Assembly (NCBI GenBank): GCA_964385685.1 | Contig: CAYLQD010000004.1 | Span: 29,397-93,396 of the forward strand | From: an uncultured Planctomycetota bacterium | GTDB lineage: Bacteria > Planctomycetota > PUPC01 | DNA length: 64,000 nucleotides | Reading direction: 5' to 3' | Shown: positions 1 to 64,000 of the stretch, piece after piece | How positions within the stretch are numbered: the stretch's first letter is position 1 | Layout: each line of letters opens with the position of its first letter | Made by a program: the position numbers and the translations under genes | The notes under the pieces: generated by a model | What the model was told of the DNA's origin: nothing | The model's database searches: none | The model's input: the letters and a program-made list of their open reading frames with translations, nothing else

Positions 1-283
1 TGGAATGTCTGTGCCGCCGCGCGCCGGGATCGCGGGGCCCGCGGACCGCATGCCGACGTCGTCGCGATAGAGCGTGATGTCCATCGTGCCGAGCGGCGCG
101 TCCATATCTTCCGCGTCGTTGATGGCCGCTGCGATGCGCTGTGCGATGAAAACCCCTTGGGTGTGAACGCCGACAATAACGAGATCTTCGGCGCCGCCGT
201 TGAATTCGACGACCTGCTGGGCGATCCGCCGGATCGCTCGCTGGATGTCGTCCGCGTCGAGGATCGCTTTCGGTTCCGCCATT
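1..283 (-). CDS. pyrR: PyrR bifunctional pyrimidine operon regulator/uracil phosphoribosyltransferase (N-terminal part; gene continues past window start)
   Basis: Reverse-complement translation from ATG at 283 gives MAEPKAILDADDIQRAIRRIAQQVVEFNGGAEDLVIVGVHTQGVFIAQRIAAAI...DITLYRDD, matching the conserved PyrR N-terminus (…ILxxxxIxRxxxRIAHEIxExN…LVGIxTRGxxLAxRL…ITLYRDDL). Not in the ORF track because it is truncated by the window edge. Confidence 0.75.
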
Positions 284-347
284 AGCGCGTCACCTTATCA
301 GATCACTTGGCGCGTTGCAAGCGGTTTCAGGCCGATCGCGACCGCGG

Positions 348-1466
348 TCAGCGCCGGTCAATTGTGACCTGCCGCCGGTGCAGTGTCTTGCCGCGGACGA
401 AGGTCACGGTGACCGTCGTCCCGGGCTCGGTCGTCAGGACGGCTCGTGCGAGCGTTCGCGCCCGGTCGATCTCGAGAGCCCCGTAACGCACGATGACGTC
501 GCCGGGCTCCAGCCCCGCGTTCGCCGCAGGCGAGAACAGCGCGGCTCGCGGCGGTGAGAACTCCCAGATGCACGCTCCGGTCTTTGCCTCGAGGGCGAAC
601 TTCTTCGCGGCTCGCGCTGTCACATCCTTGATGTGCACGCCGAGGAAGCCCCGCGTTACCTTCCCGTGTTTCTTGAGCTGGCCGAGACCCTCCTCGACCG
701 AGTCGATGGGAACGGAGAACGTGACGCCGCCGGCGGGTTGGAACGCGCCGCCGATCATCGCCGTCGTGATGCCGATGACCTCGCCGCGCCCGTTGAAAAG
801 CGGCCCGCCGCTCGACCCCTGGCCGATCGTGAGGTCGGTCTGGATGTAGTCCTGAAACGGGCCGCCGAGGTCGCGGCGGTCGAGCCCGGCGACGATGCCG
901 GCGCTCACGGTCTGGTGCAGCCGCAGCGGGCTCCCGATCGCCGCGACACGGTCGCCCGCACGGAGTGTCGACGAGTCGCCCAGCGTGGCCGGCACGACCT
1001 TTTCGCCCTCCTTGAGTTCGAGTTTCAGGAGAGCGTAGTCCTCGTGCTCGTCAGATCCGATGAACTTCGCCCGGATGAGACGGCGGTCGCTCATCGTCGC
1101 CCAATACACGTTGCCCGGCTTGATGACGTGGTGGTTGGTCAGGAAGTGGCCCTTCTCATCGATGACGACCCCGCTTCCGCCGTACTTGAGCGGCCCGCCG
1201 CTCACGAGAATCAGCAGCGGATACGTCGCGAAGCTGATGACGTTGCCGGGGATTTCGAGGATCGGGAACGGCTTGAGCAGCCGCAGCGTCCGGCGCCCGA
1301 ACCCGTACGGGATCGTCTCGACCGTCGTGACCATGACGACGGACGGTGCGCACTTGTCGTAGAGGGCGTCCGGTTCGAGATCTTCGGCTGGCTCCGCGGC
1401 CAGGGCGTCGGCGGACAGCAGCAGCATCGCGAGAACGACGGCGCACATCCTCTGGTACGGTCTCAT
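348..1466 (-). CDS. HtrA/DegP-family periplasmic serine protease with C-terminal PDZ domain
   Basis: 372 aa. N-terminal signal peptide (MRPYQRMCAVVLAMLLLSADALAA). Trypsin-fold motifs HH…D…GSSGGPL and a PDZ-like C-terminus. GGAGTGAG Shine-Dalgarno ahead of ATG 1466. Its ATG overlaps the stop of the upstream gene (ATGA). Confidence 0.85.
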   Translation of the reverse strand: MRPYQRMCAVVLAMLLLSADALAAEPAEDLEPDALYDKCAPSVVMVTTVETIPYGFGRRTLRLLKPFPILEIPGNVISFATYPLLILVSGGPLKYGGSGVVIDEKGHFLTNHHVIKPGNVYWATMSDRRLIRAKFIGSDEHEDYALLKLELKEGEKVVPATLGDSSTLRAGDRVAAIGSPLRLHQTVSAGIVAGLDRRDLGGPFQDYIQTDLTIGQGSSGGPLFNGRGEVIGITTAMIGGAFQPAGGVTFSVPIDSVEEGLGQLKKHGKVTRGFLGVHIKDVTARAAKKFALEAKTGACIWEFSPPRAALFSPAANAGLEPGDVIVRYGALEIDRARTLARAVLTTEPGTTVTVTFVRGKTLHRRQVTIDRR

Positions 1467-4321
1467 TCCTTCTCACTCCGGATCAGGTCTTCCACGTGCT
1501 TGCCCAGGGCCTTGACCTTGGCCTCGGGGACAAGGAACACGGCGGGGATGCCGCCGCAGGTCGCATAGTAGTATTTCTGATCGCGGGGCGCCCTCCGTGA
1601 GCGCAGGCCCGGGCGTTCGCTTGCCTCGTCGCCAATGCGAAACCCTGTGGCGGCCTTGCCCCTGCGGCCGATGGTGACGGTCAGGCGCGGCTTCGCCAGC
1701 CCGTAATGCTCGAGCCCCTTCTGGTCGTAGCGCACGTAGCCGTCGGTGACGACCAGGCCCGCCTCGCGAACGAGACGGTCGATGGCGAGCACGTCGGGCT
1801 TGACGTCGCGGTGACTCGTGACTTCCCAGCCGGCGCCTTCCCGCTCGACGGCGACCTGCGCCCCGTCGCGATGGACGATCCGGACGTCAGTGATCTCGCT
1901 CTTGAGCACGTTGACGACGCTTCGTGTAAGAAGCTCCGCCTCGAGTCGCTTGATGTCCTCGGCCCCCATCACGAAAACGATACCGTCCTCGCGGACCGCG
2001 GCGTAGCGGCCGCCGCGCTCTTTGCCGGGGGCCGGCTCGCCAACGACGAGTGTCTTCGACACGAGGACGGTCTCCGGCTTGGCGCCCTTCGCGTCCGCGG
2101 GCGCCGGCGGCGCGGCCTTAATGATGAGAGCGATCAGATGAGCCGGCTGGACGAGACCGTACTTCGGACTCGCAGCGTCGTCTTCCGCGATCAGTTCCAC
2201 GGCGCTCAGGCCGTTGAGCATCGCGATCAGCTCTCGCACGCTCGCGAAATCTGCGGGGGCGAGCAGCGGCCGCGTCAGCAGCCACCGTCCGCCCGGTGCC
2301 TTCTGAGCGGCGTAGTCGGCGCGGCCGCCCTCGAGCCGTAGCGACTTCACGGCACGCGGCTCGAAAGAAAGCACCTTCTTTTGGCGGAAGAGAAGCGGCC
2401 CGCGTTCGGCCTTCGTCAGCACATCGGCGTCGATCTCATATACGTTCGACTCCGAAGGCAGCCGGGCGTAGCATCGACTCCCGTCACCCGTTCTTGCCCC
2501 GAGGTGAAGCATGAACGTCTTTGCATCTTGCGGTGCGGCGGCTGCGTTGAGCGTGGTCTTGATCCGCAGCACCGCCCGCGGCTTGTCGAGTCCGAATCGC
2601 GCCAGGTCCTGCGGCTTGTCGGCCGTCCACGCCCTGATCTTGAGGGCCGCGACCTGAGCCAGGAAGTTGCTCGGGGCCGCGAAGTCGAGCCGAAGCCCCT
2701 CCGGCGATGCCGCTTTCCATTGGAGTCGGCCCTGCCGGACGAGCTTGGTCGTGCGGCCGCCGGCCGTGACCTCCAGCTCGAACGCCGACCACCGGTCGAA
2801 CCCTTCGAACAGTTCGGCGCTGCGAAGGGCCGCTGGATCCGCCGTGAAGTCCTCGACCGCCTGGCTCGGCACAAGCACGACCGACGGCTCCGCTGCGTTC
2901 TTCGCGTATACCACGTCGGCGCGATCGGGCGGCGAACCGCCAATGAGAATCTCTGCGGGAGGGCGCCCCTTCTCCGTCACCGTGATGACGATCTGAGGCG
3001 AGTCGAGACCATAGGGCTTGAGGTCGCCTGGCGCCTCGGCAACGAACCCCCCCTGCGCCACTGTCAGCGTGACGACCTGTCGGACCAGGGGCACGGCGGG
3101 GGCGCCCGCGCGCCCCGTCATCGCTCCCAGCAACCGCCATCTCGACGGATCGTCCGTGCGGCGCGCGATCGTCAGCCCCGGCCGACCGCCCGTGTATGCG
3201 AACGAAACGGACTGGAGATCGGCCAGAGACACGTCGGCGACGCGGCGGTTTCTGAAGAACTCGACCGAGCTTCGGAGCGCCTTCGCGACCGCCGCCGCTC
3301 TGACGACGAGCACAGCCGCCCGCGAAGTGCTTTGAGCGTACAGGACTTCCTTCGATTCCGGCGGCGCCGTCCCAAAGCGGACGACGCGGGGAAGAGAACG
3401 GTTCGGCGACGTGAACTCGACCGTCACGCCCGGTTCGTCGAGTCCGAAAGCGGCGAGGTCCGAGGGCGCATCGGCGGCGAAGGCAGTCGGGCCCTCGGCG
3501 CGGAGCGCCAGCATGTGCTTGAGAACCCCGTTGATGAGAGCATGATTGGCCCGCGCCTTGACGGGCGCCGCGATGACCCAGCGCCCATCTCGTTTTGCGA
3601 ACTCGATCGTTCGCACGTCGTCGGCCTCGCGCACGGCGACCGTCACTCCCGTCACGGCAGACGCCGCAAGTGGCACGACCTCGTCGACCGTCTCGCTGAA
3701 CAGAAGCTGTCTTTCACGGAAGGCCGACGGGGCCCGGTCGATCAGCGGGCAGAGCGTGTCGGGAGCGATCAGCACCTCGGCCCGGCCGCCGACCCGCGCG
3801 TATCGCTGCGGGACGGTTTCTTCGCTGCCGCCGCGCTGTTCGAGCGTGTAGCGGTCGACATACTCCGGTCCGGCGTCACCGGCGACCTCCGCGACACGCG
3901 TTCCGAACGCGATCGTGAGCGTCTCCCCGTCCTCGCTGGCGACGGTCATTCGGAGCAGCGGCTTGGCGAGTTCATATTCCTCGAACCGCCGCGTCTTGTA
4001 GCCGCGCGCGGCCGTGAGCGCTGCAAGCTGCTCGAGGACTTCGCGGACCGCCGTGGCGGACGCGAGGACGTCGACGGGGCGCGTCATTCGCCACTTCCGG
4101 GCGCCGACGCGCTCGAGTACGATGCCGCCCTCCCCCGCGCCCGGGCTGTGGATCTCGATCCGCTTGATCCGCTCGGGCTCCAACTCGGGGAACAGTGTCT
4201 GCTCCGCGAACGTGCGCAGTTCATCCGTGGTCGGGGGCTCGTAGGTCGCGACGAGCGCGGCGAGCGCGCCGATGACGACGGCGAACACACAGAGCATTAT
4301 GATCGCGGGTTTGAGGCGCAT
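1463..4321 (-). CDS. DUF4340-domain protein (GldG-associated, repeated 'YGLD.P' modules)
   Basis: 952 aa. N-terminal transmembrane anchor. Recurring motifs (FGLDEP, YGLDSP, FGLDKP, YGLVQP, YGLAKP) typical of DUF4340 proteins found next to GldG-type ABC auxiliary components. Confidence 0.7.
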   Translation of the reverse strand: MRLKPAIIMLCVFAVVIGALAALVATYEPPTTDELRTFAEQTLFPELEPERIKRIEIHSPGAGEGGIVLERVGARKWRMTRPVDVLASATAVREVLEQLAALTAARGYKTRRFEEYELAKPLLRMTVASEDGETLTIAFGTRVAEVAGDAGPEYVDRYTLEQRGGSEETVPQRYARVGGRAEVLIAPDTLCPLIDRAPSAFRERQLLFSETVDEVVPLAASAVTGVTVAVREADDVRTIEFAKRDGRWVIAAPVKARANHALINGVLKHMLALRAEGPTAFAADAPSDLAAFGLDEPGVTVEFTSPNRSLPRVVRFGTAPPESKEVLYAQSTSRAAVLVVRAAAVAKALRSSVEFFRNRRVADVSLADLQSVSFAYTGGRPGLTIARRTDDPSRWRLLGAMTGRAGAPAVPLVRQVVTLTVAQGGFVAEAPGDLKPYGLDSPQIVITVTEKGRPPAEILIGGSPPDRADVVYAKNAAEPSVVLVPSQAVEDFTADPAALRSAELFEGFDRWSAFELEVTAGGRTTKLVRQGRLQWKAASPEGLRLDFAAPSNFLAQVAALKIRAWTADKPQDLARFGLDKPRAVLRIKTTLNAAAAPQDAKTFMLHLGARTGDGSRCYARLPSESNVYEIDADVLTKAERGPLLFRQKKVLSFEPRAVKSLRLEGGRADYAAQKAPGGRWLLTRPLLAPADFASVRELIAMLNGLSAVELIAEDDAASPKYGLVQPAHLIALIIKAAPPAPADAKGAKPETVLVSKTLVVGEPAPGKERGGRYAAVREDGIVFVMGAEDIKRLEAELLTRSVVNVLKSEITDVRIVHRDGAQVAVEREGAGWEVTSHRDVKPDVLAIDRLVREAGLVVTDGYVRYDQKGLEHYGLAKPRLTVTIGRRGKAATGFRIGDEASERPGLRSRRAPRDQKYYYATCGGIPAVFLVPEAKVKALGKHVEDLIRSEKE

Positions 4322-4338
4322 TCAGGTCTCCCGGATCG

Positions 4339-6390
4339 TCAATTTCGGCGCCCCAGCCAGACAACGGCGCCGGCCAGCACAAAGATAGATGGCAGCACGA
4401 AGACGGAGACGAAGCGGACCGTCCGGATCGCGGACGCGTCGGCCTTGCCGTACGCCGAACGGGCCGCTCTGGGCTGCACGGCAAGCAGTTGGGTGTTGCC
4501 CGTCAGCCACGCGAGCGTCTTGTGAGCGAACTCCTCGTTATTGGCCACCTTTCCGAAGCGAATCATCTGCGCGACGAACATGTTCGACGAGCCGACCACG
4601 ACCATGACGGGCGCCCCGGTCTGCTCGTCTTCGACTGCAACAGCCACCACGCGCCGCCGGCGTTCCTTTTGCTTCACTTCCGCCATCGGTTGGCCCGGCG
4701 GCGGCAGCGGCTGAACCCACGCGTTCGCGCTGCTCGTGAGCAGGCGGGTCGATCGGAACCCTGGAACGGATGCGGTATGAATCTCTGAGGATTCCACAGC
4801 GAGGATTGGCCGCTCCCTGAGCGCGCGGATGCTCGGGTGCAGCTCGGCCGGCGCTTCGGGGTCTGCGTGCGGCGGCCGGTATTCCTGAATGAAGTCGGCG
4901 AAGAACAGCGACGACGGCTCCGCCTGCTCGACCTCCTGGCCGAGCCGCACGGTTCGCCGGACGACCCGGTCGTCGGCCACCACGCTGTCGACGTCGACTT
5001 CGATGCCGTAGCGTCGCAACATGGCGAGCAGCGGCTCGATCTTCGGTCGGTAGTGGGCGCCGGTGGGGTCCAGCATGACCAACGCCCGGCCGCCACGCTC
5101 GAGGTACGACCGGACCACGCTGGCGTGACGCGCTGAGAACGGCGCGAGCGCCTGGGGCGGCCACGTCCGAACAATATGGGAGCACCACGGCCCCGCGATG
5201 ACGAGCACGTCGCAGTCGGCCGGGATGCCTTCGTCGGAGCCCAGGTCGTCGAGGTCGAGGGTCTTGAGCCGGAAGTACTGGCGACGGAGCCCCTCTTCCA
5301 GGAGGCGAATGCTCATAATCTCGACAAGCTGTTTGCGGACCTCGGGTTTGACGAGCGGGCTGGGCGGCCCGACCGAGTTCGGTTTCTCGCCGTGGCCGAC
5401 GACGAAATAGAGCGTGAGGGGGCGGCGCTCCGTGACGGTCGCGAGCGCCCGGTGGAAGACGGCGTCGCCCATGAAGCGGAACGCCGCGTTGGATGCGTCG
5501 GCGGCGGAAGCGGCGCTCGGCAGGCCGCCGGAGTGTGACGCGGGCGCGGCCTCGAGAAGCTCGTGTGACGGCACGGCGACGACGCGGCCCGTCTCCGCGC
5601 ATTCGAGGAAGACCGCGTTCTTCTGAAGCTTGAGTCCCCTTGCCTTGAGCCGGCGCTCCAGCGCTTTCGCCGGCTTGACGTCGCCCTCGCGGCGCAAGTC
5701 GAGGTGGTCGACTTGGATTCGGGGCGAGAGCCGCTCGTACTCGTCGAGGATGGCGGTCACCTCGCGACGCAGCACGTCGTCGGCGACGTCCTCCATGAAG
5801 AAGAGCGTGCTGATGCGGACACTCCTGTTGAGCTTGCCAAGCAGCTCGATGGTCGGTTCCGGGAGCTTGTAGCGGCCGGCCCGAGTGTAGTCGACGCGAG
5901 CGTAGTGCCGGGCGCTGAGGGAGCCGATGAGGGCGAAGCCGAGCGCGGCGAGCGGCAAGGCAACGGCATAGACCAGCACGACGGGCGCCTTCGGGCTGAG
6001 CGCTTTGCTCAGGAGCGCATCGAGGTTGAGGCCAATTCCGCCAAGCAGGAGGAGCGCTCCGAGAGCGGCGACGGTCATCTCGGGCGGCGCGAACCGGGGC
6101 CCGTCGCCGAGGAACCAGACAGCGCCCGCGGCCAGCCCGATCTCGAGGAGCCCAAGCCACGCGGCCAGCCCAGTCAGGCGGCTCGCGAGCCGCTCGCCCC
6201 CGGTGAACACGGTCAGGCCGAGCACACCCAACAGAAACAGAAGGTGGACGGCCGCGAGAATCTCGCGGGCCCACCCGGCCGACGGCTCGAAGAAGCGAAA
6301 CTGATCGGGACCCGATTGAGCCGCTCCGACGAGGTAAACGGGCGCGAGCGCCAATACGGCCGCGACGAGCAACAGGGCGAGCGCCCACAT
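4339..6390 (-). CDS. GldG-like ABC-type transport auxiliary component (membrane-anchored, large extracytoplasmic domain)
   Basis: Maximal ORF is 4339..6672, but its first 94 codons are an Arg/Ser-rich low-complexity stretch overlapping the upstream permease. ATG at 6390 (alternative GTG at 6426) gives a protein starting MWALALLLVAAVLALAPVY with N- and C-terminal transmembrane segments, consistent with GldG-family topology. Confidence 0.65.
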   Translation of the reverse strand: MWALALLLVAAVLALAPVYLVGAAQSGPDQFRFFEPSAGWAREILAAVHLLFLLGVLGLTVFTGGERLASRLTGLAAWLGLLEIGLAAGAVWFLGDGPRFAPPEMTVAALGALLLLGGIGLNLDALLSKALSPKAPVVLVYAVALPLAALGFALIGSLSARHYARVDYTRAGRYKLPEPTIELLGKLNRSVRISTLFFMEDVADDVLRREVTAILDEYERLSPRIQVDHLDLRREGDVKPAKALERRLKARGLKLQKNAVFLECAETGRVVAVPSHELLEAAPASHSGGLPSAASAADASNAAFRFMGDAVFHRALATVTERRPLTLYFVVGHGEKPNSVGPPSPLVKPEVRKQLVEIMSIRLLEEGLRRQYFRLKTLDLDDLGSDEGIPADCDVLVIAGPWCSHIVRTWPPQALAPFSARHASVVRSYLERGGRALVMLDPTGAHYRPKIEPLLAMLRRYGIEVDVDSVVADDRVVRRTVRLGQEVEQAEPSSLFFADFIQEYRPPHADPEAPAELHPSIRALRERPILAVESSEIHTASVPGFRSTRLLTSSANAWVQPLPPPGQPMAEVKQKERRRRVVAVAVEDEQTGAPVMVVVGSSNMFVAQMIRFGKVANNEEFAHKTLAWLTGNTQLLAVQPRAARSAYGKADASAIRTVRFVSVFVLPSIFVLAGAVVWLGRRN

Positions 6391-6430
6391 CACGGCGGTC
6401 GTCAGGGCAGAAGCTCGTTTGGCCACTGGC

Positions 6431-7150
6431 TTACCTCCACCGCCGCACGGCGAGAACGCCGACCGCCGCGAACAGAAAGAACGCGGTCGCGGACACGAAG
6501 TAGAGCACGTCGCGCGTGTCGATGACGCCCTTGACGAAGCTCTCGAAGTGGTCGAGCACGCCGATGTATCGGACGGCGGGCGCCCGCGCCGAACCGAACA
6601 CCCACAGCAGCGCGAGCGCGAGTGTCGTCGCGACGGTCGCGGCGATCTGGCTTCGCGCACCGGCCGAGACAAACACCCCGACCGAGATGGCCGTCATGCC
6701 AAGGAGGAGCAGACCGAAGTAGCCGGAGATCACGGGGCCTGCATCCGGCGGGGCATCGCCCGACATTACGTGCGTCATGACGGGATACGCGAGCGTCGGA
6801 ATCAGCATCAGCGCGAAGAAGCAGAACGTGCCGAGGAATTTCGACAGGACGACGGCCGTGCTCGAGACGGGCGCGGTCAGGAGCGTCTCGATCGTGCCCG
6901 TGCGGATTTCGTCGGCCAAGAGACGCATTGTGAGGAGCGGCGTCAGGCACAACACGAGTATGCCCATCACGCGGGGCAGCGCCGCGGCCGCGTCGCGCGC
7001 GAACAGGCCCGATTCGACGGAGAAGTACCGTTGGCCGAACGCGAACCAGAGCCCGAGAATCACGAGGAAGACGGTGGCGACGATATAGGCCATGGGCGAG
7101 ATGAAGAACGCGGCGAGTTCGCGGCGGACCAGTGCAGGGATCTTGCTCAT
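6431..7150 (-). CDS. ABC-2 family permease (GldF-like)
   Basis: Maximal ORF is 6431..7780, but its upstream 209 codons overlap the ATPase gene out of frame. ATG at 7150 overlaps the ATPase stop (ATGA) and yields the 240-aa polytopic membrane protein MSKIPALVRRELAAFFISPMAYIVATVFLV…. Confidence 0.7.
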   Translation of the reverse strand: MSKIPALVRRELAAFFISPMAYIVATVFLVILGLWFAFGQRYFSVESGLFARDAAAALPRVMGILVLCLTPLLTMRLLADEIRTGTIETLLTAPVSSTAVVLSKFLGTFCFFALMLIPTLAYPVMTHVMSGDAPPDAGPVISGYFGLLLLGMTAISVGVFVSAGARSQIAATVATTLALALLWVFGSARAPAVRYIGVLDHFESFVKGVIDTRDVLYFVSATAFFLFAAVGVLAVRRWR

Positions 7151-7881
7151 GTCGCCTCCCCTCCCCGCTCGCGTGTCAGGCGCACGAAGACGTCTTCGAG
7201 GCGCTCGTCGCCGTGCGACTCCTTGATCAGGTCCGCGGTCGGTGCGTCGGCGATGATGCTGCCCTCGTCGATGATGATCGTGCGGCCACAGATCATCTCG
7301 ACCTCGGGCAGGATGTGTGTGGAGAGAAGGACAGTCCGCGTCTCGCCGAGTTCGCGTATCAGTTCGCGCGCTTCGCGCACCTGGTTCGGGTCGAGCCCGA
7401 CGGTCGGCTCGTCGAGGATGAGGACTCTTGGGTCTCCGACGAGCGCGTCGGCCAGGCCGGCCCGCTGGCGGAAGCCCTTCGAGAGCTGGCCAATGAGGCG
7501 GCGGCGCACCTCGGGTAGCCCGCAGCGGTCGATGCACTCGGCGACGCGCCGCTTGCGCAGGCACGCAGGCACGCCTTTGACCCGGGCGCGGAACATCAAG
7601 TACTCGTGCACCCGCATCTCGCCGTAGAGCGGTGTGTTCTCGGGCAGATAGCCCACGAGCCGCCGGACGTCGTCGGCGCCCCAAAACACGTGATGTCCGC
7701 CAACGTAGGCGTCGCCGCTGCTTGCCGCGACAAAAGATGTCAGGATCCGCATCGTTGTCGTCTTGCCCGCGCCGTTGCATCCGACAAACCCGACGACCTC
7801 GCCGCTCGCGACCTCGAACGACGCGCGGTTGACGGCGACCGTGTCGCCATACGTCTTTGTCAGGTTCCGGACCTCAATCAC
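7147..7881 (-). CDS. ABC transporter ATP-binding protein
   Basis: Walker A GCNGAGKTT, signature LSKGFRQR, Walker B ILILDEPT. 244 aa. Confidence 0.9.
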   Translation of the reverse strand: MIEVRNLTKTYGDTVAVNRASFEVASGEVVGFVGCNGAGKTTTMRILTSFVAASSGDAYVGGHHVFWGADDVRRLVGYLPENTPLYGEMRVHEYLMFRARVKGVPACLRKRRVAECIDRCGLPEVRRRLIGQLSKGFRQRAGLADALVGDPRVLILDEPTVGLDPNQVREARELIRELGETRTVLLSTHILPEVEMICGRTIIIDEGSIIADAPTADLIKESHGDERLEDVFVRLTRERGGEAT

Positions 7882-7902
7882 GCGTGGCTCCGTCCGTCTG
7901 AT

Positions 7903-8682
7903 TCATGATTCATACGCGCGGAAATGCCGGTAGCTCGCGTCCCCGCCAAGAGCGATCAATTGGAGCACAAGCCCAAGCAGCGACAGCCCGCCGAGACCGA
8001 TGGCCAGCGCCGGCGCAACCGCCGTCCCGCCCGCGCCTACGCCGCCAACTGCGCACGCAAGCAGAATCGTTGCGATGAAAATGGTCGCGAGCGTCGGCCG
8101 CGCCCACTCACGCAGCTCCATCACCGCCTGGCACACATACCAGAGCACGAGGAAGTATCCGGCCGTGACGGTCAGGCCGAGGAGCAATTCCCCCTTGCCG
8201 ATGTCGGTGGCCCAGAGGGTCTCGGTCAGTTCGAGGAAGAGGGTTTTCGAACAGACGGCAAACATCATCAGCGCGAGCGTCGTCGCGGCAAGCGATGCGG
8301 CGAGCGCTGAGCCGCCTGCGGCGAAGAGCTTGACGCGGAGCGGGACTTCGAGAGCGACCCGCCAATCGGGCAGCGTTCGGAATCCGTGCCAGACTCGCGC
8401 CACGAACAGGGCGAGCGCCAGGCCGACCGCGGCGGCAAAGAGGCGCTCGCCCGCAAGCGGGCGTCCGGCAACGAGGTCGTTCATGGCGAAGACGAGCACG
8501 GCAAGTAAGACGAGGGCGACGAGGACTGCCGCGCCGACGATTGTCCAGCCAGCGACGCTGATGACCGTCGGCCTCGGGCCGTTGAACACGGGGCGGCATT
8601 GCGCCCGGAGTCCGGCGCGCCGGGCCTCCGGGGATTCCTCGGCCTCGGACGCAGGGGCACGATGTGTGTTCGGCCTTGGCAT
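7903..8682 (-). CDS. hypothetical polytopic membrane protein (first gene of ABC/GldG operon)
   Basis: ATG at 8682 is preceded by GGAGGAG. Multiple hydrophobic helices. No recognisable domain. Confidence 0.5.
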   Translation of the reverse strand: MPRPNTHRAPASEAEESPEARRAGLRAQCRPVFNGPRPTVISVAGWTIVGAAVLVALVLLAVLVFAMNDLVAGRPLAGERLFAAAVGLALALFVARVWHGFRTLPDWRVALEVPLRVKLFAAGGSALAASLAATTLALMMFAVCSKTLFLELTETLWATDIGKGELLLGLTVTAGYFLVLWYVCQAVMELREWARPTLATIFIATILLACAVGGVGAGGTAVAPALAIGLGGLSLLGLVLQLIALGGDASYRHFRAYES

Positions 8683-8809
8683 CTCTCCTCCGCGGGCCGA
8701 CCGGGCGAGAAAACGATGACGGCCGTCACGAGCCGTCTTCCCCACCTACATGTAGCAAATCGGTGCGGGGGGTGTCAAGCCGACTCGAGAGGCGTCACCA
8801 ACTTTGGCC

Positions 8810-8839
8810 TTGACGCTCGGCGCGTCGCCCGACTAGAAT
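8810..8839 (+). promoter_or_regulatory. sigma-70-like promoter candidate (TTGACG-N18-TAGAAT) upstream of response-regulator gene
   Basis: TTGACG at 8810-8815 and TAGAAT at 8834-8839 in the divergent intergenic region, ~65 nt upstream of the start at 8904. Confidence 0.3.
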
Positions 8840-8903
8840 GAGGAGAGGAAGGTAGCGAAGCCACATCGTCTCGAACCCCCGAGAGTCTCATCGGAGTGCT
8901 GGT

Positions 8904-10304
8904 GTGGAAGCCCTGCAGTTGCTCGTCGTGGACGACGACATCCTGATCCGCCGGAAGCTTGAGGACGAGCTTGCCAAGCGCGGATTCTGCGTCGACACGG
9001 CCAGCGCCGGGCAAGAAGCGCTCGAACGGCTCCGGGACAAGGCGTATGACGTCGTCCTTTTGGACCAGCGGCTGGAGGAGGGACCGAGCGGGCTCGAGGT
9101 GCTCAAGCAGGTTCGCGCCTTGGCCGATCCGCCCGAGGTCGTGCTGCTCACCGCCCACGGTTCTGTCAAAGACGCCGTCAGGGCGATGCAGCTTGGGGCC
9201 CGGGACTATGTCGAGAAGCCGTGCGATTTCGACCAGCTCGAGCTGGTGCTGAAGCGGGCGGGCGAGGTCCGCCGGCTGTCGTCGGAGGTCTCGCTGTTGC
9301 GCGGGGCGCTCGGCCGGCAGTCCGTGCCGCCCCTCACGGTCGGCTCCGCCGAAATGCAGAAGGTGATGGCCATCATCGAGCGGGCGGCACCGACCGACTC
9401 GACGGTCCTGATCGAGGGCGAGACGGGGACGGGAAAGGAGCTGGTCGCCCACGAACTCTATCGCCGCAGCCGGCGCCGGGACAAGCCGTTCTTGCCGGTC
9501 AATTGCGGAGCGCTACAGGAGCAGCTTCTTGAAAGCGAGCTTTTCGGGCACGAGAAAGGCGCGTTCACCGGCGCGGCCGAGATGAGACATGGCCTCTTCG
9601 AGGTGGCCGATGGGGGCACCTTGTTCCTCGACGAAATCGGTGAGATGCACCCGAACACACAGGTGCGACTGCTGCGCGTACTCCAGTCCGGCGAAGTGCG
9701 TCGCGTCGGCGGCAATCAGGTTCGGCATGTCAATGTGCGCGTCATTGCCTCAACGAACAAGGACCTCTCGGCGGAGACGAGTAAGGGGATGTTCCGCGAA
9801 GACCTGTTCTATCGGCTGAGCGTGCTGACGTTGACGGTGCCGCCGCTACGTGACCGGAAGGAAGAGATCCCGGCTCTCGCCGAGTGCTTCGTGCGGAACG
9901 CGTGCGCGCGGCTCGGCGTCATGCCGAAGGACGTGTCGGACGAGGCGCTGGCCGTGCTTCTTGCGCACGACTGGCCCGGCAATGTGCGCGAGTTGGAGAA
10001 CGTCATCGAGCTGGCCGTCGTGTTCACCGACGGCGACGTGATCGGCCCGCTGGAGCTTTCCTCGCACGTCGAGCCGACCGGACAGGTGATTCCGTTGGGC
10101 GACTCCCCGCTGTCGCTGGAGCAGGTCGAGGCTCAGCATCTGCTGCGGGTCCTGAAAAAGAACGAGGGCAACAAGCGCAAGACGGCGCGGGACCTCGGGA
10201 TCGACACGAAGACGCTCTATAACAAGCTCAAGAAGTTCGAAGCTGCAGGTGTTAGGACCGAGTTTGGCAACGGCAAAAGTCCACGCCCGAAGCAGGGAGC
10301 GTAG
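8904..10304 (+). CDS. sigma-54-dependent response regulator (NtrC family: receiver + AAA+ sigma-54 activator + Fis-type HTH)
   Basis: GTG start. Receiver domain (LLVVDDD…D…K). GETGTGKE Walker A, GAFTGA sigma-54 contact motif, C-terminal HTH (RKTARDLGIDTKTLYNKLKK). Confidence 0.9.
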   Translation: MEALQLLVVDDDILIRRKLEDELAKRGFCVDTASAGQEALERLRDKAYDVVLLDQRLEEGPSGLEVLKQVRALADPPEVVLLTAHGSVKDAVRAMQLGARDYVEKPCDFDQLELVLKRAGEVRRLSSEVSLLRGALGRQSVPPLTVGSAEMQKVMAIIERAAPTDSTVLIEGETGTGKELVAHELYRRSRRRDKPFLPVNCGALQEQLLESELFGHEKGAFTGAAEMRHGLFEVADGGTLFLDEIGEMHPNTQVRLLRVLQSGEVRRVGGNQVRHVNVRVIASTNKDLSAETSKGMFREDLFYRLSVLTLTVPPLRDRKEEIPALAECFVRNACARLGVMPKDVSDEALAVLLAHDWPGNVRELENVIELAVVFTDGDVIGPLELSSHVEPTGQVIPLGDSPLSLEQVEAQHLLRVLKKNEGNKRKTARDLGIDTKTLYNKLKKFEAAGVRTEFGNGKSPRPKQGA

Positions 10305-10504
10305 GGATTTTCCTTGCTGGCACGAGTTGCCTCGGCAAAGACCCTGAAATCGTAGGTGGTTATAACTCTCGCGCCCACAGAGAATTGAGGCAGTTTTTCG
10401 GTTTTGTGCCCGGATTTCTGCATCAATCGGCACAGAATGTGCTTTGGGAGAGCCGTCAGGCCCCTGTTTTCAGCCTGTTCTCCCTGGCCTTAGCGGTGGA
10501 GGCG

Positions 10505-10948
10505 ATGGAGGAAGAGACAGATAGAATGACGCTGGACGAGCTCTTTCGGGAGGTCGTCTCGCAGATGGCCGTCGGACTTGGCCGTTTTGCCCAGGCCGTT
10601 CGCTCCGGGGCTCCCAGCCCCGACAGTTGCGAAGAGGCCCACGGAATCGCCCACAGTCTGCACGGGTCCGGCAAGCTATACGGCTATCCCTGCGTCAGCG
10701 AGTTGGGGGCCGCTCTCGAAAAGCTCGTCAATGCCGTGCGACAGGGATATGCAGATCCGACCGCCGCGCTCGCAAGTCTATTCGATGCCTGTTCGGCCGC
10801 ACTGCTCGCGCTCTGCGAGGAGGACGCGTCGAACGAAGACGCCCGCTCGCGAGTTCGTGATCTGACGTGGGAGTCTGAGTGCGTCCTGCACGCGAGCCCC
10901 GCCCGCCCGGGCGCGTCGGGCTCACCCGCCTCTACATCTTCGGTCTGA
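10505..10948 (+). CDS. Hpt (histidine phosphotransfer) domain protein
   Basis: EAHGIAHSLHGSGKLYGYPCVSELGAALEKL matches the Hpt HxLKGSS…LGA…L motif. Maximal ORF starts at 10385, but its first ~40 codons look non-coding; start placed at ATG 10505 (alternative 10526). Confidence 0.5.
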   Translation: MEEETDRMTLDELFREVVSQMAVGLGRFAQAVRSGAPSPDSCEEAHGIAHSLHGSGKLYGYPCVSELGAALEKLVNAVRQGYADPTAALASLFDACSAALLALCEEDASNEDARSRVRDLTWESECVLHASPARPGASGSPASTSSV

Positions 10949-12008
10949 AGTCCGTCTTGCCTTTCATCCCGACGACGGTCGCCGCCAGCAGCTTGGCCGA
11001 GTTCTCAACGTCCTTGAGTCCGACGACTTCGACCGGCGTGTGCATGTAGCGATTGGGTACGCTGACGAGCGCCGCCGCGACACCCGCCCGTGTCATCTGG
11101 ATCACGTTCGCGTCGGTTCCGGTCGCGCGCGAAATCCCCTCGATCTGATACGGGATCTTGTGTTTCTTGGCAGCATCGACCAGCATCTTGCCGAGCACGG
11201 CGTTGATGTTCGGGCCCTTCGCGATGACGGGTCCCTTTCCGATGGCTATGTCACCTGTCAGGTTCTTGTCGGCCGTGGGGTAGTCGGTGGCGAATCCCAT
11301 GTCGACCGCGATGCCGGCGTGCGGGTCGATGCCGTGGGCGCTCACCTTCGCGCCGCGCAGCCCCAGTTCCTCCTGCGTCGTTGCCACGCCATAGGCCGCG
11401 ACACGAAGCTTCTTCTTCTGGCGGGCGAGCAGCCGCATGGCCTCGGCGACGATAAAGGCCCCCACGCGGTCGTCGCACGCTCGCCCGACGACGAGATCGT
11501 TTCGGAGCCGCCGGAAGTTGGCCTCGACGGTGACGTAGTCGCCAATGGCGACGGCCTTCTCCGCGTCCTTCCGGTTCCTGGCTCCGATGTCGATCCAGAG
11601 CTCGTGGAGTTTCGGCCCCTCGTTCGGCTTGGCGCCGCTCTTCGAGATGAGGTGGATGGCGGGCCGCCCGACGACGCCGCACACCGGCCCACGCTCGTTG
11701 TGAATCAGGACCCGCTGCCCGAGCACGGTGATGGGCTCGAACCCACCGACGGCGCTGAAGTAGATGTACCCCTCGTTCGTGATGTTCGTGATCATCATGC
11801 CGATCTCGTCGCAGTGCCCCGCGAGCATCACGCGCGTCTCGGCGTCGGGGTTGATCACGCCGATAACGTTGCCGAGCACGTCGGCCCGCACGTCGTCGCA
11901 GAACGTGCGCAGGCGCTGAGCGATCAGCCGGCCGACCGGTTGCTCGAACCCGGACGGGCTCGGAGCATCGAGTATCCTCTGGAGGAGCGTCAGGGAGTCC
12001 TTGTTCAT
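10932..12008 (-). CDS. M42-family metallopeptidase (FrvX/aminopeptidase/endoglucanase-like)
   Basis: Motifs HCDEIG, CDDRVG, EE…G, typical of M42. AAGGAG Shine-Dalgarno 7 nt ahead of ATG 12008. Confidence 0.85.
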   Translation of the reverse strand: MNKDSLTLLQRILDAPSPSGFEQPVGRLIAQRLRTFCDDVRADVLGNVIGVINPDAETRVMLAGHCDEIGMMITNITNEGYIYFSAVGGFEPITVLGQRVLIHNERGPVCGVVGRPAIHLISKSGAKPNEGPKLHELWIDIGARNRKDAEKAVAIGDYVTVEANFRRLRNDLVVGRACDDRVGAFIVAEAMRLLARQKKKLRVAAYGVATTQEELGLRGAKVSAHGIDPHAGIAVDMGFATDYPTADKNLTGDIAIGKGPVIAKGPNINAVLGKMLVDAAKKHKIPYQIEGISRATGTDANVIQMTRAGVAAALVSVPNRYMHTPVEVVGLKDVENSAKLLAATVVGMKGKTDFRPKM

Positions 12009-12035
12009 CGGGTTCTCCTTGCGTGGCACACGTGT

Positions 12036-12803
12036 TCACTGACCCGTCAACAGGCGGGTGCCGCACCAGTCGGGCAGTCCCTTGATGTTCTTGACCTTCT
12101 CGCATGTGGCTTCCGCGTCGTAGGGCACGCGGTGATGCTCAATCGTGTCGCCGTCGAAGACCGCGTAACACGCGTCCCGGTTGCGGTCGCGCGGTTGGCC
12201 GACGCTTCCGACGTTGCAGATAACCTTTTCTTTGTCGGGCAGTCGGAAGACGCCGTCGACCTCCTCGGGGGACAGGAACTCTCCGCCCTCGGTGAAGACT
12301 CCGGCGAGGTGTGTGTGGCCGACAAAGCAGACGCGCTCGACAAGCTCAAAGCAGGCGAGCAGCTTCTCGGAGATCTCGCCCAGCAGCGGGTCGACCTCTG
12401 AAGGGAGCAGGTACTCGCTCGTCGGCTCGCGGGGCGACGCGTGTACGAGCAGCATCCCGTCCTCTTCGTGCCGAAGCGGGAGCGCCTCCATGAATTCCCA
12501 GTTCGCCTGCTTGTCCCTGGCGCCGCGTCCTTCCGGTTTCAGCACGGAGTTCGTCCACACCGCGGCCTCGGCTGCGACGGGGTTGAACCCGATCGGCTCG
12601 TGCAGCACGGCCTCCTCGTGGTTGCCCATCAGAGCCAGGTCGAGGCGGCGGACGATATCGAGGCACTCCGCGGGGTTCGGGCCATAGTTGACGACGTCGC
12701 CGAGGCATAGGACGCGGTCCACGCCGCGGGGCTCGACGTCGGCGAGCACGGCCTGGAGCGCCTCGATGTTCGAGTGGATATCGGAGATGAACGCGGTCTT
12801 CAT
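12036..12803 (-). CDS. metallophosphoesterase (calcineurin-like phosphodiesterase, YfcE-like)
   Basis: DIHSN…GDVVNYGP…GNHE…GHTH motifs. Start overlaps the kdsA stop (ATGA). Confidence 0.8.
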   Translation of the reverse strand: MKTAFISDIHSNIEALQAVLADVEPRGVDRVLCLGDVVNYGPNPAECLDIVRRLDLALMGNHEEAVLHEPIGFNPVAAEAAVWTNSVLKPEGRGARDKQANWEFMEALPLRHEEDGMLLVHASPREPTSEYLLPSEVDPLLGEISEKLLACFELVERVCFVGHTHLAGVFTEGGEFLSPEEVDGVFRLPDKEKVICNVGSVGQPRDRNRDACYAVFDGDTIEHHRVPYDAEATCEKVKNIKGLPDWCGTRLLTGQ

Positions 12804-13639
12804 TCGGAGATTCCGCCGGTGGGAGTGATCGCAGCACGGATGCGAACGGCCTCGGCCAGGAGCGCCGCCAGGTCGTCGAGTGGGAGCATGCTCGCCGCGT
12901 CGCTAAGGGCCTTCTCCGGCTCGGGATGGACCTCGAGGAAGAGCGCGTCGGCACCGGCGGCGACGGCCGCCCGAGCGAGCGTCGGGATCATCTCGCGCTG
13001 CCCGCCCGACGCACTGCCCGCGCCGCCCGGAAGCTGCACGCTGTGGGTCGCGTCGTAGACAACGGGATAGCCGAGGGCCTGCATCATCGGGATCGACCGG
13101 AGATCGCTCACAAGGTTGTTGTACCCGAAGGACGAGCCGCGCTCCGTCAGCAGCAGTTGCCTGTTGCCGGTCGACTCGGCCTTGGCGACAACATGCTTCA
13201 TATCCCACGGGGCAAGGAACTGACCTTTCTTCAGGTTGACCGGCTTGCCGGTTTGCGCTGCGGCGACAACGAGGTCCGTCTGGCGGCACAGGAACGCGGG
13301 GATCTGCAGCACGTCGAGCACCTCGGCAGCCCGCTGCGCCTCAGCCGGCTCGTGCACGTCGGAAAGCACCGGGCAGCCGACGGCATCGCGCACGTTCGCG
13401 AGGACGTCGAGCCCCGCGTCGATGCCCGGTCCCCGGTACGAATCAATGGCGGTCCGGTTCGCCTTGTCGTATGACGCCTTGAAGATGAATGGCACGTTCG
13501 CGTCGGCGCAGATCGCAGCCAGACGCTTCGCGATCTCCATCGTCAGCGTGGCGTCTTCAATCACGCACGGGCCCGCGATGAGAGCGAGCGAGTCGCCGCC
13601 AAATTGCACGCCCGACACATCCACCGTCTGCATCCGCAC
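12800..13639 (-). CDS. kdsA: 3-deoxy-8-phosphooctulonate (KDO-8-P) synthase
   Basis: 279 aa. LIAGPCVIE, ASYDKANRT, PAFLCRQTDL and TERG motifs characteristic of KdsA. Confidence 0.9.
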   Translation of the reverse strand: MRMQTVDVSGVQFGGDSLALIAGPCVIEDATLTMEIAKRLAAICADANVPFIFKASYDKANRTAIDSYRGPGIDAGLDVLANVRDAVGCPVLSDVHEPAEAQRAAEVLDVLQIPAFLCRQTDLVVAAAQTGKPVNLKKGQFLAPWDMKHVVAKAESTGNRQLLLTERGSSFGYNNLVSDLRSIPMMQALGYPVVYDATHSVQLPGGAGSASGGQREMIPTLARAAVAAGADALFLEVHPEPEKALSDAASMLPLDDLAALLAEAVRIRAAITPTGGISE

Positions 13640-13643
13640 CTCC

Positions 13644-15425
13644 TCAGCGGCGCTGGAACTGCCGTTCGAGTTCGGAGAACGGAAAGAATATACACACCGG
13701 CCGCCCGTGCGGACAAGTGTCTCTTTCAGTTAATCCCCTGCTCTTCTCAAGGAGCGACCGCATCTCGGAGTCGGTCAGCCGGTCGCCGGCCTTCACGGCC
13801 GCTTTGCAGGCGATGAGTTTCGCGGCCGCGAGGCGCTTCTCCTCGACGGGTGTTTCGCGTTTGTCGCCGCCGAACTCCGCGAGAAAATCGTGCAGAAGTC
13901 CTTCGGAGCTGCCTTCCCCCAGCACGGCCGGAACGGCGCTCACCGCGACCGCGTCCTGACCGAACGCCGCGAGGTGGACTCCGAGTGCGGCAAGGTTGTC
14001 TTTCTCGGCGGTCAGCAGCGCGACCTCGGGCTTGCTGAGATCGACGACGGCCGGGATGAGAAGCTGTTGGCTCTCGAGCGGCGCCCGTTCGAGCCGCTCC
14101 TGAATCTCCTCGAAGATGACGCGTTCGTGGAGCGCGTGCTGATCGATCAGTGCGATGCCGTCGGAGCGCTCCTCGCAGATATAGGTGTTCGCGATCTGGA
14201 AAAGGGGCGGCCTGCTGTCGACGGGCGGCTGAGGTCCGAAGGACGGTGCGGGGGCCGCGAGCCGTTCGGAGCCCGTCGAGCCCGCGACCGCTGACGTTCG
14301 GGCGCCGCGGCGCCGGGATACGTCAAGGAGCGGCCCATCCGCCCCTGAGAGCGGCAGCTCGGGCTGCGTCCGGCGCTCGGGCCAGGTCGGAGCCGTACCT
14401 CGCGGAGCGACTGCGTCTTCGAACACGGGCTCGAGGTCCGCACCGCGCAGCGCCTCTCGTACCGCGTTCAACACGGTCTTGTAGACAACTTGGCCCTGCT
14501 GGAACCGCACCTCAATCTTCGTGGGATGCACGTTCACGTCGACTTCGCGCGGGTCGGCCTGCAGGAAGATGAAAGCGACCGGATAGCGGCCGCGGATGAG
14601 CACGCCTTCGTAAGCCGACGCGATCGCGTGCGAGATGCGACGGTCGCGGACGTAGCGTCCGTTGACGAACGTGAGCTGCATCTTTGCGTTCGAACGCGCC
14701 TGCGACGGCGGAGCCGCGAACCCCGTCACGTGGACCGGCCCCTCGCCCGAGTCCACCTCGATGAGCGCGTCGGCCAACTCGCGGCCGTACAGCTCGGCGA
14801 GCCGGCGGCGGCGTTCGGTCGTCGCGTGGACGCCAAGCGTCTCGCGCCCGTTGTGACTCAGCTTGAACGCAACGGCGGGATTCGCGAGCGCGACACGCGA
14901 GACGAAGTCGACGATGTGGGCGTACTCCGTGCTCGCGCTCTTGAGGAACTTGCGCCGGGCGGGGACGTTGAAGAAGAGATCGGCGACCTCGACCGTCGTG
15001 CCTTCCGGGGCGCCGACCGCCCGCGCCGCCTCGGCGGCGCCGCCGTTGACCTCGACTTCGGCCCCTTCGACCGCGTCCTGGAGCCGCGAGACGATCCGCG
15101 CGTGGCCGACGGCGCCGATGCTGGCGAGCGCCTCGCCGCGGAAGCCGAGCGTACCGATGAAAAAAAGGTCCTCGCCCGTCTTCAGCTTGCTGGTCGCGTG
15201 GCTGCCGAAGGCGAGCGCCACGTCGTCGGGCGCCATGCCGAATCCGTCATCGATCACGCGGATGAGCTTCTTGCCGCCGTCCTCGATCTCGATCGTGACG
15301 GACGCCGCCTGCGCGTCGAGCGAGTTCTCGACCAGCTCCTTGACGACGGAGGCCGGCCGCTCGATCACCTCACCGGCCGCGATCTTGTTGATGACCGTCT
15401 GTGGGAGAACGTTGATGACGCCCAT
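13644..15425 (-). CDS. mutL: DNA mismatch repair protein MutL
   Basis: N-terminal GHKL ATPase motifs (IAAGEVIERPASVVKELVENSLDA, DDGFGM) and a MutL C-terminal dimerisation region. 593 aa. Confidence 0.9.
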   Translation of the reverse strand: MGVINVLPQTVINKIAAGEVIERPASVVKELVENSLDAQAASVTIEIEDGGKKLIRVIDDGFGMAPDDVALAFGSHATSKLKTGEDLFFIGTLGFRGEALASIGAVGHARIVSRLQDAVEGAEVEVNGGAAEAARAVGAPEGTTVEVADLFFNVPARRKFLKSASTEYAHIVDFVSRVALANPAVAFKLSHNGRETLGVHATTERRRRLAELYGRELADALIEVDSGEGPVHVTGFAAPPSQARSNAKMQLTFVNGRYVRDRRISHAIASAYEGVLIRGRYPVAFIFLQADPREVDVNVHPTKIEVRFQQGQVVYKTVLNAVREALRGADLEPVFEDAVAPRGTAPTWPERRTQPELPLSGADGPLLDVSRRRGARTSAVAGSTGSERLAAPAPSFGPQPPVDSRPPLFQIANTYICEERSDGIALIDQHALHERVIFEEIQERLERAPLESQQLLIPAVVDLSKPEVALLTAEKDNLAALGVHLAAFGQDAVAVSAVPAVLGEGSSEGLLHDFLAEFGGDKRETPVEEKRLAAAKLIACKAAVKAGDRLTDSEMRSLLEKSRGLTERDTCPHGRPVCIFFPFSELERQFQRR

Positions 15426-15473
15426 GCGGCGATTCTACGCGATGGCCGCGCGGCGGTCAAGGGCGGCAATAAC

Positions 15474-15502
15474 TTGACGTGGGGCCGCCCGAAGCCCATA
15501 AT
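15474..15502 (+). promoter_or_regulatory. sigma-70-like promoter candidate (TTGACG-N17-CATAAT)
   Basis: TTGACG at 15474-15479 and CATAAT at 15497-15502, ~30 nt upstream of the small ORF at 15532. Confidence 0.3.
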
Positions 15503-15531
15503 CAGGTAGGGGCAGATTCAGGCGGTCTGGA

Positions 15532-15879
15532 ATGAACACTCGCATCAGCCGGGCTCTTGCAGTTCTTGCGGCGCTGAACGCGCTATTCCTTGCGCATGCG
15601 ACGCATCCGCTGATTCACCGCCAATGCCGTCCCTCCGCGAATGACCTGCCGGTCCGCGTTCGAGCCACGTCTGCGACGGAGGCAGTTCACGACCACGACG
15701 CGGCCGACAACCGGTGCCCGATCTGTCACTTCCTCGATTCGTCGAAGGCTGCGGAACCGCTCGACGCTCGCGCGGTCACTGCCACACAGATCGAGCGCCG
15801 CCGGCTGCCGGCAACTCCCGCGGCTCGCGTTCGTGCTGTCCCCTCTCCTCTCGGTCCCCGCGCCCCACCCCACGCCTAG
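15532..15879 (+). CDS. hypothetical small secreted protein with a single CXXCH motif
   Basis: 115 aa. N-terminal signal-like segment MNTRISRALAVLAALNALFLAHA. CPICH (CXXCH) at residues ~62-66. A promoter-like element sits just upstream. Codon bias is weaker than in neighbouring genes. Confidence 0.3.
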   Translation: MNTRISRALAVLAALNALFLAHATHPLIHRQCRPSANDLPVRVRATSATEAVHDHDAADNRCPICHFLDSSKAAEPLDARAVTATQIERRRLPATPAARVRAVPSPLGPRAPPHA

Positions 15880-15953
15880 TCGCCCCCGGATCAAGATGAT
15901 TCCATGCAGGCGCACTGCGCTCGCGTGCGCCGACCACGGAAGGAGAAAGGACA

Positions 15954-16628
15954 ATGTCGCCAGAGCGCTTGTTCACGACAATCAGAACGGGCTTCACGAT
16001 CATCGAGCTGCTCGTCGTTATCGCCATCATCGCCATTCTGGCCGGGCTGCTCATTCCGGCACTGGGCAAGGCACGCGCCATGGCTCGGCAGACGACCTGC
16101 ATAAACAATATGAAGCAAATCGGTGTCTCGATGCAGATGTACAGGAACCTTTGGGAGGGATACTTCCCGGTTGTCCATGGCGGGACCTACGACGCGCCGA
16201 CATCCTTGGGCTACGAGTGGTGGCACCTTATGGAGCCCGTGGGTCTCGAACGAGAACACATGCTGTGCCCGGGCGACCCCTTCCACAAGCAGGAGGACGT
16301 GGAGAGTTACATCTACAATGGCATGTTCGCGTTTTCCAAGAAAGAGGACTCGGTCAGGAACCTTTCCGGCCAGATCATTGTGTCGGAACGGGGCGACGAG
16401 GGCGACGTCCTCGCCCACCACGGCTACCCGGCCTGGAAGCCAGTGTCCGACTGGCAAGGCAAGATCAAGCACGACCGGCACGAGGGTACCGCGAACTATC
16501 TCTTCGCCGACGGACACGTCACGTCATATCTGTTCGAGGAGACGATCGGCCAAGAAGAAGACGGCGACGGCCACTGCAACGGCTCGAACATGCATTACGT
16601 CGCCGAGTTCGTTGGGTCCGCGGAATAG
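15954..16628 (+). CDS. prepilin-type N-terminal cleavage/methylation domain protein with DUF1559 (H-X9-DG) C-terminal domain
   Basis: [21 protein letters not shown] class-III signal/pilin motif right after a short leader. C-terminal [10 protein letters not shown] (H-X9-DG-type). GGAGAAAGG Shine-Dalgarno before the ATG. Confidence 0.85.
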
Positions 16629-16661
16629 GGCCTTCGGGCGGAGCAATTGAGCCGCTGCTCA

Positions 16662-17411
16662 CTACTTGCCGAGCTTCTTGGCTCTCGCGGCCGCGACCTT
16701 TGCGAGATCGGTGAGTGCCTTCCGCCGGGCCTCGAATTCGAGGTCTTCCTCGTCGATCAGCGCGACGGCCGTGACCTCGCTGTGCTCTCCGTAGCTCTCG
16801 AGGACGTGGTAGACGTAGCCGGTCTTCACGTCGAGGAGTACGGCCTGCGACACGGCCAGCGCCGAGCCCCGGCTCCCGGGCACGAAGAACGCCCCTACGA
16901 CGGTCATGTAGAAGAGCGAGAGGGCGTTTGGCTCATACTCGTAGCCCGCTTCGGTCGAGTAGATCAGCAGAGCATCCGCCTGCGCCCGTGCGGCCGCAAT
17001 CCGCAGCGTCTTCAGGTCCATATCGGCCGGCAGGTAGATGTCCGGAAGAAAATCGATCTCATCGAAGAGCCCGGTCTCTTCCAGGGCCGATTTCATCGCC
17101 TCGGCCGTCTCCTTGTGTAGAAGCAGTTGCTTGCGGGCGCTGCTGATGTTTGTCATCCCCGTGCTCGGGACCTCGTACAGCAGCACTCGCTTCGGCACGG
17201 GCCGCGACGGCCGCAGAGCCCGCAGCCGGTCGACCTCGGCCTGCGTATCCTTCTCCGTCAACCTGGCGCCCGGTTTTACCGGCCGCGTCTCCGCTGCGAC
17301 AATTCTCTTGAACGCCGAGCCCTTGTACGTCGGCTGGTGCGCGTAACCAGCACACCCGGCCGCAAGTCCCGACAGCACCAGCACAACCCCCAGCATTCGC
17401 CTTGCGATCAT
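16662..17411 (-). CDS. hypothetical lipoprotein
   Basis: Signal peptide with lipobox LAAGC. 249 aa. No recognisable catalytic motifs. Confidence 0.6.
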   Translation of the reverse strand: MIARRMLGVVLVLSGLAAGCAGYAHQPTYKGSAFKRIVAAETRPVKPGARLTEKDTQAEVDRLRALRPSRPVPKRVLLYEVPSTGMTNISSARKQLLLHKETAEAMKSALEETGLFDEIDFLPDIYLPADMDLKTLRIAAARAQADALLIYSTEAGYEYEPNALSLFYMTVVGAFFVPGSRGSALAVSQAVLLDVKTGYVYHVLESYGEHSEVTAVALIDEEDLEFEARRKALTDLAKVAAARAKKLGK

Positions 17412-17502
17412 CGTCTTCCCCTCCTAACTGCGAACAAACGTGTCATGCTCCCGCGCCTTCTTATACCCGCGCGCCCCCATCATGCGCAGAAATTGTCGGC
17501 GA

Positions 17503-18450
17503 TTACTCCGCGGCGGTCAGGATCCGTACGTGCGCGACGACGTCCTCCGCAAGCGAATCGAGGTCGTATCCCCCCTCGAGGACCGACACGAGCCGCCCGT
17601 CACAATATTTCGCGGCGATTCCGAGCACGACGTCCGTCAGCGCCTCGAAGTGGTCGGTCGTCACCATCAAGCCGCCGAGGTGATCTCGCTCGTCGGTGTC
17701 GAATCCCGCCGACACGACGACGAGGTCCGGCTTGAACGCGTCCGCCGCCGGCACGAGCTTCTCCTTGAACGCAGCGACGATATCGCGGCCAGGCGCCCCC
17801 GCCGGGAACGGGACGTTGATCGTTGATCCTTTGCCCTCGCCTCGGCCGGTCTCGTCCTCCCAGCCCGTGCCCGGATACCAGCCGGCTTGGTGCGTGCTGA
17901 AATACAGGACCGAGCCGTCCTCATAGAAGATGTCCTGGGTCCCGTTGCCGTGGTGCACGTCCCAGTCGGCGATGAGGACGCGCTCGAGCCCGTGTCGCTG
18001 CTGGGCGTAGCGGGCGGCGATGGCGGCGTTGTTGAAGATGCAGAAGCCCATCCCGCGGCTGCGGGTTGCGTGGTGCCCCGGCGGGCGGACGCAGCAGAAC
18101 GCATTCTTCACCTCGCCCGCGACGACCGCGTCGACGGCCCTCAGCCCTGCGCCCGCGGAGTAGAGAGCGACAGCGAACGAATCGCTCCGAATGCGTGTGT
18201 CGCCCGTGCTCAGGACGGGGCGGCCCGACTCCGCCTCGCGCTCGACCAGTTCGATGTAGCTGCGGTCGTGGCAGAGGGCGACCTCGTCGACGGTCGCCGG
18301 TGTCACGTCGATCGCCTTGATGTACGGATCCAGGGCCGCTCGACCGAGCGCCTCGACAATCGCGTCGCAACGGTCGGCGCGCTCCGGATGCCCCGCGCCC
18401 GTGTCGTGCGCTCGAAAGATCGGATCGTCAAGCCAGCCGGTCTTGCTCAC
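17503..18450 (-). CDS. histone deacetylase-family (acetoin utilisation/acetylpolyamine amidohydrolase-like) protein
   Basis: PPGHHA…, DWDVHHGNGTQ and GGY motifs of the arginase/deacetylase superfamily. Confidence 0.85.
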   Translation of the reverse strand: MSKTGWLDDPIFRAHDTGAGHPERADRCDAIVEALGRAALDPYIKAIDVTPATVDEVALCHDRSYIELVEREAESGRPVLSTGDTRIRSDSFAVALYSAGAGLRAVDAVVAGEVKNAFCCVRPPGHHATRSRGMGFCIFNNAAIAARYAQQRHGLERVLIADWDVHHGNGTQDIFYEDGSVLYFSTHQAGWYPGTGWEDETGRGEGKGSTINVPFPAGAPGRDIVAAFKEKLVPAADAFKPDLVVVSAGFDTDERDHLGGLMVTTDHFEALTDVVLGIAAKYCDGRLVSVLEGGYDLDSLAEDVVAHVRILTAAE

Positions 18451-18533
18451 CTCTGTCCTCGATAGGCGTCCTAATCGTAATCACAGTCCGAGTCATAGAC
18501 AAGGGTGATCCCGACGAGAGGCCGCCCAAACCC

Positions 18534-19676
18534 TCAGCCCGGCCCGTCCCACCAATACGCCCTGAACTCCTCGAGGGCCCTGCAGACCGCCTCCACGTTC
18601 TCGGGCGGCGTCGGCGGGTAGATGCCGCAGACAAACGACAGGCCGCCCTCGGGCGCCCCAAGCGTCCGCACTTCTTGTTCGATCAGGTCGTGGATCTCTC
18701 TCGGCGTCCCGAACGGCACGATCGTCTGGCGGTCGATGTCCAGGTTGATGCAGCAACGGCCCTTCATCGTCCTCGCGATCTCGTCGATCCCGTTACACAG
18801 GTCCTGCGGGTTCAGGATGTCGACCCCGCAGTCGAGCAGGTCGTCGACCAGTTCGATGATGTGACCGTCGGTGTGGGTGTCGATGATGATGCCCGCCTCG
18901 CGGACCGGCCCCATCATCCGCTGGTACGCGGGCACGATCCACGTGCGGAAGCCGGCCGGGCTCAGAATTGATGCTGTCTGTGTGCCGATGTCCTCGGGGA
19001 ACGAGATCACGTCGACGCCGGCCTTGATGAACTCGCCGACGATGACGTTGTTCCGCTCGACGATCATGTCGATCAGATCGTGGAGGCGCGGCTCGCCGGT
19101 CGCGATGTCCAGCATCAGGTTCTCGAATCCGCGGAGGTACCAGAGCCGCATCAGGAGGCAGCCGTGGTCGAGCCCGACCCGCGTCAGTTCGCCATTCGCC
19201 TTGCGGTCTGAGATGCCGCCGAGCAATTCAACGAGATCGCGCTCGCGGCGGTCAGAATAGCGGTAGGGATCCGGCGCGCGGAAGCCATCGAACTTCGCCC
19301 AGTCGTCAAGCGGATGCTCAGTCACCCAACCCTCGATCCCGGGCACGTCGAACTGCCAGACCGCCCCCCAGGGGTCCGGCTGTTGCGACCCGGGTTCCGG
19401 CCCCGGTTCCCACGTATCCCAGTCGCGGCTTGGCGTCTTGAAGTCCGGGAAGATGTGCGGATGGCGGGCGCAGATATCGTCCAACTCACGGCCCAGCTCG
19501 TGCCACGACGCGTGGGAGATGCTGACCGACGCCGGGATCCATTCGGGCCCTGTGCGGCGGACGTTGCGGATGAAATTCTCGCGGTGCGAAAGCAAGCTGC
19601 CGTCTCCAGTTGGCGGGTGTTGCTGGTTGGCGAGATTGTAGCGGCGAGCCACCCGGTCTGCAAGCCGGAGGGACAA
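18534..19676 (-). CDS. uroporphyrinogen-decarboxylase (URO-D)-like family protein
   Basis: 380 aa with overall URO-D/MtaA-like TIM-barrel signature regions (…FPEDIGTQ…, C-terminal GG…F). The assignment is by general resemblance only. Confidence 0.5.
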
Positions 19677-19700
19677 CTCGCCGCACGACCACGGCTCGCT

Positions 19701-20021
19701 TCAATTGATCGTGACACATCGCAAGAAGGGAATTCCGGGCACAACGATGATCTGGGCGACCATCAGGGCCAGGTTGAGCCATCCCAGGAGGAGAAGCGGC
19801 CACGCCGCCTCTTGCGGGTCGCGCTCGGCCCACCAGGTCCAGATAACCCAGGCCACGATGCCGCACGAGTGGAACGCGCAGGCGAAGAACCAGCCCATCA
19901 TTCCTCCGGGGCAGGTCCCGGTTTTCGTCGCCCAACGAGCGGCCACGGCGACGACGAGCCACAGGGTCACGTTGACGACGACCTGCAAAGCGGTCAAGAT
20001 GGACAGGGGCCTGGTGGTCAT
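19701..20021 (-). CDS. hypothetical small membrane protein (3 predicted TM helices, Trp-rich)
   Basis: 106 aa. Sits 24 nt upstream of the URO-D-like gene on the same strand. Confidence 0.4.
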
Positions 20022-20098
20022 CGCATTCGGCGCCTCTTGTCGACGTCTAATTGTTCGCGTGCCCGCCGCCCGTTGTCAACCCCCGCTCGACGCTTCGC

Positions 20099-20127
20099 TT
20101 GACGGCCCGGAGCGGACGGGGTATATT
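20099..20127 (+). promoter_or_regulatory. sigma-70-like promoter candidate for argG (TTGACG-N17-TATATT), preceded by GTTGTCAAC palindrome
   Basis: TTGACG at 20099-20104 and TATATT at 20122-20127, ~30 nt upstream of the argG ATG. A 9-bp palindrome at 20072-20080 could be an operator. Confidence 0.35.
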
Positions 20128-20157
20128 GCTCGCTCCCTGCTTTACGCGAGGTGTGTG

Positions 20158-21357
20158 ATGAACGACGTGAAGAAGATCGTGCTGGCCTACTCCGGCGGGC
20201 TCGATACGTCCGTCATTCTCAAGTGGCTGATCGAGACGTATGGTGCCGAGGTGATCGCGTTCGCCGCCGATCTCGGCCAGGGCGAGGAACTCGACCCCGT
20301 CGAGGAGAAGGGCCTCCAGACCGGCGCAAGCAAGGTCTATATCGACGACCTCCGCGAGGAGTTCGTGCGCGATTTCGTTTTTCCCGCGCTTCGGGCGAAC
20401 GCGGTCTATGAGGGAACTTATTTGCTCGGGACGTCGCTCGCGCGGCCCCTCATCGCGAAGCGGCAGATCGAGATCGCGGAGGCCGAGGGCGCCGACGCCG
20501 TCTCGCACGGTGCGACCGGCAAGGGCAACGACCAGGTCCGCTTCGAGCTGACATACTACGCGCTCAAGCCGGACATCACCGTCATCGCGCCGTGGCGCGA
20601 GTGGGACTTCAAGTCGCGGACCGACCTCATCGAATACGCGAAGCAGCACGGCATCCCGGTACCCGTTACGGCCGCGAAGCCGTACAGCAGCGACCGCAAT
20701 CTGCTGCACATCAGCTTCGAGGGCGGCATCCTCGAGGACCCGTGGGCGGAGCCGCCGGCGGACATGTTCGCGCTCTCGGTCTCGCCGGAGGACGCGCCCG
20801 ACAAGCCGACGACGGTCGAGGTCGAGTTCGAGCGCGGTACGCCCGTGGCCGTCGACGGCGAGAAGCTCTCGCCCGCGGCGCTGCTCGCGAAGCTGAACGA
20901 GCTTGGTGGCGCGAACGGCGTGGGCCGCGTCGACATGGTCGAGAACCGGTTCGTCGGGATGAAGAGTCGCGGGGTCTACGAGACGCCGGGCGGGACGATC
21001 CTCCATGCGGCGCACCGCGCGGTCGAGTCGATCACGATGGACCGCGAGGTGATGCACATCCGCGACGGCCTCATCCCGAAGTTCGCTGAACTCGTGTACT
21101 ACGGCTTCTGGTACTCGCCCGAGATGCGGGCTCTGCAGGCCCTCATCGACGAGAGCCAAGCGAACGTGTCGGGGACCGTGCGCCTCAAGCTCTATAAGGG
21201 CAACGCGACCGTGACGGGCCGCAAGTCGGACCAGTCGCTCTACGATTCGGACGTCGCGACGTTCGAGGAGGACGCGGTCTACAACCAGGCCGATGCCGCG
21301 GGCTTCATCAAGCTCAACGCACTGCGGCTGCGGATTCGGAAAGCGTTGGACCGGTAG
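20158..21357 (+). CDS. argG: argininosuccinate synthase
   Basis: [11 protein letters not shown]-loop, conserved [13 protein letters not shown] motif, ~400 aa. The maximal ORF from 19705 is an upstream in-frame extension. Confidence 0.95.
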
Positions 21358-21378
21358 CGACAGGAGCCAGGGGCATCG

Positions 21379-22197
21379 ATGGGCAAGCTGGGATTGATGG
21401 CGACGGTCGGGCGCGGCACCGATCTGGCCGCGGCGTTCAAGCGGATTCAGAGCTTCGGCATCCCGACGTGCCAGCTCCTTTGCGATTCGGGGGAGGTCGA
21501 CGAGGTCTTCGATCCCGAGAAGGTCGGGGCCGCGGTCACCGAGACCGGAATGGCGATCACGGCGGTCACGGCCGGGTTCCGGGGCCAGGCGTATAACAAC
21601 GTGGACGGCCCGGCGACGCTCGGGCTTGTGCCGCCCGACCTCCGCGAGAAGCGGGTTGCACTCGTCAAGCACTTCTCCGACGCCGTCAAGCCGCTCGGTG
21701 TGCCGAACCTCGTGCTCCACATCGGCTTCATTCCCGACGACGAGACGGACCCGGTCTATGTGTCGTTCATCGAGATGATGCAGGACCTATGCGCACACCT
21801 CGCGGCGAACGGGCAGCATGCGCTTGTCGAGACGGGCTCGGAGGTCGCGTCGGTGTTGCGGCGAACGATCGACGACATCGAGGCGGACAACTTCGGCATC
21901 AACTTCGACACGGCGAACGTGATCCTGTACGGGAAGTCGAACCCGCTCGATTGCGTCGAGCTGTTCGGCGAGCGGATCCGCGCGTGTCACCTGAAGGACG
22001 GCGTGTGGCCGGGCCCGGGCGAGGCGATCGGGCACGAGACCCCGCTCGGCGAGGGGCTCGTCAATTTCCCCGTACTCATTCGTCGAATGCGCGAGAAGGG
22101 GTTCGAAGGGCCGTGGACGATCGAGCGCGAGGTGTCCGGCGCGGAGCAGGATGCCGGCATTCGCCAGGCGATCGAGCTGCTCACCCCGCTGTTATAG
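21379..22197 (+). CDS. sugar phosphate isomerase/epimerase (xylose isomerase-like TIM barrel)
   Basis: 272 aa. Conserved Glu/His/Asp pattern (…LVLHIGF…, …HLKD…) typical of AP-endonuclease 2/xylose-isomerase-like TIM-barrel proteins. Confidence 0.8.
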   Translation: MGKLGLMATVGRGTDLAAAFKRIQSFGIPTCQLLCDSGEVDEVFDPEKVGAAVTETGMAITAVTAGFRGQAYNNVDGPATLGLVPPDLREKRVALVKHFSDAVKPLGVPNLVLHIGFIPDDETDPVYVSFIEMMQDLCAHLAANGQHALVETGSEVASVLRRTIDDIEADNFGINFDTANVILYGKSNPLDCVELFGERIRACHLKDGVWPGPGEAIGHETPLGEGLVNFPVLIRRMREKGFEGPWTIEREVSGAEQDAGIRQAIELLTPLL

Positions 22198-22253
22198 CAG
22201 GTCGCCCCCTCCGTCAGAGCCACAACCCGCGCAGGGCGTTGAGTTGAACGCCT

Positions 22254-22688
22254 CTACTCGCGTGCCGCATCGGGCTTCGTCACATGCACCCCTGCCGGCT
22301 CGGTCGCGGGCGTGCTTCTCGCGCCCGGCGTCGAGGTGAGTTCCCCCTGCTTCCTCGCCTGCTCGCGAATCCGGGACATGACACGGATGCTGTATTTCAC
22401 CCGAAGCGGCGGATTCACCGATTCCACAGCCTCGCGGACGGCCAGCGCCGCCCTTTCATCCGGAACGGTCCCGAGCACCCACAGGGTGCCGCCCTCCCCT
22501 GTGTAGCTGCCCACGGTCAGATCAGAAAGGCCGCGCACGCTGAGCGCGCTACGCACCGCCGGCTTCCATTCCTCGGCCAGGGCGAGATTGCGGGCCTGCC
22601 GCCACGCGGGGCTGTGATGGTAGAGGACGAAGAAGACCGCGAAAACAAGACCAACCGTCACGCCGATGATCTTCAGCCAACGTTCCAT
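22254..22688 (-). CDS. hypothetical membrane-anchored protein
   Basis: N-terminal TM segment IIGVTVGLVFAVFFVLY followed by a soluble domain. 144 aa. Confidence 0.45.
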   Translation of the reverse strand: MERWLKIIGVTVGLVFAVFFVLYHHSPAWRQARNLALAEEWKPAVRSALSVRGLSDLTVGSYTGEGGTLWVLGTVPDERAALAVREAVESVNPPLRVKYSIRVMSRIREQARKQGELTSTPGARSTPATEPAGVHVTKPDAARE

Positions 22689-22703
22689 GGTTTCCCTCCG
22701 GGC

Positions 22704-23081
22704 TCAGCCCGCCGTTCCGCCGTCGCCCTGCGCCGGCTCACCGCGGCTCTGGCCGTGTGCTCTCCTGTTCCGTGCGGCGATGGCGAACTGCGTGAAGTAT
22801 CGGTCGAGGTCTTCGAGGGTCGTCGAGTAGGAGTTGGCGCCGAAGATGATGTCGCAGAAGACCTCTCTCGCGCGGCAGATTTCCTTGAGCCGACCGCGCC
22901 AGCGCGGATCGGCAAGCGTGAGGTCGAAGAGTTCGAGGGCGCGCTCGACCGCGCCCATGAACAGCTTGTCGTCGCGCCCCCGCCATCGGGCGGCTCGGCT
23001 GACCTCGCTGCCGATGTTGCCGAGCTGCTCCATCAGCGTCAACTCGTACCACCGACCCGCGGCGAGTTCCGAGTGGATCAT
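22704..23081 (-). CDS. hypothetical protein (all-alpha; weak resemblance to MazG-like NTP-pyrophosphohydrolase helices)
   Basis: 125 aa. LMEQLGNIGSEVSRA and REVFCDIIFGANSY resemble the paired helices of small MazG-like proteins but lack the canonical EExxE. The function call is not secure. Confidence 0.4.
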   Translation of the reverse strand: MIHSELAAGRWYELTLMEQLGNIGSEVSRAARWRGRDDKLFMGAVERALELFDLTLADPRWRGRLKEICRAREVFCDIIFGANSYSTTLEDLDRYFTQFAIAARNRRAHGQSRGEPAQGDGGTAG

Positions 23082-23085
23082 GCCG

Positions 23086-23430
23086 CTACCTCACGAGCTT
23101 CTGGACAACGGCGACCACCTGCTCCCGGGCTCGCGGGTCGTCGACGCCTCTGGACCGGTTTCCGTGCGAGGGACGCAGATTGATCATCGAATCGAACTCG
23201 ATAAACTCGTCCCCGGTCTTGCCGGGGTACAGGTTGATGCCCCACAGATTTCGCTGGTTCGATCCCCGGTCGAGGAGGACGGCCTCCTCGTCGGCGTGCA
23301 ACTCGCCGCCGATCGCCATCACGCCTTCTTCAACGTCGACCACGGCCTTCACCATATCAAGGAAATGTGGGCTCGCCATCGCCGCCAAATCGCCCTGGGA
23401 GGTCGGCTCTGATATGATCCGAATATCCAT
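23086..23430 (-). CDS. conserved hypothetical protein
   Basis: 114 aa. Motifs MAIGGELHADEEAVLL and NLWGINLYP. It is the first gene of a three-gene minus-strand mini-operon (4- and 15-nt gaps). Confidence 0.5.
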   Translation of the reverse strand: MDIRIISEPTSQGDLAAMASPHFLDMVKAVVDVEEGVMAIGGELHADEEAVLLDRGSNQRNLWGINLYPGKTGDEFIEFDSMINLRPSHGNRSRGVDDPRAREQVVAVVQKLVR

Positions 23431-23525
23431 GCGGCGGCCAGTCTACGATGTGATCGACCGTTTCGCAAGGTCCTTGACGCGCGCGGGTCGGCCGAGGCCT
23501 GATCCTTCAGCCGCCAAATCAACGG

Positions 23526-23553
23526 TTGCCGAGCGCCGACCAGGAAGTATAAT
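23526..23553 (+). promoter_or_regulatory. sigma-70-like promoter candidate for trxA (TTGCCG-N16-TATAAT)
   Basis: TTGCCG at 23526-23531 and TATAAT at 23548-23553. An AGGAGG Shine-Dalgarno precedes ATG 23594. Confidence 0.4.
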
Positions 23554-23593
23554 CACGGTACGCCGGAAGAAATGAGCAAGGAGGAGAACTCAG

Positions 23594-23905
23594 ATGGCTC
23601 TCGAAGTAACAGATGCTAGTTTCAACGAGACGATCCAGTCGGGCGTGGCGCTGGTCGATTTCTGGGCGCCCTGGTGCGGTCCGTGCAGGACGCAGGGGCC
23701 GATCATCGACAAGGTCGCCCAGGACTATGAGGGCAAGGCGACGGTCGGCAAGCTGAACGTCGACGACAATCCCGACACCGCGGCCAAGTTCGGCGTGATG
23801 AGCATCCCGACCCTCATCGTCTTCAAGGACGGCGAGAAGGTCGAGCAGCTCACGGGTGTCCAGAGCGAAGACAAGCTGCGAGCCGCGCTCGACGCGCAGT
23901 TGTGA
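23594..23905 (+). CDS. trxA: thioredoxin
   Basis: 103 aa. WCGPC active site. Canonical thioredoxin fold length. Confidence 0.9.
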   Translation: MALEVTDASFNETIQSGVALVDFWAPWCGPCRTQGPIIDKVAQDYEGKATVGKLNVDDNPDTAAKFGVMSIPTLIVFKDGEKVEQLTGVQSEDKLRAALDAQL

Positions 23906-23923
23906 GGCGCGGCCGCTGACAAT

Positions 23924-25291
23924 TCACTTGTTCAGCTCGCGGAGCTTCTTCTCGAGCAGAATCTCGTCGTCGCGGATGAGCACGTAGCGTTCGCGACCGA
24001 TCAGCTTGATTAGCCGGCGGATCGCCTGCTCGCGGGTCTCATCGGCATTCGCCTCGTAGCGCTTCCAAAACTGGTCCCACCAGTCGGGCGGCTCGAACTT
24101 CGGGCCGTCGTGTTCTGTCGGGCGGCCGGTCTCCCCTTCCACAACGAGGCTGCCAACGTAATCGGCATCGCGGTATGTCCGGTCGATCTGCGCCCGAACG
24201 GCGGCGATGTCGCGCTCGTTCACGACGCCGTTGCTCGTTGCTTTGTAGTATTGCACGGTCACGCGGATGGGATACTTCGGATCGCGCTCGATCGCCAGGT
24301 TGTCGATCTCCGTGAACGGGCCTTCGACGCGACCGTGGCCGATGACGGCCTCTTCCACATCACTGTCGGACCTTCGGACCACGGCGCTCTCCGCGAGCGC
24401 CATCACCTTGGGCTGTGGCCGCCGCTTGTGCTTTAGCGGCACCTGAATGAGCATCACCATGTTGAGACCGGCCGGGACGGTGGCCTGGTCGCCGCCGGCC
24501 TTTTCTTCACGCACCGGTGGGCCGAAGTCGCTAAGCCGCTGCCCCGTCAAGCTCGCGCGCTGGCCGCCCTGGTTGAAGAACAACCGCTGACCCCACGTGC
24601 GGCCCGCCGCAAAACCATCGCGGACGTTGTCGATCACGGTCGCGCTCGTGCCCTCGCGCGTGGCGAGGACCGTCAGCACCGCGGGATTGCCCCTATACGA
24701 CTGATAATTAAAGACAACGGGATTGAACTCCGCCTTGCCTCGTCTGGGCACGGGAAGGAAGCAGGCCTGGGCGCTAACGAGCGCGTGCGTGTCGCGCTTG
24801 GCGAGCAGCGACGCGCCCTTCCCTTTCCACGAGCCCGGCTTGCTCAGGTGCTTCTGGAAGTTACCGAGGTATTCGCGGAGTGCGACGCGGCGGAGCGAAC
24901 GGCCGGCCTCGTTGCCGACGAGCACGAAGAACTTCTCCATACGGATGTCGGCCGTCTTGTCGGAGAAGTTCGGGTGGCGGATGACGGGCATGCACGTAAG
25001 CCGGTACTTCTCGGTCCGCGGGTCCATGTACTGCACCTGTATTGTCATGTCGGAGATATTGGGCCCGACGGCCGAGTTCTTGAAACGCCCCGTGTCCTCC
25101 CACGTGAGGTTGATGAGGTTAAGCTGATGTTTGCGGACGAGCGCCTGGGCGCGCCGGTCGCGGACCATGTTGGCCGTCGCCTGGATGACGTGCCAGTGGT
25201 CGCGTTCCGGCGCAACCCTCGCTTCTCCGGCGGACGCCGTCGCCCCTGCGACAAGGATCAGCACAACGACAAGGTATCGTTTGGCGAACAT
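23924..25291 (-). CDS. hypothetical secreted protein
   Basis: 455 aa. N-terminal signal peptide (LVVVLILVAGATASAGEA). No recognisable domain. Confidence 0.55.
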   Translation of the reverse strand: MFAKRYLVVVLILVAGATASAGEARVAPERDHWHVIQATANMVRDRRAQALVRKHQLNLINLTWEDTGRFKNSAVGPNISDMTIQVQYMDPRTEKYRLTCMPVIRHPNFSDKTADIRMEKFFVLVGNEAGRSLRRVALREYLGNFQKHLSKPGSWKGKGASLLAKRDTHALVSAQACFLPVPRRGKAEFNPVVFNYQSYRGNPAVLTVLATREGTSATVIDNVRDGFAAGRTWGQRLFFNQGGQRASLTGQRLSDFGPPVREEKAGGDQATVPAGLNMVMLIQVPLKHKRRPQPKVMALAESAVVRRSDSDVEEAVIGHGRVEGPFTEIDNLAIERDPKYPIRVTVQYYKATSNGVVNERDIAAVRAQIDRTYRDADYVGSLVVEGETGRPTEHDGPKFEPPDWWDQFWKRYEANADETREQAIRRLIKLIGRERYVLIRDDEILLEKKLRELNK

Positions 25292-25375
25292 CGCTCGTTT
25301 CTCCTTAACTTCATGGACGGTGCTCTACCCTCTTAGACGCGAGCACGACGACGAAGTTCCGACTTCTTCGCGGCT

Positions 25376-25412
25376 ACATGTTGATGAAAATGCGGAAGGT
25401 TTCGCGGCCGAA
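25376..25412. repeat. 37-bp direct repeat, left copy (ACATGTTGATGAAAATGCGGAAGGTTTCGCGGCCGAA)
   Basis: Matches 29951-29987 at 35/37 positions. On the minus strand it encodes a duplicated C-terminus …FGRETFRIFINM plus stop, identical to the end of the membrane-protein gene at 29949-30569. Confidence 0.85.
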
Positions 25413-25521
25413 GAGCGACCGAACGTGCTTGCCAAGAGCCGAGGGGGCCTCTACAATACTCCCGTCCGGCGCGACGCTGGGGCGCCCGAGTCGACAACCC
25501 ATTACGCAGGGAAGCAGTTCA

Positions 25522-28251
25522 TTGCCTGAGCAGATCAAGGACCTCGACAACCTCGAGCCCATCGATCATGCGGTGATCGCGAAGCCGCACACGCCGGCCT
25601 ACAAGATGCACCGCTACTTCGCACGGCGGCCGTGGAGCGTCTTCCGAGCGCTCATCGAGCACTACTCCAATCCTGGCAGCATTGTGCTCGACCCCTTCTG
25701 CGGCGGCGGGGTGACCGTCGTCGAGGGACTTCGGCTCGGCCGCAAGGTTATCGGCGTGGACTTGAACTCGCTGGCGACGTTCATCACGCGCATGGAGGCG
25801 ACCGACGTTGACCTCGATGAATTGCAGGCGGCCTTCGACGCGGTCGAGGCGGCCTGCCGCGAGAAGATCGAAGCGCTCTACATGACCACCTGCCCGAAGT
25901 GCGGCGAGCGTGTCGCAGCCGACTGGTTTGAGTGGAGCAACGTCGTCGAATGTCGAGAGTGCGGCCGGGTCGTGGAACTCCACCGGGCCGAGCGGGTGCG
26001 CAAGGGCGAGAAGATCGCTGGTGTGTCGGCAGGGGAGTACAAGTGCTACCACAAAGGTTGCGAGGCCGCTTGGCGCCCCTCGCAGTGTGACCGAGTCGAT
26101 CCAGTGCTCGTCCGCGTACACGTCAGGTGTCCGAGATGCAAACACCGGGGGGACTTTGGCCCAGCGGCGGATGATCTGCGATTGGCGGATTCCATTCGTA
26201 GCGACCTCGATGCGTGCATGAGGCGCGAGAGACTGTGGTACCCGGACATCGAGATGCCGGATTGGTGGGATCTGCGCCGTCCGTACAATGCGCACATCAA
26301 GCGGTTCGCCCACCTGTTCACACCTCGGAATCTGCTGGCGAACGCTGTCCTTGCAAAGAGCGTGACGGAGGGCCCTTTCGAGGGTCAGGTGCAGAACCTT
26401 CTTGTGTTTGCCTTCAGCGCGTCGCTCCGATTCACCAACCGGATGGTCTTCCGCAACCCGGGCTGGCAAGGCGGAAAGCCCATCGAATGGGCGAGCAGTA
26501 CGTACTGGCTGCCGGAAGTCTTCTGCGAAATAAACACATGGGCCGCATGGGAGAACAGACGAAGGTCGGTAACCCGGGGCAAGCAGTACTCCTGTGAGGA
26601 AATCGGGGACAAATCGGTTCTATGCGACCGCTACGAAGACCTGCGCACCGACGGAACAGCGTTTGTGTGGGCGGGCAGTTCGACCGACCTTCCGCTGCCC
26701 GACAACTCAGCGGACGTGGTCATCACCGACCCGCCTTACGGGAACAACGTCCTGTACGCCGAACTCTGCAATTTCTACTGGGCATGGGTCGGGCGTATGC
26801 TGGAATCGAACGGCCTGATCGACGACTCGGAGGAGGCCATTGTCAGCAAGAAGCATGACAAGGGACTCGCGGAGTATCGGGACCTGCTTTTCCGGGTCTT
26901 CAAGGAATGTCATCGCGTCCTCAAGCCGGGCCGATGGATGGTCATGACGTTCCACAACAAGGAGTTCCAGGTCTGGAATGCCATCCATCTTGCGGCACAC
27001 GACGCCGGGTTTGTCCTGGCCGAGCACGATGGGATGATCTACCAGCCGCCGATCAAGAACTACACGCAGACGATCCAGACCCGAAGAAGCGGTTCGATGC
27101 TCGGCGATTTCATCCTCTCATTCCAGAAGGTGGAGGGGCCGCCGGCGTTCAGGCAGATCGAGCACGCAGAGATCGGGCGGCAGGTCGAGCGCCTGGCGTC
27201 AGAAGCGGTCATGCACCATCACGGCGCCACGCTTTCGATGATATACATGAAGCTGATGCCGTGGCTTCTGAACAACAACCTGCTCGACCAAATCGGCGAG
27301 AAAGAGGTGGTTCCGTTCCTCCGCGGGAACTTCGAGGAGCGGGACGGTGTGTGGCACGTGAAGGAGGTGCAGGGGGCAGAGCTGCGGCAGGCGATGGAGG
27401 AATACAGCCGTCAGCACTACAAGGCATCCTACGAAGAACTGAACTTCGTGCCGGTTGAGGCGCGCATCGAGTACCTCGTCAAGCGCCTGCTCTACGGAAA
27501 GGGCTACGCGACCCAGGACGAGGTCCTGAACACGATCTACACGAACCTCATCAACTCAAACATGGCTGAGGCGCGCGAAATCCACTTGGTGCTCAACAGC
27601 ATAGCCCAGCTCGTGCCCCTGTCCGACGTAACGGGCGGCGGGCGGAAGAAAAAAAGCGGCCGGAAGGTCTGGCGCCTCAAGGAAGACATCGAGCGCGACT
27701 CGCTTTTCCGCGACGTAGAGGGCGCCGACGTTCAGTATCGGCTCGCAAGCTCGGAGGAATCCGACCACGACCTGGCAATCGCGCGCCTGGTCGAAATGGC
27801 GGCGATGCAAGGCATGAAAGCGCACATCGGCAAGACGGAGCAGACGAAGTACACCGAGTTCCGCATCATGACGAGCGACCTGCCGCAGCGCGTGGCGGGA
27901 ATGCCGAAGGCGGCGCGCGAAATCGTGGAGCAGATCGACGTCCTCTGGCACAATGGCGGGAAGGGGGTCGTCGCCGCGTTCGAGGTCGAGCGGACGACGA
28001 CCATCACGAGCGGGATTGACCGCTTTCGCAACCTCCTCGCGGCGGCGCCGGACATCGAGGTCGAACTGTACCTCGTTGTGCCCAAATCCCGCGCGAGGGA
28101 AGTACGGGCCAAGATTGGCTCGCCCGCCAATCGCAAGGACGGCCTTGACAAGAGAATCGGCTACATCTTTCTGGAAGACTTGAACATTCGGAATCGCAGC
28201 GCGTCCAAGGTCGATTTCGAGAAAATCAAGCACAAGGTCAACGGCAAATGA
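25522..28251 (+). CDS. DUF1156-like N6-adenine/N4-cytosine DNA methyltransferase with Cys-rich insert and ~450-aa C-terminal extension
   Basis: MHRYFARRPWSVFRALIEHYSNPGSIVLDPFCGGGVT (DUF1156-like 'WWARRP' segment plus FxGxG motif I). Downstream VVITDPPYGNNV (DPPY motif IV). Several CxxC pairs lie between (CPKCG…CRECG, CPRCKH). The maximal ORF begins at 25378, inside the direct repeat; a likelier start is TTG 25522 (GGGAAG upstream). Start uncertain. Confidence 0.75.
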   Translation: MPEQIKDLDNLEPIDHAVIAKPHTPAYKMHRYFARRPWSVFRALIEHYSNPGSIVLDPFCGGGVTVVEGLRLGRKVIGVDLNSLATFITRMEATDVDLDELQAAFDAVEAACREKIEALYMTTCPKCGERVAADWFEWSNVVECRECGRVVELHRAERVRKGEKIAGVSAGEYKCYHKGCEAAWRPSQCDRVDPVLVRVHVRCPRCKHRGDFGPAADDLRLADSIRSDLDACMRRERLWYPDIEMPDWWDLRRPYNAHIKRFAHLFTPRNLLANAVLAKSVTEGPFEGQVQNLLVFAFSASLRFTNRMVFRNPGWQGGKPIEWASSTYWLPEVFCEINTWAAWENRRRSVTRGKQYSCEEIGDKSVLCDRYEDLRTDGTAFVWAGSSTDLPLPDNSADVVITDPPYGNNVLYAELCNFYWAWVGRMLESNGLIDDSEEAIVSKKHDKGLAEYRDLLFRVFKECHRVLKPGRWMVMTFHNKEFQVWNAIHLAAHDAGFVLAEHDGMIYQPPIKNYTQTIQTRRSGSMLGDFILSFQKVEGPPAFRQIEHAEIGRQVERLASEAVMHHHGATLSMIYMKLMPWLLNNNLLDQIGEKEVVPFLRGNFEERDGVWHVKEVQGAELRQAMEEYSRQHYKASYEELNFVPVEARIEYLVKRLLYGKGYATQDEVLNTIYTNLINSNMAEAREIHLVLNSIAQLVPLSDVTGGGRKKKSGRKVWRLKEDIERDSLFRDVEGADVQYRLASSEESDHDLAIARLVEMAAMQGMKAHIGKTEQTKYTEFRIMTSDLPQRVAGMPKAAREIVEQIDVLWHNGGKGVVAAFEVERTTTITSGIDRFRNLLAAAPDIEVELYLVVPKSRAREVRAKIGSPANRKDGLDKRIGYIFLEDLNIRNRSASKVDFEKIKHKVNGK

Positions 28252-29942
28252 GCGGACTTCTGTCGCCAGACCAGGTTGATGAGCGCCGGGAGTTGTTTCG
28301 GCGGTGCCTGAACATGGACATCCTTCGAGCGCAGCGCTATGCGGTAGAACTCTCCGAAGAGAAGTTCCTCGAAGCCATCAACGGCACGGCGCGAGACCTG
28401 CTCGGGATGAACATGAAGGTTCCGGCTGATTTCCCTGACAACTATTTCGGCCAGTACTACACGATTCAGAACCGGACGCTCGCCGCCGGCAACATCTGGG
28501 ATCAGTTGGAAAACGACATCGTGCAGTGTCTCACGGCTGAGCGGGAGACGCGCGAAGCCCTGGAGTACTTCCTGAATCAGCCGGGATACGAAGCAGACTT
28601 CACTGGGATCAAGGCGCGATTCAACCGATGGCGGAATACACTGGATGTCCTCCTCGGCTTCCGCCTTATCCGCAAGATGCCAAGCCGGACCCGGGACGTC
28701 ACGACCTACGCTCTCTATAACGAGATGGCCCCCTTGCTGAGACGGGTCCTTTCGTCTTCGGCGGCCGACGACCTGCCGGTCATCAACTCGGAAGCGGCGC
28801 AGGCCGAGCTTGCGAACGTCCACGAAATGGAGCGCGAATACGAGCAGTACCTCGAAGGACTGGTCGAGCAGCGCCTGGACGAGACCGTCGAGTTCGGACG
28901 GCAGCACATGAGCTTAGGACTCGTCGCCACGTACTTCAAGGAACTCTTCGGCGGCCTGCTTTATTTCGACGTGCTGCTCTCGTTGGCCCAGCAGTACGGC
29001 ATGACCGCCACGGACATCGTGAATCCCGAGGGCACCAAGGCCGGCTCGACGGGCTTTCATCTGGCGCTCTTCGGCGCTCCGGGAACCGGGAAGACTTTTG
29101 CCATCAAAGACATGATTATGGGCGATGAAAGCAGGACCATACGGCCCCACGGGCTCCCGGGCCTCAACCGGTACTGCGGCGGGATGACGGCGGCAAACTT
29201 CATCCGCATCGGCGAAGCGTACCAGGGCAAGCGTTTCAACTTCGTTGTCACCGAGTTCAACGACTGGTTCCGGTACAAAGGGATGGTCGAACCGCTCAAG
29301 TTAGCCCTTGAGCAGGGCACCATCCGTTACGAGACAAAGACCGAGACTATCGGACCGTACAAATTCAGTTGCTATTTCTCCACCAACTACAACACGAAAA
29401 CAGACAAGGAAGCAGGCTACAGGGTCACGGTTGCTGATCCGAACTTCAACGCCATAGAGGACAGGATGCTCGTTCGGATGCACCGTATGACGAAGGAACG
29501 GCTCGGAGAACTAAGCCGCAGCCAGCGCGATCTCGCGATGGGACGCATGAAGATGCGCCTGGCGGACCAGATAAGAGATCACCTGACCCTTGTATACGCT
29601 GTCCAGACGGAACATCCCCTGGTGAGTGCGCGGTTCCCCAGAAAGCAAGTGGTCTTGAGAGAGGGCTTCTTTGACGCGCTGGAGCACGCCCAGGAAGCTC
29701 TTCTTCGCCAGATAGAGGGGCGTATCCTCTTCAGCATCCGCGTGCGGCAAAACGCCATCAAGTTGGCCGGGGCGTTGGCACTCCTATCCTCTTTCCGGGG
29801 CGACCTCGCACGGCTCGAGATTCCCGATGAGGCGCGCGACCTTGCGCTCCGCTTCTTCGTGGAGGAGATCGCCGTCCGACAGAAGGTTGCCGTAGACGTC
29901 AACGCTGTTCTCGGCGAGCTGCCTGCCGGGCTCGCCAAGTGA
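28248..29942 (+). CDS. P-loop (AAA+-like) ATPase with ~270-aa N-terminal domain of unknown function
   Basis: Walker A LALFGAPGTGKTF, Walker B-like FNFVVTEFNDW, sensor-like CYFSTNYNT. The ATG overlaps the MTase stop (ATGA), implying translational coupling. Confidence 0.7.
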   Translation: MSGLLSPDQVDERRELFRRCLNMDILRAQRYAVELSEEKFLEAINGTARDLLGMNMKVPADFPDNYFGQYYTIQNRTLAAGNIWDQLENDIVQCLTAERETREALEYFLNQPGYEADFTGIKARFNRWRNTLDVLLGFRLIRKMPSRTRDVTTYALYNEMAPLLRRVLSSSAADDLPVINSEAAQAELANVHEMEREYEQYLEGLVEQRLDETVEFGRQHMSLGLVATYFKELFGGLLYFDVLLSLAQQYGMTATDIVNPEGTKAGSTGFHLALFGAPGTGKTFAIKDMIMGDESRTIRPHGLPGLNRYCGGMTAANFIRIGEAYQGKRFNFVVTEFNDWFRYKGMVEPLKLALEQGTIRYETKTETIGPYKFSCYFSTNYNTKTDKEAGYRVTVADPNFNAIEDRMLVRMHRMTKERLGELSRSQRDLAMGRMKMRLADQIRDHLTLVYAVQTEHPLVSARFPRKQVVLREGFFDALEHAQEALLRQIEGRILFSIRVRQNAIKLAGALALLSSFRGDLARLEIPDEARDLALRFFVEEIAVRQKVAVDVNAVLGELPAGLAK

Positions 29943-29948
29943 CCCAAT

Positions 29949-30569
29949 TCACATATTGATGAAAATGCGGAAGGTCTCGCGGCCGAACAATGTAACGAGA
30001 GTCACAACAACGCCCGCGAGCAGCACGCCGGCGAGGATGCCGGGGAACGCCCGCCGCGCCCGCACGTGCATCAGGAACGCGAGCAGCGAGCCGGTCCATG
30101 CGCCCGTCACGGGCAAGGGAATCGCCACGAAGATCGCGAGCCCGAGCGCTTCGTACTTCTCGACAAGGTCCCCTCCCCGCCGCCGCGATCGCTCGAAGAC
30201 CCATGTGAAGAACCGGTGCCAGAGCTTCGACCGCTTCATCAGAAAGCTTGAGACGGGGCCGATCAGCAGGATGATGGGGATGATGGGGATCAGGTTGCCG
30301 ATGACGGACAACACGTATGCCTGCCACCACGGCATCTTGTAGTACAGGATCGCGACGGGGATCGAGCCGCGGAGTTCGAGGATCGGAAGGGTCGCGAGGA
30401 TAACGACCACGGCCGACGGCCCGGCGCCCTGCCCCTCCAGCCATCGGACCAGCTTCGGCGGCTCACTCGTCGCCTCGTCGGCGGCGCTCAGGGCGGCCTG
30501 CAGCGGGCCTGCGAGAAGGACGACGCAGAGAAGAACGGCCGCACAGAGGGATGCTCGGGGCGTTCGCAT
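29949..30569 (-). CDS. small multidrug-export-like membrane protein (COG2426/Sm_multidrug_ex-like)
   Basis: Maximal ORF runs to 30707, but ATG at 30569 overlaps the bioA stop (TGATG). LPILELRGSIPVAI…LGLAIFVAIPLPVTGAWTGSLLAF resembles the Sm_multidrug_ex family. Confidence 0.65.
   Translation of the reverse strand: MRTPRASLCAAVLLCVVLLAGPLQAALSAADEATSEPPKLVRWLEGQGAGPSAVVVILATLPILELRGSIPVAILYYKMPWWQAYVLSVIGNLIPIIPIILLIGPVSSFLMKRSKLWHRFFTWVFERSRRRGGDLVEKYEALGLAIFVAIPLPVTGAWTGSLLAFLMHVRARRAFPGILAGVLLAGVVVTLVTLFGRETFRIFINM
29951..29987. repeat. 37-bp direct repeat, right copy (ACATATTGATGAAAATGCGGAAGGTCTCGCGGCCGAA)
   Basis: It is the authentic 3' end (last 12 codons + TGA) of the membrane-protein gene 29949-30569. 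Confidence 0.85.
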
Positions 30570-31930
30570 CAGTCGTGTTGCTCCGTCACTTCGCGGATCG
30601 AGTCGTAGAGGATATCGAGCATCCGGTCGAGGACGTCCTCCGTCATGCACAGAGCGGGCATAATGACGATTACGTTGCCGAGCGGCCGCGTGATGAGACC
30701 GCGACACCGCGCCGCCTGCGTCACGCGGATGCCGATCTTGTCGGCCGGTTCGTATTCCTCCTTCGTATCGCGGTCGCGGACAAGCTCGATCCCTGCGATC
30801 AGGCCGCGTTGGCGGATGTCGCCGACATGCGTCAGCTCGCGGAATCCCTCCAGCCGCTGCGCCAGTTGCTCAATTCTCGGTTGGATCGCATCGAGCGTTC
30901 GGTCTTTTTCGAAGATGCCGAGCGTCGCCAGCGCGGCCGCGCAGCCGAGTGCGTTGCCCGTGTAGGTGTGGCCGTGGAAAAACGTCTTTGATTCCTCATA
31001 CTCCCCGAGGAACGCGGCGTAGATCTCATCGGTCGTGAGGGTCGCCGCGAGCGGCAGGTACCCGCCCGTCAGGCCCTTGGCGAGCGCCAGAATGTCGGGC
31101 GACACGTCCTCGTGCTCGCACGCGAACATCTTCCCCGTGCGGCCGAAGCCCACAGCGACCTCGTCGCAGATAAGGAGGACGTCGTACTTGTCGCACAGCG
31201 CCCGAACGCCGGCGAGGTAACCGAGCGGGTGCACGATCATACCGCCTGCGCCCTGCACCAGCGGCTCCATCACAACGGCGATAACCTCGTCGGCGCGGTC
31301 TTCGAGCAGCTCGTCCATCGCGCCGAGGCACGCCATCGAGCACGTCTCCGGCTCGCGGCCGAGTGAACAGCGATAGCAATACGGCGCCGGGGCTCGCAGC
31401 GTCTCAAAGAGCAACGGGCCATAGAGGCCCTGGAAGACCGGGATGCCGCCGACGCTGACGGCGCCGACCGTGTCGCCGTGATAAGCGAGGTCGAGGGCGA
31501 CGAACTTCGTCCGTCCCTCTTCCCCCTTGAGCCGCCAGTATTGGAACGCGATCTTGAGAGCGATCTCCACCGCCTCCGAACCGCTGTCGGAGTAGAAGAC
31601 CTTGTTGAGTTCGCCGGGGGCAAGCCGGGCGAGCCGCTCGGCAAGCTCGATCGGCGGCGGTGCCGTCGTGCCCAGCATAGTCGCGTGTGCGATCCGGCCG
31701 AGCTGGTCGCGGACGGCCGCGTCGATCTCCGGGCGGCGATGCCCGAACAGATTGCACCAAAGCGACGACACGCCGTCGATGTAGGCGTTGCCGTCAGTGT
31801 CGTAGAGCGTCGTGCCCTCGCCGCGCTCGATGACAAGCGGTTCCTCCGCGAGCCAGTCCCGCATCTGAGTGAAGGGATGCCAGAAGTGTTCCTTGTCCTT
31901 CTCGGCGAGTTCGCGCGTGCGATCGGTCAT
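30569..31930 (-). CDS. bioA: adenosylmethionine-8-amino-7-oxononanoate aminotransferase
   Basis: FWHPFTQM, SSLWCNLFGH, AFQYWRLKGEE, YHGDTVGAVSVGG and a CDEVAVGFGRTG (PLP-Lys region) closely parallel E. coli BioA. Confidence 0.9.
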   Translation of the reverse strand: MTDRTRELAEKDKEHFWHPFTQMRDWLAEEPLVIERGEGTTLYDTDGNAYIDGVSSLWCNLFGHRRPEIDAAVRDQLGRIAHATMLGTTAPPPIELAERLARLAPGELNKVFYSDSGSEAVEIALKIAFQYWRLKGEEGRTKFVALDLAYHGDTVGAVSVGGIPVFQGLYGPLLFETLRAPAPYCYRCSLGREPETCSMACLGAMDELLEDRADEVIAVVMEPLVQGAGGMIVHPLGYLAGVRALCDKYDVLLICDEVAVGFGRTGKMFACEHEDVSPDILALAKGLTGGYLPLAATLTTDEIYAAFLGEYEESKTFFHGHTYTGNALGCAAALATLGIFEKDRTLDAIQPRIEQLAQRLEGFRELTHVGDIRQRGLIAGIELVRDRDTKEEYEPADKIGIRVTQAARCRGLITRPLGNVIVIMPALCMTEDVLDRMLDILYDSIREVTEQHD

Positions 31931-31936
31931 TGGTGG

Positions 31937-32680
31937 TCACGCCTGGCTGTCGGCGGCGAGCTTCACGGCCTCGGCCAGGTCGATGGCCTCCGCGTAGAGC
32001 GCCTTGCCGATGATGATGCCTTCAAGCGGCAGTTCGGTCAGGCGGCGGACGTCGTCGAGTGTCGAGACACCGCCCGAGGCGATAACGGGAACGTCGATCT
32101 TCTCCGCGAGTTGGCGCGTCGCCTCCACGTTCGGCCCGGTCATCATCCCGTCGGTCGCGATGTCGGTGAAGACGATGGCGGCAACGCCGCTGCCGGCCAA
32201 GCGTTCGGCCACGTCGAGCGCCTCCAACCCGGAATCGCGCGTCCAGCCCTCGATGGCGACACGTCCGTCGCGTGCATCGACGCCGCCGACGATGCGGCCC
32301 GGATAGCGCTCGCAGACGGAGGCGAGCCAGGTGAGGTCGGCGACGGCCTGCGTGCCGACGACAACACGCTTCGCGCCGATCTTCTCGAGCACGTTCTCGA
32401 CGGAGTCGTCGTCCCGGATGCCGCCGCCGATCTGGACGTTGCCCCCAAAGGCGGCGACGATTTCCGCGATCGTGTTGGCGTTGACGGGTTGCCCGCCGAA
32501 CGCGCCGTCGAGATCGACCACGTGCAGCCACTGCGCGCCGGCGCCGGCCCATCGGCGGGCGATGGCGGGCGGGTCGTCGGAGAACTCGGTCTCGGCGTCG
32601 GCGCGGCCCTGGAGCAGGCGGACGCAGCGGCAGCGCCCGCACTCGTCCTGTTTGAGGTCAATGGCAGGAAAGATGTGCAT
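31937..32680 (-). CDS. hisA: phosphoribosylformimino-5-aminoimidazole carboxamide ribotide isomerase
   Basis: MHIFPAIDLK…VVDLDGA…GGGIR…ASGGV (HisA/HisF fold). Maximal ORF extends to 32821; start placed at ATG 32680. Confidence 0.85.
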   Translation of the reverse strand: MHIFPAIDLKQDECGRCRCVRLLQGRADAETEFSDDPPAIARRWAGAGAQWLHVVDLDGAFGGQPVNANTIAEIVAAFGGNVQIGGGIRDDDSVENVLEKIGAKRVVVGTQAVADLTWLASVCERYPGRIVGGVDARDGRVAIEGWTRDSGLEALDVAERLAGSGVAAIVFTDIATDGMMTGPNVEATRQLAEKIDVPVIASGGVSTLDDVRRLTELPLEGIIIGKALYAEAIDLAEAVKLAADSQA

Positions 32681-32681
32681 G

Positions 32682-33347
32682 CTATTCTTTGATCTTTGCG
32701 ATATCGTTTTCGCGGCCGACGATGAAGAGCGTGTCGCCTGCCCGGATTTCGCGATCCGCCGACGGAATACTCTCGAGTTCGCCGCTCTCGTCGGCCGTCG
32801 CGGCGCCATGACGGATGGCAATCACGTCGAGCCGCATCTCGCGCCGCAGGTCGAGCTGGCGAAGCGTCTTGCCGACGAACTGCGACGGGGCCTTGATTCC
32901 CCAGACGCTGAATCCATCGGCGAGCGGAAGCGAGTCGAGCACGTTCGGCCGCACGAGGCTCGCGACGACGCGCTTTGCCTGCTCCTCGGACGGCGACACG
33001 ACCTGCGTCGCTCCGACGCGGTCGAGAATCTTCGCGTGGTCCTTCGAGTTCGCCTTGACGACAATCTCCCGGACGCCCGCCTCCTTCGCGTAGAGCGTGG
33101 CGAGGACCGAGGCCTCGATCTGCGGCCCGAGGCTGATGATGACGCAGTCGATCCCTTCGCCGAGGAACTTGACCATCGTCGAGCGATCGGTCGCCTCGCC
33201 GACAACGGCCGTCGTGGCCCGGCTCTTGATCTCGTTGACGAGGTCCGAATCAGAATCGATCACGAGCACCTCGCACCCGTACCGCAGCAGGTTCTCGGTC
33301 ACGGCCCGGCCGAACTGGCCCAGCCCCAACACCGCAAACTGCTTCAC
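32682..33347 (-). CDS. trkA: Trk/Ktr potassium uptake system NAD-binding subunit
   Basis: VLGLGQFG Rossmann motif. 221 aa KtrA/TrkA-N plus TrkA-C layout. Confidence 0.85.
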   Translation of the reverse strand: MKQFAVLGLGQFGRAVTENLLRYGCEVLVIDSDSDLVNEIKSRATTAVVGEATDRSTMVKFLGEGIDCVIISLGPQIEASVLATLYAKEAGVREIVVKANSKDHAKILDRVGATQVVSPSEEQAKRVVASLVRPNVLDSLPLADGFSVWGIKAPSQFVGKTLRQLDLRREMRLDVIAIRHGAATADESGELESIPSADREIRAGDTLFIVGRENDIAKIKE

Positions 33348-33359
33348 GTGTTCCCCCTT

Positions 33360-34769
33360 TCAACCGACGAGGAGGTATTCCTCCGGGTACTGATACCGGT
33401 TCGACTTGTCCGCCGTGAAAACCATCTGCGCAAGCGCAAGCGGCCCGAGCCGGCCCAGATACATCACACATATGATGATGAGCTTGCCGCCCCATGTCAA
33501 GGCGCCCGTCTCGGCCGTGGTCAACATGCTGAGCCCGACGGTCCCGAACGCCGACACGACCTCGAACAGCAGTTCAACGAATTCCAGATCCTGGCCGCCT
33601 GCCCGTGCGGGGCCGTCGGTTATGAGGAGCAGCATCGTGGCGAACACGACCAGCAACACGCCAAGCACGGCGACGACGAGCGCCTTTGTGATTACGGCGG
33701 CCGGAATGGTCCGCCGGCCGACCTCCACGCGCTCGTGACCGCGCAGCCGAGCCAGCACGACCAGGAGGATGACGACGAGCGTCGTCGTCTTGATCCCGCC
33801 GGCCGTCGAGCCCGGCGAGCCGCCGATGACCATCAGGACCAGAGCCAGAAAGCCCGTCGCGTCGGACGCTTCGCCGAAGTCGAGCGTGTTGAAGCCCGCG
33901 GTGCGAGTCGTTACCGACTGGAACCACGCCACAGTGGCGCGTTCGCTCACCGATGCCTCTTCCGGACCAATCCTCGGCCGCTGGAACGCGAAGAAACCGG
34001 CCGTGCCCAGGACAAGGAGCACGATGGTCGCGATGAAGACGATCTTCGCGTGCAAGCTCAGCTTAACGCGGATGCCGCGCAGCCGCAGCCGGAACTTGTT
34101 GTAGACGTCGATGAGGGCCGGGAAGCCGATGCCGCCGAAGATGATCAGGCCCGGGACCATGAGGTTGATCGTCAGGTCGGCCCGGTATTCCTGAAAACTC
34201 GTCTGAAACAGCGAGAAACCCGCGTTGCAGAACGCCGAGATCGAGTGGAAAATGCCCGCCCACACGTGATGGTGTTCGAGCCCCTCGACGCCGCCGAACC
34301 GGCGGCTCAGCACAAACGCCCCGGCCACCTCCGCAATGAGCGTGAACCCGCCGACGATCAGGAGCAGGCGTCTCGCGGACCCGACGCCCGAGACCGTATA
34401 CTCGCCGCGCAGCATGATCAGGTTACGCAGCGACGAGCGATTCCCGAGCGTCAGCAGCACGAACGTCGACGTGGCCATGATGCCCAGCCCGCCGAACTGG
34501 ATGAGCAGCAGAACCACACCCTGGCCGAACGGCGTGAACCGCGATCCGGTCTCGACGACGATCAGGCCCGTCACACAGACGGCGGACGTCGCCGTGAAGG
34601 CCGCATCGACGAGCGAAATCGGTTCGGTGGTGGAGAACGGCAGCAGTAGAAGGACCGTGCCGACGCAGATGGCCGCGACGAAGAAGAGAGCCAGAAGCTG
34701 GACAGGGCCGAGCCCGGCCAGCCACCCTCGCACTCGTTCGACCACGCATGGCTCCCGTCGCGGGCTCAT
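33360..34769 (-). CDS. trkH: Trk/Ktr potassium transporter membrane subunit (TrkH/KtrB family)
   Basis: 469 aa polytopic protein with repeated pore-loop motifs (…TGL…, GGLG, GFS, SAFGTVG). Confidence 0.85.
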   Translation of the reverse strand: MSPRREPCVVERVRGWLAGLGPVQLLALFFVAAICVGTVLLLLPFSTTEPISLVDAAFTATSAVCVTGLIVVETGSRFTPFGQGVVLLLIQFGGLGIMATSTFVLLTLGNRSSLRNLIMLRGEYTVSGVGSARRLLLIVGGFTLIAEVAGAFVLSRRFGGVEGLEHHHVWAGIFHSISAFCNAGFSLFQTSFQEYRADLTINLMVPGLIIFGGIGFPALIDVYNKFRLRLRGIRVKLSLHAKIVFIATIVLLVLGTAGFFAFQRPRIGPEEASVSERATVAWFQSVTTRTAGFNTLDFGEASDATGFLALVLMVIGGSPGSTAGGIKTTTLVVILLVVLARLRGHERVEVGRRTIPAAVITKALVVAVLGVLLVVFATMLLLITDGPARAGGQDLEFVELLFEVVSAFGTVGLSMLTTAETGALTWGGKLIIICVMYLGRLGPLALAQMVFTADKSNRYQYPEEYLLVG

Positions 34770-34915
34770 GGGGCTCGCGCGGGCATGCCGCCCACGCCGT
34801 TCGCGCGGGCATTATAGCATTTTGCGCGCCGCCGCTTCAACCGACACCCCCGCCCTTCGAGCGGTGGCCGGCGGGCTCCGTGTGTTTCGTGGCAAGCAAG
34901 CCACCGCTCACTGAC

Positions 34916-35160
34916 CGCTGATCACTGCTTTCTTGTGCCTTGCTTGCCCTGAGCTTGTCGAAGGGGTGCCTTGGTGGCTGCAGAAGCCGTTGCCGTTCTT
35001 CGTGCTCTTCGTGAGCTTCGTGGTTGCTGAGGCCGTTGCCGCTCACCCCTGTTCCCTGCCCCCTGATCACTGCTTCTTTGTGCCTTTGTGCCTTGGTGGT
35101 AAGGAAGCCGTTGCCGTTCGCCTCCGTTCCCTGCTCCCTGATCACTGCTTCATTCGGTTC
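34916..35160. repeat. imperfect tandem repeats (~75-bp unit, ~2.3 copies, first copy with internal ~70-bp expansion) in 1.1-kb non-coding region
   Basis: The unit starts CTGATCACTGCTT(C/T)… and contains CCTTGGTGG…GAAGCCGTTGCCGTT…GTTCCCTGC(C/T)CC. Copies begin at 34916, 35061 and 35136. A GAAGCCGTTGC fragment recurs at 35597. Confidence 0.6.
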
Positions 35161-35908
35161 AGGGCGGATGTCCGGTCCTATGTCACGTCATCGCAGGACG
35201 GCGAAACTCCTTTCCGCGTTTGGCTCGAGGAAGTGCGAATGCGCGAGGTCGCGACGGGGTCGCTCGCCCGGTCGCTCCGCTTGCCAGACGGCCCAGACGT
35301 GGCCGGAAAAATCGGCCCGCCCAAACAAACCGTGCTCATCCGGCAGCAGACTCCCAGGCATCCTTCCACAAGCGGCCCGTACGCAGAAAACCGGGACTGG
35401 CACACCGTTGCCTGTCCCGTTTTCTGCCGGGCCGCCTCGCGTCGCTCTTTCAGACGCGCGCTCCTTCCAGGCGTCATCCCTTTCTACCCAACCCGCACGC
35501 TTTGAACCTCCATCCTCAGAAACACTCACCGCCGAGATCGCTGAGGACGCAGAGAGGAACATGAGCCGGTCTCTGCGATCTCTGCGTCCTCCGCGGTGAA
35601 GAAGCCGTTGCAGCGGGAAACCGTCCCCGTAGAATGCATACACCACAAATCGCCCCAATGCAAGCCCTCCAGCAAGAAATACCACACATTTCTTCGCAAG
35701 ATCTGGCTAACGGATGTTGTGGGCGTATGATACGCCGATGTCGATTGTGTGGCCTTTTTTGGCCAGGACGGAGATTCACGGCCTTTAGACGCAGATAAAC
35801 GCAGAGCGCGCAGACCCGGAAAGGGCCAGGGGGCCGCTTTTGGAGTGCGGCGGCACGACGCCGCTTTCAGTGCGCCCGGAGGGTGGAATTAGGTAAGACG
35901 TCCCCCGA

Positions 35909-36601
35909 TTAGGCCAGTCCCGTCTTCACATCCTTGAACCCGGGCGTAAGCGCTCGGGGGTCAGATTTGGCAAGTTGGACAAACGCCTTGAGGATATCTA
36001 TCGCGGCTACGCGGGCCGGGGCTCGTCGTGTCTTCTTCTTTTTCAGTCGGCCCAGCCATCCGTGGCTGAAGTTCTTGTGCCAGTCCACGAACTCGTCCCA
36101 GGTCCACCATTTCCCGGGTTTGGCGAAAGGCTCACACAGCACAAAGGCCATCCGATCCTTCTTGTCATCGGCATCTTGGTAGCCTGCGATGATCGCATCT
36201 TCCATCCACGGCGCTCTTGCCGGCGTACCTGAGTCGAGAGCTCTCTTCAGTGCCTGCCACGCTCCCTCAGGAGTCTTATACCGACGCCAATCCCACGCCG
36301 CCCCGGTGGAGTCTTTCACGCGCTGCCAAAGACCTTCCGGCGGCGTGCAGAACGCATAATCATTCAAGGGCTGGTGTTTCATCGGTTTGTAGACGAAGCT
36401 AGACCCAAAACCAGACATCGTCATCAGCGTCTCATAGTCCATCTTATTCCAGCCGGCCGCCTTCATACACACCAGGTCGCACATGATCCGTGTCATCGGC
36501 TGCCAGTACGTCTTGTCTGTATACTCGTTGACCCGATCAAAGATGTTCGATACGCGTTTCAGCAACACACGCTTCTGTTTCGTGTGCTTTGACTTGCTCA
36601 T
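35909..36601 (-). CDS. hypothetical protein (paralog 1 of a two-member family; Trp-rich C-terminal domain)
   Basis: 230 aa. Shares a conserved ~80-aa domain with the next gene (AWDWRRYKTPEGAWQALKRALDSGTP…EDAIIAGYQDADDKKDR…WWTWDEFVDW). Codon usage differs from neighbours (AAA/TTT/TAT/GAT codons). Confidence 0.5.
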   Translation of the reverse strand: MSKSKHTKQKRVLLKRVSNIFDRVNEYTDKTYWQPMTRIMCDLVCMKAAGWNKMDYETLMTMSGFGSSFVYKPMKHQPLNDYAFCTPPEGLWQRVKDSTGAAWDWRRYKTPEGAWQALKRALDSGTPARAPWMEDAIIAGYQDADDKKDRMAFVLCEPFAKPGKWWTWDEFVDWHKNFSHGWLGRLKKKKTRRAPARVAAIDILKAFVQLAKSDPRALTPGFKDVKTGLA

Positions 36602-36674
36602 TTGCTCACCTCCTGTTCCCTTTTCTAACCATTCGCTTCAGGCGCGGCTCCCAGCCGTCGCCTGGAAGCGGTTG

Positions 36675-37676
36675 TTAGCCAACGGCCAGTTTCTCCATGC
36701 TTGCCAGAATCTTCTTCTCGGCCTCAAGAGCCGTGCCAACAGTGTCTCTGATAGCTTGCCGACCCGACTCGGTATCGCGCCTATTGCCGAACCCCTCGCT
36801 GGCAAACCGCCCCAAGCTCTCGGCGGCAGTGCGATAGTTCCCGGCGATATCGCCCACCAGGGCGGCCACGTCGCCATTTAGCTTCTCTGCCGCATCGCCG
36901 AAGTAATCGGCGAGGGCCGCGCGCGCGTTATGCTGGAAGTTGATCGCGATGCAGTCGATGTATTCATTCGGGATTTCGATATCCGGCTGCAGCAAGTCGG
37001 CCAGGAACCGCTCGAGGGCGCTGATGCCGTAGTTGGCCGAGACGCCAAAGCGTCCCACGGCGTGGTGGTTGTCCTGCCAATCAACAACCCGATTGGCCAG
37101 AATCCTCACGGCCTCCTCGCGCTGGGGCTTCCGCGTCTTCTCCGCCGCAAAGTACATGCCGCCCCCAGGAAGCGGCACCCATTGGGGAACCCACTCCGAA
37201 AACTTCTCCCAAGGCACCTCGCCGTCCAGGGCTGGGCCGCCTACGCCGCGTGCGCGCACGGACCTGTCTGCAACGTCATCGGCATCCGTGTAGGCATACA
37301 CGACCGAGTCTTCCGGGCCGGCCATCTTCACTGGGTTGCCTGCATCCAGCCCGGTCTTGATGAAATCCCACGCTTCCTGTGGGTCGGCGGTCCACGTGGC
37401 CTCAAAGCGGCACCCCAGCAAGCCGCCGGCGCGCTGTGGCAGGTCGATGTTGGACGAGTAGACACTGGCGAACTGGCCGCGCATGTAACAGAATGCCAGC
37501 CCAAGCCCGTCCGCGGCATGCGTTTCGCCCCAGGCGGTATCGGTATGCCCTGCTGCCTGCACCAGCAGATGCAGCACCTTAACGCCGCTGATGTTATGGG
37601 TATCGAGAATCGCTCTGTTGGCATCAAACAGCGCGTCCAGATTCAGTTCCATACGACCTTGGCTCTGGTGGGACAT
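36675..37676 (-). CDS. hypothetical protein (paralog 2; homologous to 35909-36601 over most of its length)
   Basis: 333 aa. EATWTADPQEAWDFIKTGLDAGNP…EDSVVYAYTDADDVADR…VPWEKFSEWVPQW aligns with paralog 1. Confidence 0.5.
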   Translation of the reverse strand: MSHQSQGRMELNLDALFDANRAILDTHNISGVKVLHLLVQAAGHTDTAWGETHAADGLGLAFCYMRGQFASVYSSNIDLPQRAGGLLGCRFEATWTADPQEAWDFIKTGLDAGNPVKMAGPEDSVVYAYTDADDVADRSVRARGVGGPALDGEVPWEKFSEWVPQWVPLPGGGMYFAAEKTRKPQREEAVRILANRVVDWQDNHHAVGRFGVSANYGISALERFLADLLQPDIEIPNEYIDCIAINFQHNARAALADYFGDAAEKLNGDVAALVGDIAGNYRTAAESLGRFASEGFGNRRDTESGRQAIRDTVGTALEAEKKILASMEKLAVG

Positions 37677-37746
37677 GTGCTCTTCCTCCTTCTGTCCATT
37701 GCGCTAACGCGAAGCTAAGCCGCGGCGTGTTCGCCGTCGGCTACGG

Positions 37747-38175
37747 CTACTTGTTGGCTGTTTCCCTGTATGCCTCCAGCAAGGCAGAAAGAAGAACTCC
37801 GTCGATTGTGGCGCTCTCGAGGTCGCAGCCCTTGATAGCGATGCCGGACAGGTCGCAATCCGTGAACGTGCTGCGGTTGAGATCGCACTCAACGAACTCC
37901 AAGGGCTCCTGCTTCGGAATGTTCCCGTCTTCGTCGGGGTGAAGTGAGAGATGCTTGAACTTCGCTCCACCCATTGTGACGGAGTGCATCGTGATGTTGG
38001 ACAGATTCACGTCCGCGAACGACGCGTTGACCATGTTGACGTGGTCGAACCTGGCTTCGGCCAACGCGACCTGCTGGAACGAACTGCGCGACATGTTGAG
38101 GTCTTCGAACTCGGACCCGGGGATGCCGCCGTATTTCACGACGAGCTTCTCGTCATTCTGAGGCTTCACTTCCAT
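37747..38175 (-). CDS. pentapeptide-repeat protein
   Basis: Tandem A(D/N)LSxx pentapeptide units (FQQVALAEARFDHVNMVNASFADVNLSNITMHSV…DCDLSGIAIKGCDLESA). AAAGGAG Shine-Dalgarno before the ATG. Confidence 0.7.
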   Translation of the reverse strand: MEVKPQNDEKLVVKYGGIPGSEFEDLNMSRSSFQQVALAEARFDHVNMVNASFADVNLSNITMHSVTMGGAKFKHLSLHPDEDGNIPKQEPLEFVECDLNRSTFTDCDLSGIAIKGCDLESATIDGVLLSALLEAYRETANK

Positions 38176-38713
38176 TTCGATCTCCTTTCATTCAGCCAAC
38201 GCTTGGGCTGAGGTGCGCGGTCCCCCCGTGCATCATGACCGGCCTGCGCGCTCAAGACAGCCCTTCCGCCGACGATGAAGGTCCCTGATGCCGATTCGGG
38301 GGAGTACCTGATTATGCGCCGCCCCCGGTGAAGTGTCAAACGCTTTCCACCCTCAAGGAGGTGACCCATGACGAAAGACAAAGAGACCGAAAAGAAGCCT
38401 CTGAAGAGGAATCGCGTCGCCCCTCATGGCATCCCCCTCGGGCCCAGCAAGCAGGTCGAGGTGATAGCTCTGGGGACACAATACTCAACTCCGCCCGGGT
38501 TTCTTCGCCGAGGGTCTCGGTCCGGGCTTCCGCCTGCGAAGTACACGGCCCCAGCGATCGGCACGATCATGCCCCCATCGAACCGTCCTGTCAAGGACGA
38601 TAGTCTGATGTCTCCAGACTCCCGCGCCGCATCCCATCTTGACCACCGCGCCGCCCCCTGATAGACTGCTTCGACCGAATCGGACGCCGCAACTCACTGG
38701 GAACCGAAGACCT

Positions 38714-39904
38714 ATGAAAGCCGTCATTCTTGCCGCCGGAAGGGGCACGCGGATGCGGGGGCTCTGCGAGTCCACCCCGAAACCGCTGCTGCCCATCGCC
38801 AACCGGTCCATCGTCTCACTCCTGTTCTCGCGCCTGAAGGGAGCCGGCATCCGCGATGTCGCTCTCGTCGTCGGATTCGAGGGCGAGAAGCTTCAGGCCC
38901 TCATCGGAGACGGCTCGCGGTACGGCGTCAACGTCGCGTACGTCTGGCAGAAGGAACAGCTCGGCACCGGCCACGCGGCGATGCTTTGCGAGGAGTTCGT
39001 CGGCGGTGAGCCGTTCGTCCTGATCTTCGGCGACATCCTGACGCCCGCCGAGAACCTCGCCGAGATGGTCCGGCTGTTCGGCCAGGACTCGTGCGACGCC
39101 GTCTTGAGCGTCTTTCCCGTCGAGGACCCGAGCAACGGCGCCGCGGTGACGACCGAGGGCGGGCTTGTCACGAACGTCATCGAGAAACCCCCGCCCGGCT
39201 CCATCCGAAACGCCTACTGCAACGCCGGCGTCTTCGTCTGGCCCGCGCGGATGTTCGATTTGATTCGCGACCTCGAGAAGTCGCCGCGCGGCGAGTACGA
39301 GTTCAGCGACGGCATCACGCGGTTCATCGAACAGGGCGGGCAGCTTGCGGCGTTCGAGCTGCGCGGCTACTGGGAGAACATCACGGATCCCGAGACGTGC
39401 ATCCGGATGAACCGCAACGTGCTCGGCGAACTGCTGCCGCCGGCCGAGCCGGCCGTGGATCCGTCGGCCGAGGTCGGCAAGGACGCGATCATCGAGAACT
39501 GCCGCATCGGGGCCGGCGCCGTCATCGGCCGCGGGTGCAAGTTGATCGGGTGCTGCGTCGGCGCGGGCGCTCGAATCGCCGGGCACGTGAGCGCCGACTA
39601 CGCGGAGATTCAGGCGAACGCGACGGTCGGCGGCGGCTCGATCCTCGGGCCGGGTGCGTCCATTGCCGAAGATGCCGTCATCGGATCCGGCGTACGCGTC
39701 GGCCCGAACGCCTCGGTCGGCCGCGAGTGCAGCGTCGGCGACAACGCGACGCTCTCCTCCGCCATCCTGCTGGACAGCTCCACCGTCGGCGCGGGGGCTG
39801 CGCTCGTCAACGCCGTCGTCGACTGCGGCATGACGGTGCCGGAGGGAGAGCGGGTCACGGGCATGCCGGAGGAGGTGGTCACCCTCCTCGCCCGCCGGGA
39901 CTGA
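38714..39904 (+). CDS. sugar-phosphate nucleotidyltransferase (NDP-sugar pyrophosphorylase N-domain + left-handed beta-helix C-domain)
   Basis: MKAVILAAGRGTRM…(GxGTRxxP family). C-terminal hexapeptide repeats (IGAGAVIG, VGAGARIAG). Maximal ORF from 38639 is an upstream extension. Confidence 0.8.
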   Translation: MKAVILAAGRGTRMRGLCESTPKPLLPIANRSIVSLLFSRLKGAGIRDVALVVGFEGEKLQALIGDGSRYGVNVAYVWQKEQLGTGHAAMLCEEFVGGEPFVLIFGDILTPAENLAEMVRLFGQDSCDAVLSVFPVEDPSNGAAVTTEGGLVTNVIEKPPPGSIRNAYCNAGVFVWPARMFDLIRDLEKSPRGEYEFSDGITRFIEQGGQLAAFELRGYWENITDPETCIRMNRNVLGELLPPAEPAVDPSAEVGKDAIIENCRIGAGAVIGRGCKLIGCCVGAGARIAGHVSADYAEIQANATVGGGSILGPGASIAEDAVIGSGVRVGPNASVGRECSVGDNATLSSAILLDSSTVGAGAALVNAVVDCGMTVPEGERVTGMPEEVVTLLARRD

Positions 39905-39906
39905 CC

Positions 39907-40977
39907 ATGCAAGAGCGGCGAATGCGAACGGCGTGTCGCGTCGGCTCCCTCGACGAACTGACGGCGTCCTTTCCGCAAGTCGAGGTGACGGACATCATGC
40001 GGCGCGCGGCCGAGCGATATCCGTTCGCCGTGACGCCCTACTACCTGTCCCTCATCGAGAATCCGTCGCCCACCGATCCAATCTACCGGCAGTGCGTGCC
40101 GGACGGGGCGGAACTTGGGGATGGCGGCCTGCGGGCGGACGAGTTGGGCGAGGACTCACAGTTCTCGCCGGTGCCGGGCCTCATTCATCGCTATCCCGAC
40201 CGCGTCGTCTGCCTCGCAACGACGCGCTGCCCGACGTACTGCCGCCACTGCACGCGGAAGCGACTTGTCGGGCGCCCCGCAGACACGGAACCGGACTTTG
40301 ACGCGCACGCCGACTACGTGCGTGCACATCCGGCTGTGCGGGATGTCATCATTTCGGGCGGCGACCCGCTGACGATGACGACCGAGCGACTCGACGACAT
40401 CATCCGGCGCTTTCGCGACGTCCCGAGCGTTGACATCATCCGCATCCACACGCGGGCACCCGTCACGCTTCCGACGAGGCTTGACGACGCGCTCTGCGAG
40501 ATGCTCAAGCGCCACCACCCGGTCTGGGTCAACACGCAGTTCAACCATCCGCGCGAGATCACGCGCGCGAGCGCCGCGGCGTGCGATCGGCTTCTGCGGC
40601 GCGGCATCCCCGTCGGAAACCAGACGGTGTTGCTCCGAGGTGTGAACGACGAGCCGGCGGTGATGGAGGAGTTGTGTCGGGCGCTCCTCCGCATACGCGT
40701 CCGCCCGTACTACATGCTCCAGTGCGATCCAGTCGCCGGCACCGAACACTTCCACACGCCCATCGAGCGCGGGATCGACATCCTGCGCCACCTCCACCGG
40801 ACCGTCGGCGGGCTGGGCGTCCCGCGATTCGTCGTCGATGCGATCAATGGCGGCGGGAAAGTTCCCATCGATCCCGGGTTCGTCGCCGAGCGGCGGCCCG
40901 GCACGTTTATGATCGAGAACTTCGACGGGGAGATCGTCAGCTACCCGGACCCAGCCGGTTGCAGTGAATTACCTTGA
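39907..40977 (+). CDS. KamA-family radical SAM protein (lysine 2,3-aminomutase-like)
   Basis: CPTYCRHCTRK (CxxxCxxC radical-SAM cluster in the KamA context), IISGGDPL, and a PLP/Zn region. Maximal ORF from 39091 reads through the upstream gene in frame; ATG 39907 is the real start. Confidence 0.85.
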   Translation: MQERRMRTACRVGSLDELTASFPQVEVTDIMRRAAERYPFAVTPYYLSLIENPSPTDPIYRQCVPDGAELGDGGLRADELGEDSQFSPVPGLIHRYPDRVVCLATTRCPTYCRHCTRKRLVGRPADTEPDFDAHADYVRAHPAVRDVIISGGDPLTMTTERLDDIIRRFRDVPSVDIIRIHTRAPVTLPTRLDDALCEMLKRHHPVWVNTQFNHPREITRASAAACDRLLRRGIPVGNQTVLLRGVNDEPAVMEELCRALLRIRVRPYYMLQCDPVAGTEHFHTPIERGIDILRHLHRTVGGLGVPRFVVDAINGGGKVPIDPGFVAERRPGTFMIENFDGEIVSYPDPAGCSELP

Positions 40978-43390
40978 GCGCGGCCGGCAGTTGCTCCGGC
41001 GGGAAGCCCTCGGGCAGAGCGACGGTCACATCACGGCTGACGTACGGCACGAGGTCGAAGGCATTGTCGCCGAACTCGACGTCCTGCCCCGGCACGGTCA
41101 ACCAGACCCCCTTCACGAATACGGGAGCGGTCAGACGCAGGCGCGTCTCGCCGTCGAATTCGTCGGTCTCGGTTTCGACGGTGATGTCCGGCTCCGGCAG
41201 GTCAAGGTCCTTGGGCCGGGCGAAGAACCACGTTGCCTGCGACTCGTAGACGCCGCTGTAGAACGTGATCCAGAGGAACTGGCGGGCGGGGTCGATGTCT
41301 GGGAGGCCGTCGCGCGGGATCGCGCAGAGGCGGCAGGCGCTGTCGGCAGGGGTCGCAACGCCGTCGGTGTGCACAAGGTGCGCCTCGCCGCAGACGTCGA
41401 AGACCTCGACATCGAGCGTGCCGGCGACGGGATGCTCCGTATCGTTGATCCCCGAGACGACGATCTCCCCGTCCTCTTCGTGCGTCGTTACGAGCACCGG
41501 CTTGAAGGCGCGCCGCACGGCATAGTACGCCGGCTTCCGGCGAAGCGCACCGTCGACGGTCGACCAACTGATTACGGGCCAGCAGTCGTTGAGCTGCCAG
41601 ACGAGCGCTCCGGCCGTGTGCCATTTGCTCCGCCGCCAGTGTTCGATGCCCGTCCGGAGCGCCTCGGCCTGGACGATCTGCGAGAGAAGGACAGAGCGTT
41701 CGAAGTTCTCGGGCCTGCGGAAGAACAGCTCGCGGGCCGCGTCGAGCTTCGCGGTGCCGCCGTCGCACTTCTGGTGCGCCCGCATCACCTCGCCGTCGAC
41801 GACGAGGTCTTCCGGTTCCGCGAACTCGAGGATCGTGTCCATCGTCGGGAACGCCTGGAACCCGAACTCGCTGACGAATCGCGGGCGGCGGTCGAGATAC
41901 CCCGCAGGATCGGGGCCGCCGTGCCAGACGCTCCAGTCGTGCATGTCGCCGTGGCTCTCGGCGTTTGCGCCGGGCCCGCCGTATGGGCTGCCGGGCCAGT
42001 AGAACCGAGCCGGATCGAGCCGGCGGCAGATCGCGGGCAGCAGTTCGTCGTAGATTGCGCGGGCGTGGAAGGCATCGCCCCAGCCCCATTCCTCAGCCCC
42101 CCAGTGGTTTTCGTTGTTCCCGCAGTAGAGCGCGATGCACGGATGGTTCCGCAGGCGCCGCACGGCCTTCTCCGCCTCGTCGGCCGCGAGGTCGCGGAAC
42201 CACTCGGCGTCCGGATAATCGGCGCACGCGAACATGAAATCCTGCCAGACGAGGATGCCCTTCTCGTCGCAGATGTCGTAGAACGCGTCGGACTCGTAGA
42301 TCCCGCCGCCCCACACGCGGAGCATGTTCATGTTCTGGTCGACGGCCATCTCGATCAGGCGGCGGACCTTGTCGTCCGTGACGCGCGACGCAAAGGCGTC
42401 GGCCGGGATCCAGTTCGCTCCCTTCGCGAACAGCCGGCGCCCGTTGATCTTCAGGATGAACGACTCGCCGATGTCGTCCGGCTCGCGTTCGATCTCACAC
42501 GTGCGGAAGCCGATGCGAACCTCGCGCACGTCCAGCTCGTCGCCGCGGTCGCGCAGCCGGACAGACAGGTCGTACAAGCTCGGCTCGCCCAGCCCCACCG
42601 GCCACCATAACTCCGGCGCCCCGACCTCGATCACGGCCTCGGCGCGGTCGCCCACATCGTGCAGCTCGACCTCCCCCACGGTTCGCTCGTCGAGCGCGAG
42701 CGTCGCGTTCAAGCTGAGCGGCGTCGCGTTCGTCCGGGCGAGGTCGACGGCGAGGTGCAGGCGCCCTGCCCCGTCGACCACTTCCGCCTGTGCGAACACG
42801 CTGTCGATGCGGGCCGTGCTGAACGCGCGGATGAAGGCCGACCGCCAGAGCCCGCAGGTCGGGAGCGTCGGACCCCAGTCCCAACCGGTTGCGTACTGCG
42901 GCTTGCGCGCGTAGACACGCGGCCCGCCGGGCAGCGCGCCGGACAACATCTCGCGCTCGGCACAGACACGGTCCGACGATTCGAATCGAACGGCCAGGGT
43001 GTTCGGCCCCACGGCGAGCGCGCCGGCGATGTCGAAGACGTGCTCGACGAACGCGTTCTCGGTCCGGCCGATTTCGGCTCCGTTGACCAGGAGCGTGGCG
43101 AACGTGTCGAGTCCTTCGCATACCAGCTCGATCCGCTCGTGCGCGAGCAGCGACTCGCCAACGTCGAACGCGCGAACATAGAGCCAGTCGCGCTCGGCGA
43201 CCCATGTCACCGCGGCCTCGTTCAGCCGGTAGAACGGATCGGGGATCTTCTCCGCGGCCATCAGATCGGTATGGACGCAGCCGGGCACGGCGGCGGGCAG
43301 CCAGTCGGCGGCGCCGAGTTGGTCGGTCAGGTCGCAGTCGGGAGCGACCTCGCGGAACCTCCATTCACCGTTGAGAGGCAGCGTCTGCAT
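40937..43390 (-). CDS. glycoside hydrolase family 2 protein (beta-mannosidase-like)
   Basis: 817 aa from ATG 43390 (MQTLPLNGEWRFR…). GH2 sugar-binding, Ig-like and TIM-barrel regions (…NAFRTSHYP-like CGNNENHW…, WQDFMFA). 3' end overlaps kamA convergently by 41 nt. Confidence 0.8.
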   Translation of the reverse strand: MQTLPLNGEWRFREVAPDCDLTDQLGAADWLPAAVPGCVHTDLMAAEKIPDPFYRLNEAAVTWVAERDWLYVRAFDVGESLLAHERIELVCEGLDTFATLLVNGAEIGRTENAFVEHVFDIAGALAVGPNTLAVRFESSDRVCAEREMLSGALPGGPRVYARKPQYATGWDWGPTLPTCGLWRSAFIRAFSTARIDSVFAQAEVVDGAGRLHLAVDLARTNATPLSLNATLALDERTVGEVELHDVGDRAEAVIEVGAPELWWPVGLGEPSLYDLSVRLRDRGDELDVREVRIGFRTCEIEREPDDIGESFILKINGRRLFAKGANWIPADAFASRVTDDKVRRLIEMAVDQNMNMLRVWGGGIYESDAFYDICDEKGILVWQDFMFACADYPDAEWFRDLAADEAEKAVRRLRNHPCIALYCGNNENHWGAEEWGWGDAFHARAIYDELLPAICRRLDPARFYWPGSPYGGPGANAESHGDMHDWSVWHGGPDPAGYLDRRPRFVSEFGFQAFPTMDTILEFAEPEDLVVDGEVMRAHQKCDGGTAKLDAARELFFRRPENFERSVLLSQIVQAEALRTGIEHWRRSKWHTAGALVWQLNDCWPVISWSTVDGALRRKPAYYAVRRAFKPVLVTTHEEDGEIVVSGINDTEHPVAGTLDVEVFDVCGEAHLVHTDGVATPADSACRLCAIPRDGLPDIDPARQFLWITFYSGVYESQATWFFARPKDLDLPEPDITVETETDEFDGETRLRLTAPVFVKGVWLTVPGQDVEFGDNAFDLVPYVSRDVTVALPEGFPPEQLPAALKVIHCNRLGPGS

Positions 43391-43523
43391 TGCTTGCTCC
43401 AATGGCCCGCGTTCGCGCCGGATGATACGAGTGGCCCGGCGTAGTGTCAAGCTCGGCCCGCACCCCACTCGACCCTCGGCCCGGCCCCGGCTATAATGTT
43501 TGGAGAGTTCGTGGAGGAACGGT

Positions 43524-44555
43524 GTGAGAGCATTTGCGCTGACGGCGCCGTCGACGTTCGGGTGGGCCGATGTGCCGGACGACCCGCCGCCCGGCCCCGG
43601 CGAGGCCGTCGTCCAGCCCAAGGCCTGCGGCATCTGCGCGTCGGACGTGCATTACTGGCTGCACGGCCGCATCGGCAGCCAGGTCGTCCGGGAGTATCCG
43701 TTCGCGCTCGGGCACGAGCCCAGCGGCGTTGTGGTCGAGGTCGGCGAAGGCGTGACGAACGTGAAGCCGGGCGACCGCGTCGCGATCGAGCCCGCGATCG
43801 CGTGCGGCGAGTGCACCTGCTGCAAGGCGGGCCGCGAGAACATCTGCCCGAACGTGATCTTCCTCGCGACGCCGCCCGTCCAGGGCGTCCTGCGCGAAAC
43901 GATGGTGACACGGGCGCGGAACCTCGAGCCCATCCCCGATTCCGTCTCGTTCGAGGCGGCCGCTCTGTGCGAACCGTTTGGCGTCGGCATCCACGCCGCG
44001 CGGCTGCCCGACCTCGCCGAGGGCGAGACGGTCGCGGTGTTCGGAGCCGGCCCGATCGGCTTGTCGACCGCGGTCGCCGCGCGGTGCCGCGGCGCGGGGC
44101 GTGTCCTCGTCGCCGAGCCCGTGCCCGAGCGCCGCGATGTCGCCGAGTCGATGGGCTTCGAGACGATCGACATCGACGATGATCCGGTGGAGCGGATTCA
44201 CGAGATGACGGGCGGCGGCGTCGACGTCGCATTCGAGGCTGCGGGCGATCCTCGGGCGATGGACTGGGCGACGCGCTCGCCGCGGCTCGGCGCCCGGGCC
44301 GTCATCATCGGCATCCCGGTCGAAGACACGATCTCGTTCGACATCCACACGATTCGTCGAATGGAGCTGACGATCTACAACTGTCGGCGGTCGAACCACG
44401 TGCTTGCCGAGGCAGTGCGCTTGCTTGAGGGGGCCGGGGCCGATATCGTCAAGATGTGCACGCACCGATTCCCGCTCGAGCAGGCGGAGCAGGCGTTTGA
44501 GATGGTCAACGACCGCCGCGACGGGGTCGTCAAGGCGATGCTGATGTGTGATTGA
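43524..44555 (+). CDS. zinc-dependent alcohol/polyol dehydrogenase (MDR superfamily; sorbitol/threonine dehydrogenase-like)
   Basis: GICASDVH…GHEPSGVV…CGECTCC (structural Zn), GAGPIGL Rossmann. Start placed at GTG 43524 behind GGAGGA; maximal ORF has a TTG at 43500. Confidence 0.85.
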   Translation: MRAFALTAPSTFGWADVPDDPPPGPGEAVVQPKACGICASDVHYWLHGRIGSQVVREYPFALGHEPSGVVVEVGEGVTNVKPGDRVAIEPAIACGECTCCKAGRENICPNVIFLATPPVQGVLRETMVTRARNLEPIPDSVSFEAAALCEPFGVGIHAARLPDLAEGETVAVFGAGPIGLSTAVAARCRGAGRVLVAEPVPERRDVAESMGFETIDIDDDPVERIHEMTGGGVDVAFEAAGDPRAMDWATRSPRLGARAVIIGIPVEDTISFDIHTIRRMELTIYNCRRSNHVLAEAVRLLEGAGADIVKMCTHRFPLEQAEQAFEMVNDRRDGVVKAMLMCD

Positions 44556-44600
44556 TGCGGCGTCGCGATGGTGGAGGCAGACATTCGCCTGTGCCCGCTT

Positions 44601-44620
44601 GGCGGACAAGAATGTCCGCC
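44601..44620 (+). terminator. perfect 8-bp stem/4-nt loop hairpin (GGCGGACA-AGAA-TGTCCGCC) 45 nt after the dehydrogenase stop
   Basis: Seen directly. No U-tract follows, so it could equally be an operator for the downstream regulator gene. Confidence 0.3.
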
Positions 44621-44635
44621 CCACCAGTTTGAGGT

Positions 44636-45994
44636 GTGTCCGCTCAGGAGCGTGATGTGGCTCGGAAGCCGAAACGTGGTTCCGGCCTGGCCGTGCTCGT
44701 GCTCGATGACGAGGACGGCATCCGGACGATGTGCCGCGAATACCTCGACTCCGTCGGCTGCGAGGTCGAGGAGGCCGCGACGATTGCGGCTGCTCGGGCG
44801 GCGCTCGAGAGCCACACGTTCGGCCTCGCGATCTTCGACGTGCGCCTGCCCGACGGCTCGGGGCTCGACCTGTTCCGCTCGGTGCGCGAGAGCCGGCCCG
44901 ACTTGCCCATCGCCATCATCACGGGCCACGCCTCGGTCGAAGACGCCATCGACGCGGTCAAGGCCGGCGCGCTCGACTACATCACGAAGCCCTTCGACCT
45001 CGACCGCCTGAAGGAGGTCGTCGCGCTCGCGGCCGCCCAGATGCCGGCCGACGCCGCCGACCGCCGCAGCGGCACGTTCGATTTCCACGGCATCGTCGGC
45101 GCGTCGACGCCGATGCGATCCGTCTGCCAGCTCATCGAGCGCGCCGCGCAGACGCCGTCGACCGTGCTGATCCAGGGCGAGAGCGGGACCGGCAAGGAAC
45201 TGGTCGCCAAGGCCATCCACCTGGCCGGACCGAACACGCGCGAGCCCTTCGTGCCCGTCGACTGCAGCTCGATGCCCGAGGGCTTGATCGAGAGCGAGCT
45301 GTTCGGGCACGTGAAAGGAGCGTTCACCGGCGCCCACGTCGACAAGGTCGGGCTGTTTCCGTCGGCCGGCAAGGGCACGGTGTTTCTCGATGAGATCGGC
45401 GAGCTGCCCCAGCCGCTGCAAGCGAAACTCCTGAGGGCGCTCCAGGAACGCGAGGTCCGGCCCGTCGGCTCGACCGACACCACCCCGTTCCACGCGCGCG
45501 TGATCGTCGCAACCAATCGCGACCTGCGGTCCGCGATGGCCGACGGCGAGTTCCGCCGCGACCTCTTCTACCGGCTGCACGTCATCCCCGTCTACCTGCC
45601 GCCGCTGCGGTCTCGCCGCGCCGACATCGCGCCGCTCGCCGCGCACTTCCTCGAGGAACTCAATGCCGCCGCGGGCCGCACGTGCACGCTCGCGCGCGGC
45701 GCGCTCGACGTGCTCGAGCGCCGCAACTGGGCGGGCAACGTCCGCGAGCTTCAAAACGCCATCGAACGCGCGTTCGCGCTCGCGACCGGGGACATGATCG
45801 GCCCGGAAGAGTTCGGGGAGCCCGAGCAGAAACCGGAGCCGCCACGTCAGGGCGACCGGCTCGAGGACTACGAGCGGCAGGCCATCCAGACCGCGTTGGA
45901 GAAGGCCGGGGGCAATCGGGAGAAGGCGGCCGAGATCCTCAAGATCGGCGTCGCCACCCTCTTCCGCAAGCTGAAGAAATACGATCTGAAGTAG
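44636..45994 (+). CDS. sigma-54-dependent response regulator (NtrC family)
   Basis: Receiver (VLVLDDEDG…D…K), GESGTGKE, GAFTGA, C-terminal Fis-type HTH. Start GTG 44636 or GTG ~44660 (AGGAG upstream). Confidence 0.9.
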   Translation: MSAQERDVARKPKRGSGLAVLVLDDEDGIRTMCREYLDSVGCEVEEAATIAAARAALESHTFGLAIFDVRLPDGSGLDLFRSVRESRPDLPIAIITGHASVEDAIDAVKAGALDYITKPFDLDRLKEVVALAAAQMPADAADRRSGTFDFHGIVGASTPMRSVCQLIERAAQTPSTVLIQGESGTGKELVAKAIHLAGPNTREPFVPVDCSSMPEGLIESELFGHVKGAFTGAHVDKVGLFPSAGKGTVFLDEIGELPQPLQAKLLRALQEREVRPVGSTDTTPFHARVIVATNRDLRSAMADGEFRRDLFYRLHVIPVYLPPLRSRRADIAPLAAHFLEELNAAAGRTCTLARGALDVLERRNWAGNVRELQNAIERAFALATGDMIGPEEFGEPEQKPEPPRQGDRLEDYERQAIQTALEKAGGNREKAAEILKIGVATLFRKLKKYDLK

Positions 45995-46037
45995 CCGCCG
46001 TCGGGAACTGAATCGCCGTGGGGAAGTGGGAGCAGGT

Positions 46038-47444
46038 ATGCGGACGGGAATGAAGGCGTCGATCATCCCGTTGGTGCTGGCCGCCGTGACCGTGGCCGGT
46101 TGTCGGTCGGCGCCGACGCCAGAGACACCCGCCTGGCGGACACAGATCGAGGCGGCTCTCGACAGCCCCATGACCTTCGATTTCGTCACTACCCCGTTGG
46201 ATGATTGTGTCGCGTTTTTCAGGTCGAGGTTGCGCGTGAATATCGTGGCGGACAAGGAGGAGCTATTCGACCGCGACGACATCGACGTCACGCTCAAGGT
46301 CGCCAAGACACCGTTCCGAGACGCGCTTCAGCAGATCTGCGATAAGCTCGGGCTTGTCTACACAATCGAGCACGGGGCTATCTTCATCACGACACAAGAA
46401 GCTCTCGCCACGCGCCGGCCGCCGGGTACCCCGGCCGACGGCTGGCCCCGGACGATGCTCGAGCTGCGGCACGGTACGTCCGCCGAGAGGCGCCTTGCCG
46501 CCGCGCTTGATCAACCCGTTTCCTTTGAGTTCGTGACTGAACCGTTCGTCGGCGTAATCGGCGGAATCTGCCAAGCCACGAGGATCAAGTGCACCCTCGA
46601 CGGCGAGGCGGTGGTCTCCTCGCAGGGCGCTCGGCTGACGGCAACGGCCAAGAACATGAAGCTGAAGAGCTCACTGGAGTTCGTGTGCGATCACTTCGGT
46701 CTCGACTTCACCGTTCGCGGCGCAGCAATCTACATCGCCGACCGTGAAAGGGTCGCCGACGAGAACCGCGTGAACAAGCGCGTGTACGAGGAGCGCGCGC
46801 GGACGCGCCGCCGCGCGGCCGACGCGCTGCGCGACCCGGAAGCCGAGCGGTACATCGCTGTTCGACTGAGCGAACTTGTATCTTTTGACTTCGTCGTGAC
46901 GCCACTCGAGGACGTGGTCGGGTTCCTGAGCGGCCTCAAGAAGGTCAACATGGTGATCGACGAGAGGGGCATGAAGGAGCGCGAGCACCTCGACGTGACC
47001 CTGCGCCTGAAGGAGGTCCGCCTCGAGGACGCCCTGCACTGGATCACCGTCTTGCTCGACCTCCACCATGTTGTCCGCGATGGCGCCATCTTCATATCGA
47101 CAAGGGAGGGCATCCGTGCTCGCGACTTCACGACGATGACCCGCTACGACCGGAGGGAGTGGCGGCGAACGAAGGGGGCGATGAAGAAACGCATCTCTGT
47201 TCGCTTCGTCGGGACATCGCTCAGGGACGTCGCCAAGGCGGTGAGCGATCAAGCGGGCGTTCCGGTGCGTATTGGCCCGGAACTCCCGAAGGACCATCTG
47301 CCAGACATCACGCTCCGTCTCGAAAACGTCAAGGTAGCATCGTTTCTCGCGCACATGTGCTATCTACACGACCTCGCCTACACGGTCCGCGACGGGGTGG
47401 TGATCATCACCAGTCGCGACCGGCTGCTGGAGCCGGAGGAATAG
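46038..47444 (+). CDS. lipoprotein with four tandem secretin-N/STN-like domains
   Basis: Lipobox LAAVTVAGC. The module …SFDFVxTPLxDVVxFLxxxxxVNIVxD…DVTLxLxxVxLxDALxxI…LxYxVxxGAIxIxT is repeated four times. Confidence 0.55.
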   Translation: MRTGMKASIIPLVLAAVTVAGCRSAPTPETPAWRTQIEAALDSPMTFDFVTTPLDDCVAFFRSRLRVNIVADKEELFDRDDIDVTLKVAKTPFRDALQQICDKLGLVYTIEHGAIFITTQEALATRRPPGTPADGWPRTMLELRHGTSAERRLAAALDQPVSFEFVTEPFVGVIGGICQATRIKCTLDGEAVVSSQGARLTATAKNMKLKSSLEFVCDHFGLDFTVRGAAIYIADRERVADENRVNKRVYEERARTRRRAADALRDPEAERYIAVRLSELVSFDFVVTPLEDVVGFLSGLKKVNMVIDERGMKEREHLDVTLRLKEVRLEDALHWITVLLDLHHVVRDGAIFISTREGIRARDFTTMTRYDRREWRRTKGAMKKRISVRFVGTSLRDVAKAVSDQAGVPVRIGPELPKDHLPDITLRLENVKVASFLAHMCYLHDLAYTVRDGVVIITSRDRLLEPEE

Positions 47445-47460
47445 CTGCGGGCCGCCGGCC

Positions 47461-48267
47461 CTACGCGACGCTCTGGCCGTCGATGGTGCCGGCGTGGATC
47501 TCGATCTGGTCGCGATCCTTGATGCTCGCGATCTGCCCGTCCGTCAGGTAGACGACCCGGTCGGACGCGGCGAGCATCTTGTGGTCGTGGGTCGCGCTCA
47601 TGATCGTGACGTGAAAGTCCTCCTTGAGCCCCTCGAGCATGTCGATGATCTCCTCGCCGGTGTGCAGGTCGAGATTGCCCGTCGGCTCGTCGGCGAGGAC
47701 GATGGCGGGATCGTTGGCGAGCGCCCGGGCGACGGCGACCCGCTGCTGCTGCCCGCCGGACAACTCGGACGGCTTGTGGAACCGTCGATCACCCAGGCCG
47801 ACCCGGTCGAGCAGGTCGGCGGCCTTGTCCTGGGCGTCCGCCTGCGACAGCCCGGCGAACAGCATCGGGAACATCACGTTCTCCAGCGCCGTCGCGACCG
47901 TGATCAGGTTGAACGTCTGGAAGATGTAGCCGATCTTGTGGCAGCGGAGCCACGCCAGCTCGAACGTGTCGAGCGCGGCGATGTCGACCTCGTCGATGTA
48001 GACGTGTCCCTCGTCGGGCTTGTCGAGCCCGCCGATCATGTTGAAGAGCGTCGTCTTGCCCGAGCCGCTCGGGCCCATGATCGAGACGTACTCGCCGCGC
48101 TTGACGCTCAGGTCGACGCCTCGGAGCGCGTGCACCTCTTCCTCGCCGACCTGGAAGACGCGCCGGACGCCGACGGAGCGGATCACGTGCACCGCGAGCA
48201 GTCCGCTCTTCTCAAGGGCCTGCTCGTCCGGCAGCGCGGCGTTCGCGTTGTCTGTCGCGTCCGTCAT
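47461..48267 (-). CDS. ABC transporter ATP-binding protein (MacB/LolD/FtsE-like, type VII ABC)
   Basis: Maximal ORF to 48873 has a non-coding-looking Arg/Gly-rich extension. ATG 48267 gives MTDATDNA… with Walker A GPSGSGKTT, LSGGQQQR and ADEPTGNLD. Confidence 0.85.
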   Translation of the reverse strand: MTDATDNANAALPDEQALEKSGLLAVHVIRSVGVRRVFQVGEEEVHALRGVDLSVKRGEYVSIMGPSGSGKTTLFNMIGGLDKPDEGHVYIDEVDIAALDTFELAWLRCHKIGYIFQTFNLITVATALENVMFPMLFAGLSQADAQDKAADLLDRVGLGDRRFHKPSELSGGQQQRVAVARALANDPAIVLADEPTGNLDLHTGEEIIDMLEGLKEDFHVTIMSATHDHKMLAASDRVVYLTDGQIASIKDRDQIEIHAGTIDGQSVA

Positions 48268-48269
48268 AC

Positions 48270-49016
48270 TCACACTTCCGACCGCATCGCGTCGACCGGC
48301 TGCATGCGGGCCGCGCGCCACGCGGGATAGAGCGCCCCGACGACCGTCAGGGCGGTGCCCGTGAGCAGGCAGATGCCGACCCACTTGAGCATCTCGAGCG
48401 CGGGCAGGACGTCGCGGCCCAGAACCGACGGACCGAAGACGACCGTGGCCTCGGCCAGGGCCAGCACGACGCCGATCACAATGCCGATCGCCGTGCCCAC
48501 AATTCCCTGAAACGTGCTCTCCAACAGAAACAACTCGACGATGAGGCCATCGAGCGCGCCGAGACACTTCATCGTGCCGATTTCCTGGAATCGCTCCGTG
48601 ACACTCAGCAGCATCGCGTTCAGAATCCCGACGAAGCTGACCAGGAGCGCGAGCCCGACGAGCCACCGGGTCTGCGACTTCGCCGTCTCGTCGCTCACGC
48701 GCGACAGCGCCCCCTCGTTTTCCAGCCGCTGCTTGATCTTGGGCGGACCATTCTCGACGAAGCTCCGCGTCAGGCTGTCGGAGCAGAGGATGTACGTCAG
48801 GAACGCGAGGGCGAGGATGATGCCGCTCGTGACGAGCAGCGACCGGACCAGGCGAACGCGGATGTTCCTCCATGCGATCTCGAGGGCCTTCCGGAGCGGC
48901 AGTTGGACCTGCTGCTCGATTGTGCCGTGCAGCGACGGCCGGCGGCCCGATGTCGCGTCCTCGTTCTGGCTCGTCAAATTACTTCCCGCCCTTCTGCGGC
49001 TCCCGGTCGACGGCAA
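48270..49016 (-). CDS. FtsX-family ABC permease (short, 4-TM type)
   Basis: N-terminal LRKALEIAWRNIRVRLVRSLLVTSGIILALAF (FtsX TM1 signature), then a periplasmic segment and three C-terminal TMs. ATG 49016 overlaps the upstream gene by 38 nt; an internal GTG at ~48908 is an alternative start. Confidence 0.65.
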   Translation of the reverse strand: MPSTGSRRRAGSNLTSQNEDATSGRRPSLHGTIEQQVQLPLRKALEIAWRNIRVRLVRSLLVTSGIILALAFLTYILCSDSLTRSFVENGPPKIKQRLENEGALSRVSDETAKSQTRWLVGLALLVSFVGILNAMLLSVTERFQEIGTMKCLGALDGLIVELFLLESTFQGIVGTAIGIVIGVVLALAEATVVFGPSVLGRDVLPALEMLKWVGICLLTGTALTVVGALYPAWRAARMQPVDAMRSEV

Positions 49017-49365
49017 CCACGACCAGACCCTTCGAGACGAGCGTCCTCAAATACTGCGTCACCGATATCTCCGCCTCCGCAACGCTGATCTCATGCTTCT
49101 TCGCGAACTGCCGCACCATCGACCGCGTGGTCGTCTTGCCGTCGCACGCATCGTAGACTTCCGCGCCGAGCTTGTCGAGCCGGAACGAGCGGCGGACGGT
49201 CTTCGATCCGGCCAGCCAGCCCAGCCATTTTCGCGGCTCGAGTTCGATGACGATCGTCACGCCGCCGTCGTCGCTCTCCTCGCGGCCGACGGCCGGCGCG
49301 TGCTCGGGCCGGGCCCTGAGCGCCCGGTCGCGGTCGAACGCCGGTTTCGGCTTCGAGAAAGCCAT
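48979..49365 (-). CDS. PqqD-like protein (RiPP precursor-recognition element / peptide chaperone family)
   Basis: From ATG 49365: …SFRLDKLGAEVYDACDGKTTTRSMVRQFAKKHEISVAEAEISVTQYLRTLVSKGLVVV matches the PqqD winged-helix pattern (…G…W.L.DG.…T..EI…L…Y.V……D…FL..L…GL). Confidence 0.6.
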   Translation of the reverse strand: MAFSKPKPAFDRDRALRARPEHAPAVGREESDDGGVTIVIELEPRKWLGWLAGSKTVRRSFRLDKLGAEVYDACDGKTTTRSMVRQFAKKHEISVAEAEISVTQYLRTLVSKGLVVVAVDREPQKGGK

Positions 49366-50300
49366 CACGCTCCTGCGCCCTCGCCCAAGAGCGCCCAGTT
49401 CATTCGCCCGATTGCCGCGGCCAGCATCGATTCGTCGGGCCGGCCCGGCGCATCGTGTTCCGCCAGCAGCAGGCGGTCGAGTTCCGTGTCGACGACGGCG
49501 ACGGACAGGACCTCTCGCGGCGAGCAGGACCCGAGCGGGAACGCGAGCCGCTTTCGCCCGGGCTGCCGCGTGCCCTCGAGCGTGCGCCCGAACGATTCCG
49601 CGCTCCACGGCCCGCCCTTGCCGGCGTCTTTGTATCTCCGGTGCTCCTTGAACGGCCACGTGCGCATCCAACGCTCGACCGGCCGCCGCGCGAGCGCCGT
49701 CTCCGCAGGGTAGACTTGCCTCAGCCAGAGGCAAGAGCCGTCGCCGCCGCGGAATCGCAGCGCCAGGTCGCCCAGCACGAGCTTGTGGTCGAGCGGACGA
49801 CAGCCCGCGGGCGACTCGAAGCTCGCCCCGAACACGGACCAGGCGATTGCCCTGCCCGTCTCCGAGACGACAAGCGAGGGCAGGACTTCCGCGGCCACGG
49901 TCCGTCGCGTCCGTTTCGCCGCGTCGAGGTTGACGGTCACCTCGATCACGAGCCCGGCCGCGGGCGCGTAGCCGTGCCAGAGCCGCAGCGGCGTCCGGCC
50001 GCTGCCGCTCTCGTCGCGCACCCAGGCCGTCTCGGAGAACCCACCGGGCCCCGGTGCGCCGGGCCCGGCGTCACGAGCTTTCAATGAGCGGAGCCGCCGC
50101 CGTATCCAGCGCCCGGCGTCGAATCGCTCTTTGCCCGGGCGCCACCACCGGATCTGAAACGCCGGCTCGTCGCCGCTGCCAAGAATCATGTTTCCCTGTC
50201 GCCAGCGGCCACTGATGCGCAGTGGGCGCCAGTCGGATGGGACACGTACCTGCCAGCCCATCCACGCCACACAAGTTGCACCCGTCCGCCCGCTGTCCAT
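49365..50300 (-). CDS. hypothetical protein (unknown function, Trp/Arg-rich)
   Basis: Maximal ORF to 50705 overlaps the 3' end of the upstream transporter gene; ATG 50300 is the first start beyond it. Its stop overlaps the PqqD-like ATG. No recognisable motifs. Weak call. Confidence 0.35.
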   Translation of the reverse strand: MDSGRTGATCVAWMGWQVRVPSDWRPLRISGRWRQGNMILGSGDEPAFQIRWWRPGKERFDAGRWIRRRLRSLKARDAGPGAPGPGGFSETAWVRDESGSGRTPLRLWHGYAPAAGLVIEVTVNLDAAKRTRRTVAAEVLPSLVVSETGRAIAWSVFGASFESPAGCRPLDHKLVLGDLALRFRGGDGSCLWLRQVYPAETALARRPVERWMRTWPFKEHRRYKDAGKGGPWSAESFGRTLEGTRQPGRKRLAFPLGSCSPREVLSVAVVDTELDRLLLAEHDAPGRPDESMLAAAIGRMNWALLGEGAGA

Positions 50301-50341
50301 CACCGTACTGTGCCTATCCCTCCTTTGCGGTCGGCGCACGA

Positions 50342-52339
50342 TCAGACCGGCAGCTTGATGACGCTCTTGGCCATGAGCACAATGCCCATGCTGAACATGG
50401 CGATCAATCCCACCCCCGCGCCGAAGCCCGCCGTGAATACGATGCGGTAGCGCGGCCAGTTGTCGCCGAACCGCTTTCGGAAGACAAACCGCCCCATGAC
50501 GGCGCCGAGCACGAGCGGAATCGTCGACGACGGATCCGTCTGGTTCAGCCCGTAGACGACCCCGTAGACGAGGAAGATGGGCAGGCCGAATCGGTCGAGC
50601 ACGAAATACACGGAGAGCGCCAGGCCGAGCGCGGCGGCGATGACCTCGGGCCGGAATGCCTCGCGGAACGGGCTGGCCGACTCGCCCGGCAGCGTCGCCG
50701 ACCACATCAGGCCCTCCCGATACGCTTGCAGTTCCCAGAATTCGTTGGCGTACGGAAACAGTTCACTCGGCACGGGCCCGATAGACCAGATGAACTGGCT
50801 GAACAGGATCGTTCCGACGAACATCACCGGGAAGATGATCAACTCGGCCTTGATGAGCGACGTGAACCTCGTGCCGGTCAGTTCGGTTTGCCGGAACATG
50901 ACGACCTGGTTGGCGTAGGCGTGCAGCGGAATGGGCGCGAACCAGATGGCGGCGCCCTTGTAACCCGAGAGAACGAAGGTCGCCTCGCGCACGTACGGAA
51001 TCGCCGCCTGCTGCCCGACGATCCCCTCGAGCCGCGCCGACACATAGCTCATCACGGGCGTGTAGACGAAGCCGTAGAAGATGAGGATCCACAGCGGGAA
51101 GCTCCCGCCGCGCAGCGGACCCGAGGCGTGGTTGACCAGCCAATACGACAGCACAACATATGACGTCGTGGAGAAGAAATAGATCCCGATGCTGATCCAG
51201 ATCGGAATATCGCCGCGGGTCGTCGGCGGCTTGAACAGATTCTTCCACGTCACCTCCGACGTCGACAGTTCCTTCATCGCGCCGGCCTTCTTTCGGAAGG
51301 AACTGAAGACGTGGATGAAGCCGATGATGGCGACGGCGAGCGACAGCCCGATGGTGAAGCTGAAATAGAAGTCCATCGTGTTCGACTGGATCGTCTGGAT
51401 TGCGCCGATCCCCTCGCGCCAACTGTCGAGCACGCCCGTGTGGTGCAGGATGGGGTTGGCGATCATCGTGACGATCAGCCCGACGAGGGTTCCCATGACG
51501 GCCCAGAACGGCATGACCATCCCCGTCATGAAGAGCCCGAGGTTGAAGCTGATCATGACGGGCATCGCGGGCAGTAACTTCTCGGTGAACGACGTGAGAT
51601 CGACGAAGGGGAGCGGGAGGATCTGGATGCCTTCGGTGAAGACCGCAGCGGTGATGTTCGGAATGGCGAGGTAGACGGCGCCGAAGACGATCCCCGTCAT
51701 GGCGCCGAGCGCGAACGTCCGCCAGCGCCACGTCTCCTTCTGGCTCGATGCGTCGGCCAGCGCCGTGATGCCCATCGCGCCGACGGGGGCCATCGGGAAC
51801 GGCAGCCGCTCCACGTCGGACGTCAGCCGGAACATCAGGTAGCCCAGGCCGAACCGGTCGATGCGCGTGATGAGCCACGTCAGCAGCATGAGGCCGAGCG
51901 GCATCAGCCACGGCCCTACGAGAAAACTCCGCTGGTTCAGCACGTTCTCGTCCGTCGGCGCGTACCACGCCGGGATGTAGTCGGTCAGCCCGATCTTCCG
52001 GATCTCTTCGCTCTGCGCGAGGAACTGCCGCCAGAGAAGTCCCTGGCCCGCCGTCACCATCACCGCGCTGCACATGTACCAGAGGACGAAGATCTCGGGC
52101 CGCCGGAGCCGCTTGAACGCGCGGCGGGAGATCTCGACATAGAGGATCACGGTCACCCAGTTCGCCGCCCCGCCGGTCCCGGCGTTCCCCGCGACGAGCC
52201 CCACGTACAACTGCGACGGGGCCATCACGAGCCCGACGAACAGGGCCATGAAGACGGCACCCCACCCGAACCCGCTCTCGAACCGCTCGGGCGGCCTCAT
52301 CAGGTCCCGGAATTCCTGGAGTTCCCTGTCCTCACGCAT
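50342..52339 (-). CDS. polytopic membrane transporter (~16 TM; possibly OPT-superfamily oligopeptide transporter)
   Basis: 665 aa, highly hydrophobic throughout. Length and topology resemble OPT-family transporters. No diagnostic motif could be verified by eye. Confidence 0.5.
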   Translation of the reverse strand: MREDRELQEFRDLMRPPERFESGFGWGAVFMALFVGLVMAPSQLYVGLVAGNAGTGGAANWVTVILYVEISRRAFKRLRRPEIFVLWYMCSAVMVTAGQGLLWRQFLAQSEEIRKIGLTDYIPAWYAPTDENVLNQRSFLVGPWLMPLGLMLLTWLITRIDRFGLGYLMFRLTSDVERLPFPMAPVGAMGITALADASSQKETWRWRTFALGAMTGIVFGAVYLAIPNITAAVFTEGIQILPLPFVDLTSFTEKLLPAMPVMISFNLGLFMTGMVMPFWAVMGTLVGLIVTMIANPILHHTGVLDSWREGIGAIQTIQSNTMDFYFSFTIGLSLAVAIIGFIHVFSSFRKKAGAMKELSTSEVTWKNLFKPPTTRGDIPIWISIGIYFFSTTSYVVLSYWLVNHASGPLRGGSFPLWILIFYGFVYTPVMSYVSARLEGIVGQQAAIPYVREATFVLSGYKGAAIWFAPIPLHAYANQVVMFRQTELTGTRFTSLIKAELIIFPVMFVGTILFSQFIWSIGPVPSELFPYANEFWELQAYREGLMWSATLPGESASPFREAFRPEVIAAALGLALSVYFVLDRFGLPIFLVYGVVYGLNQTDPSSTIPLVLGAVMGRFVFRKRFGDNWPRYRIVFTAGFGAGVGLIAMFSMGIVLMAKSVIKLPV

Positions 52340-52354
52340 GGCTTTGCCTGTCCC

Positions 52355-55300
52355 TTATGCCTCGAGCGGCATGCCGCTCTCGGTCGCGCGGGCGATGTAT
52401 TCCAGTACGCGGTCGATCTTGAGCTTTCGCCAGCCGAGCAGTTGCCGGCGCAGGTCGCCCAGCAGCACCCGGTTCAGTTTTCGCCACGTCCGAATCTGGC
52501 CCGAGCGTCGCACCAGTTCGACGTCAATCTCATACACGTCCGGCTCGGTCGCAGACACGTGGACGGTGATCGTGACGTCTTGCCGCACACCGAGGTCGTA
52601 GGGAGCCAGCCAGACCGTGCCGCGCACGATGTGCACCTCGCGTCCGTCGTCGTCGGTGTCGCAGGACTTCTCGAGGTTGTCGGCGCTGAAAACGCCGATG
52701 GTCCCACCCCGGTGCGCGTCCATGTATTCATAGATGAACACGAGGATGCCGCCGGCCGTCCTCGGCGTCGCGGTGAAAGGAAGTCGGTCGCGGATGGTGT
52801 CGCCGTCCGGCAGGGGCACCTTCCAGGTCATCTCGTTGCTCGGGGTGGCCAGCTTGCCCGCGAGAAACGCGGGCACGAGCGACGAGACGATGACGGTCGC
52901 CAGCACGATGAGCATTGTAAAGATGGCCTGGCCGCCGGAGTAGTTGAGCGTCACGCCCGTCATGAGCCCCATGCTGGAGAAGAGCTTGGCGGCGCCCTGC
53001 CCGACGACGTATCCGAAGACGGAGCCCATCAGCCCGTAGGTGAGGGCCTCGGCAAGGAACAGGAAGCCAACGTGGAGCGGGGCCAGCCCCAAGCTCGTGT
53101 AGATGTAAATCTCGCGCTTGCGCTCGGCGATGGAGCTGAGCATCGTGTTGAAGATGATCAGGCCCGCGATGGCGAGCGGGATGACGAGCGCCTTTGGCGG
53201 CTTCGGGATCGGCAGCGTCGACGCCATCACCTTGACCTTGCGCCTAGGGGCGCCGTAGTAGACGGGGAACGCCAGCCGGTCGGCAAGGCGCTCTGCAAGC
53301 TCTTTCGCTTTTTCATACGAGCCAACCGGCACGGTCAGGTGCCGCAAGCTGCCCGCGTAGAGCCCGCGGAGCAGCGAGGCGTGGACGATGACGACCTGGT
53401 CGCCGGGCGCGTGCGGCGAGTCCTCGACGCTCACAAGCGCCGACCCCGACGTCATCTCACGCGTCATCTCGGTCAGGTCCTGCCGCGTGACGCGGGTCCG
53501 TTGCTTGTCATCCAGGATCGTGAAGTCGAACGGCAGGATCGACCGACCGTCGAGACGCTGGACCTGCTGGTCGAAGACCTTCGGCTTGAACGTGCCGAGC
53601 AGTTCGAGCGACCGCCCTGCGATGACGACTCGGCCGCCCGGCTCGACACCCAACCGCTCGGCGGTGTCGGCGGAAAGGTAGCAGCCGTTGCCCGAGTCGA
53701 ACCGCGACCAGTTCGGACAGAACCGGTCTATGCCGGAGCAGTCGGCCTCGCGCCCCACTAGCCCGAGCGCTGCGCTGAGCGATACCTGATCGCCCGTCAC
53801 GGGATTCCGCGCGTGGACGCGCCACTTCGGGTCGTTGCTCACCCACCAGTACCGTGGCACGACGGCGCGCGGCCCCGGCACGATCGTCTCCAGACTCTCG
53901 AGCGCTTCGTCCGGCATGGCGCGCGACGAGGGCTGAGCGACCAGTACGCCCGTGAACGGAGCCGTGGTGTCCAGCTCCATCTCCTTCTTGTCGTCGTACG
54001 TGCTCGTCGACATGTAGCACAGGAGCGCGAACGTGATCAGCACGATCGTGATGCCCGTCAGGGCGGTCCGCAACTTGCGCTTGCGCATGTTGGCGATGCC
54101 GAGCCGAATGGCCGTGTAGGCGAGGCCGATGCGCGACGTGCGGGCGCCGCTCGCCTCGGCGCGCCCGCTCCGGAACTCCTCGAGCAGCCCCTCGAACTTC
54201 GAGAAGATCATCCCCATGACGAGCACGCTCATCCCGAGCGCTGCGAACGCCATGATGACCATCAGCGGCTGGCCGGTGATCCGAAATGCCGGGTGGAAGC
54301 TCCACAGCGCGGCCGCCATCAGGACGAACACCCCGAGGACCGCGCCGATCTGCTTGTAGATGTTCGGTGATGCGAACAGGAGCCGCTCCATGACGAACGC
54401 GAACGGCACGGCCATCAGCAGGAGGAAGATGGCTCCCCTGACGACGTCGTTGGCCGTCTCGCGGATGGCCTTGTAGGCGCGGACCTCGTTTGCGAGCGCG
54501 GCCGTGGCGGCGGCCGTGAACGCGCGGCCGTCGTCGCGGTCTGCAGCCGCGGCCTCGTCGGCGGCGTCGAGTAATCCTTTGGTCTCCGCCTGCATCGCCT
54601 CGATGTGCTCGCTCGCGATCCCGGCACGCTTGTACTTCTCGACGCGCCGGCGGTCGAGGCGGTAGAAGTCGCGGGCGGCCTGAAGCACCGGGCGCTCCGG
54701 CGACCGTTCTTCGGCGCTGAACCCCCGCATGGCCTTGCGCATCGAGAGAGCGGCGGCGCCGGGGTCGTCGGGGTCGACCACGTTCAGCAGCGCCATCCGG
54801 TTCTCGGTGATCCCGTGCCGCAGGAGGAGCTGCCACCGGACGCTCGGCTCGACGAACATGACCATGTGCCCCGTCTGCCGCGTGAAGTTGAGTCGCTGCG
54901 GCTGGCTCCCGCGTCGCGCGTCGTGCACCTTGCCGTCGGGCAGCATCAGGAGGAACCGCGGGTCGAAGAAATCCACGACGGTCACCTCGGTGCAGTCGAA
55001 CATGACGGCCCGGAGTTCGTTGGGGTTGCGGTCGTTGATGTTCACTTGGAGCGATCCGCCGCGCTCGCCCTTGAGGAGATCGGCCCGGCGAACGAGACGT
55101 CCGTCCTCCGCGGCCAGTGACGGCTGGATCGTGTAGTAGTGGCTCCACCCCGACAACGGAATGAGGTCGAAGCGGAAGCGCCCGTCGACGCGCGTGAATG
55201 CGAACTCGAGACGCCGTACGCCGGGCACTGGATCATGCCACGCGACGGTCGATCCAGAGAGCGCCCACCCCGGCACGTAGGCGACGAGGTATCCCTCCAT

Positions 55301-57775
55301 CGGCACGCTCGGGACGGGCTCGCCGGGCGACCGGTCGACGATGACGCCGTGCACCCGCGTCCACTTGACCGGCGACTGCGCAATCGGCACAAACGTTGTG
55401 TCGCCGAGCACGGTCGTCAGGAGGAAGAACGTGGCGTCGATCTGCGGCGCGAGCCGCCGCCAGTCGAGCCGCTCGGCGAGATCGTTCGGCGTGTCGACGT
55501 AGAGCCGCTCGGCGTCGAGGGTGTTCCACGCCATGCCGGCCGTGGCGAAGCTCGCCGCGGGCGCCGAGATGTTCGCCACGCGGCCCACGACCTCCGACCA
55601 CGGCGACTCCGTGCCTTCATGTGCGTTCAGGCTGACAGCCGGCCGCAACGTCTCGGGCCAGAACTTCCCGTCCGCCTGCGCGTCCTTCATCTGGAGCCAG
55701 TTCGTGAGCGAGCCGGCGTCGCGCCTCCCGTCCCACTGCATGAAGCTCCCGACGAGACAGGGGCCGGCGACAACGCCTGCATCGGACAGGTCAAGCCCGA
55801 GGAGGAATCCAAGCGGGCGGTCGAGCCGATCCGTCAGGCCGAGCAGGTCGAGCATCTCACGGCGGCGGGCCTCCCGCTGACGGTATTGCGCGACAACATG
55901 CCCGGTGGCAGCGAGTTGCCTTCGGATGCGACTCCGCGCCAACTGCCACAACTCGTCCGCGATACGGCTGGACGCGATCGCATTGAAGTCCTCGTCGGTG
56001 AACTTGCTCCCGTCGGCGAGGAGGGTGGAGTCGACCGTCTTGCACGCCTCGACCAACGCTCGCGCAACATCCGCGGCCGGGCGGGTCCCGTCGGCAAGCT
56101 CTAACGATCCCGGCGGCCGCTGCCCACCGGCGAGGGCCGCGATGTCGACCGGTGTCAGCTTGCCGCCGCCAGCGAGGGTGATCGATGCCAGGAGAGAGCG
56201 GGCGCGCTTCATCGACCGGAAGTCCGCCTCCGTCATCGCCCGTCCGCCGGCGAGCTTGAACGAGTCGATGTCCTTCAGCGGCGCGTCGGTGTGGAGGCGG
56301 CGCTGGGCGCCATAGTAGTGGATGCGCTCCGTGTCGAGCCGTGTGGCCTCGTCCTGAAGCGCGTATGTCCGAAGCGACAGCTCCCGAACCTCTCGCTTCT
56401 TCTCGGCGATCAGTGTCGCCGATCCCCCGGTTGATGTTTCCTCGAGCGACTCGATCTCGGCCTCGAGAGCGGTTCGCTCGCCCCGTAGGCGCGACAGCTC
56501 GGTTCGCTTCGGATACAGGATCGTCTCGATGGCGACGACGCGGCGGGCGACCTCATCCTTGAGGTAGCGGCGCAGGTCGCGATACCTCGACTCGTGCAGC
56601 CGGCCCATCGCGTCACGGCGGGCGAGCATCCTTGCCTCTTCCGTCGCCGCGCTGCCGGACTTCCCGACCCGGCTCGCCAGAGCGCTCTCGTATTCGGTGT
56701 CGATCTCCTGGGCCAGCAGCTCATGCGCCCCGTAATCCTCGGCCACATCGAAATCGTCCGAGAGGTGCGCCTCGTAGTCCTTGGGGACCGTCGCGAACGC
56801 TCCAAGCATCTCGCGGACGCCGCGCTGGCCGAGCCCATACGCATCGGTGAACGCAACCAGCAGCGGCCGCTTGGGCGGATGGCGGGTCGTGTGGCGGAGG
56901 AGAGTGAGCCCGAACGCCACGTCGATGGCGGCGTCGGCGCCGGGAGCAAGCCCCGGCACCAGGCTCATCGAGTCGTAGTGCACTCCGACGACGAACGCTT
57001 GGCGATTCTGCGGGCGCCTCGCCGGTTCCGCGGGCAGCACGAGAGCGTAGATGTTCCGAGCCGTCTTCCGCTCCCAGCGGGCGCGGCACACCACCGTTCC
57101 GTTGTGCAGCTCGCCGGCCCGGAGCGCCCTGGCAAGTTTTCCGTCGGGCACGTAGAACCGCGGGATGTTGATCGGAATGCTGAGCAGGTGGGAGCGGAGG
57201 TCGCGGTACGTCACGTCCGGCGAGCCGAGCACGATGATCGCGCGGGCGCCGGCGTTGTACGCGTTCATCCAGCGTTTCCCGCCCGTGGCTTCCATCACGG
57301 CGATCTGCCCGCTGACGCCGCTCGCCGGCAAGTGGCCCGGCGCTCGGCCCGGCCTTCCCTCGCCGATGTAGACCAGTCGCCCGCTGATGCCGCCGGACGG
57401 CGTCGTGACCAGCCGTGAACCCGACGGCCAGAAGGGATAGACGGGGTGCTCTCCCGAGCCGGGTGCCGTCAGCGTGGCCTCAAGAACTTCGGGAAGAACG
57501 ACGGAGAATTCGTGGGTGCGAACGATGACGCCGGGGATCGCTTTGATCCGTTCGAGCAGCGCGGCGCCGGCCGCATCGTGCGACTCCGTGCCGACAACAC
57601 GCGTCGGAAAGCTCGCGAGCCACTCGGTGTCACGGCGTACCGACGCCACCAGGTCGGATGCGTCCGGTTCGGCCGCAACGGCCGCGCCGGCGGCCAGAAG
57701 GAACGCGGTGAGCCCGGCGCAGAGGCGAGCCAGCATAATCCCGTCCCGGTGCTTGCCAGGGGAATCGGCAGCCAC
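52355..57775 (-). CDS. giant secreted/membrane fusion protein: signal peptide + PA/degenerate M28-peptidase-like ectodomain + coiled coil + unknown domains + MacB/FtsX-type permease module
   Basis: 1806 aa. Signal MLARLCAGLTAFLLAAGAAVAA. M28-like segment NIYALVLP…AFVVGVHYDSMS…GADAAIDVA…LLVAFTDAYGLG with metal ligands altered (HYDS for HxD, DA for EE). FtsX TM1 signature RIGLAYTAIRLGIANMRKRKLRTALTGITIVLITFALL, a ~370-aa periplasmic domain, then an FtsX C-terminal 3-TM bundle (…LSSIAERKREIYIYTSLGL…). Confidence 0.7.
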   Translation of the reverse strand: MAADSPGKHRDGIMLARLCAGLTAFLLAAGAAVAAEPDASDLVASVRRDTEWLASFPTRVVGTESHDAAGAALLERIKAIPGVIVRTHEFSVVLPEVLEATLTAPGSGEHPVYPFWPSGSRLVTTPSGGISGRLVYIGEGRPGRAPGHLPASGVSGQIAVMEATGGKRWMNAYNAGARAIIVLGSPDVTYRDLRSHLLSIPINIPRFYVPDGKLARALRAGELHNGTVVCRARWERKTARNIYALVLPAEPARRPQNRQAFVVGVHYDSMSLVPGLAPGADAAIDVAFGLTLLRHTTRHPPKRPLLVAFTDAYGLGQRGVREMLGAFATVPKDYEAHLSDDFDVAEDYGAHELLAQEIDTEYESALASRVGKSGSAATEEARMLARRDAMGRLHESRYRDLRRYLKDEVARRVVAIETILYPKRTELSRLRGERTALEAEIESLEETSTGGSATLIAEKKREVRELSLRTYALQDEATRLDTERIHYYGAQRRLHTDAPLKDIDSFKLAGGRAMTEADFRSMKRARSLLASITLAGGGKLTPVDIAALAGGQRPPGSLELADGTRPAADVARALVEACKTVDSTLLADGSKFTDEDFNAIASSRIADELWQLARSRIRRQLAATGHVVAQYRQREARRREMLDLLGLTDRLDRPLGFLLGLDLSDAGVVAGPCLVGSFMQWDGRRDAGSLTNWLQMKDAQADGKFWPETLRPAVSLNAHEGTESPWSEVVGRVANISAPAASFATAGMAWNTLDAERLYVDTPNDLAERLDWRRLAPQIDATFFLLTTVLGDTTFVPIAQSPVKWTRVHGVIVDRSPGEPVPSVPMEGYLVAYVPGWALSGSTVAWHDPVPGVRRLEFAFTRVDGRFRFDLIPLSGWSHYYTIQPSLAAEDGRLVRRADLLKGERGGSLQVNINDRNPNELRAVMFDCTEVTVVDFFDPRFLLMLPDGKVHDARRGSQPQRLNFTRQTGHMVMFVEPSVRWQLLLRHGITENRMALLNVVDPDDPGAAALSMRKAMRGFSAEERSPERPVLQAARDFYRLDRRRVEKYKRAGIASEHIEAMQAETKGLLDAADEAAAADRDDGRAFTAAATAALANEVRAYKAIRETANDVVRGAIFLLLMAVPFAFVMERLLFASPNIYKQIGAVLGVFVLMAAALWSFHPAFRITGQPLMVIMAFAALGMSVLVMGMIFSKFEGLLEEFRSGRAEASGARTSRIGLAYTAIRLGIANMRKRKLRTALTGITIVLITFALLCYMSTSTYDDKKEMELDTTAPFTGVLVAQPSSRAMPDEALESLETIVPGPRAVVPRYWWVSNDPKWRVHARNPVTGDQVSLSAALGLVGREADCSGIDRFCPNWSRFDSGNGCYLSADTAERLGVEPGGRVVIAGRSLELLGTFKPKVFDQQVQRLDGRSILPFDFTILDDKQRTRVTRQDLTEMTREMTSGSALVSVEDSPHAPGDQVVIVHASLLRGLYAGSLRHLTVPVGSYEKAKELAERLADRLAFPVYYGAPRRKVKVMASTLPIPKPPKALVIPLAIAGLIIFNTMLSSIAERKREIYIYTSLGLAPLHVGFLFLAEALTYGLMGSVFGYVVGQGAAKLFSSMGLMTGVTLNYSGGQAIFTMLIVLATVIVSSLVPAFLAGKLATPSNEMTWKVPLPDGDTIRDRLPFTATPRTAGGILVFIYEYMDAHRGGTIGVFSADNLEKSCDTDDDGREVHIVRGTVWLAPYDLGVRQDVTITVHVSATEPDVYEIDVELVRRSGQIRTWRKLNRVLLGDLRRQLLGWRKLKIDRVLEYIARATESGMPLEA

Positions 57776-57884
57776 TTCGCGCCACGAGGCGCTCCGCCAT
57801 TCCCCCGGTCCTGCCGGGGAACGGGCGGTGGAGGGTTTATATCAGCCCCCAACGGCCAAGTCAAGATGAGGCGAGGCCGCGCGG

Positions 57885-58901
57885 TTACAGCGCACGCACC
57901 GGCACCCGGCGCCCCTTCTTCGAGCTTTCGATCACGGCGAAGACCATCGCGAGCGACTTGATGTTGTCGTGGCACTCGCACTGCGATGCGCGGCCGGTCC
58001 GCAGGAACCGCAGCATCTCGCGCAGCCCGCCGTGCATGGCGCCGTGCTTTATCGACGCCTTCGGCACGCTGACGTCCTTGAGCGGCCGGCAGAACCCGTC
58101 CTTCTTCGCGATGGCTTGGCCGTGCGGATCGCCGTCTCGCTCGTAGAGCAGCGTCCCCTTGTCGCCGATGAGACGCCAGTCGCCGTTCCAGCTCGTGTGA
58201 CATCCCTCGCTGCACCAGCTCCCGCGGTAGGTGAAGACGACACCGTTCGTCATCTCGAAGATGCAGCTCGCCGACACGTCGCCCTTGTACCACGAGCCCT
58301 TCGGGTTGAACTCTTTCGCGTAGACGGCGACCGGGTCTTCGCCGCTCAGGAACCGGGCGAGGTCGAAATGGTGAATGGCCATGTCGAGAATGAGGGGGCT
58401 GGGCATCAGGTCGCGGAACCCGCCGAAGTGCGCCCCGACGTAGAAGTCGCAGTTGAGCGTCGTCAGCGTGCCGACCTTGCCGCCTGCAACCGCGCGGCGG
58501 ACGCGCTCATGCTTCGCGTCCCACCGCCGCGACTGGCTCACCATGTACATCTTGCCCGTCTGCTCCGACGTGCGGACCATCCGGCGCGCCTCGGCCATGC
58601 TGTTCGCCATCGGCTTCTCGCCGACGACGTGGCACCCGGCCCGGAGCGCCGTGCACGTGACGCCGCAGTGCGCCTCGGGCACGGTCAGGTCTGCGACGAA
58701 GTCGGGCTTCGTCTTCTTGAGGGTCGCCTTGAGATCCTTCGACGCTTTGCAGGCGAGTTCGTAGCGCTCGATCGCATCGGCGGCCCGCTTCACGTCGAGA
58801 TCCACGACGCCGACGACTTCAACCTTTTCTTGCTTCAGCGGCGGGAACCACGCGTTCGAAATCCCGCCGGCCCCGACCACAACGGCTCGTATCTTGGCCA
58901 T
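57885..58901 (-). CDS. Gfo/Idh/MocA-family NAD(P)-dependent oxidoreductase
   Basis: MAKIRAVVVGAGGIS Rossmann N-terminus. EKPMA motif. GGAGTG Shine-Dalgarno before ATG 58901; maximal ORF extends to 58955. Confidence 0.85.
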   Translation of the reverse strand: MAKIRAVVVGAGGISNAWFPPLKQEKVEVVGVVDLDVKRAADAIERYELACKASKDLKATLKKTKPDFVADLTVPEAHCGVTCTALRAGCHVVGEKPMANSMAEARRMVRTSEQTGKMYMVSQSRRWDAKHERVRRAVAGGKVGTLTTLNCDFYVGAHFGGFRDLMPSPLILDMAIHHFDLARFLSGEDPVAVYAKEFNPKGSWYKGDVSASCIFEMTNGVVFTYRGSWCSEGCHTSWNGDWRLIGDKGTLLYERDGDPHGQAIAKKDGFCRPLKDVSVPKASIKHGAMHGGLREMLRFLRTGRASQCECHDNIKSLAMVFAVIESSKKGRRVPVRAL

Positions 58902-59006
58902 TCTTCTCACTCCGTCAGTCAGGCAACTCTTGATGCAGTTCCCCGCGGCAGCCATTCGCCGCGATTTGGCGCGAGATGATAGCGAATACAGACGGCGCCC
59001 GCAACA

Positions 59007-59912
59007 TCATTCGGCAAGGCGGCTCTTAGAGGCCGACCGGAACATCGGCTGGAGGAAGAGGCGGCCCGAGGCGCCCTTCCCTTCGAAGCGGACGTAGGAT
59101 TCGTCGCCGACGGTGTGCTCGAACCGCGTGCCGTCGGTCGCCGACAGGATCGCTCCGCCCGGCCCGATGAAGCGCCCGGTGCACGGTTCGGCGGTGACCA
59201 CTTCGATTCGCCCGTCGTCCACGCCGACGCTGTCGAGCAGCAGCCCGGTTGATGCGTAGACGCGCCCGCTCTTCGCGGCCTCGATGATGGCACGCTCCGT
59301 CACGTCTTCGACCAGGACCATGTTGAACGCGTTGTCGAAGTCGGCGGGCTCGTGGAAGTCGTCGTTCGCGAACCCCCAAACGCAAACGCCGGCGGTCAGG
59401 AACTCGTCCCACAGGCGCGTGTAGATCGGCTGGCAACCGGCCTCGGCCATGCGGTCGATCCCGTAGTGGCCGTTGTAGACCTCGATGCCGTCGGGCGTCC
59501 GCTCAAGGAGCGACCGCATCTTGTCGATGGTCCAGTACTCATCGCCGGGCCGCGGCTCGGGGTGGCAGAGGATCGTCAAGAGATCGCCCGCTCGCGCGGC
59601 CGCTTCCGGCAAAGGCCGCTCGAGCACATCCCTTGCCCCCTGGCCGACGAAGAGGATATTTTCGCCGCGGCTGTACTCGAAGCCGTCAAGGAGGAGGATG
59701 TCGGGGTGCGCGGCTCGAAACGCCGCGAGATCGGTCACGTGGTCGTGGTCGGTGACCGCGAGGAACCGCGCACCGATGCGGTCGTAATCGCGAACGCTCT
59801 CGGCGAGCGGGACGGACGAGCAGCCGCTGTGCTCAGTGCAGTGCCCGTGGAAGCTCCCGCGGATCCACGTGCCTCGCTTGTCGGCATACGGATTGAGTAG
59901 TGTGTCGGCCAC
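59007..59912 (-). CDS. PHP-domain metal-dependent phosphoesterase
   Basis: GSFHGHCTEHS…VTDHDH…LCHP…NGHYG His/Asp pattern of polymerase/histidinol-phosphatase-type domains. Confidence 0.65.
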   Translation of the reverse strand: MADTLLNPYADKRGTWIRGSFHGHCTEHSGCSSVPLAESVRDYDRIGARFLAVTDHDHVTDLAAFRAAHPDILLLDGFEYSRGENILFVGQGARDVLERPLPEAAARAGDLLTILCHPEPRPGDEYWTIDKMRSLLERTPDGIEVYNGHYGIDRMAEAGCQPIYTRLWDEFLTAGVCVWGFANDDFHEPADFDNAFNMVLVEDVTERAIIEAAKSGRVYASTGLLLDSVGVDDGRIEVVTAEPCTGRFIGPGGAILSATDGTRFEHTVGDESYVRFEGKGASGRLFLQPMFRSASKSRLAE

Positions 59913-59919
59913 GGATCCC

Positions 59920-63000
<3,081 letters not shown>

Positions 63001-63190
63001 CTACCAAGCCACATGTTCGAATTGGAACTCCGTCGAAAGACCATGGAGGTCCTTCGCTTCGCTCAGGATGACACCATGACGCACCTACGGATAAAGTTTG
63101 TCATTCTGAGCGTCAGCGAAGAATCTCCTGAATGCACCAACCATTCCCGTTGTCAACGCTGAACTCCATAACGCAGTCCGGCGTCCGCCG

Positions 63191-64000
63191 CTACGAGTTC
63201 CGCCAGAGGGAAATGAGATCCTCGCTCGCGCCGTGCTCGGCGAGGTGGTCGAGAAGGGCCTGATGCAGGTTGTCGGCCTCGGGCTCGGCGTCCGCGATGA
63301 TGTTCTTCTCCGCCAACGGATCGTCCGTCAGGTCATACAATTCGCGCTCGCCGTCCGGTCCGACGGGCGTGTATCCCCACTTCTCCGTCGCGACGAACGG
63401 CGTGACGGTGGTCCGGGCGTCGTTGCAGACGGTCGACTTGCCCTCCGCGTCGATGAAGCTGCCCGAGACGGCAACGTCGCGGTGGGCGCCCTCACCCGCC
63501 AGAATCGCGGAGGCGAACGACCTGCCCTCGAACGGGACATCCGGCTCGACCTCGACACCCGCCAGTTCGCAGAGCGTCGGCAGAATGTCGATCGGCTGAG
63601 CCATAAGGTCGAGGGTGTTCCCAGCCGGGACGCCTCCGCCCGCGATCAGGAACGGCACGCGCCCGATCTCCGGGTAGATCGGCCAGAAGCGGCCGTCGTT
63701 GTCGTTGATGTTGCACTTCCCCGTGCGCTCGTGCTCGCCGATCGACGTGCCGTGGTCGGCGGTGAAGAGCACGATGGTGTCGTCCCAGAGCTGGAGGTCG
63801 TCGATCTTCTGGAGGACGCGGCCGACGTGGCGATCGACGAGCTCCGACTCGGCGGCGTAGTGGGCCCACAGGTTGTGGAGTTCCTCGGGCGTGTAGTCCG
63901 ACGAGCGGCCGTAGTTCGGATGGATCATGGGCGTGCCGTCGTAGTCGGGGTCGTAGCGGCGGACCATGTACTCGGGCGGGTCCCACGGCTCGTGCGGATC
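63191..64000 (-). CDS. sulfatase (C-terminal portion; gene continues past window end)
   Basis: LFTADHGTSIGEHERTGKC and C-terminal sulfatase-fold segments. The N-terminal CxPxR region is beyond the window. Confidence 0.75.
   Translation of the reverse strand, partial: DPHEPWDPPEYMVRRYDPDYDGTPMIHPNYGRSSDYTPEELHNLWAHYAAESELVDRHVGRVLQKIDDLQLWDDTIVLFTADHGTSIGEHERTGKCNINDNDGRFWPIYPEIGRVPFLIAGGGVPAGNTLDLMAQPIDILPTLCELAGVEVEPDVPFEGRSFASAILAGEGAHRDVAVSGSFIDAEGKSTVCNDARTTVTPFVATEKWGYTPVGPDGERELYDLTDDPLAEKNIIADAEPEADNLHQALLDHLAEHGASEDLISLWRNS

What the first reader, a model, noticed from the sequence alone, without database searches (positions are those of the whole stretch)
25376..29987. Two-gene MTase+ATPase cassette inserted into the 3' end of a membrane-protein gene, bounded by 37-bp direct repeats
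The last 12 codons plus the stop of the COG2426-like gene (29949-30569, minus strand) occur twice: at 29951-29987, continuous with the gene, and at 25376-25412, an orphan copy. The copies match at 35 of 37 positions, and the stop codon differs (TAG versus TGA). Exactly 4.5 kb lies between them, holding only two translationally coupled genes (DUF1156-like DNA methyltransferase and P-loop ATPase). The two genes are flanked by unrelated housekeeping-type genes; whether their codon usage differs from the flanking genes was not assessed by eye. Duplication of a target gene's 3' end is the hallmark of site-specific integration (attL/attR), yet no integrase or excisionase is present. The element is therefore either a minimal in-trans-mobilised defence cassette or a decayed island. 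The cargo looks like a restriction-modification/BREX-like defence module that does not fit a described type.
Basis: partly seen in the sequence, partly recalled or inferred. Interest (0 to 1): 0.85.

Follow-up and report, generated by a model that had tools for sequence, protein, structure and literature searches.

The report
Restriction-type gene cassette inserted at a gene end
A 4.6-kb, two-gene restriction-modification-like cassette (a DNA methylase fused to a nuclease, plus a new MCM-like ATPase) was acquired horizontally and sits at the end of a membrane-protein gene, which now ends in a foreign copy of its last 12 codons while its own original end lies orphaned on the other side of the insert.

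Summary
The 37-nt repeat (25376-25412 and 29951-29987, 35/37) is unique in the window. Three independent assemblies show both copies.

Relatives have uninterrupted sites, so the 4575-bp segment is an insertion. The orphan copy is the native gene end. The gene-continuous copy came in with the cassette: all 6 differences over 14 codons are silent (P about 4e-5), and a diverged relative (L181) has the same junction between the gene end and the ATPase end.

Cargo:
- A 909-aa N6_N4 methyltransferase (FxGxG, then a zinc-ribbon target-recognition region, then DPPY). It is fused to a winged-helix plus PD-(D/E)xK nuclease domain (Pfam NmeDI_C).

This gene pair recurs in many uncultured Planctomycetota, candidate phyla and archaea, in varied genomic contexts. 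It is not DUF1156/MANTIS, BREX or a classical Type I-III system.

No integrase lies within 10 kb. The insertion enzyme is unresolved. Insertion of restriction-modification units with direct repeats over 30 bp and no mobility genes is already documented, so the insertion mode is a known kind. The cargo is an undescribed variant of ATP-dependent restriction-modification.

The parts
23924..25291 (-). Left flanking host gene (455 aa, no Pfam family). In relative L012 it directly follows the membrane-protein gene.
25374..25417 (-). Orphan copy, the native 3' end of the PF06695 gene: stop TAG (25374-25376), the last 12 codons (25377-25412, within the 37-nt repeat 25376-25412), and 5 further nt (CG CTC) that match relatives' genes. 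It is contiguous with native downstream DNA; the motif GCTCGCGTCTAA is shared with L012.
25418..25521 (+). Left non-coding end of the cassette. It has a promoter-like site, TTGCCA-17-TACAAT, at 25429-25457. The TTGCCA -35 element is shared with cassette promoters in L093, L105, L108 and L113.
25522..28251 (+). Methyltransferase-nuclease fusion gene (909 aa, TTG start). Motif I LDPFCGGG lies at about 25684-25707. A variable zinc-ribbon target-recognition region covers residues about 100-400. Motif IV DPPY lies at about 26728-26739. Residues about 640-909 (27439-28248) form a winged-helix plus PD-(D/E)xK nuclease domain (Pfam NmeDI_C) with invariant D806, E821 and E823.
28248..29942 (+). MCM-like AAA+ ATPase gene (564 aa, short form). 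Walker A GAPGTGKT is at residues 276-283 (about 29073-29096). Walker B is VVTEFNDW (E336). Invariant N380, R406 and R498 are candidate sensor and arginine-finger residues. The gene overlaps the methyltransferase gene by ATGA.
29943..29948 (.). 6-nt spacer between the ATPase stop and the stop of the membrane-protein gene. The same junction occurs in L181 (ATTGGATCA there, ATTGGGTCA here).
29949..29987 (-). Gene-continuous copy: stop TGA plus the last 12 codons (contains the right repeat 29951-29987). It is foreign-type, sharing GAG, AAT and TGA with L181, and was brought in with the cassette.
29949..30569 (-). Target gene: PF06695 (Sm_multidrug_ex, COG2426-type) membrane protein, 206 aa. Its start overlaps the stop of the upstream aminotransferase gene (30569-31930).

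Best explanation
**What happened (shown).** A self-contained 4.6-kb restriction-modification-type cassette was acquired horizontally. It inserted at the 3' end of a conserved membrane-protein gene (PF06695). The incoming DNA carried its own copy of that gene's tail directly behind the ATPase gene. Recombination in or next to this short homology placed the cassette between the gene body and its native tail. The 11 identical bases TTCGGCCGCGA upstream of the first silent difference are the likely crossover zone. The gene now ends in the foreign tail, which encodes the same amino acids, and the native tail is orphaned 4.5 kb away.

**How it got in (inferred).** The simplest path is a Campbell-type single crossover of a small circular form. 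The enzyme is unknown. It could be a recombinase supplied in trans or host recombination.

**What the cargo does (inferred from domains, folds and gene neighbourhoods).**
- The methyltransferase marks host DNA at a motif read by its variable zinc-ribbon region.
- The fused winged-helix/PD-(D/E)xK domain cuts unmarked DNA.
- The MCM-like AAA+ ring ATPase supplies ATP-driven loading or translocation that couples recognition to cleavage, as motors do in Type I/III, McrBC and BREX-like systems.
For: **It is an insertion.**
- L012 has aminotransferase, membrane-protein gene, 81-nt spacer, 455-aa gene with no cassette. An in-silico empty site aligns colinearly with L012 across the junction.
- L184/L185 and L182/L183 also lack the cassette.

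**The orphan is the native end.**
- It shares GAA and TAG with L012.
- It is contiguous with the conserved downstream motif.

**The gene-continuous copy is foreign.**
- All 6 nucleotide differences over 14 codons, stop included, are silent (P about 4e-5 by simulation). Both copies therefore evolved as working gene ends in different genomes.
- L181 has the same junction of gene end, 6-nt spacer and ATPase end. There the membrane-protein gene differs by dS 0.63. The 33-codon ATPase remnant has pS 0.66 and dN 0.07.

**The cassette is foreign and autonomous.**
- Its GC and GC3 are lower than the flanks.
- It has its own promoter-like site.

**The cargo is a mobile, conserved pair.**
- The methyltransferase::NmeDI_C gene and the ATPase gene are adjacent in unrelated neighbourhoods in Planctomycetota, candidate phyla and archaea.
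- The methyltransferase target-recognition part diverges faster than the rest: 48-55% against 72-75% identity.
- The ATPase also partners other restriction modules: an Eco57I/MmeI-like enzyme, a split methyltransferase, and an Mrr_cat protein.

**Folds.**
- The nuclease domain model has pLDDT 84.8. Its top hits are N.BspD6I, SdaI, NgoMIV and FokI.

**Precedents.**
- Restriction-modification insertions with repeats over 30 bp and no mobility genes (PMC2853133).
- The e14 prophage, with its icd/icdC alternative 3' end (PMC13626634).
Against: **Insertion.**
- No recombinase, circular form or parent element was found.
- The closest empty site is only 85% identical at protein level in the target gene. 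The pre-insertion sequence is therefore inferred, not observed.
- The 37-nt core occurs in no other cassette locus.
- The one other repeat-flanked cassette (L113) uses a different repeat.
- L181 is a 2-kb contig in a rearranged context, so it cannot be told whether it is a shared or an independent insertion.

**Function.**
- No activity data exist.
- The nuclease has D...ExE rather than D...ExK.
- In Bathyarchaeia the ATPase family sits in conserved synteny without any methyltransferase. The ATPase is therefore not exclusively a restriction component.
- The window's ATPase is the short form, lacking the C-terminal HEPN-like domain of its closest relatives.
Confidence: 0.72

Rival explanations
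1. Dedicated site-specific integration. The cassette would be a minimal integrative element (CIME-like). Its attP is a coding mimic of the membrane-protein gene tail. It is integrated and excised by a tyrosine or serine recombinase encoded elsewhere, or since lost.
For: - The repeat covers exactly the coding end plus the stop, and restores an identical protein tail, as with e14 in icd.
- The copies differ only silently.
- The same junction occurs in a second, diverged lineage, L181.
- Both ends are very tight (6 nt and 104 nt), as expected of a small circle with a single intergenic region of about 155 nt.
- The target core TTCGGCCGCGA-ACCTTCCG is conserved among relatives.
Against: - There is no integrase or excisionase within 10 kb, and no recombinase motif in the window by a crude scan.
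- No homologous cassette elsewhere carries this core, and none is visibly linked to an integrase.
- L113 is flanked by an unrelated repeat.
- The ATPase family is absent from viral, plasmid and phage collections.
Confidence: 0.3
2. Homology-facilitated illegitimate recombination of linear DNA. The donor would be a related lineage in which the cassette already lay tail-to-tail with the membrane-protein gene. One end recombined homologously within the gene or further upstream. The other end joined illegitimately 14 codons inside the recipient's gene, leaving the native tail as an orphan. No att site is involved.
For: - L181 shows that such a donor-type arrangement exists in a related lineage.
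- The foreign and native tails differ about as much (roughly 4 of 10 silent sites) as the orthologues do between these lineages (pS 0.43-0.46).
- There are no mobility genes.
- The orphan is native-like through 25417.
Against: - It does not explain how the donor's own 6-nt tail-to-tail junction arose.
- The duplicated segment ends exactly at the stop codon, which is a coincidence under this model.
- No identity breakpoint is visible along the gene when compared with L181. The data are too sparse to exclude one.
Confidence: 0.3
3. Plain 'insertion with long target duplication'. Both repeat copies would be duplicated from the recipient's own sequence at the time of insertion, as proposed for restriction-modification units in Helicobacter and Haemophilus.
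For: It fits the published criteria: R and M functions, under 20 kb, repeat over 30 bp, no mobility genes, and repeats that align to a single copy in the empty genome. L113 shows a perfect 45-nt repeat around a homologous cassette.
Against: Six differences, all silent, cannot plausibly arise after the duplication, because one copy is non-coding (P about 4e-5). The foreign-type tail plus junction also pre-exists in L181.
Confidence: 0.08
4. The cassette is not a defence system. The MCM-like ATPase would be the replication helicase of a small integrated replicon, and the methyltransferase-nuclease a selfish addiction or homing module.
Against: There is no origin, initiator or recombinase. The ATPase family is absent from viral and plasmid collections. 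It is fixed next to restriction-type enzymes in many chromosomes.
Confidence: 0.1

Closest known systems
Restriction-modification gene complexes inserted with long direct repeats and no mobility genes (Nobusato 2000; Furuta, Abe and Kobayashi 2010, PMC2853133)
   Same: A small R+M unit (4.6 kb) is flanked by direct repeats over 30 bp that align to one copy in an insert-free relative. There is no integrase or transposase. The repeat overlaps the 3' end of a gene, as with the 46-bp repeat overlapping 15 bp of HI0105. The insert has deviating GC.
   Different: Here the two copies differ only by silent changes, and the foreign-type tail pre-exists next to the cassette in another lineage. One copy was therefore imported rather than duplicated from the target.
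e14 and phage 21 integration into icd, with an alternative 3' end (icdC) (Hill et al. 1989; PMC13626634)
   Same: The element carries a substitute 3' end for the target gene. The original end is left as an orphan pseudogene at the far side. The differences between the two ends are conservative.
   Different: e14 is a 15-kb prophage with its own integrase and excisionase. Here there are only two cargo genes and no recombinase.
Type IIG/IIC single-chain restriction-modification enzymes (MmeI, Eco57I, BpuSI)
   Same: A methyltransferase, a target-recognition region and a PD-(D/E)xK-type nuclease sit in one polypeptide. The target-recognition part varies between close homologues.
   Different: The domain order is reversed, with the nuclease at the C-terminus. 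The methyltransferase is of the PF01555 N6_N4 family (motif I, then target-recognition region, then motif IV), not gamma-class PF02384. An obligately linked AAA+ ATPase gene is present.
BREX BrxL, and McrBC/LlaJI-type AAA+ motor-driven restriction
   Different: There is no Lon-like domain, and no BrxC, PglZ, BrxA or BrxB. No McrB or McrC is present. The ATPase family has no sequence-detectable relation to any of them.
MANTIS / Gao_RL (DUF1156 methyltransferase, DUF499 ATPase, DUF3780/3870 protein, helicase-nuclease) (bioRxiv 10.64898/2026.09.23.753747)
   Same: An alpha-like permuted N6-adenine methyltransferase (FxGxG then DPPY) works with an AAA+ ATPase. This offers the alternative idea that the ATPase loads the methyltransferase.
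   Different: MANTIS has four genes and an ORC/Cdc6-clade DUF499 ATPase. Its nuclease is a separate PLD-helicase protein. The window's proteins fail the family models.

Membership tests
Integrase-mediated integrative element (attL/attR) | Direct repeats at both ends that match the target site | tested here: met
   35/37 repeat at 25376-25412 and 29951-29987
Integrase-mediated integrative element (attL/attR) | Uninterrupted target site (attB) in related genomes | tested here: met
   L012, L184/L185 and L182/L183
Integrase-mediated integrative element (attL/attR) | Integrase or excisionase encoded in or next to the element | tested here: not met
   Precomputed Pfam lists for all called genes within 10 kb show none. 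No tyrosine or serine recombinase motif in the 64 kb by a crude regex scan.
Integrase-mediated integrative element (attL/attR) | Same att core used by related elements, or independent insertions at the same site | tested here: inconclusive
   L181 shares the junction of gene end and ATPase end. The core is absent from all other cassette loci, and L113 has a different repeat.
Integrase-mediated integrative element (attL/attR) | Excised circular form (attP) detectable | not testable with these tools
   This needs the raw reads of samples 3300009128, SAMN10231893 and SAMN10231894.
Restriction-modification unit inserted with long target duplication (Furuta 2010 criteria) | Insert holds R and M functions, is under 20 kb, has a repeat over 30 bp and has no mobility genes | tested here: met
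   Methyltransferase plus nuclease domain, 4575 bp, 37-42 nt repeat, no mobility genes (criteria)
Restriction-modification unit inserted with long target duplication (Furuta 2010 criteria) | Both repeat copies derive from the recipient's target sequence | tested here: not met
   Six differences, all silent (P about 4e-5). The foreign-type tail is present in L181.
DUF1156 / MANTIS (Gao_RL) | Methyltransferase reaches the DUF1156 anti-phage equivalog model | tested here: not met
   NF042963 scores 58.3 bits against a cutoff of 1000. PADLOC DUF1156_MTase gives only 9.7e-11.
DUF1156 / MANTIS (Gao_RL) | DUF499 ATPase, DUF3780/3870 protein and helicase-nuclease partners | tested here: not met
   The ATPase has no Pfam, NCBIfam or PADLOC hit. 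Only two genes lie between the repeats.
BREX (type 3, PglXI) | PglXI-type methyltransferase | tested here: inconclusive
   PADLOC PglXI gives 1.8e-60, covering profile positions 189-714 of 919. This is a partial match across the shared methyltransferase core.
BREX (type 3, PglXI) | BrxC/PglY and PglZ (plus BrxA, BrxB, BrxHII) in the locus | tested here: not met
   None of these are among the genes within 10 kb.
Type IIG/IIC restriction-modification fusion | SAM-binding motif I and catalytic motif IV intact | tested here: met
   LDPFCGGG and DPPYG are invariant in 11 homologues. PF01555 gives 9.6e-21.
Type IIG/IIC restriction-modification fusion | Nuclease domain of restriction-endonuclease fold in the same chain | tested here: met
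Type IIG/IIC restriction-modification fusion | Sequence-specific methylation and cleavage activity | not testable with these tools
   This needs expression, a methylome and cleavage assays.
MCM-clade AAA+ ATPases | AAA+ core with MCM-type fold | tested here: met
MCM-clade AAA+ ATPases | Sequence membership (Pfam MCM) and conserved catalytic residues | tested here: inconclusive
   No Pfam MCM hit, and no MCM among 187 HMMER-detectable clusters. Walker A K282, Walker B E336, N380, R406 and R498 are invariant in 60 sequences.

The most novel reading that the evidence does not exclude
The segment would be a minimal, recombinase-less integrative defence cassette. It would be a circle of about 4.6 kb carrying only a methyltransferase-nuclease gene, an MCM-like ATPase gene, a promoter and a coding mimic of about 45 nt of a host gene's tail. 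It would be repeatedly captured at that gene in different lineages. Its cargo would be a previously undescribed class of ATP-dependent restriction-modification system. In it, an MCM-type ring motor, rather than an SF2 helicase or McrB, would drive a single-chain methyltransferase-nuclease. Such systems would be widespread in uncultured Planctomycetota, candidate phyla and archaea.
Probability: 0.25. Interest if true: 0.8.

Novelty: new variant of a known kind. Interest (0 to 1): 0.6.

Why it matters
**Mobility.** This locus gives an unusually clean natural record of how a restriction-type unit moves without its own mobility genes. It has all of the following:
- empty sites in relatives;
- a native orphan tail;
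- an imported tail distinguishable only by silent changes;
- a decayed sister copy in another lineage.

This bears on the long-standing question of how restriction-modification units spread as selfish elements.

**Cargo.** The locus also points to a two-gene system present in over 1000 metagenomic proteins and in 355 of 185,579 species genomes. Current defence catalogues (PADLOC 2023), Pfam and NCBIfam do not name its ATPase. An MCM-type motor paired with a single-chain methyltransferase-nuclease would add a new motor class to ATP-dependent restriction. The pair is compact enough to test directly in E. coli.

Tried and rejected
- **Chance or interspersed repeat: rejected.** Zero matches were expected by chance. 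There are only two copies in the window and none in 180 other loci.
- **Assembly artefact: rejected.** Three independent assemblies carry both copies.
- **Methyltransferase start at the ATG inside the repeat (25378): rejected.** Homologues align from the TTG at 25522.
- **DUF1156/DUF499/DUF3780 (MANTIS), BREX, MADS, Hma and McrBC: family models or partner genes fail**.
- **Closer empty sites or closer cassettes: none found.** The best target-gene relatives are 87% identical. The best ATPase relative is 77% identical.
- **A common flanking repeat or att site in other cassette loci: only L113 has flanking repeats, and with a different sequence**.
- **A conserved non-coding cassette end shared with the window: none beyond a TTGCCA -35 element**.
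- **Identity breakpoint along the target gene against L181, to locate a donor tract: no resolution**.
- **Viral contigs, plasmids and phages searched for the ATPase: no match**.
- **Two look-ups intended to annotate the rest of the window failed.** The ORF starts did not match the called genes. Absence of a recombinase beyond 10 kb therefore rests only on a crude motif scan.
- **The AlphaFold-database fold library was unavailable**.
- **Sequence search of solved structures with the ATPase gave nothing meaningful**.

Full report
**1. Observation**

The repeat is real and is located as stated.
- 25376-25412 and 29951-29987 match at 35 of 37 positions, 4575 nt apart.
- The window has no other match at up to 3 mismatches; none was expected in 100 shuffles.
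- On the minus strand both copies read FGRETFRIFINM followed by a stop: TAG for the orphan and TGA for the gene.
- Two genes lie between the copies. They overlap by ATGA, and the second ends 6 nt before the target gene's stop.
- Three independent assemblies (one JGI and two ENA) carry both copies. This excludes an assembly artefact.
- The core is absent from all other loci fetched.
- Cassette GC is 0.59-0.61 and GC3 0.77-0.81, below the neighbouring core genes (0.64-0.69 and mostly 0.83-0.91). Codon usage differs modestly, p = 0.007.

**2. It is an insertion**

The closest relatives of the flanking genes have uninterrupted sites.
- L012: target gene 85% and 455-aa gene 71% identical at protein level. 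It has aminotransferase, membrane-protein gene, an 81-nt spacer and the 455-aa gene. An in-silico empty site built from the window aligns colinearly with L012 through the gene tail, the TAG stop, a conserved GCTCGCGTCTAA motif and the start of the 455-aa gene.
- L184/L185 (82%) and L182/L183 (88%) also lack the cassette. There the gene is followed directly by a thioredoxin gene. The spot downstream of this gene is therefore variable.

**3. Which copy is native**

- The orphan is contiguous with native downstream DNA. It shares GAA and the TAG stop with L012.
- Its similarity to relatives' genes runs 5 nt beyond the 37-nt repeat (CG CTC, 25413-25417).
- The gene-continuous copy has GAG, AAT and TGA.
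- Over the 14 codons, including the Leu codon and the stop, the copies differ at 6 positions, and all are silent. Random substitution gives this with P about 4e-5.
- Both copies therefore diverged while serving as working gene ends, that is, in different genomes. The orphan has had little time to decay.
- This rules out a simple duplication of the recipient's own sequence.

**4. A sister junction**

L181 is a 2-kb contig whose target gene is 87% identical (dS 0.63).
- It ends ...GAG ACC TTC CGC ATC TTC ATC AAT ATG TGA ATTGGATCA.
- That is followed by the reverse complement of the last 33 codons of the ATPase: 29 of 33 amino acids identical, pS 0.66, dN 0.07.
- Unrelated, repeat-rich DNA follows.

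So the junction of gene tail, 6-nt spacer and ATPase end is old and occurs in a second lineage. There the cassette has since been mostly deleted. The window's lineage acquired the cassette together with a foreign tail of this type.

**5. How it got in**

Two mechanisms fit the data.
- **(a) Campbell-type crossover.** A small circular form would carry a tail mimic of about 45 nt between the ATPase stop and its promoter. A single crossover would occur within the 11 identical bases TTCGGCCGCGA. On this reading each repeat copy is a hybrid. The reconstructed mimic (CTC...GAG...AAT...TGA) matches L181's tail at every discriminating position. The enzyme would be a recombinase supplied in trans, or host recombination.
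- **(b) Homology-facilitated illegitimate recombination.** Linear DNA would come from a related donor that already had the tail-to-tail arrangement.

Points bearing on the choice:
- No integrase or excisionase lies within 10 kb.
- A crude motif scan finds none in the window.
- The ATPase family is absent from viral, plasmid and phage collections.
- A homologous cassette in a Pirellulales genome (L113) is flanked by a different repeat: 45 nt perfect, plus an 18/19 continuation. This argues against one dedicated att site.
- A 'decayed island' is unlikely, because only 104 nt and 6 nt of non-coding DNA remain at the two ends.

Insertion of restriction-modification units with direct repeats over 30 bp, some overlapping gene 3' ends, and without mobility genes is a documented class (PMC2853133). 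Replacement of a gene's 3' end by an element-borne copy is known from e14 in icd (PMC13626634).

**6. The cargo: methyltransferase-nuclease**

Gene 1 encodes 909 aa.
- It has N6_N4 methyltransferase motifs in the order FxGxG (LDPFCGGG), then a poorly conserved region of about 300 aa rich in CxxC pairs, then DPPYG.
- Its C-terminal 270 aa carry Pfam NmeDI_C in precomputed annotations.
- D806, E821 and E823 (IDVLW...FEVE) are invariant.
- The best defence-library hit is PglXI (1.8e-60, partial). DUF1156 models fail: 58 bits against a cutoff of 1000.

**7. The cargo: ATPase**

Gene 2 encodes 564 aa.
- It has no Pfam, NCBIfam or PADLOC family.
- It has invariant Walker A (GAPGTGKT) and Walker B (VVTEFNDW). 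N380, R406 and R498 are also invariant.
- By sequence the family is isolated: 187 clusters at 50% identity out of 1.84 billion, with no MCM among them.

**8. Distribution**

- The ATPase has over 1000 homologues. It occurs in 355 of 185,579 species genomes.
- The hosts include Sedimentisphaerales, Phycisphaerae, Pirellulales, candidate phyla and many archaea.
- In Planctomycetota, in the other bacterial loci examined and in some archaea, the ATPase gene directly follows the methyltransferase::NmeDI_C gene, in unrelated neighbourhoods.
- The methyltransferase recognition part diverges faster than the rest. This is typical of specificity switching.
- Elsewhere the ATPase partners other modules:
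  - a split N6_N4 methyltransferase plus a small protein;
  - an Eco57I/MmeI-like enzyme;
  - an ATP-cone/Mrr_cat protein.
- In Bathyarchaeia the ATPase lies in conserved synteny without any methyltransferase. Its role may therefore be broader than restriction.
- The closest relatives are 818 aa long, with a C-terminal domain bearing an invariant RNxAAH motif. The window has the short form, as do several other lineages.

**9. Mechanism proposed (inferred)**

- The methyltransferase marks self DNA at a specific motif.
- The fused nuclease cleaves unmarked DNA.
- The MCM-like ring ATPase loads or translocates on DNA and couples recognition to cleavage.
- An alternative, by analogy with MANTIS, is that the ATPase loads and activates the methyltransferase (bioRxiv 10.64898/2026.09.23.753747).
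- All catalytic motifs are intact, and a promoter-like site lies inside the cassette. The system is therefore probably active.

**10. Verdict**

- The insertion mode belongs to known kinds, with the notable twist of an imported tail.
- The cargo is an undescribed variant of ATP-dependent restriction-modification.
- Interest is moderate to high (0.6).

Noticed in passing
P0006, P0040, P0044, P0050, P0059, P0070 (loci L093, L101-L113), residues about 560-818: Long-form homologues of the cassette ATPase carry a C-terminal extension of about 255 aa with an invariant [FY]RNxAAH motif. This resembles the HEPN Rx4H RNase signature. The window's ATPase lacks the extension. In L097 a separate 375-aa gene follows the ATPase gene instead.
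   Followed up: partly
L113 6792-6943 and 12527-12589: A homologous cassette in a Pirellulales genome is flanked by a perfect 45-nt direct repeat plus an 18/19 continuation. The left copy is interrupted by 88 nt. The repeat contains a hairpin and lies just past the 3' end of a convergent 400-aa gene. There are only two copies in 18.6 kb.
   Followed up: partly
L130-L180 (Bathyarchaeia loci): The ATPase homologue (41-51% identity) sits in conserved synteny with a 550-aa coiled-coil protein, a sugar nucleotidyltransferase and a small membrane protein. No methyltransferase is present. This suggests a role outside restriction in these archaea.
   Followed up: partly
L181 159-275 and 952-1427: The contig with the decayed cassette has a tandem duplication of about 55 nt of the target gene's 5' end. 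It has no aminotransferase gene upstream. Several copies of a unit of about 36 nt (GTGCCCAGAGTTCGTCCAAGCTCCGGTCGCACCGGA) lie after the ATPase remnant. The locus is heavily rearranged.
   Followed up: no
window 34901-35161: There are three to four imperfect 75-nt tandem-like repeat units in the gap between the TrkH gene and the next gene (families D2-D4).
   Followed up: no
window 35500-38200: A lower-GC stretch (0.55-0.62) holds genes ending in TAA or TAG: a BtrH_N-like gene, a 325-aa hypothetical gene and a pentapeptide-repeat gene. It may be another acquired segment.
   Followed up: no
L093 12544-13179; L105 6634-6716 and 12856-12900: REP-like hairpin repeats (GCCCGCC-N9-GGCGGGC) cluster around cassettes in Sedimentisphaerales contigs.
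   Followed up: no
P0475, P0478, P0485, P0500, P0502: The N-terminal 200 aa or so of the ATPase (helical plus winged-helix-like) also occurs alone or in other protein architectures. It is therefore a separable module, possibly the partner-binding or DNA-binding part.
   Followed up: no
L093, L105, L108, L113, about 60-90 nt upstream of the methyltransferase start: The cassette promoters share a conserved cagTTGCCAAtt-N17-tGGTAGgTTGG element and a GGAAGGAGCTACG ribosome-binding region. The window keeps only the TTGCCA -35 element and starts with TTG instead of ATG.
   Followed up: partly

Follow-up and report, generated by a model that had tools for sequence, protein, structure and literature searches.

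Two overlapping genes in the window, that is, in the whole stretch of 64,000 nucleotides of an uncultured Planctomycetota bacterium that we analysed, make up a 4.5-kb cassette (25413-29950), which appears to be a variant of restriction-modification/BREX-type defence that is as yet uncharacterised and has been widely transferred. The first gene codes for a fusion of a methyltransferase, a helix-turn-helix array and a nuclease-type domain, and the second for an MCM-like AAA+ ATPase (Table 1). On balance, we lean toward the view that the cassette is a two-gene defence of the restriction-modification type, in which a single-chain restriction-modification protein would be assisted by ATP through a ring ATPase. 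A bolder proposal is that the pair stands for a class of restriction-modification that is new and depends on ATP, in effect a BREX relative reduced to two genes, in which an MCM/BrxL-like hexameric ring would drive or license a single-chain methylase-nuclease (PglXI-like plus NmeDI_C, or Type IIG-like); this we regard as a real possibility rather than as the probable case. The analysis establishes the domain content of the two proteins, the conservation of their catalytic-type residues, the pairing of the genes across bacteria and archaea, the model-based fold class of the ATPase and an insertion signature at the borders. A literature search for this gene pair returned nothing; its coverage was incomplete, and novelty is not proven by it.

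Table 1. Coordinates of the cassette features (positions within the window)
Feature	Position	Strand	Basis or remark
Left direct-repeat copy, 37 nt	25376..25412	.	Duplicated 3' end of Sm_multidrug_ex gene
Sigma70-like promoter match, TTGCCA-17-TACAAT, 10/12	25429..25457	+	Consensus match only
Methyltransferase / HTH / nuclease fusion gene	25522..28251	+	TTG start, 909 aa
YFARRPW (residues 32-38) and motif I LDPFCGGGVT (56-65)	25615..25716	+	Pfam N6_N4_Mtase
Insert of ~250 aa (residues ~120-375), Rossmann strands 2/3	25879..26646	+	AlphaFold model, PADLOC PglXI match, BrxXI description
Two Cys4 zinc-ribbon sites, C124/C127/C144/C147 and C175/C180/C203/C206	25891..26139	+	Conservation, model
Catalytic motif IV DPPY (residues 403-406)	26728..26739	+	Sequence, homolog alignment
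Helix-turn-helix / winged-helix-like array (residues ~548-720)	27163..27681	+	DSSP pattern in model
NmeDI_C (PF27126) restriction-endonuclease-type domain (residues 740-909)	27739..28248	+	Precomputed Pfam, profile, model
MCM-like AAA+ ATPase gene, 564 aa	28248..29942	+	4-nt overlap with methylase stop codon
AAA+ core (residues ~255-460)	29010..29627	+	Invariant columns, MCM fold matches; motifs by analogy
Walker A GAPGTGKT (residues 276-283)	29073-29096	+	Invariant columns
Sm_multidrug_ex gene	29949-30569	minus	
Right direct-repeat copy, 37 nt	29951..29987	.	True 3' end of Sm_multidrug_ex gene

Domain architecture of the fusion protein

The open reading frame of the fusion extends over 25378-28251, and its first ATG does lie inside the left direct repeat, as the original prediction had pointed out when it left the start unclear. 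The start could be resolved to the TTG at 25522. This codon most likely is the true start of a 909-residue product, because an identical protein of 909 residues (P0001) is called on a second assembly and because the N-termini of 40 homologs fit, beginning about five residues ahead of the conserved K6-D7-L8. The ATG at 25378 was rejected on these two grounds and also because the sigma70-like promoter match lies 3' of it, which is 5' of the TTG start and within the cassette. Since the earlier residue numbers had been counted from this ATG, they are 48 too high, but the motifs that they refer to all exist and are conserved.

By its sequence, the fusion is over residues 1-540 a PF01555-type adenine methyltransferase (adenine methylation itself being predicted). 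The family is matched with 75.2 bits at a cut-off of 26.7, and the matches are split between motif I and DPPY. Residues 30-82 align to positions 160-212 of the 221 positions of the Pfam N6_N4_Mtase profile, and the N-terminus is assigned as the SAM-binding, motif-I half of a permuted PF01555 domain. The order of motifs is permuted, running from motif I through an insert to motif IV. FCGGG (residues 59-63) and DPPY are both invariant in the homolog alignment, and the spacing between motif I and DPPY, previously put at about 340 residues, measures 346. The description of the N-terminus as DUF1156-like is not supported by HMMs. A scan of the fusion at E<=0.1 gave no Pfam DUF1156 match, the NCBIfam model DUF1156_antiphage (NF042963) scored 58.6 bits (cut-off 1000) over residues 262-496 only, and PADLOC DUF1156_MTase (7.9e-11) covered residues 263-485 only. 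In the full-length AlphaFold model (mean pLDDT 80.8) the methyltransferase fold runs to about residue 540, with strands up to 529-536, so that the C-terminal extension shrinks from the roughly 450 residues first proposed to about 370. A Foldseek search with the whole 909-residue model against the PDB retrieved methyltransferases only and was uninformative about the C-terminal domain.

The ~250-residue insert is a predicted target-recognition domain, by analogy with BrxXI. It carries four cysteine pairs (CPKC 124/127, CREC 144/147, CYHKGC 175/180 and CPRC 203/206), and each of the eight cysteines is invariant or at least 90% conserved among 40 homologs of 44-76% identity, which is hardly a pattern produced by chance. 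The beta-hairpins of the zinc ribbons are modelled at pLDDT 84-97, and the Pfam models Zn_ribbon_3 and LysW match weakly over the Cys-rich stretch. The best PADLOC model for the fusion is PglXI (E=1.5e-60, residues 74-615). The idea of a zinc-binding target-recognition insert, raised in the original prediction, therefore gains support from the conserved pair of Cys4 sites, their high pLDDT, and a position and make-up like those of the target-recognition insert that has been described for BrxXI/PglXI (PMC12839542).

In the model, the extension consists of more than one domain, a helix-turn-helix/winged-helix array being followed by a nuclease-type domain of 170 residues. After residue 548, DSSP finds a unit of three helices and two strands (H-H-H-strand-strand) twice. 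These winged-helix-like domains are probably of a DNA-binding type and have their analogues in the HTH domains at the C-terminus of BrxXI. The nuclease-type domain belongs to PF27126 (NmeDI_C) according to a precomputed match on the identical 909-residue protein. At residues 805-826 it reads IDVLWHNGGKGVVAAFEVERTT, in which D806, E821 and E823 are invariant among the 40 homologs; together with H749, these residues form a candidate active site. Across 125 diverse NmeDI_C domains, conservation is 100% for D806 and E821, 98% for R834 and 94% for H749. The PD-(D/E)xK-like patch noticed before ("IDVLW...FEVERTT") thus turns out to be the family-wide conserved core of NmeDI_C, with D806 and E821. 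The PD-(D/E)xK fold has an alpha-beta-beta-beta-alpha-beta core, with an acidic residue starting strand 2 and (D/E)xK on strand 3. In the AlphaFold model, D806 stands just before strand 807-810, E821 and E823 close strand 816-822, and the resulting beta-hairpin is flanked by helices; both the order of secondary structure elements and the positions of D806 and E821-x-E823 match the layout of restriction-endonuclease cores. The predicted active site is atypical because the canonical lysine is absent, its place being taken by E823, and because E823 itself is variable, some members of the wider family having A, I or G instead. Searches with the C-terminal domain outside its own family were negative: its profiles found nothing meaningful among PDB sequences, its members found nothing meaningful in Pfam (one of 22 matched PDDEXK_10 at E=0.06), and hhalign of the domain profile with single Mrr_cat and PDDEXK_3 proteins gave a probability below 1%.

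A profile of residues 738-909 retrieved 1374 cluster representatives, 816 of them at E<=1e-10. Most of the matches, hundreds of them, are proteins of 226-480 residues with NmeDI_C at the C-terminus; one such stand-alone protein of 350 residues (P0401) shares 35% identity with the window domain (BLASTP, E=1e-17). The N-terminal partners of NmeDI_C in family members include the reader domains EVE and Mrr_N, and the neighbours of NmeDI_C proteins include Vsr together with an EcoRII-like protein. An NmeDI_C protein encoded beside a methyltransferase bears the PGAP name 'type II restriction endonuclease', and the one in locus L092 adjoins a BrxC/PglY_N-DUF6079 ATPase. Among type II endonucleases, R.NmeDI has been characterised by experiment (PMC2095814); its presumed link with PF27126 comes from the Pfam name and a matching architecture of ~350 residues. 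We also looked at whether the C-terminus could be a mere helical spacer and the homologs orphan methylases, and this is not what was found for the C-terminus or for the close homologs.

The partner ATPase, its pairing with the fusion and the cassette borders

The Walker A motif, the Walker B glutamate and one arginine are invariant among homologs of the ATPase. A Walker B-like VVTEFND (residues 333-339) is followed by a sensor-1-like STNYN and by an arginine-finger candidate in EDRM (R406), all named by analogy. When the AlphaFold model of the ATPase (mean pLDDT 85.8) was compared with the PDB using Foldseek, the top 50 matches were all MCM2-7 subunits (E from 1e-7 to 4e-6, 344-488 aligned columns), a likeness that holds at the fold level only (TM 0.33-0.41). 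As modelled, the ATPase is of the MCM-family-like AAA+ fold class, as is BrxL. No MCM (PF00493), BrxL (PADLOC) or McrB sequence model matches it, searches of PDB sequences with the protein and with its profile retrieved neither MCM nor BrxL nor any other AAA+ protein, and Pfam, NCBIfam and PADLOC gave sub-threshold P-loop matches only (AAA_22, mad8, IetA). Among the 120 matches listed, 50 homologs are longer (790-835 residues) and bear an extra C-terminal domain of ~256 residues. This domain has no Pfam match, and its HEPN-like assignment comes solely from an RNxAAH (Rx4H) motif that is at least 95% conserved. The 564-residue ATPase of the window is without it.

Both genes are widespread, each having more than 1000 homologs in uncultured bacteria and archaea. 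The ATPase gene is immediately 3' of the fusion in loci L002, L004 and L005. It was found at 15 of the 16 close-clade genome loci of the fusion, immediately downstream wherever carried. There are 31 methylase homologs that match an ATPase homolog in the size of the longest contig, which indicates that both genes are on the same contig. Metagenomic ATPase loci with upstream DNA (n=68) have the fusion directly upstream in 37 cases and an unrelated Type IIG restriction-methylase in 23; a Type IIG gene is convergent and downstream of the ATPase in three, and another PF01555-like methylase is present in one. A large methylase-type gene adjoins the ATPase in 64 of these 68 loci. The Type IIG-like neighbours of distant ATPase homologs match PADLOC REase_MTase_IIG (E=1e-96). 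By these counts, the ATPase partner suggested from the window is a conserved one. Nonetheless, it is worth noting that neither the ATPase nor any conserved neighbour is present in the 23 loci of a sister clade of the fusion (33-39% identity). Consequently, the ATPase is not essential to the fusion in general, and the fusion could perhaps function on its own.

The two direct-repeat copies that border the cassette are 95% identical over 37 nt, and 100 shuffles produced no such match. Read on the minus strand, the left copy encodes LFGRETFRIFINM and a stop codon. The GC content of the cassette is 0.604, as against 0.64-0.65 in the flanks, and proteins of archaeal bins show 53-74% identity. To judge from these features, the cassette looks like a horizontally acquired, inserted unit. 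An empty target site was not found, as all four of the places listed (of six contigs) with an identical Sm_multidrug_ex also hold the cassette. Carriage by a plasmid or virus was considered and rejected: PLSDB plasmids contained no full-length fusion and no ATPase, and IMG/VR viral contigs no ATPase relative. There is no integrase, primase or replication-initiator gene between the repeats, and the cassette has housekeeping neighbours (thioredoxin, Sm_multidrug_ex, aminotransferase, TrkAH). The 455-residue ORF upstream was rejected as a third conserved component, being unrelated to the ORFs that flank the pair in L002 and L004.

Possible mode of action and its alternatives

If the cassette indeed provides defence of the restriction-modification type, the fusion would methylate DNA at N6-adenine through its PF01555-class domain, with sequence specificity predicted to come from the ~250-residue insert with its two zinc ribbons and from the winged-helix-like array. 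DNA without the methyl mark would be cut by the NmeDI_C domain. The translationally coupled ATPase, given its MCM/BrxL-like fold, might assemble as a ring on DNA and spend ATP on one of two tasks, licensing the fused nuclease or delivering it through translocation or clamping. There is a precedent for such coupling of an ATPase and a nuclease, as McrB uses its motor to license or deliver McrC. By analogy, BrxL in BREX may act in a way similar to the proposed coupling.

The same components might instead work by exclusion as in BREX: the methylase would mark self, the MCM/BrxL-like ring would load on the unmodified invader and block its replication, and NmeDI_C would only nick DNA, or bind or sense it. 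The PglXI-like methylase core (PADLOC; PMC12839542) would suit this scheme, as would the fold class shared with BrxL, for which helicase activity is undemonstrated and a replication block has been proposed (PMC10164562), and the presence of an NmeDI_C protein next to the BrxC/PglY_N-type ATPase in L092. However, neither the window nor related loci contain PglZ, BrxC, BrxA/B or a helicase, type-3 BREX is reported without BrxL, and the PADLOC BrxL models do not match the ATPase. Moreover, the strict conservation of D806 and E821 across the family argues for catalysis, and we consider exclusion of this kind unlikely. Still less likely, in our opinion, is a self-sufficient Type IIC/IIG-like fusion to which the ATPase is an add-on outside the cleavage mechanism, such as a regulator, an anti-anti-restriction factor or an abortive-infection backup. 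The sister clade without the ATPase speaks for such autonomy, to our knowledge classical Type IIG enzymes need no ATPase, and the HEPN-like domain of the longer ATPase homologs would be appropriate for a backup RNase effector. Yet this domain is missing from the window's ATPase, there is a 4-nt overlap between the two genes, and in all close-clade loci that have the ATPase it is immediately 3' of the fusion. That methylase-type genes of two unrelated classes stand beside the ATPase in 64 of 68 loci also suggests physical or functional coupling.

A role outside defence appears very improbable. Here, the methyltransferase would be an orphan or a regulatory one, its nuclease-like tail would be degenerate and bind DNA, and its neighbour would be an MCM-type replicative helicase left over from an integrated element. 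MCM-like helicases are frequent in integrated elements, repeats do flank the cassette, and the nuclease role is a prediction from sequence and model. On the other hand, relatives of the ATPase were not found on IMG/VR contigs or plasmids, genes for an integrase, primase or replication initiator are lacking between the repeats, catalytic-type residues are kept in both proteins, and the restriction-methylase fusions with which the ATPase is paired belong to two different classes.

The preferred reading, an ATP-assisted restriction-modification protein, bears on how BREX stops phage and on what the MCM-like BrxL ring does; in the cassette, just two genes supply a methylase core of BREX type, a ring resembling BrxL and a recognisable nuclease. 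Since the ATPase is also paired with unrelated Type IIG enzymes, 'ring ATPase plus single-chain RM' may be a general design, one that seems to be absent from current defence catalogues, the ATPase being without a significant PADLOC match. If this is the case, an ATP-dependent branch would be added to Type II-like restriction, together with new enzymes and potentially new specificities. The pair would also offer a simple test system for the coupling of an AAA+ ring to methylation-based self/non-self discrimination and could reveal what BrxL-type rings do in methylation-based immunity.

Relation to known systems

BrxXI/PglXI, the methyltransferase of type-3 BREX, has HTH domains after a Rossmann core in which a ~250-residue insert with a Cys4 zinc finger separates strands 2 and 3 (PMC12839542). 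Judging by the PADLOC match and the AlphaFold model, the fusion has the same architecture: a short N-terminal lead-in to a Rossmann core of PF01555 type, a Cys4 insert of ~250 residues, and HTH/wHTH domains after the core. It differs from PglXI/BrxXI in that only residues 74-615 align to the PADLOC model, in having two Cys4 sites and in ending with a nuclease domain, with which BrxXI has not been described. The operon differs too, as BrxC, PglZ, BrxHII and BrxA/B/F are absent nearby and the 564-residue ATPase is the sole conserved partner. With NmeDI_C endonucleases the fusion shares the C-terminal 170 residues (PF27126), including the family-wide H, D and E residues. R.NmeDI is a stand-alone type II enzyme of 351 residues with a separate methylase (PMC2095814), whereas the window domain is fused to the methylase, with the methylase, the predicted target-recognition insert and the HTH array standing in for the N-terminal recognition part.

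BrxL is MCM-like and binds DNA as a ring (PMC10164562). BrxL of BREX types 1 and 4 resembles the window's ATPase in having an N-terminal domain before an MCM-like AAA+ core and in being the partner of a large site-specific methylase (PMC10164562; PMC12839542). The ATPase differs from it in being without a sequence-model match and without the Lon-like C-terminal domain, and in its two-gene context as opposed to the six-gene BREX operon. The DUF1156 methylases (DISARM; DUF499 'BR'/Hma) have a distantly related core (PADLOC DUF1156_MTase 8e-11, HmaB 1e-10) and a similar ARRP-type motif ahead of motif I, but the cassette is without the DUF499 ATPase or helicase partner of those systems.

The likeness to McrBC, in which an AAA+ ring motor is coupled to a nuclease of the restriction-endonuclease fold, is a functional analogy. 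McrBC is a type IV system that has no methylase and targets modified DNA, and McrB, a GTPase, has signature motifs of its own; McrB and McrC models matched neither cassette protein. Finally, as in Type IIG/IIC enzymes (MmeI, Eco57I type), methylase, specificity and nuclease modules are found in one polypeptide, and the fusion holds both the methylase and the nuclease domain with intact catalytic-type residues and correspondingly predicted activities. Classical IIG enzymes combine an N-terminal nuclease with a gamma-class (PF02384) methylase, whereas the fusion has a C-terminal NmeDI_C nuclease, a permuted PF01555 methylase and a dedicated AAA+ partner.

Domain architecture of the methylase-nuclease fusion

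The long open reading frame 25378-28251 and all the motifs listed in the original prediction are found in the sequence (see the table). However, the prediction counted residues from ATG 25378, and the start is most likely TTG 25522: gene calling on an independent assembly gave exactly the same 909-aa protein (P0001), the N-termini of 40 homologs (44-76% identity) all lie about 5 residues before the conserved K6-D7-L8, and a sigma70-like promoter match (10/12 by consensus) lies downstream of the ATG, which we therefore rejected as a start. The earlier residue numbers are consequently 48 too high. In the alignment of the 40 sequences, the eight cysteines, D806, E821 and E823 are each either invariant or conserved to 90% or more, a pattern that reflects selection and not chance.

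Features of the cassette and its surroundings (residues refer to the protein named; other positions are window coordinates)
Feature	Position	Location or strand	Remark
455-aa ORF	23924-25291	minus, divergent from cassette	outside the repeats
37-nt repeat, upstream copy	25376-25412
Promoter match	25429-25457
Fusion gene	25522-28251	plus	909 aa
YFARRPW	residues 32-38	fusion
Motif I, LDPFCGGGVT	residues 56-65	fusion
Cysteine pairs	C124/C127, C144/C147, C175/C180, C203/C206	fusion
DPPY	residues 403-406	fusion
Originally predicted patch, IDVLWHNGGKGVVAAFEVERTT	residues 805-826	fusion
ATPase gene	28248-29942	plus	564 aa
Walker A, GAPGTGKT	residues 276-283	ATPase	invariant in homologs
Walker-B-like, VVTEFND	E336	ATPase	E336 invariant in homolog alignment
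STNYN		ATPase	motif present
EDRM	R406	ATPase	R406 invariant in homolog alignment
Sm_multidrug_ex gene	29949-30569	minus
37-nt repeat, downstream copy	29951-29987

Pfam N6_N4_Mtase matches the fusion in two pieces. Residues 30-82 correspond to the profile's C-terminal portion with motif I (positions 160-212 of 221). The DPPY portion follows about 350 residues later, so the order within the domain is permuted and a large insert divides it. In a full-length AlphaFold model built from the 40-sequence alignment (mean pLDDT 80.8), Rossmann strands are located at 54-57 and 75-80, the insert at about 120-375 and the remainder of the Rossmann fold up to about 540, with two helix-helix-helix-strand-strand units at 548-613 and 665-719. 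At the start of the insert, the four cysteine pairs lie in two zinc ribbons formed by beta-hairpins (pLDDT 84-97), in agreement with the predicted zinc-ribbon-like insert between motifs I and IV. The 'DUF1156-like' label did not hold: the NCBIfam model matches only residues 262-496, with 58.6 bits where the cut-off is 1000, and the Pfam scan listed no DUF1156 match. The top match in the defence libraries is PglXI, the BREX type-3 methylase (PADLOC, E=1.5e-60, residues 74-615). A 2026 comparative study describes PglXI as having a short N-terminal lead-in, helix-turn-helix domains behind the core and, between strands 2 and 3, a target-recognition insert of about 250 residues whose apex carries a four-cysteine zinc finger (PMC12839542); as modelled, residues 1-720 fit this description.

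The C-terminal 170 residues can be assigned by homology to NmeDI_C, as a database protein identical to the fusion carries a precomputed PF27126 match. R.NmeDI, a type II endonuclease of 351 aa, has been characterised and cleaves DNA on both sides of its RCCGGY site (PMC2095814). Among 1.84 billion cluster representatives, a profile built from residues 738-909 matched 1374 proteins (816 at E<=1e-10), most of them 226-480 aa long with the domain at the C-terminus; the domain of the fusion aligns with a 350-aa stand-alone member at 35% identity (E=1e-17). Some sampled members carry a reader-type domain (EVE or Mrr_N) at the N-terminus; one neighbours a Vsr gene and an EcoRII-like protein, and another, on a Paraburkholderia plasmid, lies beside a methyltransferase and is named 'type II restriction endonuclease' by PGAP. 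At one locus (L092, 189-5146), the coding sequence of an NmeDI_C protein (381 aa) overlaps the end of a gene for a 1271-aa BrxC/PglY_N-DUF6079 ATPase, and the module has thus also been recruited by BREX-type ATPases.

D806 and E821 occur in all of the 125 diverse domains compared, R834 in 98% of them, H749 in 94% and E823 in 85%. The model places D806 at the start of strand 807-810 and E821/E823 at the end of strand 816-822, in a hairpin that has helices 740-762 and 828-841 on its flanks and strand 848-853 after it. This predicted order is as expected for a restriction-endonuclease core, with E replacing the usual K, an arrangement akin to the acidic triad of BamHI. The originally proposed PD-(D/E)xK-like patch contains D806, E821 and E823. 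Foldseek with the whole fusion model was swamped by methyltransferases, and sequence profiles found no nuclease relative of this domain in PDB or Pfam.

The companion ATPase and its partners

The ATPase gene and the end of the methylase gene, including its stop codon, share 4 nt. Sequence searches with its product against Pfam, NCBIfam, PADLOC and PDB gave no significant match. With its AlphaFold model (mean pLDDT 85.8), the best 50 Foldseek matches in PDB are all MCM2-7 subunits (E 1e-7 to 4e-6, query TM 0.33-0.41); since 344-488 columns are aligned, the likeness covers the N-terminal domain and not the AAA+ core alone. To our knowledge, BrxL is the sole known defence protein with an MCM-like fold beyond the AAA+ core. 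BrxL assembles into rings on DNA, and it too has MCM proteins as its nearest structural relatives (PMC10164562); it is reportedly absent from type-3 BREX (PMC12839542). Among 120 listed ATPase homologs, 50 (790-835 aa, e.g. P0126), including most of the listed closest relatives of the window ATPase, carry an extra C-terminal domain of about 256 aa without a Pfam match. At least 95% of these 50 sequences share an RNxAAH (Rx4H) motif in this domain, which also has a conserved glutamate, and by the motif the domain is HEPN-like. It is missing from the window ATPase and from a few Phycisphaerae relatives.

The partnership with an ATPase, predicted from the window, recurs in relatives. The ATPase gene lies directly 3' of the fusion in L002, L004 and L005 and in 15 of the close clade's 16 genome loci, which span Planctomycetota, Stahlbacteria, Methanosarcinales, Micrarchaeota and Aenigmatarchaeota; 31 listed methylase homologs have a longest contig exactly as long as that of a listed ATPase homolog. 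In the 585-kb metagenomic contig of L005 (1190-16203) the cassette sits in a dense defence island (GIY-YIG, an N6_N4_Mtase-Mrr_cat fusion, Mrr_cat/NA-iREase1, AIPR, PDDEXK_3), and an HTH_17 gene abuts the methylase start.

Seen from the ATPase, the upstream DNA sufficed for a judgement at 68 metagenomic loci. The fusion is directly upstream in 37, an unrelated Type IIG restriction-methylase of about 1040 aa (PADLOC REase_MTase_IIG, E=1e-96) in 23, the same IIG gene is convergent and downstream in 3 more, and another PF01555-like methylase lies alongside in 1. Members of this ATPase family thus act as dedicated companions to two distinct classes of single-chain restriction-methylase protein. 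Distant ATPase homologs (L093, 2869-7749; L094, 2447-10369) follow a Type IIG restriction-methylase of about 1040 aa, not a PglXI-like fusion; the L094 pair sits among EVE, DndB, HEPN_AbiV and SMC/Rad50-like genes in what looks like a defence island.

In a sister clade of the fusion (23 loci, 33-39% identity), neither the ATPase nor any conserved neighbour is present. A further methylase clade has no nuclease, and in Clostridium stands in tandem with a second methylase beside a helicase-nuclease. In Clostridium aciditolerans (L074, 6956-13165) and Caproiciproducens (L076, 6800-13102), a nuclease-less methylase (about 640-690 aa) precedes a PF01555 methylase (about 460 aa); next, on the opposite strand, L074 has a 970-aa ORF with ResIII, Helicase_C, Mrr_cat_2 and RE_AlwI matches, and L076 a similarly placed 950-aa ORF. 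This gene order is Type III-like or BR-like.

The cassette as an insertion

The two copies of the 37-nt direct repeat (35/37 identical; 0/100 shuffles give such a match) enclose exactly the promoter match and both genes. On the minus strand, each copy codes for LFGRETFRIFINM and a stop, matching the last 13 codons plus stop of the adjacent Sm_multidrug_ex gene; like site-specific integrants, the cassette thus lies within a gene end that has been duplicated. There is no recombinase between the copies. GC content is 0.604 within the cassette versus 0.64-0.65 outside, and 53-74% identity to proteins of archaeal bins points to wide horizontal transfer. No empty insertion site was found, the cassette being present in all 4 listed places (of 6 contigs) with an identical flanking gene.

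In Levyibacteriota (L004, 5759-7900), a homologous cassette adjoins a large serine recombinase and an Sm_multidrug_ex gene, which hints that the latter is a recurrent integration target. In L002 (Planctomycetota) the brackets are a different repeat of about 60 nt (7805-7907 and 12420-12590), with one copy upstream and two downstream, 111 nt apart; the spacing is about 4.6 kb versus 4575 nt in the window. The L002 ATPase may be damaged, because its frame runs on into the repeat downstream and terminates in sequence of low complexity (P0168). The divergent 455-aa ORF has no Pfam match and is unrelated to the cassette-flanking ORFs of L002 and L004.

Possible mechanisms and known systems

The best-supported reading, which we consider somewhat probable, is an ATP-assisted single-chain restriction-modification system. 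The methylase would recognise its site through the zinc-ribbon insert and HTH array and, judging by its DPPY motif, make m6A; the NmeDI_C domain, by homology and its conserved H/D/E residues, would cut unmarked DNA; and the predicted MCM-like ring, given its fold and the obligate gene pairing, might load on DNA and spend ATP on licensing or delivering the nuclease. A replication block of the BREX type, with cleavage minor or absent, seems unlikely. It is still less likely that the fusion is autonomous and the ATPase an add-on or abortive-infection backup: the sister clade lacking the ATPase and the conserved RNxAAH tail of the 50 long homologs speak for it, but the window ATPase has no such tail. 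That a non-defence methylase merely stands beside a relic helicase is highly improbable, considering that no viral (IMG/VR) or plasmid (PLSDB) copies of the ATPase were found and that it pairs with two restriction-methylase classes.

A literature search found no published description of the pair, and PADLOC-DB 2.0 models of known or candidate systems gave no significant match to the ATPase. By its sequence, the cassette would belong with restriction-modification/BREX-like systems. Its methylase resembles BrxXI/PglXI in architecture and predicted working, although the fusion is not in a BREX operon. The whole fusion is predicted to work like Type IIG/IIC enzymes, but its methylase class differs and the domain order is reversed. 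The ATPase resembles both BrxL and MCM in fold only.

Follow-up and report, generated by a model that had tools for sequence, protein, structure and literature searches.

A gene-free 1.1-kb stretch beside the trkH operon of an uncultured planctomycete: a proximal promoter, a truncated gene and a repeat-bearing spacer

We conclude that the 1.1 kb of gene-free DNA beside trkH is not a transcribed leader of the trkH operon. We put at about 0.65 the probability that this DNA is a lineage-specific junction between a foreign gene segment and the native trkH promoter region. This reading builds on the conservation of the promoter, the truncation of the neighbouring gene, the lineage specificity of the spacer, the absence of homology and the anatomy of its repeats and hairpins.

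The stretch (34770-35908, 1139 bp) is the sole large gene-free one in the window, by which we mean the whole 64 kb of DNA that was analysed. It lies between the start of trkH (ORF 33360-34769, minus strand, assigned as TrkH by Pfam at E=5e-62) and the stop of a minus-strand gene at 35909-36601. On a crude GC3-based gene map the remaining gaps are about 0-260 bp, and two seemingly larger ones, at 44174-44635 and 49735-50341, read as coding sequence on inspection. The features of the locus are collected in the table.

Table. Features in and around the gene-free stretch (window coordinates)
Feature	Position	Strand	Details
trkH promoter	34811-34840	minus	-35 TTGAAG 34840-34835, 18-nt spacer, extended -10 TGcTATAAT 34819-34811
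Lineage-specific non-coding spacer	34855-35912		about 1.06 kb, from the conserved promoter region to the gene-truncating breakpoint
Hairpin	34891-34948	both folded	arms GGCAAGCAAGCCAC / GTGCCTTGCTTGCC, 14 nt, 93% complementary
Modular repeat block	34901-35178		75-bp units 35029-35103 and 35104-35178; rearranged earlier copy 34901-35028
Solo copy of widespread small hairpin element	34946-34966	plus	stem GCCCT/AGGGG, 11-nt loop GAGCTTGTCGA
Long near-perfect hairpin	35372-35438	both	A-tract, inner GC-rich stem-loop, then GUUUUCUGC
Inverted repeat	35526-35599		30-nt arms, 14 nt apart, 9-nt CGCAGAG-type sub-repeats
3'-truncated BtrH_N-like gene	35909-36601	minus	230 aa; full-length relatives 343-352 aa
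Distant paralogue of the truncated gene	36675-37676	minus	333 aa; 22% identity, E=1e-7
Pentapeptide-repeat protein	37747-38175	minus	Pfam

A first, sequence-only reading of this DNA had seen no convincing ORF in the 1.1 kb, and our searches agree with it. None of the 10 ORFs of the gap matched Pfam at E<=1, and all are orphans. The ORF at 35030-35599 (plus strand), which public gene callers annotate, matched itself alone among 1.84 billion representative proteins, bar one spurious match to a low-complexity Ig-repeat protein. A 190-aa ORF at 34933-35505 had no match among 5.8 billion proteins. The spacer frames gave nothing in Pfam, NCBIfam or PDB, and tblastx of the spacer against the relatives and against the window returned compositional noise alone. 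GC3 is about 0.70 in the spacer, compared with 0.85 in native genes, and three-base periodicity is weak (34830-35370). The first reading had also recognised no ydaO-type riboswitch; consistent with this, Rfam gave 0 matches at the gathering threshold across the whole window, and sub-threshold miRNA/snoRNA noise alone in 34600-36100 at E<=10. The segments 34880-35170, 35162-35371 and 35612-35908 showed no excess stability over shuffles on either strand (z -1.0 to +0.6). The spacer contains neither coding sequence nor a conserved RNA, and the best annotation for the gap is that of a repeat region beside a truncated gene.

The trkH promoter and the truncated gene

The promoter site at 34840-34811 is the only sigma-70-like one in 34600-36100, with 10/12 matches plus the TG, against 0.1 expected. 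When we aligned the region upstream of trkH in three relatives (L128, L130 and L131, with TrkH proteins 70% identical), the TTGA(A/T)G and TGCTATAAT boxes were invariant. The upstream neighbours of trkH in these relatives are unrelated. The aligned part of the window in blastn against L130 was 34854-34805, and the gap upstream of trkH in the three relatives is just 157-240 bp. The named TrkH homologue P0020, labelled Planctomycetota, is 65% identical, and on this basis we assign the host to the Planctomycetota. Judged from these sequences, trkH transcription would start near 34803. The predicted leader measures about 35 nt if translation begins at the ATG at 34769, and about 59 nt if it begins where gene callers place the start. 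As the promoter is both proximal and conserved, the real leader is about 35-60 nt long and 1.06 kb of the gap sits upstream of the promoter. The initial description of the region as a leader upstream of the trkH operon has therefore to be given up. Regulation of trkH needs no exotic leader, and a large gene-free gap beside a transporter operon can be a rearrangement scar; comparison of the promoter with relatives resolves the two quickly. Here 'scar' names the position, not the origin, of the DNA, notably of 35179-35912.

At the other edge of the spacer, homologues of the truncated protein (65-78% identity) span all of its 230 aa yet run about 120 aa longer. In tblastn with P0122, residues 1-229 aligned and nothing downstream did. 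The 78% nucleotide homology to the full-length orthologues in L149 and L150 stops at 35913 in both. The breakpoint is 35912/35913, and the stop codon, TAA at 35909-35911, is created at the junction.

An islet of atypical composition next to the gap had been noticed from the letters alone. This held up: GC is 0.53-0.62 at 35550-36900, compared with about 0.66 in the flanks, and the islet is absent from L128, the closest syntenic relative. L128 shares the GH2, radical-SAM and NTP-transferase genes with the window and has a GHMP-kinase gene in place of the islet and spacer, divergent and 157 bp from trkH; in the window lineage about 3.8 kb occupies this place. The proposal that the repeats are arm-type sites of a former integration event found no support, since the window has no tRNA or tmRNA, the genes called within 10 kb include no integrase or transposase and carry no Y1_Tnp domain, and the islet is not flanked by direct or inverted repeats. 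The spacer itself has no terminal inverted repeats or target duplication. We also looked in the spacer for a remnant of the GHMP kinase, using the L128 protein, and for the missing 120 aa of the truncated gene, using a full-length orthologue, and tblastn found neither. The earlier suggestion of a decayed gene was thus right about the neighbour, which is truncated exactly at the spacer edge, and wrong about the spacer, in which no gene remnant could be detected.

Repeats and hairpins of the spacer

The tandem repeats of about 75 bp reported in the sequence-only reading were recovered as two clear units and a third, partial one. A repeat search aligned 35029-35079 with 35104-35154 (51 nt, 86% identity, 75-bp spacing), and the partial copy at 34901-34941 is 66-80% identical. 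The recurring short motifs were also real. The modules that recur in the block are GAAGCCGTTGCCGYTC, GTTCCCTGCYCC and CTGATCACTGCTT; CTGATCACTGCTT(C/T) has 3 occurrences, all inside the gap region, against 0.33 expected. GAAGCCGTTGC or a one-mismatch variant is found at 34983, 35029, 35104 and 35601, and at <=1 mismatch it has 9 matches in the window, where 2.29 are expected; 0/100 shuffles reached this number. (C)CTTGGTGG lies at 34969-34977 and 35091-35099, and each CTGATCACTG box holds a GATC/TGATCA palindrome. The block also contains tandem sub-repeats of 7-9 nt, namely CTTTGTGC (x2.9), TCTTCGTGA (x2.9) and TCCCTGC (x3.1). TRF did not report the 75-bp period; it returned four short arrays within 34997-35149 (periods 9, 14, 8 and 7; 2.0-3.1 copies), which indicates that the 75-bp unit is itself built of heptamer to nonamer sub-repeats. 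There is no second copy of the block and no other heptamer-repeat cluster anywhere in the 64-kb window, and within the window the repeats are specific to the locus.

We compared the block with other contigs of the same population. Against a 15.8-kb contig, 4/8 differences fall within 60 bp, at 35028, 35031, 35053 and 35087; against a 20.7-kb contig, 2/2 do, at 35028 and 35053. The block is the SNP hotspot of an otherwise near-clonal population. Contigs of two other assemblies break inside it, with ends at 34974, 35026, 35035 and 35060. Since these breaks coincide with the clustered SNPs, strain heterogeneity is the simpler cause, and we rejected dispersed repeats as the explanation. The spacer is identical in kind across all 4 public contigs of the population, which indicates that rapid loss is not under way and counts against our main reading.

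Similar modules were found in other phyla. GTTCCCTGyyCCCTrATCAC is part of a Gloeothece element, and heptamer arrays on Nostoc, Fischerella and Planktothrix plasmids match modules of the block. For 35042-35080, the best plasmid matches are nearly all cyanobacterial heptamer arrays, e.g. (CCCCCTG)n in Nostoc flagelliforme. In L227, heptamer repeats lie beside the hairpin core in the same architecture as in the window. A metagenome scan with GCCGTTGCCGN{15,25}CTGATCACTGC gave 16 matches, 14 of them chance ones in coding DNA and two (L134 and L139) related elements. A scan of a genome collection with GGTGN{2,6}GAAGCCGTTGC was discarded as too loose, as at least 120 of its matches were chance ones in coding DNA.

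The small hairpin at 34946-34966 has 4/5 stem pairs formed and is flanked by GTGCCTTG-type octamer sub-repeats. Its exact 20-mer is found on numerous plasmids from several phyla, where most of the sites are unannotated and a single record often has several of them, and its exact 19-mer in more than 120 IMG/VR stretches. The range of the hairpin covers Planctomycetota, Cyanobacteria, Alpha-, Beta- and Gammaproteobacteria, and viral or proviral contigs. We define the family by an 11-nt loop, GAGC(T/C)TGTCGA, closed by a 5-bp complementary stem, and the window copy conforms to it. In 24 unselected arms the stem was 92.5% paired, compared with 71% in shuffles (0/500 reaching the observed value), and pairing in the same arms fell to 37-50% when the partner was slid. 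The stem of the family covaries and the loop is invariant. The covariance model gave the window copy 38.1 bits, a score to be read with the fact that this copy is one of the nine arms used to build the model; there was no second copy in the 64-kb window and none in 55 kb of relatives. The other repeat units share CCGTTC and TGAGCTT strings with the family; as they scored nothing at E<=10, we rejected them as degenerate hairpin arms.

In its typical form the family is an inverted pair between CCGTTCG...CGAACGG at many sites per replicon. The window copy has CTTGCTT in place of the CCGTTCG flank, and no partner arm at <=2 mismatches. Among 136 IMG/VR instances, the CCGTTCG flank is present in 24 and a downstream partner (an inverted hairpin within about 160 nt, ending in CGAACGG) in 28, which shows that solo copies are common. 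The family is absent from Rfam, and the searchable literature, queried by sequence and by peptide string, contained no mention of the hairpin sequence. Intergenic DNA bearing this hairpin is routinely mistranslated by gene callers.

We suggest tentatively, and with the balance clearly against it, that the block is a locally amplified, still-mutating member of an undescribed cross-phylum class of composite small elements. Such a class would combine the invariant-loop hairpin (GAGCTTGTCGA) and its freely covarying 5-bp stem with an (A/G)ATCAC box and with tandem heptamers or octamers that differ between species. Invariance of the loop on a covarying stem across phyla would imply a conserved protein that recognises the single-stranded hairpin and, if the class is real, this could be an HUH-type transposase or a host factor. 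The hairpin family is the only lead at this locus worth following: if it is indeed undescribed, the identity of the loop-binder would explain very common bacterial intergenic DNA.

Three further structures lie in the spacer. The hairpin at 34891-34948 has a 30-nt loop that contains the first CTGATCACTGC box, and its fold has z = -3.0 (plus strand) and z = -3.9 (minus strand). That at 35372-35438, with an inner stem GGGAC-GGCA/UGCC-GUCCC and GUUUUCUGC directly after it on either strand, reaches -47.2 kcal/mol (z -7.4) on the plus strand and -48.4 kcal/mol (z -6.9) on the minus strand, and 0/200 shuffles were as stable on either. With its stem between an A-tract and a U-tract it resembles a bidirectional intrinsic terminator; a simple scan for terminators passed over it. 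The hairpin is about 480 nt past the end of the truncated gene and, as predicted from its sequence and fold, probably terminates read-through from the islet before the trkH promoter. The inverted repeat at 35526-35599 (-46.4 kcal/mol, z -3.8) is followed by the fourth GAAGCCGTTGC box, at 35601-35611. Two megaplasmids of Gemmatirosa kalamazoonensis carry similar GGACGCAGAGG hairpins, at 10 places on one and 3 on the other; one of these hairpins sits between a stop codon, which it closely follows, and a T-run. Smaller signals are a perfect palindrome of 15 bp (GGCGTATGATACGCC, 35722-35736), a TAGAAT box (35630-35635) and a weak hairpin with a T-run (35847-35875). A replication origin or iterons were rejected, as DnaA boxes are absent and AT content reaches only 60% in the most AT-rich 40 nt.

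Origin of the spacer and alternative explanations

In the course of events that we infer, the foreign segment would have carried the pentapeptide-repeat gene and the two BtrH_N-like genes; its last gene is cut at codon 229, with 1.06 kb between the cut and the promoter region. The material of this spacer is STRR-like heptamer to nonamer sub-repeats, assembled into the locally duplicated 75-bp unit, together with two strong hairpins and the solo copy of the cross-phylum hairpin. The block may evolve by slippage or gene conversion, slippage being our presumed mutational mechanism, and either would result in a polymorphism hotspot and in assembly breaks at the block. Functional consequences would be only incidental, in that the 35372-35438 hairpin would end read-through from the islet and trkH would keep its proximal promoter.

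The spacer could alternatively be, or contain, remnants of small non-autonomous REPIN/MITE-like mobile elements that were inserted and then amplified at the site; insertion followed by deletion would have truncated the gene, and the repeats would then have arisen not by slippage but as selfish DNA that is mobilised in trans. The typical inverted pairs of the hairpin family at many sites per replicon, the multi-copy CGCAGAG-type hairpins of Gemmatirosa, and a related element, GCCGTTGCCGTT-(CACTGAT)n, which occupies two distinct intergenic settings in a single metagenome, are consistent with this. However, the core occurs once in 64 kb and not at all in 55 kb of relatives, and the window copy is solo, with neither CCGTTCG flank nor inverted partner. 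The spacer also has no terminal inverted repeats or target duplication, no transposase was called within 10 kb, and the covariance model does not see the other units as degenerate arms, so we consider mobile elements an unlikely source. It is quite unlikely that the locus encodes strain-specific sRNAs, either on the plus strand from about 35640 to 35847-35875 or as a 3' UTR of the islet operon ending at 35383 and stabilised by the 35526-35599 hairpin. The strong local hairpins, the palindrome at 35722-35736 and the TAGAAT box would suit sRNAs here, and the terminator-like hairpin is compatible with the 3' UTR. Against both, Rfam gave no match, 35612-35908 folds like shuffles (z -1.0 and -0.1), no plus-strand promoter was called in 34600-36100, and no homologue was found outside the population, which leaves selection on an sRNA unsupported. 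An unconserved sRNA, or a second, distal trkH promoter, may lie in the spacer.

Regulatory and coding readings have still less in their favour. The regular recurrence of three to four motifs in the 80-340 bp before the promoter, with a palindrome in each CTGATCACTG box, could suggest an array of upstream sites for a regulator or nucleoid protein that modulates trkH or a divergent promoter. This is very unlikely, as the relatives retain the promoter without the array, no other stretch of the locus is as polymorphic as the block, and its motifs are like generic repeat material of other phyla. We believe even less in a decayed coding gene (the missing C-terminus, a lost GHMP kinase or a toxin-like gene), to which the truncated neighbour and the weak periodicity might point: neither the full-length orthologue nor the GHMP kinase of L128 gave a tblastn match in the spacer, the frames matched nothing in Pfam, NCBIfam or PDB, and tblastx gave noise alone. 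A plus-strand frame at 35175-35330, which by eye we took to be RelE/HigB-like at its N-terminus, was rejected as a toxin remnant after the same three databases gave nothing for it. K+ transporter operons of some phyla carry c-di-AMP riboswitches, and the region lies upstream of trkH on the same side. Nevertheless, it is highly improbable that the trkH-trkA operon has a long structured 5' leader or a riboswitch here: the conserved extended -10 promoter and the start codon are 35-60 nt apart, Rfam and folding gave no signal, a strong terminator-like hairpin lies inside the region, and the relatives lack the region altogether.

Comparison with known systems

The ydaO/kimA-type c-di-AMP riboswitch is like the region in its position upstream of a trk operon and in nothing else: no threshold gave a covariance-model match, and the region lies upstream of the promoter. 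Bidirectional intrinsic terminators occur between convergent or tandem genes. Like them, 35372-35438 has a GC-rich stem, and each strand reads a hairpin plus UUUUCU; it differs in lying about 480 nt beyond the nearest stop codon, and its role is predicted from sequence.

Repetitive extragenic palindromes (REP/BIME/REPIN) have been described in detail (Di Nocera et al. 2013, PMC3733652; Bertels & Rainey 2011, PMC3116915). REPs are short imperfect intergenic palindromes, often in inverted pairs, clustered and tandemly reiterated with flanking DNA, and their stem-loop ends on one side in a GTAG or CGTC tag that is left unpaired (PMC3733652). The spacer resembles them in its palindromes able to form stem-loops, at 34946-34966 and at 35526-35599 (30-nt arms, against a criterion of 20-40 bp), and the 34946-34966 family shows the inverted-pair architecture elsewhere. 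However, the spacer hairpins lack the end tag: GTAG occurs only at 35484 (minus) and 35629 (plus), away from the hairpins, and the CGTC sites are internal to the arms of the repeat at 35526-35599. The invariant loop and covarying stem of the 34946-34966 family are a further difference, and each spacer hairpin has one copy within the 64-kb window.

The repeat block also resembles elements of cyanobacteria. STRR heptamers, the short tandemly repeated repetitive sequences that Mazel et al. reportedly described in 1990, are highly iterated throughout the genome of heterocystous cyanobacteria. The block shares with them its intergenic runs of 2-4 tandem heptamers to nonamers. It differs in that its host is a planctomycete, its arrays are very short, and they are interleaved with non-repetitive boxes and the hairpin core. 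Small dispersed repeats and MITE-like elements of cyanobacteria are said to have been treated by Elhai et al. in 2008. The composite element of Gloeothece, at 26 places on one plasmid, has two modules in common with the window block and consists of a CTGAGCTTGTCGAAG core between two runs of heptamer repeats, with AATCAC at the end of the second. In the window the modules follow another order, and the block is a local tandem duplication and not a dispersed copy.

Gene layout and limits of the spacer

The minus strand carries every gene around the spacer, with trkA, a hisA-like gene and an aminotransferase gene following trkH downstream. The sequence-only reading had described 1.1 kb without a convincing ORF, unusual among the intergenic distances of the window. 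Both points held: only orphan ORFs occur in the 1139 bp separating trkH from the 230-aa gene, and our crude gene map gave no other substantial non-coding gap in the window. On the plus strand, 25378-29942 encodes two proteins in overlapping genes. The first, of ~909-957 aa (909 aa as called; the window ORF has 957 aa), carries N6_N4_Mtase and NmeDI_C domains, and the second, of 564 aa, carries no Pfam domain; situated between a thioredoxin gene and the trk operon, the two may be a restriction-modification or defence pair. At 38405 the window has a T that is missing from an ENA contig (L121). This one-base indel falls in a 97-aa ORF (38368-38661), annotated by some gene callers upstream of the NTP-transferase gene, and argues against its being a real gene.

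Features of the trkH locus and related elements
Feature	Location	Strand	Remarks
trkH	33360-34769	minus	Pfam TrkH, E=5e-62
Predicted trkH promoter	34840-34811	minus	same boxes as relatives
Smaller hairpin	34891-34948		fold search
Hairpin GCCCT-GAGCTTGTCGA-AGGGG	34946-34966		window copy of widespread family
Near-perfect hairpin	35372-35438	both	~-48 kcal/mol, z ~-7
Inverted repeat, 30-nt arms of CGCAGAG-type nonamers	35526-35599		fold z -3.8
230-aa BtrH_N-like gene	35909-36601	minus	upstream of trkH, across gap
333-aa gene	36675-37676	minus	upstream side of trkH
Pentapeptide-repeat gene	37747-38175	minus	upstream side of trkH
GCCGTTGCCGTTAATGCT(C/T)ACTG-(CACTGAT)n element	L134 820-857, L139 929-966		metagenome Ga0136651, two different intergenic sites
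Hairpin family examples	L152, L153, L154, L155, L156, L157, L158-L277

The 230-aa protein has homologues (65-78% identity) of 343-352 aa. When a full-length homologue (P0122) was used as tblastn query, residues 1-229 aligned and the alignment then ended. Nucleotide homology (78%) to two independent loci with full-length orthologues, L149 and L150, ended at window 35913 in both, the stop codon lay right at the junction 35912/35913, and the missing 120 codons were not detectable downstream. The gene is evidently a 3'-truncated copy of a ~350-aa protein; its nearest untruncated relatives, at 78% identity, come from one Verrucomicrobiota MAG contig and one metagenome contig. The 333-aa gene, itself full-length, is distantly paralogous to it (22% identity). 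At the left edge, similarity to relatives begins at ~34854. The comparison of boundaries that had been proposed earlier therefore delimits the novel DNA to 34855-35912, which had no counterpart among protein families, solved structures or protein databases.

The closest TrkH homologue outside the population is 74% identical, and the only organism-labelled one above 50% (P0020, Planctomycetota) is 65% identical. Set against window 34770-38640, three relatives' loci (L128, L130 and L131; TrkH ~70% identical) each have a different upstream neighbour (GHMP kinase, zinc-dependent dehydrogenase, small ORF), and the DNA immediately upstream of the conserved trkH promoter is, judging from this comparison, a synteny breakpoint in the clade. 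In common with the window, L128 has glycoside hydrolase, radical-SAM and NTP-transferase genes; a GHMP-kinase gene, absent from the window, heads its NTP-transferase/radical-SAM cluster in place of the three islet genes and the spacer. A GHMP-kinase remnant in the spacer was rejected, as no trace was found.

We consider the spacer to be a junction scar, with a probability of about 0.65. A foreign segment ending inside the BtrH_N-like gene would have been joined to the native trkH promoter region, with non-coding repeat and hairpin material as filler between them.

The trkH promoter and structures within the spacer

The region had been suggested to be a structured leader of the trkH operon. TTGA(A/T)G, 18 nt and TGCTATAAT lie immediately upstream of trkH in all three relatives, where the upstream gaps are 157 bp (L128), 195 bp (L131) and 240 bp (L130). 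The window has these boxes at the only promoter-like site from a scan of 34600-36100, so transcription would be expected to start near 34803, ~35-60 nt before the start codon. The 1.06-kb spacer sits upstream of this predicted promoter. It had no match in Rfam, which agrees with the earlier remark that no c-di-AMP (ydaO-type) riboswitch core could be recognised by eye, and the repeat block and other sub-regions folded no better than shuffles (z -1.0 to +0.6). We infer that the 1.1-kb region is not a leader, and a long trkH leader is the least probable of the explanations weighed here.

Three local structures stood out in a fold search of the spacer. In the strongest, at 35372-35438, GUUUUCUGC comes after the inner stem on either strand, which gives it the look of a bidirectional terminator; termination of read-through there is the sole likely effect of the spacer. 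Hairpins similar to the CGCAGAG one, likewise with arms of GGACGCAGAGG repeats, are multi-copy on two Gemmatirosa megaplasmids (13 places). One of them (L151; Gemmatirosa kalamazoonensis plasmid NZ_CP007129.1, 310402-310472; 12 further places) is terminator-like, since it lies directly after a stop codon, ahead of a T-run. The spacer also holds a perfect 15-bp palindrome, GGCGTATGATACGCC (35722-35736; 7-bp arms, central G), that looks like an operator.

The repeat block and its hairpin family

Two to three imperfect tandem copies of a ~75-bp unit had been reported, and we recovered them: two copies of a 51-nt segment, 86% identical, are spaced 75 bp apart (35029-35079 and 35104-35154), and a third, less well matched, begins at 34901. 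The recurring short motifs were also confirmed, with 2-4 occurrences each, more than in shuffles. TRF did not report the 75-bp period but gave four arrays within the block, with units of 7-14 nt; the 75-bp unit is thus a mosaic, composed of very short tandem repeats together with a few fixed boxes. A search of the 64-kb window for a similar repeat found none, making it locus-specific at that scale.

Exact-protein matches put the locus on metagenome contigs of a single, otherwise nearly clonal population (JGI 3300009128 and 3300013119, ENA SUTE22-1), whose SNPs are concentrated in 60 bp of the block (35028, 35031, 35053, 35087). Against the window, the JGI contig shows two differences in 20.7 kb (35028 and 35053) and an ENA contig eight in 15.8 kb, four of which lie at 35028-35087. 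In two other assemblies, contigs end in the same block (34974, 35026, 35035, 35060). The locus has its mutational hotspot in this block, consistent with slippage or gene conversion where the DNA is unconstrained; this also explains the assembly breaks, and dispersed copies are not needed.

The hairpin at 34946-34966 belongs to a family with a nearly invariant 11-nt loop, GAGC(T/C)TGTCGA, and a covarying 5-bp stem, commonly arranged as CCGTTCG, hairpin, spacer, inverted hairpin, CGAACGG. It occurs on plasmids of Alpha-, Beta- and Gammaproteobacteria, Cyanobacteria and Planctomycetota. An identical 20-mer was found in plasmids of Sphingobium (up to 10 places per record), Polaromonas and Comamonas, and 22-24-nt near-identical matches (92-96%) in Novosphingobium, Moraxella, Methylotuvimicrobium, Sinorhizobium and the planctomycete Singulisphaera; these plasmid places are mostly unannotated. 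A Gloeothece element, at 26 places on one plasmid, includes a hairpin variant, and tandem arrays exist (L191, period 23). A 19-mer was present in >120 IMG/VR stretches against <1 expected, a rough estimate assuming a ~100 Gb collection. Among 24 partner arms, unselected by the search, the stem was 92.5% paired, against 71% in shuffles (0/500 reaching the observed value) and 37-50% for slid partners, with changes on both sides in 22 cells; a smaller set of nine arms agreed. The family has no Rfam entry, and the searchable literature yielded no paper with its sequence. We regard the spacer as an ordinary finding, and this family is the sole lead worth following from the locus.

Alternative origins and kinship with known repeats

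All rivals were graded less likely than the junction scar. The foremost, still unlikely, is a cluster of mobile REPIN/MITE-like elements: the hairpin family is widespread, while a scan with its covariance model recovered a single copy from the window and nothing from the relatives. A small RNA specific to the strain, or a long 3' UTR, to be weighed with the strong hairpin on one side and the empty Rfam scan on the other, is less probable again. An upstream regulatory array would suit tandem copies lying beyond the promoter and sits poorly with a hotspot in seemingly unconstrained DNA; we give it very little weight. A decayed gene is slimmer still: a neighbouring gene is indeed truncated at the spacer edge, and inside there is no protein match or trace of the lost codons or of a GHMP kinase. 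Arm-type repeats of a former integration site, also suggested earlier, found no support, with no tRNA, integrase or flanking repeats near the spacer.

As for the spacer's repeat material, short tandem sub-repeats flank the core on both sides in the window and in other copies alike, as in L227, with (TGCCTAC)n and (GCGGATT)n, L172 and Gloeothece, with (TTCCCTG)n. The window module GTTCCCTGyyCCCTGATCAC matches the Gloeothece element and also heptamer arrays of cyanobacterial plasmids. A related GCCGTTGCCGTT-(CACTGAT)n element, in two distinct intergenic contexts of another metagenome (L134, L139), has a GCCGTT hexamer pair and the string CTCACTGAYCRCTGATCACTGCTT in common with the block. Although it is a standard member of no named family, the shared architecture and module matches place the block with small repeat material of the kind known as REP, STRR or SDR.
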